Source: Catajapyx aquilonaris (Eukaryota). From it: a DNA stretch of 55,296 nt. Position 1 is the stretch's first letter. Every line of letters starts with the position of its first letter. Shown in pieces: positions 1-55,296 of this stretch. The stretch lies in NCBI GenBank assembly GCA_000934665.2, contig KZ539385.1:1-55296 (forward strand). The letters are read 5' to 3'. The notes beneath the pieces were generated by a model. The model was given only the letters and a program-made list of their open reading frames with translations, had not been told where the DNA came from and did not search any database. Both the position numbers and the translations under genes were made by a program.

Positions 1-99
1 GGTAGCCTAAATAACTAAATAAGGCGTATGTGTAGCAATGCTCTCTAGGCTTTATCAGCTTAGGTCTGTTTTTTAAGGGTCATGGAGCAAAAAAAAAAG

Positions 100-234
100 G
101 AAGTTAGCTGTTAGCATTAGCTTTAACTAATTTTCTAGCCACTTAGCATTAGCTATTTAGCAAATCCAATTTTTTGTAGTTAGCTTATCAGCTGTTAGAG
201 AAGCTGATTTTTCGGTTAGCTGTGCCCACCTTTG
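100..234. mobile_element. Probable end of a non-autonomous hAT-like element with TTAGC subterminal repeats
   Basis: Dense ttagc/tagc repeats ending ttagctgtgcccacctttg. The other end is not in the window, so there is no TIR or TSD confirmation. Confidence 0.35.
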
Positions 235-828
235 CTTATTATCTGAGCCGACATCGGATCGAGGGAGCACGCTCGGCGGCAGGAAAATGGCTTGGTTCGT
301 TACCGTCCAAATAAATAGCCTACATGGAGGTATGGAATTGGGCTGAATCTTTGCACACTGCTGTATTACTACGCGACTCCCACAGAGGTTTCCAAGTTTG
401 ACGCTCCAAATCATCGGCATAAGGTGTGTACAGGAATTTTTTGTAATTTTTGGTAACGAACCAAAGCTTTCGGATGACTCTGGTTAGTTACTGAAACTGA
501 AGCACACAGAGATCACCCTCCGACGATTTAAGCACACCAATCGAAAGAGGACATCAAGCTGCATCCAACAGACACACTTGAGAAGTGATCGAATGAATGG
601 CAATGCTTACAGAGGCGCCAAAAGCCTCGCGTGTCCCCAGACACTAAAAGGCCTTTGGCGCGCACAGTTGAACGTATGAGCAGCTGGTGCCAAAGAACAG
701 CAACACTGACCAATTTTAAGGTTGGCATTGTTTAGTAGAGATGTTGAGCATCCGATTGGTGTGATCAAATGCGGTATTCAACGAAAAAAATAATCGTCGC
801 TTCATGTCCGCTCTATCGCAAAAATGCC

Positions 829-829
<1 letters not shown>

Positions 830-892
<63 letters not shown>
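830..892. repeat. (ATT)n microsatellite, about 20 units
   Basis: Direct reading; explains the poly-Ile ORFs. Confidence 0.98.
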
Positions 893-1286
893 CTCCTTGG
901 GGGTCCTTTCGGCGTGGACAATCACGATAGTAGTGCGGGCTCTCTTGTCCTATTGGCTGGTCATGGTGCAAGGTCACAATGTTGACCATGGCGGTTTTGT
1001 AAACCCAAGAGACAGCTTGTTGCTATACCAATTGCAGTAATCTACATATTATTGTCTTTGTACTAGACCTTTGTACCCTAGACTGCAAAATGTGTCCTAA
1101 TTTACCGGCGCCACCCTGTATAAACTCATTGTTACAAAAAATAAAAAACCTTGCGATTTTTGCCCAGTGATGTTTTTAAATCTCCAAGATCCTAATCTAA
1201 AACACGCACCATTTGGCCTGTGACACATTCCAAGGGTTTTTTTCATGCATATAATTTCTACAAAAATATATATATGGATAATATAC

Positions 1287-1607
1287 GGGGAAGGCGCGGT
1301 GGCCGAGATGGTAACGTCTCGGCTTGCTGAGCGGAAGGTCCCGGGTTCGATCCCCGCCCTTGATTTCCCTTCCGCCTGCGTCAGTGGGTCTCTGCCCGCG
1401 CCTAAGAAGTCTGGGGGACTGCACATGACCCATTTCCGACATTGCACTTGCACCTGTGTCCCCTCCCCAAAAATCCCTATCCTTACCCCATTTCCTTGCT
1501 TCCCTGCACGGAGAACGAAGAAAAAAGTATGAAATAATAGAAAACCGATGGTGGTAGGCCACCCCCCTATAACGACTTACGGTTGTATCACGGGGTAAAA
1601 TAAATAA
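1287..1607 (+). mobile_element. tRNA-derived SINE, family A copy 1
   Basis: A box TGGCCGAGATGG, B box GGTTCGATCCC, (TAAA)n tail; 15-bp TSD atatggataatatac (1272-1286 / 1608-1622); homologous to 5941-6280. Confidence 0.9.
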
Positions 1608-1854
1608 ATATGGATAATATACTATTAAAAGGCCGACTGTGTCGTAGTTTCAAGTCGATATGAGTTTAGATGAAGCTGCAAGTGGGAGATATATAGGCCT
1701 ACTATATACTACCCCGAAAGAGTACTGATGAGTAAACTTTGGATAAAAATAAGTAAGTAAGTAAATAAATAAAGGTCCACTTCAGTTGATCTGGAGCTTA
1801 TAAGTACGTACTGTAGGTTGTCGCACCTGCTTGACGCAAATGAGAAAGAGAGAG

Positions 1855-1930
1855 AAAAAAAAGGACCCACATGGGATTCGAACCCGGATTCACCACCACG
1901 GATGGCATGGCATGGCGCGGGAGCGGGACA
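1855..1930 (-). other. Second B-box element (GGTTCGAATCC) in a degenerate tRNA-like fold, followed by a T8 run
   Basis: GTCCCGC...CCGGGTTCGAATCCCATGTGGGTC-C-TTTTTTTT; no recognisable A box or D arm; about 60 nt downstream of the tRNA-like gene, same strand. Confidence 0.5.
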
Positions 1931-1989
1931 AAACTAAACAGAAAAAACGAATAGGTAAAATAAATTACAAAATAAAAAAATAAAAAAGA

Positions 1990-2125
1990 TAGTGCGAGAC
2001 GGATTCGAACCGCCGACTTGAGATGGCCCCCCACCTGCCCTGCTTCGGGCGCTACAGCTAGCGTTCCTGCAGAGACAAATTGGGAGATAAAGGCCTCACG
2101 CTCTAACCAACTGAGCTATCGCACT
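1990..2125 (-). tRNA. Atypical intron-containing tRNA-like gene (mature 73 nt, nominal anticodon TTT with C33; 63-nt intron 2025-2087)
   Basis: Acceptor stem AGTGCGA/TCGCACT + A73; D arm GCTC-AGTTGGTTA-GAGC; anticodon stem TGAGG/TCTCA; T arm GGCGG-TTCGAAT-CCGTC; A and B boxes intact; T6 terminator 2 nt downstream; intron after position 37 with C32 able to pair with the antepenultimate intron G. Confidence 0.8.
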
Positions 2126-2157
2126 ACCGTCCTGTGGGGCCTCTCCTTTTGAGGTGC

Positions 2158-2208
2158 TTTATACCCAATACCCCTCCATCACGTGACCACTGACGTCATG
2201 TGACGTCA
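2158..2208. promoter_or_regulatory. Upstream element array: TATAAA (minus, 2158-2163), E-box TCACGTGA (2179-2186), two CRE palindromes TGACGTCA (2191-2198, 2201-2208)
   Basis: Motifs read directly. TATA lies 33-38 nt upstream of the tRNA-like 5' end; the two CREs start 10 bp apart. Confidence 0.7.
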
Positions 2209-2262
2209 CCAGGGGGGTGAGGGGCAGGGGCAAGCCGATTCGGTTACGTTCTGTTTGCAAGT

Positions 2263-2943
2263 ATGGCGGCTCATGAGGTATTGTGGAGAGCCACGTGGCT
2301 GGTCGCCTCTTTCGCCCCTTCTCTGCCCTGCCCCCGGGGCGGGAGTTCGAAGGAAGTGGGGTCTCCATCGGCCCCCATTCGTGCCCCTCCAGCCGCCTCC
2401 AGTCAGGCTCATCTTCACAAGTACGGGGAGTCTTTTAAAAATATCGTCGCCGGAGCACTTTTTTCTTTCTTTCTTTCTTGAAAGGAGACATGTTCTTGGA
2501 TGAAGAGGGCTTCCTCTTGGGCCAGCAGAGGAGGATGTTGCTGCCTTGTCACACCACATGTCTTACCAATAACCCAGGTATGTCTGTTTGGTGCCAGTTT
2601 CCCCATCCCTCTCTTACCAAGGGGGTAATCACTCGACTGAAAAGTGTACACTGGAGTACCATTCAAGGAGTACCACTCGCAGGTGTACACCGGAGTACCG
2701 AAGTGATTACCCCCTTTTCTCTTACTGTTACAGGGTGGAATTCGTTGGGATATAAAAGGGGAGCATATAATGGTGGTAGGATCACTATGTGCAGTGGAAG
2801 CATTGTCAAAATACCGTAATCCAATCCCAATACTCTGTATTGTAGCTGTTCACACACACATTGCTGTGTGGTGGTCTTGCTCATCCACAAATGAAGCTTG
2901 TGGGATGGGTGGTTGGATTCGCATATCAATAGATGAAGAATGA
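2263..2943 (+). CDS. Candidate small 3-exon orphan gene or lncRNA: join(2263-2277,2485-2577,2734-2943), 105 aa
   Basis: ATGGCGGC start downstream of the CRE array; donors GAG|gtattg and CAG|gtatgt; acceptors (tttc)n-ttgaaag and cttactgttacag; open phase-0 frame; AATAAA at 3150 and 3158. No recognisable homology. Confidence 0.35.
2618..2717. mobile_element. 100-bp MITE (hAT/P-like) with 15-bp TIRs and 8-bp TSD
   Basis: aagggggtaatcact (2619-2633) / agtgattaccccctt (2702-2716); TSD tctcttac at 2610-2617 and 2718-2725. Confidence 0.75.
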
Positions 2944-5502
2944 ATTAATACTGAACTGTTTGGTCGCCAGGGAAGGGAATGCAAATCTAAATTAAGGAGG
3001 AAAAAATGTATACGTTTATGGGCTTCTGATGGAATTGTATCAGTCACAGGACAGGATTTGAAGGAATGAACCCAAAATTTGTGGATTAAGGTTCGAGTTA
3101 ATAGGGGGAGGGTATTACAGCTATATGATGACTATTACAATGAAATGTAAATAAAACAATAAAAAACAGGCCCTACACTCAAGGGCCTTTTTGGGAAAAA
3201 TTATTCGATGAGCAACTCTCAGAAAATCATGGCATTTAATTACAACATGATTGTGCAGATACTGGGAAACATGATGAAGGAAAATAATAATGAAGTATCG
3301 GTCATGTAAAATGACATCTAATCATCCATATAGGATGTGTTTGAAAATTATCACCTGTAAGGATTTCATTATTAATTATTTATGATGATAATAATAATAT
3401 ATTATATCATCTTATATCTTTTTATATTATATTATTGTTATTAATTATTGATTATACTAATTCGGCAAGTAGAAGGCGTTCCATCCTGAAGCCTGGAGGT
3501 TTTGCTGCCCTCCTTCGTCCCATGCAAGGCGACGGGTGTTGGTCTGGTGGTGCCAACAACTCAGCAATGAGATGGTCCTCCTGCCTTGCCCGTCCTTTGT
3601 TGGTGAACGTCACCTGGGACACCGCCGAAGTCAACATCCCAGCATAGCCTGGCCTGTCGTAAATCTGTTGTATTCCCCCCCCTTTAAAAAATTATCTGTG
3701 AGTACCTGACCAGGCTTCAGATTTTTTTTGGTATATGTATTTGGTCATACGAGGATATTGAGGACCTCCTGATCCTGAATATCCGCTGGCAACCCCATAT
3801 CTGTTTGGGAAACGCCATGAAAATGATGATGATGATGTAGATGATGATTATAAATTTATAATAATTTCGTATTATTGTGCCATTCAGGTAAAATCTGACC
3901 AGACGTTATGCTTGCCCAACTGCTAGGATTAACATATGAATGGCCAAGTTGGGGAAGGGGCACATATGAATTATACTATAGGCTGACAATAACTCCTTCA
4001 AGCAGCCTAAGTTGTAAGAAGGCAAATCAAGAGTGTCTCTTGCCCCCCAAACAATTACTTCATTGCCATTTTTTTGCCAATTCATCTGCTGCCTATGCAA
4101 TGGCAGGTGCAGGAGAATTGGCCACGCTTGATGTTGCAGTCATGGATGGACCTGCGTGGTTGGCTCAGCAGGTTGTGGGGCTGCACCTACGGCCCTCGTC
4201 TCTTCCACTGAGGGATCATCCCCGGTTGGTGGCGGCAGCAGCAGCGAACCTCAGACATGTAGTGTCCACCTACTCCTCCTGCACCAGGTTGCCACAAAAT
4301 CTAACAGGTCCTCAAGTCATCTGTGTAGGTAAGGCCTTCTGAAGCCTCCCCTGCTGGTGGGCACTATCACCCGATCAATCACTCTTGGTTTGGGAGGAGT
4401 CCTCTGCCTCATTGTTAACCGGTTTTTTGGCACGTGCAGGAAGACATTACAGTAGATTCCACTATTGTGCAGCCCATTGGCAGGAAAATTTTATGCAATA
4501 AACAGCATTTTATATCTGAGTCCAAGCAATTTTATGCAAATACTACTCCACTTGAAGTATGCGACTAAACATAATTAATTTTAGTGAACTCTTATGGTGA
4601 ACACTTGCAAGTACAACTTGAACGCCCAGTCTAAGTTAAAGTTCTCCATAGGTTTGGTTGTGGTCATTATGACATTGGTTGCCCACAATGTAAAATAACA
4701 GGAATTAAACTTCCCGGGTGGCAGGAAGAACTTACATCAGCAATGGAATCTGATAAGATTTATTGTAATTAATTATTGAAAAAACAAAAATTAGCAACTA
4801 CTAAGGGCAACCTGACGGATTTATTGTTTCAGTGAGTTTGGTGCTCCATGACCTAAATAGAGTACGGTATACATTTAAACCTTCTTATATTATAACTAGA
4901 ACTGTAATTGAACCATGGAAATAAAAACCGAACTAACTCCAGTGAGGGAATAAAAGGACTTGTGCCCTTCTTGCACTGACCCCTCGGAAAGCATAGAAGG
5001 GACCATCACACATGCACAGGCCTGCACATGCATGGAGTTTGCAGGGCAGTTGCAGCGGGCAATTCAACACCCATCCACGTTGAAACGATGCTTGTCGGAC
5101 ATGTAAGTACTGCACAGCACACGTTTGTAGTAACCCCCTCCCCACGAAGCCCTCTTGGAGTTGTTTCGGTTTTCTCTTCCATGGCGTGTGGAATACAAAT
5201 TAAATTATTGTATGGAGTTATGGTTATAAACTTATAATTAGTTTTAAATGTTTACCCCGTTTATGTCACAGAGCACCAAACTCACTGAAACCAATCTGCC
5301 AGATTGCCCTACTTGTTAATTGGTGTTTTTTCAATAATTTATTATGAATAACAATAAATCTGATCAGATTCCTTTGCTGATGCAGGTGCTCCCTGCCACC
5401 CGGGACGTTTAATTCCTGTTATTTTACGTTGTGGGCAACCAATGTCATAATGGCCACAACCTCTGGAGAACTTTGACTTAGCCTGGGTATTTGAGTTGTA
5501 CT

Positions 5503-5722
5503 CAGTGGCGGATCTAGACGTCGTTGTTGGGGGGGGTGATTTGTCGCCGCGCTCCCCCCCCCCCNCCCCAATAAGGAAAAAACCCCAAAAAGCCCGCCGC
5601 AGGCGAAATTTTTTTACACTATGTAAGCACATCAGATTGCGAAATGGCCATTTTTCTGTTTCTTGCTTCAGCTTGGGGGGGGTGATCACCCCGATCACCC
5701 CCCCCCCATAGATCCGCCACTG
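5503..5722. mobile_element. Non-autonomous hAT-type MITE (220 bp)
   Basis: TIR cagtggcggatcta / tagatccgccactg; 8-bp TSD gttgtact (5495-5502 / 5723-5730); single empty site in the other arm of the inverted duplication. Confidence 0.92.
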
Positions 5723-5940
5723 GTTGTACTTGTAGGTGTTCACTGTAAGAGTTCACTAAAATTAATTATGTTCAGTCACGTACTTCAAGTGGAGTAGTTG
5801 CACTCGATTGCTTGGACTCAGATAAAAAATACAGTTTATTGCATAAAATTTTCCTGCCAATGGGCTGCACAATAAAGTGGAATCTACTGTAATGTCTTCT
5901 TGTACTGTACTTGTTAGGTGCCAGTAATCTGGATAAAACT

Positions 5941-6280
5941 GGGGGAGGTGTGGTGGCCGAGATGGTAACGTCTCGGCTTGCTGAGTGAAAGGCCCCAGGT
6001 TCGATCCCCGCCTGGGGAACTTTCCTTTCACCTGCGTCAGGAGGGTCTCTGACCTGCACCAAGGAGGTGTCTGGCAACCTAACCTCCTGGGGAACAGCAC
6101 ATGACCCATTTGTAGACATTGCACTTGCACCTATATGTTCCCTCCCCAAAAAATCCCTACCCTTACCCCATGTCCTTTCATCCTTGCACCGGAGTTAGAA
6201 GAAAAATAGAAAATTGAAGGAAAAATGGTGGTATTCCACTCCCCTATCCTATGGCCCTATCACGGGGTACATAAAAAAAA
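5941..6280 (+). mobile_element. tRNA-derived SINE, family A copy 2
   Basis: Same head, body and tail as 1287-1607; A-rich tail; 15-bp TSD aatctggataaaact (5926-5940 / 6281-6295). Confidence 0.9.
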
Positions 6281-8183
6281 AATCTGGATAAAACTGAGGC
6301 AGAGGAAACCTCCCATAGCAAGAGTTATTCATCAGGAGATGATGCTTCAGAAGGCCTTACCTAAGCACCTACTTGAGGACCTGTTAGATTGTGGCGAAGG
6401 GCATGATCATAATGACACAATCATGGACGACTCGGAGTAGGTGTATGAAGAAGCTCTTCCTGACTACCTGATGACAGGAGTAGGTGATCTGGGTGGGAAT
6501 TACTTAAGCAGTGGTTCTTTCCTGTTGCCCCCAATTGAGGATGAGCCATCAAGTGAAGAGAGGGATGTTCATGTGAAGCAAGTAAAGGATAATGATGTTG
6601 ACACTGTCAAGAGATCCATTGAAGTTATCCATCATGTTTAAGTTCATCAATTGGTAGATGTGTCAGCTAAGGCATTGCACCACTGTGGTGGATAATATCT
6701 TATTGTGTGGTGTTGTTAGAGTTAGTTCCACACAATTATGAACCTTCTACACTATCTACAGTTATGCAACCCTGTGGTATCATCATAATATGCGCTGTAC
6801 TTATTTTATGTGTTATTGAAATTGATTAACCATGATCTAATCTAATTGTGGTTTTAAATCCGCCAGGTGAAAGTTTTACTCTTGTGAGTGTTCATGTGAC
6901 ACGAGTTACTTGACCTTACTCAATTACAAAATGGACACAGTTGTATTGAGAAATATTGTACTCAGTTAGTTTAATGACCTCATTACTTTCTTACCAAAAT
7001 AATATTTAGGGAAAGGATTTCTTCATGACTAGTGCTAACTGGCTGTTACGTAAATGTGTTCCATCACATGCACCTGACATCACAAGATCACACTGAATGT
7101 TGCAACTGTTAATCTTGTGAAGGCAGTGCAGTGCTGCACATACCTTTGCCATGTCTGGATGTTCTGTGCCAAAGTCTACAATATGTTCAGAACTGTAACA
7201 CTCGAAGATGTTCATTGACTGGTGAGAATATTTTGCCATCAAACGTCGATGTACAACAGTCATCCCTCAGAGATACTGATTTGTACTGTAATGTTTAAAT
7301 ATATTTTTTCACATAGGCTATAGGTGTAAATTACACTAGTCAACAATGATTTTGGCACATGAACAATTTTAGCTGTTTCTAATGCATTCACATGTGCAGA
7401 TTCCAAATATGAAGTCAGAATGTGTCCACCCTCCATATTTTTGTAACAGCCAGGCCTACATTATTATACAGAATTTGAGTTGCCTACCCCTGGCCGGCCC
7501 TGATGATTTCTCATTGTATTGCCGCATTGTGCAAACTTCCGTTTAGGGAACAATAAACTTGACAAATTGAGCCTCGTACAAGTGTCATTAAAAATATCAA
7601 AATATTCAAATGCTCCTAATGGTTTCGGAGGACAGTAGTGCACCCATTGCCAGTGGCAAAAATCAGCAGCAAACAATTTCCACAAAGGAGACATTTTTGT
7701 TGACGAATTCGTCTTGAACTGTGAATAGATAGATCCATAGGCAATAAGGATACGAGTCTGGAGCTAGTCTGAAGCCTTTTCTCATGGACATCATAAACGC
7801 ACACGTTTTCTATTGACATGGTTGGGACTACTTGCTTCGGGTGTTGGTAACTTGAATAATTCCGAGAATACTGTGGATAGAAGATAATCAGAGTTTTGCT
7901 CTTTCAGCTATGGGAAATATTGAGAACTTCTGCTAGTTTTTATCATGGTATAGTACAGAGCAAATTCAATTCTGGAACAGTGCCTACCATTGCCTGGACA
8001 AAAAGGTATTTTTGGCGAAAATGCCCTTCGACTCTAATATATCTTGAAGCAATTCTGAAAGCGAGCTTCTTTTGGAACAGTCGTTTTAACGGATAAAAAT
8101 GGTGATCCTTGTCAGAATAGTGCAAATGTCAAGATCTAGGTGCTTGCAAGTAAAGCTAATAAGCAGAATAGTGACTCACACTA

Positions 8184-8355
8184 GGGCAACATGGTGGCGT
8201 AGTGGTTAGCGCCACAGCCTTCCACCTCTGAGGCCCCGAGTTCGATCCCCGGGTTGGACGGAGGATACTTATGTGGATAGAATTTCAGTCGGTTCTCTCC
8301 GTGTTCGCATGGGTTTTCTTGGGGTTCTCCCGTTTCCTCCCATAATGAAAATCCA
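8184..8355 (+). mobile_element. tRNA-derived SINE carrying a V-domain-like core (V-SINE type); 3' end not defined
   Basis: A box TGGCGTAGTGG, B box GAGTTCGATCCC, then ttctctccgtgttcgcatgggttttcttggggttctcccgtttcctccca, which resembles the V-SINE central domain. A related fragment is at about 39675-39730. Confidence 0.75.
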
Positions 8356-8939
8356 TCACAGCGCAGGCAATTATTAAAGACGTTCACAAAAAGGTGTTGA
8401 AAAAAAACTTTCGCAATTAAATTTCCCATAATTTTTTTAAATTCTTGTTTTCAGCAATTTTTTAATTTATAAAAATTTCCGCGGTCAAGTGCGACCCCCC
8501 AGAAAAGGCTTGGGAGCAAATGTTAATAATTTACTAGTAGCCCTTTGTATACTTTGTTCTTATTGTGATATGATGAAGAGTAAAGCCTAATAGGAATGGG
8601 AAAAAGAACAGTTAATTCCACCCAATTTTCAACCCTGCATACAGCAGCTCTCTTATTGAAAGTACTTGTAATTCCAAGGCAGAAAAATGATGGAAATCCT
8701 CTATTGACTGAATATACTCTATGTATAGTACCAACCTTTTACCATTCTGGAGGACTCTTTCAAGAGCTGTCATGCATGAACAAGAATATCTGAACTTGGA
8801 AATGTTGAAATACCTCCTGCCTGCATCATTCTTGTCCACCTCAGGGGTTCCAGTTGGACTTCCATCACAACCACACCTGAAAATTATACAGTATGTTCCA
8901 AGTATTGGGGATCCTTTTAGTCAGTGCAGATTTTGCCTG

Positions 8940-11900
8940 AAGCTTTAGGTTATTTTTATTCTTCACTTCCAGGACCATGCATGAAGTTCCCACCCCATCA
9001 CTGAAACAGGAATGGCGGCCAAACTATGAGGGTACATTCGAAAATTCTTTCCGCTGCAATCATTACATTTCAAGCAGGCATTTCCGCTGAATCCGATACC
9101 TCCGGGGGATAGTGAATTTGGTGCACGGGCTTTCGAAGTCTCCAAAATTTCTTTCACTGTATGGTACATTCAGTACAATGGCCTTAGATTCTAACTTGCT
9201 GGTTGAAAATTCACAATCAATCATTCTGGACGCCAAATTCACACTGGTCAATTATTCACAGGTAGGTTGAATATAGCATCTGCTATACAATATATTATTG
9301 GACACACAGATTGGGATACAAAAAGCTGCACAAAGAGAACAACTTGGGGCAAAATTTGCAAAAACTATGAGACCCAAATACTTGGAACACACTGTATTTG
9401 GGACAGGGAGCTAAGGGATCAATCTGTAATAAAAACAAAAACACAAGAGCTACTTCCAAAATAGGATTTACTTTGACAGCCATCGCGGTACATGAACATA
9501 TTCCTGATTGACTCTTTTATATATCCCACCGCTTGGTTGGTACAAATGTGTGTTCCTATTTTCTTGATTCTTTTCATAATGCTCACTATTAAGACTACAA
9601 TTTTTCTTTTCTACAAAAATGAGGAAGAGACTTTCATTCCTACCCTTCATCCATTTCCTGGAGGAAATGGAAGTCTCTTCTGCACAATATAAGTCTCTGA
9701 GCACCGTGGACATTCCTTCCCTTTACGTGTTTTTTTTAAAAAAGATCCCCCTTTTTTCAGAAAGGAAATAAAGAAAACCAGAAGTAATGGTGTGTGACAG
9801 TCCTACCCTGAAAATTCATGCACTTTCCCTTGACCTTGCATATCCCCCTGCTATACCTTACGCACTATGGCACAATGACAGGGTACGACCAAGTGTCATC
9901 TCCCTTTGGAACTGATATAGTAATCATTCCTTTCCCTCTCCGAAAAGGAGGGCTGAACTTCTTGTGGTGTGGGGGGGATTGAGGACATGGAGGTGGGGAG
10001 CATGTGGAAGAGGCGTCAAAACAAGACAAAAACCAAGAAGCAAAGTGAAACTGACTTGTAAAAGAACGCATTCCTGAGTTGTATATTGGTAGGACGCACA
10101 AGTTGCTTAAATTTCTTTGGCATTTCCCTCGACTAAAAAATAGCGGGACACAGCAATAATAAATGACGATGATTAATAATAATATTAATGATAATAATGA
10201 TAATAATAATCATATTCCCTTCTGACTATCCACCGAGTCACTCACCCTCAATCATATAATCATAGCACAAGACTGTCGAGTAATGGTAACAATTAACTTC
10301 CGCATACACAATGTCTTTGTGGAAAGGTATATAATATACACAGTTCCAAATACATGTAAACAAACAGACAAGTAAACAAATGAGGGAAAAAAGAGCCTCC
10401 CAAGACACAAAGAAAGGAATGGCACTATGGCGGTCCACCGTTCTCAATAATAGACATAACTGGCACAATTTTTCTGATGACTCCCCTTCCTCGCCATTAA
10501 AAATATGAATATTCATTCAACAGAAAGGACTTGAGGAAGGGGTTGCTTCACAAGACAAGGAGGATAAAAATAATGTCATTACAGCAGGCACTTCCTGCAC
10601 AGAAAATTTGACAATGGGAAGTACAGTACACAAAAAAAGACGTTGGGCTTCCCAAAATACTATTGATTCATAACAGGATCGAAGATTGAGCTAAAGATGT
10701 CAAATTTCAATAATTAAAAAATCAAAATCTCATGAAAATAGCAGCCCGCAGCACAAACTGGTCTGGTTTTGGCAAACTCTATGGCACGTTGGTTACTAGC
10801 TACATTTGGCTACCAACATCTCAAACACAACCTTACTATGCTCCTGGAGTGAACTTATTGATGCAATGGTGCAAAATGTCTTCTCATATTTAAAAAATGA
10901 ATAACTTTTAACAGTTAGTCACACGAACATCTGCAGTGCCACAAAAAATATGAATGAAAAACAGCATATATTTTCAGGCAAAAATATGACGGCTGACTGG
11001 ATTAGGAGCTCCAGTGAGGTCACGGTAAAACCTGTGATATCTCTACTTCAATGCTGATGTACAGTAGCATATACTTAGATTATGAAGTCCACTACTGCAT
11101 ACTTGCACTGGATCAGACATAACTTGAATTCCATGAACTCATAGTACCGGTAACTCATGACCCAGTCCATCTTCATGTTTTGTCCAGCTGATAGTATTTT
11201 GTGACTACATTGTATGACAATGATACAACATCAGGAATTTCCTGTGCTTTTTATGTGTTGCTCTTCTGGCACTAACTGTACCCATTGGCATTAGCAGAAA
11301 CGTAATGTACGTTAGTGTGGCATCTGTTTCGGATAGTTAAATCCACAATCAAAAAGGATGCTTCCAAATACAATTTCTGCTGTGGTTTTGGGAAGCCCAA
11401 CAACGTAAAAATAACAACAACAGTATCTTCGACTAGCACTCAGGAAGTCACCAAAACTAACAACAGCAAAAAAAAAAGTGTTTTTTTTCCTTCATTTTGT
11501 GAAGTTTTGTTTACCCATGTGTGAACATCCCGCAACAACAAAACCACATACAAATATCCCCTCTATGACCTCCCCCACGTTTAAAACTTTCCTCTATGCT
11601 TTGTCAAAATTCGAACCATTCCCACACTTTCCTTACCCACCTTTGCAAATGTGCCCTTATATGCAGGACTCAAGGCAATTGTCCTCTTTGCATCTCAAAA
11701 ATAACAATAATAATCTTTGGAGTGTATGGATCTGGTGAGGGGAGAATGGGCTTAGCTAGGGGAGGTGAGGGGACAACAAAAGACTCTTAAAATAATCAAG
11801 ATACATCGAATAAATACAAGGTAACTATGCTTAAGTACAGAACACGACCTTTGACTTGCACTTAAGCGACTCGTCGGAGGGAGGGACACAAAACAATATT

Positions 11901-13128
11901 ACCTCAACTTCATAACACAAAATCCGGACGGGAAGAGGAGCACGAAAGTCACGTGCATAAATATATAATGTGTGTATGTATGTGGGTGTGCCAAGAGTAC
12001 AGGAGAGTTAGTTTTAAAAATCACACGTATGTAAACAAGCGCTGTGTGTTGGTTGGCACATTGCAAGTGACAACTCTTTGGCCTTTTTCCTACTACGACT
12101 CTCAACACAAACCAGAGTTAACACAACAGTGTTTGATTCAGTGCTGGTTGTCCGGGACATAAACTGAACTAAGCCATGCTCATGAACAAAGAAGACCACA
12201 AAAGAGAACTCACAAAACTAATTTTGGAAGCACCGTCTCAGCTTAATATTTTACTTCATATAAAAGAAATGACTCGCAAAAAACATACAAAAGTCTCTAT
12301 CCCGGGGGAACTTGTAGGTAGTGCGTATTTTCTGTTAGTATTGACTCATAACGTCGCTATTCTAAATCCCCTCCCCACGAACGAACAAACAAACAAAGAC
12401 TAGTCTTAACATTTGTCTCGGCACGATTTACAAATAAAGAAAAAACAGACAGGGGAGGAAAATCATCATGTGGGAGAGAAAAAAAAAACACAGGGCAATA
12501 ATAGTGACACAGTGAAGCAAACAGGTTAACAAAAAAAAAATCTTCATCAGAACTATTAAAATTTGTACTGTGCTCAACATTTCTATCTACAGTACTTTTC
12601 CCATATCATAAACAACATTACTCTGAATCAATGCATTTTCTCTTGGAGGCTGGATAAGTGAGATAGGTCAAGGAATCAACAATGTTAAAAAAACTGGCCT
12701 TTTCTATCTGTTGGTTGCTTGGGTTACCTTCAAAAATGGGGACAAAAGTTTGAGGCAGGGGAATGGTTACCAGGATAACAGAAGTAGGAAAAAACTAAAA
12801 CAAAGAAGTACCTATCTGCACGGCACGAGACACAAAAACTGCACTTTTTGGCAGATGTTTCTTAATAACAATATATATCTGTGTATATATGTATAATAAT
12901 ATAATATATATGTATCTATACCTCTCTTCTCCTTGTACAAAGGTCAGTCTGCAAGACCCAACATTTTTTGCCCCCAAAAAAGCTACCAAAAAACTGTTTG
13001 TCCCAAAAAAATTTTAGTCTTGATTTGGTGGTAACACTTACGATAGACGTGAACACACGTTACGGACGGCGGGCGGGCAGAGTCAGGGTTCAAATCAAGG
13101 TCACAAGACACGCACGCCACCTATGCAT
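8940..13128 (-). other. Putative terminal non-coding exon (long 3' UTR) of the CELF gene; 3' end uncertain
   Basis: Strong acceptor ctgttttttttctctcctag at 13129 pairs with the donor at 14874. The downstream sense strand is U/UG-rich. The only AATAAA I noticed on the sense strand is at 8955-8960. Confidence 0.55.
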
Positions 13129-14112
13129 CTAGGAGAGAAAAAAACAGAGGGGTCACGATGTTAAAAAAAAAAACCAAGCCAGGATATGAAAAACAAGAAA
13201 AAGACAAATAATGAGTTATGTTCTTCCTTCAACCCTGCTGTTACCCCTCCCCAAATGAGTGACACCTGACTGGTAGGCTAACATGTATACACATAACTGC
13301 TCCTAAAGCTGTGGTGCTTGTCCAAGACAGGGTTAATTTGGGCTATGGTTGCCAATCAAAATGGAAAATACACTTGCCCATGCGTATGTGGAACACAGGA
13401 AATGACAAATTTCCAATCTGATTGGCAGTGAAGAGTTAACTGTGCCATCTGCACCACAACATTTAAGCCCGCACTAAGTGGGATTTGTTATGGACAAATA
13501 AATATGATGAGCCACCAAACATTGCAAAGAGGGAGAATAGGGACACTGGTGCGTTTTCCCCACCGAAGTCACAATAAAAAATCACACTGGATGGGTGAAA
13601 ACTAATAACAACACCCACTTTGCCTCACAACCACACAACAATCATTTAGATTAGTTACATTGAAGCAGAAATTAATCTGTCTCCTGAATGCAAGGTTTCC
13701 ATTTTAAGCCTTGTGCCGTTTCATGCTGGAGGCTCTACTGTCCACAAACATACAGGTAATTCAACAGTTGAATCAAATAAATAAACAGACATTGAGAATA
13801 CGTACACTGATATGTTACTAGTCAATAAGCCAACATGCTCCGTGGTGCAACACACAGTATGAGAATTTCATGCAATCTGTGAAACAATTGCTTCAGTATT
13901 ATGTATTTGTGAATTTTGCTCCATCCCAATCATGTGTGACACAACAATAACAAAATATTCACTGCATGATGGGAAGGTAGACAAATATGGCACCGAGAAA
14001 TAAGTAACACAGGCAAAAAACAATCATGTGTAGGTCAAACTGAAGACGGGGGTTGATAATTACTGCAGATATGTGTGTAGCAAGAGGGCGGGAGAGAGGG
14101 GGGGGGGGGGAN

Positions 14113-14144
<32 letters not shown>
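14113..14144. repeat. (GA)n microsatellite after a poly-G run
   Basis: Direct reading. Confidence 0.95.
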
Positions 14145-14148
<4 letters not shown>

Positions 14149-14885
14149 GTCGCACTTCCTCATAAGGTCCCTCTTTACAGTGCCTTGGCCAATCGACTCC
14201 TGTTTACCTTGAGCCTGTCTTCACCATGGGAGTAAGCTTAACTAACTTATCTTAAAAGTAATAATTTCATATTTCTTCATGAACTGGACATTACACTGAC
14301 ACTGACTCACTTCACAATCCTTTACTCCATTGACACTTTCCCATCTTGGAAGTGTTTATAGAGAAAATTGTGAACTGCATACCCATGATCAAATATATGA
14401 TCCCTGAACACTTAAAAAGTCCAACTGAAATTGTAGTGTGCAATCATCAGGCACAATAATACTAGGGCTGAAGGATTACATTTTAATTCGTGATGACTAG
14501 AACCTAGAGTAACTTAAATGCCTGTATTTTTGTCCACACTAAACATAGTGACATGCCTACATTACAGACAACATTTCACACATTTTAAATAATAGATAAA
14601 TGTTTAAAAAGCCCTTCCAATCTAGAGCACAGCCTTAACATCCTTCAGTGTTTCTATATCACACCCTGAGGTAATATCACAGCAACACGTCAACAAGGTA
14701 CCGGTACCAGAATATAATAGACAAAACAGATGGGCACCTTCAACGTTGAAAAAAAAAATTATAGAAAGATTAAGTCCCAGCCCCACTTAAAATACTTTTC
14801 TCAAGAAAAAGTATGCAATAGTCCTGCTTGAGTTACCCGCTTTTTTTTCCACATCGTTCCCTGCTGGTACTTACTCGGAGATTTG

Positions 14886-51014
<36,129 letters not shown>

Positions 51015-54000
51015 CTGGAAAGATAAGAAAGGGTGTTAAGTCGAGGAGAAGGAGCACTTGAGAGCCAAAAATACGATGGCTCGAATGGCACAAGTTGGGT
51101 GACTAATACGACTGAACCCTCCATCCCTTCCGGCCAGGTGTCAGGGGTTAGGAAAATCATGACCACGATTTCATCATGCATGCGCAAGTAATGGCTCCTA
51201 ATCAACTGGGAGCCAGAAGCCCCCTCCAGTTCAGCCAAAGCAATCGGGGATGGTATCTTGCCTTTCCACCACACTCATGCCCCAGACTACTCGAAGTGGA
51301 AGAGTCTGGAGGCAAGGTGGTGCTAGACACCAGCAATCACAACAACCGGGGAAAAAAGGGATTTCGACTGAAAATGGAACAAGTGCGGTAATGGCAGAGC
51401 CGTAAATTGCGGCCATAAATCCAACAGCATGCACTATGGCATAATGAGGGATTTGTGTGGGCCATTAGCATTATTTTTCTTCGGGGGTTTCCCCCTCCGT
51501 CTCCCCCCTATAGGCCACACAGGGAGGGTCTTCTTCGGCAGCCACCACTACCATACAGCAGTATGCACCAGCCGCTTTCTCCACCCCCTCCCAACACCAC
51601 CTTCCGAAACCCCCATTAGGACCAGCCGGTCCCGGACCAACAATAGGCACTAATTTTCTACGTTGTTAAGCATAACAGACAACCTTCTTCCCCCCAACTT
51701 AGTTCTAAAGCAGCTTTCATGATAATCTTATTAAGGAAGGAATTATGGAAATGGCGGTAGCGTTACGGGGATGGGAATAAGCCATTCCGCGCCATTGGCA
51801 TTCACGAATGGCAAGGGAAATGCGATTTCCAGGCCCTTAGTTTCGCTAATACACTTTCTTTGTACAGTGCCAACCAAACATCTGCGGCGTGCTTCACTTT
51901 CCACTTGGCCTGCCTGTCACGAGCTTTCCTTTCCTCGCACTGCAAACACATTCTCTTATATAGGGTACCCCCGTAGTACCAGCGCGCGGTACATTCATCA
52001 ACGGGCTTTGGGAATCCCATCATTTCCCAGCCACTTTGATTAGACCCACCCCCGCCCGCTGTATTCACCCTGCGTGTTACTTTTGCCCGACTGACGATTA
52101 CGTTATGACTACAACATCCATAATGAACAAGACTTGATTGAAGTCTATCGCCTAGTTACATGGCGGAATTTTGTTATTCCGCTGCAGGATATTATGGGAC
52201 GGGGGGGTACCAGAGGAAAGGAACGGGCTGTTGGCCTCTCCCACCATGCCCTCCCGCGAATCAATTTCTCGCCTATGCACGTTTCCCTTGCTCTTCCATG
52301 CCATGTTTGCCCAGCTTGAATTTCACCCATCCCTTCCTTATACCTACCACTGCACATCCTACGTTGCACAGTGTACGGTAATTGACTCCCAGCAGACGTG
52401 ATCAAAAATATTCTGTCCACATCGCGCTACGTGCACTGACAAGAGCGGTGTGAAGTATTTGGACGGGTTCAAGTGGTCCAAGAGCGGAGCTGGGGCTTCA
52501 TCTGCCTGTATAGCAATGTGCAGCGGGCCGCCATTGATTGGCTCCAATATTGGCGCGGTCATTGAGAGAGACCAAATGTTGGAAAGCCCTCCTGCTGGTC
52601 CTCTTCGGCGCAGTCAATGCGCCCTGCGGGCCTTTGTCACGTACATAACACTGGGATGGTTTTAAAAAAAAAGTACTGCAATCGACCGAATGTCAAGACT
52701 ACACACTTGAACATCCATGCATGTAGTCCACAAGTCACAATTTGGGTGTGCCATATTTCCACCACTTTCCAGGCTATACGTTGCTCATTTCAAAAATAAT
52801 CCCGTCTAATTGCGAGGCAAATATTTCCGCGTATTAGGCTCCCTTGAATTTCCAGATCCGTCAACACCAGCCTGAATCTTGAATGGCGGTCTGAGTAATT
52901 GAAAGAGTGGGAGCCGAGTCCGCATTGAAATCAAGTAAAGCGTACCTATCTGCAGGTGGTATGGCTCCTAGCTTGCATGCCACCTCCCTTATCAATTGGC
53001 ATCTCGGGAACCCCAAATCTATAATTCATCACGGCGGCAGAGACGGCAAAAGGCAGGCAGGCAGGCAGGCAGAGGGGCCTTTTCTTCTCCTTCACCCCCT
53101 GATGCAGCTATCGTTTGCAATACAAGCAGAGGGGGAAAGAGAAGAGTGGGGCACAAAGCCCAATAGGCAGGCAGCAGGCAGACGCGTTTATTGGCAAAGT
53201 GCAACAGTGGAGAGGGGGTAGGGAGGAGAGTATTGTCGAGGGAGAATGAGGCGCTTTGGGGCCATCCCAGCTCCAGACGACGGCTTCACACCCACCTACC
53301 TATTCCATCACTTGCAATTGAAAACGCTCATAAATGTTTCATCCGATCCATCTCCCTCCTTTTATGCCCCCTCAAACTTTTTATTCCATTTTTAAAACCT
53401 CCTTCGTCCTGTTGCCTCTCCCCACCCCTTTTGTCCTGGCCTCCCAACTATTGCTGCCATCAAAGAAACATCTTGCAATTGCTCATTTTGCACGCATCTC
53501 ACACACTACCACTTTCGGTATATTGTCAGCTCAATTTCATTACGTACTGTGACACCTACCAGCAGGAGGGCTTAGCGCTAGATGTATTCAATTATTGTAG
53601 CCTGCATGTGTGCATTATTTTGCTGACAAACGCCACTAAAATTCGGGTCTCGGGAACGTGCAGATGTAGAAATAGAAAACCCAATTCCCTACTGACTATG
53701 TCGAATTTTCAGCTATTGTGCTTACAGTTACAGTACATCCGTAAGCCCAAAGGCGTCTTTTAAACCGAATAAAAAGTTAGGTACAGACAAGATTACCCCG
53801 GCTACATCTCGTATTAAAGATTTTCTTCTTGGCTCTCACTACAGATGATACACATTTCAATCTGCTCCCCTTTTTTGCTGATTTGGTCCAAAAGAAGGGA
53901 ATGATGAAGTGGACTTCCGGAGAAAAAGTGCAAGCGATCCTCAGCGTTGGAAGTCGCAAAAAAAGAAGCTGGGAAAACCATGCTTCTCAGCTAAAGAAAT

Positions 54001-55296
54001 TTTACCCTTAAAAAGCGTGGGACGAGTCAAATCGGATCTATCTCCCCTGGCAGTTGGCCTTGTTATCTCCGGAAGGCAGCTTGGAATTCAGGTTGGCAGC
54101 AGCAAAGTTGGGAAATATGACGTGAAGGAAGAAGAGGCGGACGGTGCTTGAGTTTGCAGGTCCCATTGGACTGCTCCCCTCCGACCATTGTGTTGGGCAT
54201 AATACCACACGTACGTGTCGGGGGAGCCAATCTCCACTATATAGTAAGAAGAAGCACAAGATATCCTTACCCCCCCAATCCCCCCCACTCTCTGGCTGGC
54301 TGGCTGCTCCCTAACCTGAGGTCGAAGCAACCAGGGCCAATTCCATGCCAGACATGTGCCAGCCAGTATTTCGTTTTTCCATCTTTCTCCGGATCTTCCC
54401 ATTTTTGGCTTTCCCTTCTTCCCTCATTTTTTTTGATGTGCCCCGACCCCCACCCACCCACATGGCTTTCTTCTGCAGGAGAGGACAATTCTGTCGAGCG
54501 CGTTGTCCCACCGACCAGACATGGCAGCAGCAATTGATTTCGGACCGCCGGAACCAAGTGAGGAATACAAAGCAACTTGGGTGTGGGTAGGGAACCTGTT
54601 GGTTGTTGGAGACCTTCCCCACCATCTTTCCTTCATCGCTCTCTTGAGTTCCCAGGGAGGACCCCAAAAAAAAAAAAAAATGGCAAACGGGGTTGAATGC
54701 CACCTTCATTTGCGAAACACAAGTGGGCCTAGTCCCAAATGAGTCGCACCGTACACACACGTCGGTGTCTGGTATTTACGCCCTCCAGCCTCTAACTAGA
54801 ACAGCTAACAACAATACGTGCAAACAAGCCCCGCGCACAAAGCGCTACTTGAGCCATTCTCAGCATTCCTCTTCGCCTTACACGTTTCATTTGCGCCACA
54901 GAATTTGCGACAGGCCTCCGGACTCCCAAAGCATTCGATGACAATATAGTCCCTTCCACTTCAAGACACATGTAGCCTTCGCCCAAGTTGTTTACTACAT
55001 TGGCCATCAAGGCTTAGAGGCCAAGAGACAACAATCGTAATTAATGACGTGCTTCTCCTGCCGAAAATCAGGCCTGTACAAGGTGAGGAATCACAAAATC
55101 TACCTTCCTGAATTTTGAAGCCATCCCTCTCCCACGCACACAGCCTTCATTAAAAATAACAAGCACAGCAGCCAGCACAATCGCAGAACATGCGGTACTG
55201 GGGAAAAAACCAGGCCAAAAATGTGACTTTGGGCAAAATGAGCACCGGGGTTCAGATGAGAGGAACCTGCTGCATTTCATCAAGGGACTGGCTTCG

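Follow-up and report, generated by a model that had tools for sequence, protein, structure and literature searches.

An intron-containing tRNA-type gene with a Lys-like anticodon arm and TATA- and CRE-type upstream elements in Catajapyx aquilonaris

A stretch of 55,296 nucleotides of the Catajapyx aquilonaris genome (contig KZ539385.1; called the window below) contains, on the minus strand at 2125..1990, a complete intron-containing gene of the tRNA type. Judged from its letters, the gene is a tRNA by structure, has a Lys-like anticodon arm and lies outside the canonical tRNA-Lys(UUU) family. With a probability of roughly 55%, we read it as a member of a small family of tRNA-type genes with introns, which would be active, specific to the lineage and low in copy number, and which probably descends from a lysine tRNA. 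Pol III would transcribe the gene, TSEN and RtcB would splice the transcript, and selection would act on the tRNA body. Animal tRNA bodies are extremely conserved within each amino-acid family, and the body found here fits none of them.

The Rfam tRNA family RF00005 was matched over all model positions (1-71 of 71) with 51.3 bits against a gathering cut-off of 29 (E=3.8e-08 for the 55,296-base window), and this was the sole match to any Rfam family at gathering score in the 55-kb window. The gene has the following parts, with the A and B box consensus sequences taken from the part of PMC7279448 used here:

1990..2125, minus strand: whole pre-tRNA-type gene of 136 nt, consisting of 5' exon, 63-nt intron and 3' exon with discriminator A (RF00005 match and parse)
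2088..2125, minus strand: 5' exon, tRNA positions 1-37, with acceptor AGTGCGA, D arm, anticodon stem TGAGG and loop CCTTTA (parse)
2089..2091, minus strand: nominal anticodon TTT (UUU), preceded by C33 in place of U33 (parse)
2025..2087, minus strand: 63-nt intron at 37/38, with a bulge-helix-bulge-like motif and the remainder a long hairpin (folding)
1990..2024, minus strand: 3' exon with A38, TCTCA, variable loop AGTC, T arm GGCGG-TTCGAAT-CCGTC, acceptor TCGCACT and discriminator A (parse)
2107..2118, minus strand: A box TAGCTCAGTTGG, which fits TRGYnnARBGG with the usual extra D-loop U (sequence)
2001..2011, minus strand: B box GGTTCGAATCC, 11/11 to GGTTCRAnYCY (sequence)
1974..1987, minus strand: Pol III terminator-type run T6-A-T7, starting 3 nt past the discriminator (sequence)

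The 5' exon is built in the order acceptor AGTGCGA, TA, D arm GCTC-AGTTGGTTA-GAGC, G26, stem TGAGG and C32 C33 T34 T35 T36 A37, and the discriminator A is followed on its 3' side by TC-TTTTTT-A-TTTTTTT. All 21 stem pairs are formed, 19 of them Watson-Crick and two G.U. The acceptor (AGTGCGA/TCGCACT) has 7/7 Watson-Crick pairs and the D stem is GCTC/GAGC, while the anticodon stem (TGAGG/TCTCA) combines four Watson-Crick pairs with G31.U39 and the T stem (GGCGG/CCGTC) contains one G.U pair, G50.U64. The core letters U8, A14, G18G19, T54-T55-C56, A58 and G26/A44 are present; the variable loop AGTC has 4 nt and lacks G46. Folded in silico, the joined exons give a perfect cloverleaf at -23.0 kcal/mol. 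A preliminary description of this DNA, which did not state the strand, had reported a complete cloverleaf with 7/7 acceptor pairs, A and B boxes and a T6 terminator, and all of these are present at 1990-2125. Its view that the gene is not a decayed pseudogene likewise agrees with the parse, in which no stem is unpaired, no core nucleotide is lost, and both splice motif and terminator are well formed.

ARAGORN at default settings found no gene here. With introns allowed, it proposed a tRNA-Phe(gaa) with a 42-nt intron, which is implausible with its mispaired D stem, and the Rfam parse was preferred. A shifted anticodon stem, giving U33 and TTA or another anticodon, was also discarded, since it needs two nucleotides at position 26 and lacks a matching 3' strand, as was a GTA anticodon within the intron hairpin, which has no supporting stem.

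The intron sits exactly between positions 37 and 38, the one site of eukaryotic tRNA introns according to the part of PMC9023262 used here. When the cloverleaf is imposed on the fold, four nucleotides of the anticodon loop find partners at the intron's 3' end (C32-G, C33-G, U34.G and U35.G), the partner of C32 being the antepenultimate intron G. This forms a 4-bp helix between two 3-nt bulges (5' U36 A37 / U and 3' C C / A38), and both predicted cut sites lie after the second bulge nucleotide. The insert position and the TSEN geometry claimed previously, with C32 paired to the antepenultimate intron G and the 3' bulge CC/A, were thus recovered. The constrained bulge-helix-bulge-like fold has -46.9 kcal/mol compared with -54.0 kcal/mol for the unconstrained minimum. 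In Drosophila, the proximal pair is C-G in 16/16 intronic tRNAs, and splicing needs this pair intact and the rest of the helix weak (Schmidt et al., PMC6614914, as far as the excerpted text goes); the Catajapyx gene agrees with all three points.

Folded alone, the intron forms a long hairpin with CGCUA-GCUG-UAGCG as its cap, which reproduces the hairpin of the preliminary description. Its energy is -29.1 kcal/mol, a stability reached by 4 of 200 shuffles (z=-2.36). The complement strand reaches only -21.2 kcal/mol (z=-0.73), so that the hairpin is specific to the RNA strand and depends on G.U pairs.

One of the closest known parallels is the Drosophila gene tRNA:Tyr-GUA CR31905 with its circular intron tric31905 (PMC4536317, PMC6614914, both in excerpt). 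It is likewise an arthropod gene with an unusually long, hairpin-forming intron at 37/38, and it shares the C-G proximal pair and the weak anticodon-intron helix in a bulge-helix-bulge-like motif; processing by TSEN and RtcB would be expected in both. The host tRNA is Tyr-GUA there, whereas it is a UUU tRNA with C33 here. Furthermore, the CR31905 intron has 113 nt, is circular and shows many covarying pairs across drosophilids, whereas the Catajapyx intron has 63 nt and shows no covarying pair in the single variant described below. The intron-rich animal tRNA families named in the excerpt of PMC12168002 are Tyr-GUA, Ile-UAU, Leu-CAA and Arg-UCU, and a UUU host falls outside them. A literature search found no account of a long intron in any UUU tRNA of an animal, which does not prove that none exists, and a full-text literature search with a 27-nt stretch of the gene gave no match.

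To place the tRNA body, its stems were set against the conserved stems common to human, mouse and silkworm in Table 1 of PMC9023262:

Lys-CUU (PMC9023262, Table 1): acceptor GCCCGGC, D stem GCUC, anticodon stem UGAGA, T stem GUGGG
Metazoan tRNA-Lys(UUU): acceptor GCCCGGA, D stem GCUC, anticodon stem UYRGA, T stem CAGGG
Catajapyx gene: acceptor AGUGCGA, D stem GCUC, anticodon stem UGAGG, T stem GGCGG

The gene shares with metazoan tRNA-Lys the UUU anticodon, the D stem GCUC, four of five letters of the Lys-CUU anticodon stem (UGAGG against UGAGA), the loop nucleotides C32, U36, A37 and A38, and the discriminator A. It differs in the acceptor (AGUGCGA against GCCCGGA or GCCCGGC) and the T stem (GGCGG against CAGGG or GUGGG), and neither of these stems has a matching row in Table 1. 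The anticodon stem UGAGG also departs from the UYRGA of tRNA-Lys(UUU), A1:U72 replaces G1:C72, C33 replaces U33, the variable loop has 4 nt in place of 5, and a 63-nt intron is present where none would be expected in an animal tRNA-Lys(UUU) gene. The view that this is no ordinary animal tRNA-Lys(UUU) is therefore borne out: acceptor, T stem, C33, A1:U72 and the 4-nt variable loop each deviate from the metazoan signatures in PMC9023262.

C33 breaks the U33 rule of tRNAs. Among the metazoan tRNAs analyzed in PMC9023262, in the part used here, A1:U72 and C33 occur in the initiator only, with mammalian Leu-UAA as a further case of A1:U72. The Catajapyx gene has both of these initiator features, but its T loop is TTCGAAT with T54 where the initiator has A54, and its anticodon stem is UGAGG where the initiator has CUGGG (PMC9023262). 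Anticodon (UUU against CAU) and acceptor (AGUGCGA against AGCAGAG) differ from those of initiator tRNA-Met as well. The initiator T loop has A60, whereas the gene has U60.

Animal KEOPS complexes modify substrates with C33, and the determinants of t6A37 are C32, U36, A37 and A38 (PMC8887486, in excerpt). The gene keeps all four, and by analogy C33 need not block maturation of the tRNA product. C33 argues against efficient decoding, and together with A1:U72 and the short variable loop it makes a decoding role uncertain. The product may be a minor, regulated AAA/AAG isodecoder or may have a non-decoding role.

The DNA upstream of the gene carries several promoter-type elements, with distances counted from the mature 5' end:

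2158..2163, minus strand: TATAAA, -38/-33 (sequence)
2180..2185, either strand: CACGTG palindrome of the E-box type, -60/-55 (sequence)
2191..2198, either strand: TGACGTCA, perfect palindrome of the CRE/ATF type, -73/-66 (sequence)
2201..2208, either strand: a second TGACGTCA, perfect palindrome of the CRE/ATF type, -83/-76 (sequence)

These two copies are the only matches to TGACGTCA in the 55,296 bases, where 0.37 would be expected by chance. Further upstream follows a C-rich tract within a GC-rich island (53-70% GC compared with about 40% around it). According to the part of PMC7279448 used here, animal tRNA genes, rare exceptions aside, have no TATA boxes and no CREB or Sp1 sites, and SINE copies have no CRE sites. 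The few non-tRNA genes that have A and B boxes (7SL, vault, EBER1/2 and 4.5SH) carry in addition a TATA-like box at -30/-24 and a CRE near -50, in some cases also a GC box (PMC7279448). The Catajapyx gene shares with these genes the internal A and B boxes, an upstream TATA box, CREs of the TGACGTCA type and a C-rich tract farther up. It differs in that its product is a full cloverleaf tRNA with an intron, that its TATAAA is perfect rather than TATA-like, and that its CREs are found at -83/-66, counted from the mature 5' end, where those of the known genes are at about -50, counted from the start of transcription. The upstream layout resembles that of the 7SL/vault/EBER class, with the CREs somewhat farther out; the examples of this class in the part of PMC7279448 used here come from mammals and their viruses, with no arthropod case among them.

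The CREs, the E-box and the GC-rich island could instead serve a divergent Pol II promoter. No protein gene was recognized from Pfam matches in the 16 largest ORFs, and among the 129 ORFs of at least 50 aa at 1-14 kb only two Pfam matches were found, both below threshold and at chance level. There may still be a non-coding or small-exon transcript near the gene. On the upstream side of the gene there are an ATG at 2264 and a short ORF at 2490-2578.

Copy number was gauged from the assembled contigs of public sequencing runs; five runs (DNA or of unspecified kind) contained the sequence, and four of them were compared with 1400-2800. Three of these (X1, X2 and X3) come from one sample and the fourth (X5) from another study. 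Contig depth is not equal to copy number, and the 47-nt bins make borders approximate; read in this way, the summed depths for X1/X2/X3 are as follows:

Unique stretch, 2387-2574: about 35 / 22 / 20 (20-37 in adjacent unique DNA)
Gene, bins 1964-2151: 136-243 / 131-211 / 105-180
SINE, 1447-1493: up to 189,320 (X1)
MITE, 2622-2715: about 158,000 (X1)

The gene therefore has about 4-10 times the depth of the neighbouring unique DNA, as against about 5000 times for the adjoining SINE and MITE, where depth is not a copy number. This contrast rules out a high-copy repeat and disposes of the case that the preliminary description had named as its own refutation, namely that the gene is the head of a high-copy SINE. 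The raised depth is not confined to the gene:

about 1870..2340, no strand assigned: stretch with about 4-10 times the depth of the unique DNA at 2340-2574, apparently a low-copy repeat unit holding the gene and its flanks (contig depth, 47-nt bins)

Since the raised depth spans about 1870-2340, the flanks are repeated along with the gene. Within the 55-kb window there is no second copy of the gene, and exact-pattern scans with its 5' and 3' halves gave 0 matches in metagenome contigs; exact-pattern scans of viral contigs also gave 0 matches.

The contigs also allow the exons and the intron to be compared among copies. A variant contig covering 1995-2119, present once per run (in X1 at a depth of 61.5), has seven letters other than those of the window (2058, 2064, 2067, 2071, 2073, 2076 and 2085), all of them intronic; the letters of the window at these sites occur in no contig of these runs. 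Changes thus amount to 0/62 in the exons and 7/63 in the intron (Fisher one-sided p=0.007). In a second variant, the last two intron letters, 2025 and 2026, are changed (depth 39.5/101). A collapsed contig at 1907-2024 (depth 118.8) stops exactly at the border between 3' exon and intron. On the 5' side, a shared contig of X5 covers 2090-2174 with no differences, and the contig break at 2089/2090 suggests that part of the copies begin to differ at anticodon position 36; the variant contig itself ends at 2119, 30 letters past 2089. No differing letters at a share of at least 10% are listed in either exon or in 2086-2340. All variant data stem from contigs of one sample (X1 = X2 = X3). The flanks of the copies, too, have no listed differences over about 215 nt on the upstream and about 120 nt on the downstream side, and for this reason the unchanged exons could partly mean recent duplication rather than selection.

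Four of the seven changes in the variant intron fall on paired sites. Three of these break a pair (G-C to A/C, U-A to G/A and G-C to A/C), the fourth turns U.G into C-G, and none is compensatory. The remaining three changes fall on unpaired sites, and one of them extends the apical stem in the variant's own fold, which has -28.2 kcal/mol. In a comparison with 3000 random sets of seven substitutions that kept its transition/transversion mix, the stability of the variant was reached by 16% of the sets if the sites could lie anywhere in the intron, and by 23% if they were limited to its 5' half. This one variant is weak evidence, but it points to conservation of the exons and away from conservation of the hairpin. 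The preliminary description had proposed that structure rather than decoding is conserved; for the structure of the intron, the single variant, with identical exons and seven intron changes, three of them pair-breaking and none compensatory, does not support this. What seems to be under selection is the tRNA body formed by the exons rather than this particular hairpin of the intron.

From these data we infer transcription, splicing, ligation and any function of the gene, along the following route. Pol III would be recruited via the internal A and B boxes, aided by the upstream TATA box and possibly by the pair of CREs, and would stop at the T6 run. RNase P and RNase Z would trim the ends, and TSEN would cut at the two 3-nt bulges of the bulge-helix-bulge-like motif. 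RtcB would then join the exons to a 73-nt tRNA with the anticodon UUU, and may circularize the 63-nt intron, as with other animal tRNA introns.

Three other readings of the locus have to be weighed against an active low-copy tRNA family. The gene could be a young, non-functional relic, a mutated tRNA-Lys-like copy that was carried together with a neighbouring tRNA fragment inside a low-copy stretch of about 470 bp (a segmental duplication or a mobile unit) and would seem intact only for want of time to decay. Four departures from metazoan tRNA rules co-occur in it: it has C33 and A1:U72, its variable loop has 4 nt and lacks G46, and its intron is found outside the usual families. Such a combination is the usual mark of pseudogenes according to the part of PMC9023262 used here. 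The raised depth takes in the flanks (about 1870-2340) and not the gene alone, tRNA-derived SINEs are abundant in the genome, and within 14 kb no protein gene or other landmark was recognized (two weak sub-threshold Pfam matches in 129 ORFs). A tRNA-like piece with a T run of its own also lies close by, 90 nt downstream of the terminator of the gene:

1853..1900, minus strand: 3' fragment of tRNA origin that contains another perfect B box at 1874-1884, ends in GGGTCC and is followed by T9 (sequence)

This fragment has no Rfam match at E<=5 (positions 1-6000). On the other hand, a relic would hardly be expected to keep 21/21 pairs and every core tertiary nucleotide in spite of its divergence from every standard acceptor, anticodon and T stem. 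An intron with seven changes beside exons with none (p=0.007) also speaks against it, as do the splice motif, terminator, TATA box and CRE pair, all of which are present. We regard the relic as possible, though rather unlikely. That the gene heads a tRNA-derived SINE, or any other high-copy repeat, is all but excluded. High-copy tRNA-derived SINEs do occur in the genome, one of them 400 nt away, but this reading is contradicted by the depth over the gene, which is about 4-10 times that of unique DNA where the SINE reaches about 5000 times, and by the lack of a second gene copy in the 55-kb window. Moreover, the T-run terminator follows right after the discriminator, and there is no SINE body, A-rich tail or target-site duplication.

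In the third reading, the tRNA body would be a mere chassis for Pol III, TSEN and RtcB, and the product would be the structured intron as a circular tricRNA, or the whole transcript as a regulated ncRNA of the vault or 7SL style. On the sense strand, but not on its complement, the intron hairpin is more stable than shuffles (z=-2.36 and -0.73, respectively), an effect of its G.U pairs; long structured tRNA introns yield stable circles in flies and worms, and C33 speaks against efficient decoding. TATAAA and two CREs also form the layout of non-tRNA type-2 Pol III genes, reported as absent from animal tRNA genes and SINEs in the part of PMC7279448 used here. To this extent the vault-like idea of the preliminary description gained from the upstream elements; it lost in the Rfam search, which found neither vault RNA nor any other non-tRNA family. 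RF00006 (vault) has no match at gathering score in the window, nor at E<=5 in positions 1-6000. The sole intron variant has no compensatory change and breaks three of its four changed pairs, its stability of -28.2 kcal/mol is equalled by 16-23% of random seven-substitution sets, and other copies appear to diverge at the intron borders, which would make the intron the least conserved part. The CRE, E-box and GC-rich island, finally, could be part of a divergent Pol II promoter. A chassis of this kind thus seems to us improbable. A related proposal is a small Pol III family in which a spliceable tRNA chassis is driven by a TATA box and paired CRE/ATF sites in the manner of 7SL, vault and EBER genes, its signal-responsive product being either a non-elongation tRNA with a Lys anticodon and two initiator-type marks, or variable intron circles. 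We put this forward as speculation that is more probably wrong than right by a good distance.

If the gene is indeed CRE-driven, it would be the first animal tRNA-type gene with a CREB-type upstream promoter. An active gene would mean that signal-dependent Pol III control can put a tRNA chassis to a new use, perhaps for a specialized decoder or for the production of intron RNA. A silent one would be an instructive case for gene finding in arthropod genomes rich in repeats, where a young relic of a tRNA can pass for a real gene.

Other tRNA-like and mobile sequences near the gene were also inspected. The downstream piece at 1862-1935 was rejected as a tRNA: it forms no cloverleaf and is not unusually stable (z=-0.18). 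The tRNA-derived head of the neighbouring SINE (1287-1360) stays below the RF00005 threshold. This SINE is complete (1287-1607, with a 15-nt target duplication), and together with a MITE at 2619-2716 it flanks the raised-depth unit, to which both elements are unrelated.

Contigs assembled from public DNA runs were aligned to the region of the intron-containing tRNA-type gene (2125..1990, minus strand), and those common to several copies of the gene were found to end at two places. One end point lies exactly at the border between 3' exon and intron (2024/2025), at position 2024. The same kind of contig also stops at 2090 (2089/2090), corresponding to anticodon position 35/36. Thus, judged from these end points, members of the gene family may diverge over a stretch that starts at the third anticodon base and takes in the intron. 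Within the intron 7 of the 63 places differ in the contigs, whereas no differences are listed among the aligned contigs for the approximately 215 nt upstream of the gene (window 2086-2340). An upstream flank with no listed differences next to a changed intron is odd for a plain duplication.

The following further features were recorded in the window:

830-892, perfect (TAT)21 microsatellite
1287-1607, plus strand, complete SINE with a tRNA head, whose tail is of the (AAAT)n type, and with a target-site duplication
2619-2716, MITE-like element of 98 bp with perfect 15-nt terminal inverted repeats
3821-3900, plus strand, weak box C/D snoRNA-like match (snR75; 22.2 bits, cut-off 40)

The SINE is flanked by the 15-nt target-site duplication ATATGGATAATATAC, present as direct repeats at 1272-1286 and 1608-1622, and its tRNA-like head scores below the Rfam tRNA threshold. 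Summed contig depth, which is not a copy number, reaches up to ~189,000 over the SINE body. The MITE-like element, with the terminal inverted repeat AAGGGGGTAATCACT, is likewise very high-copy (~158,000 summed depth).

Two hairpins (30493-30578 and 39165-39241) matched many miRNA-precursor models, all below their gathering scores (best 55 bits, cut-off 139). The models are unrelated to one another and were hit on both strands. Palindromic MITE-type repeats are the most likely identity of these hairpins, ahead of miRNA genes. The snR75-like match carries ATGATGA and CTGA motifs, lies within low-complexity ATG-repeat surroundings and is probably due to chance. An unbroken run of 520 T (44162-44681, 100% matches) may be a very long homopolymer or may have arisen in the assembly as an artefact; it explains why all six reading frames are open there.
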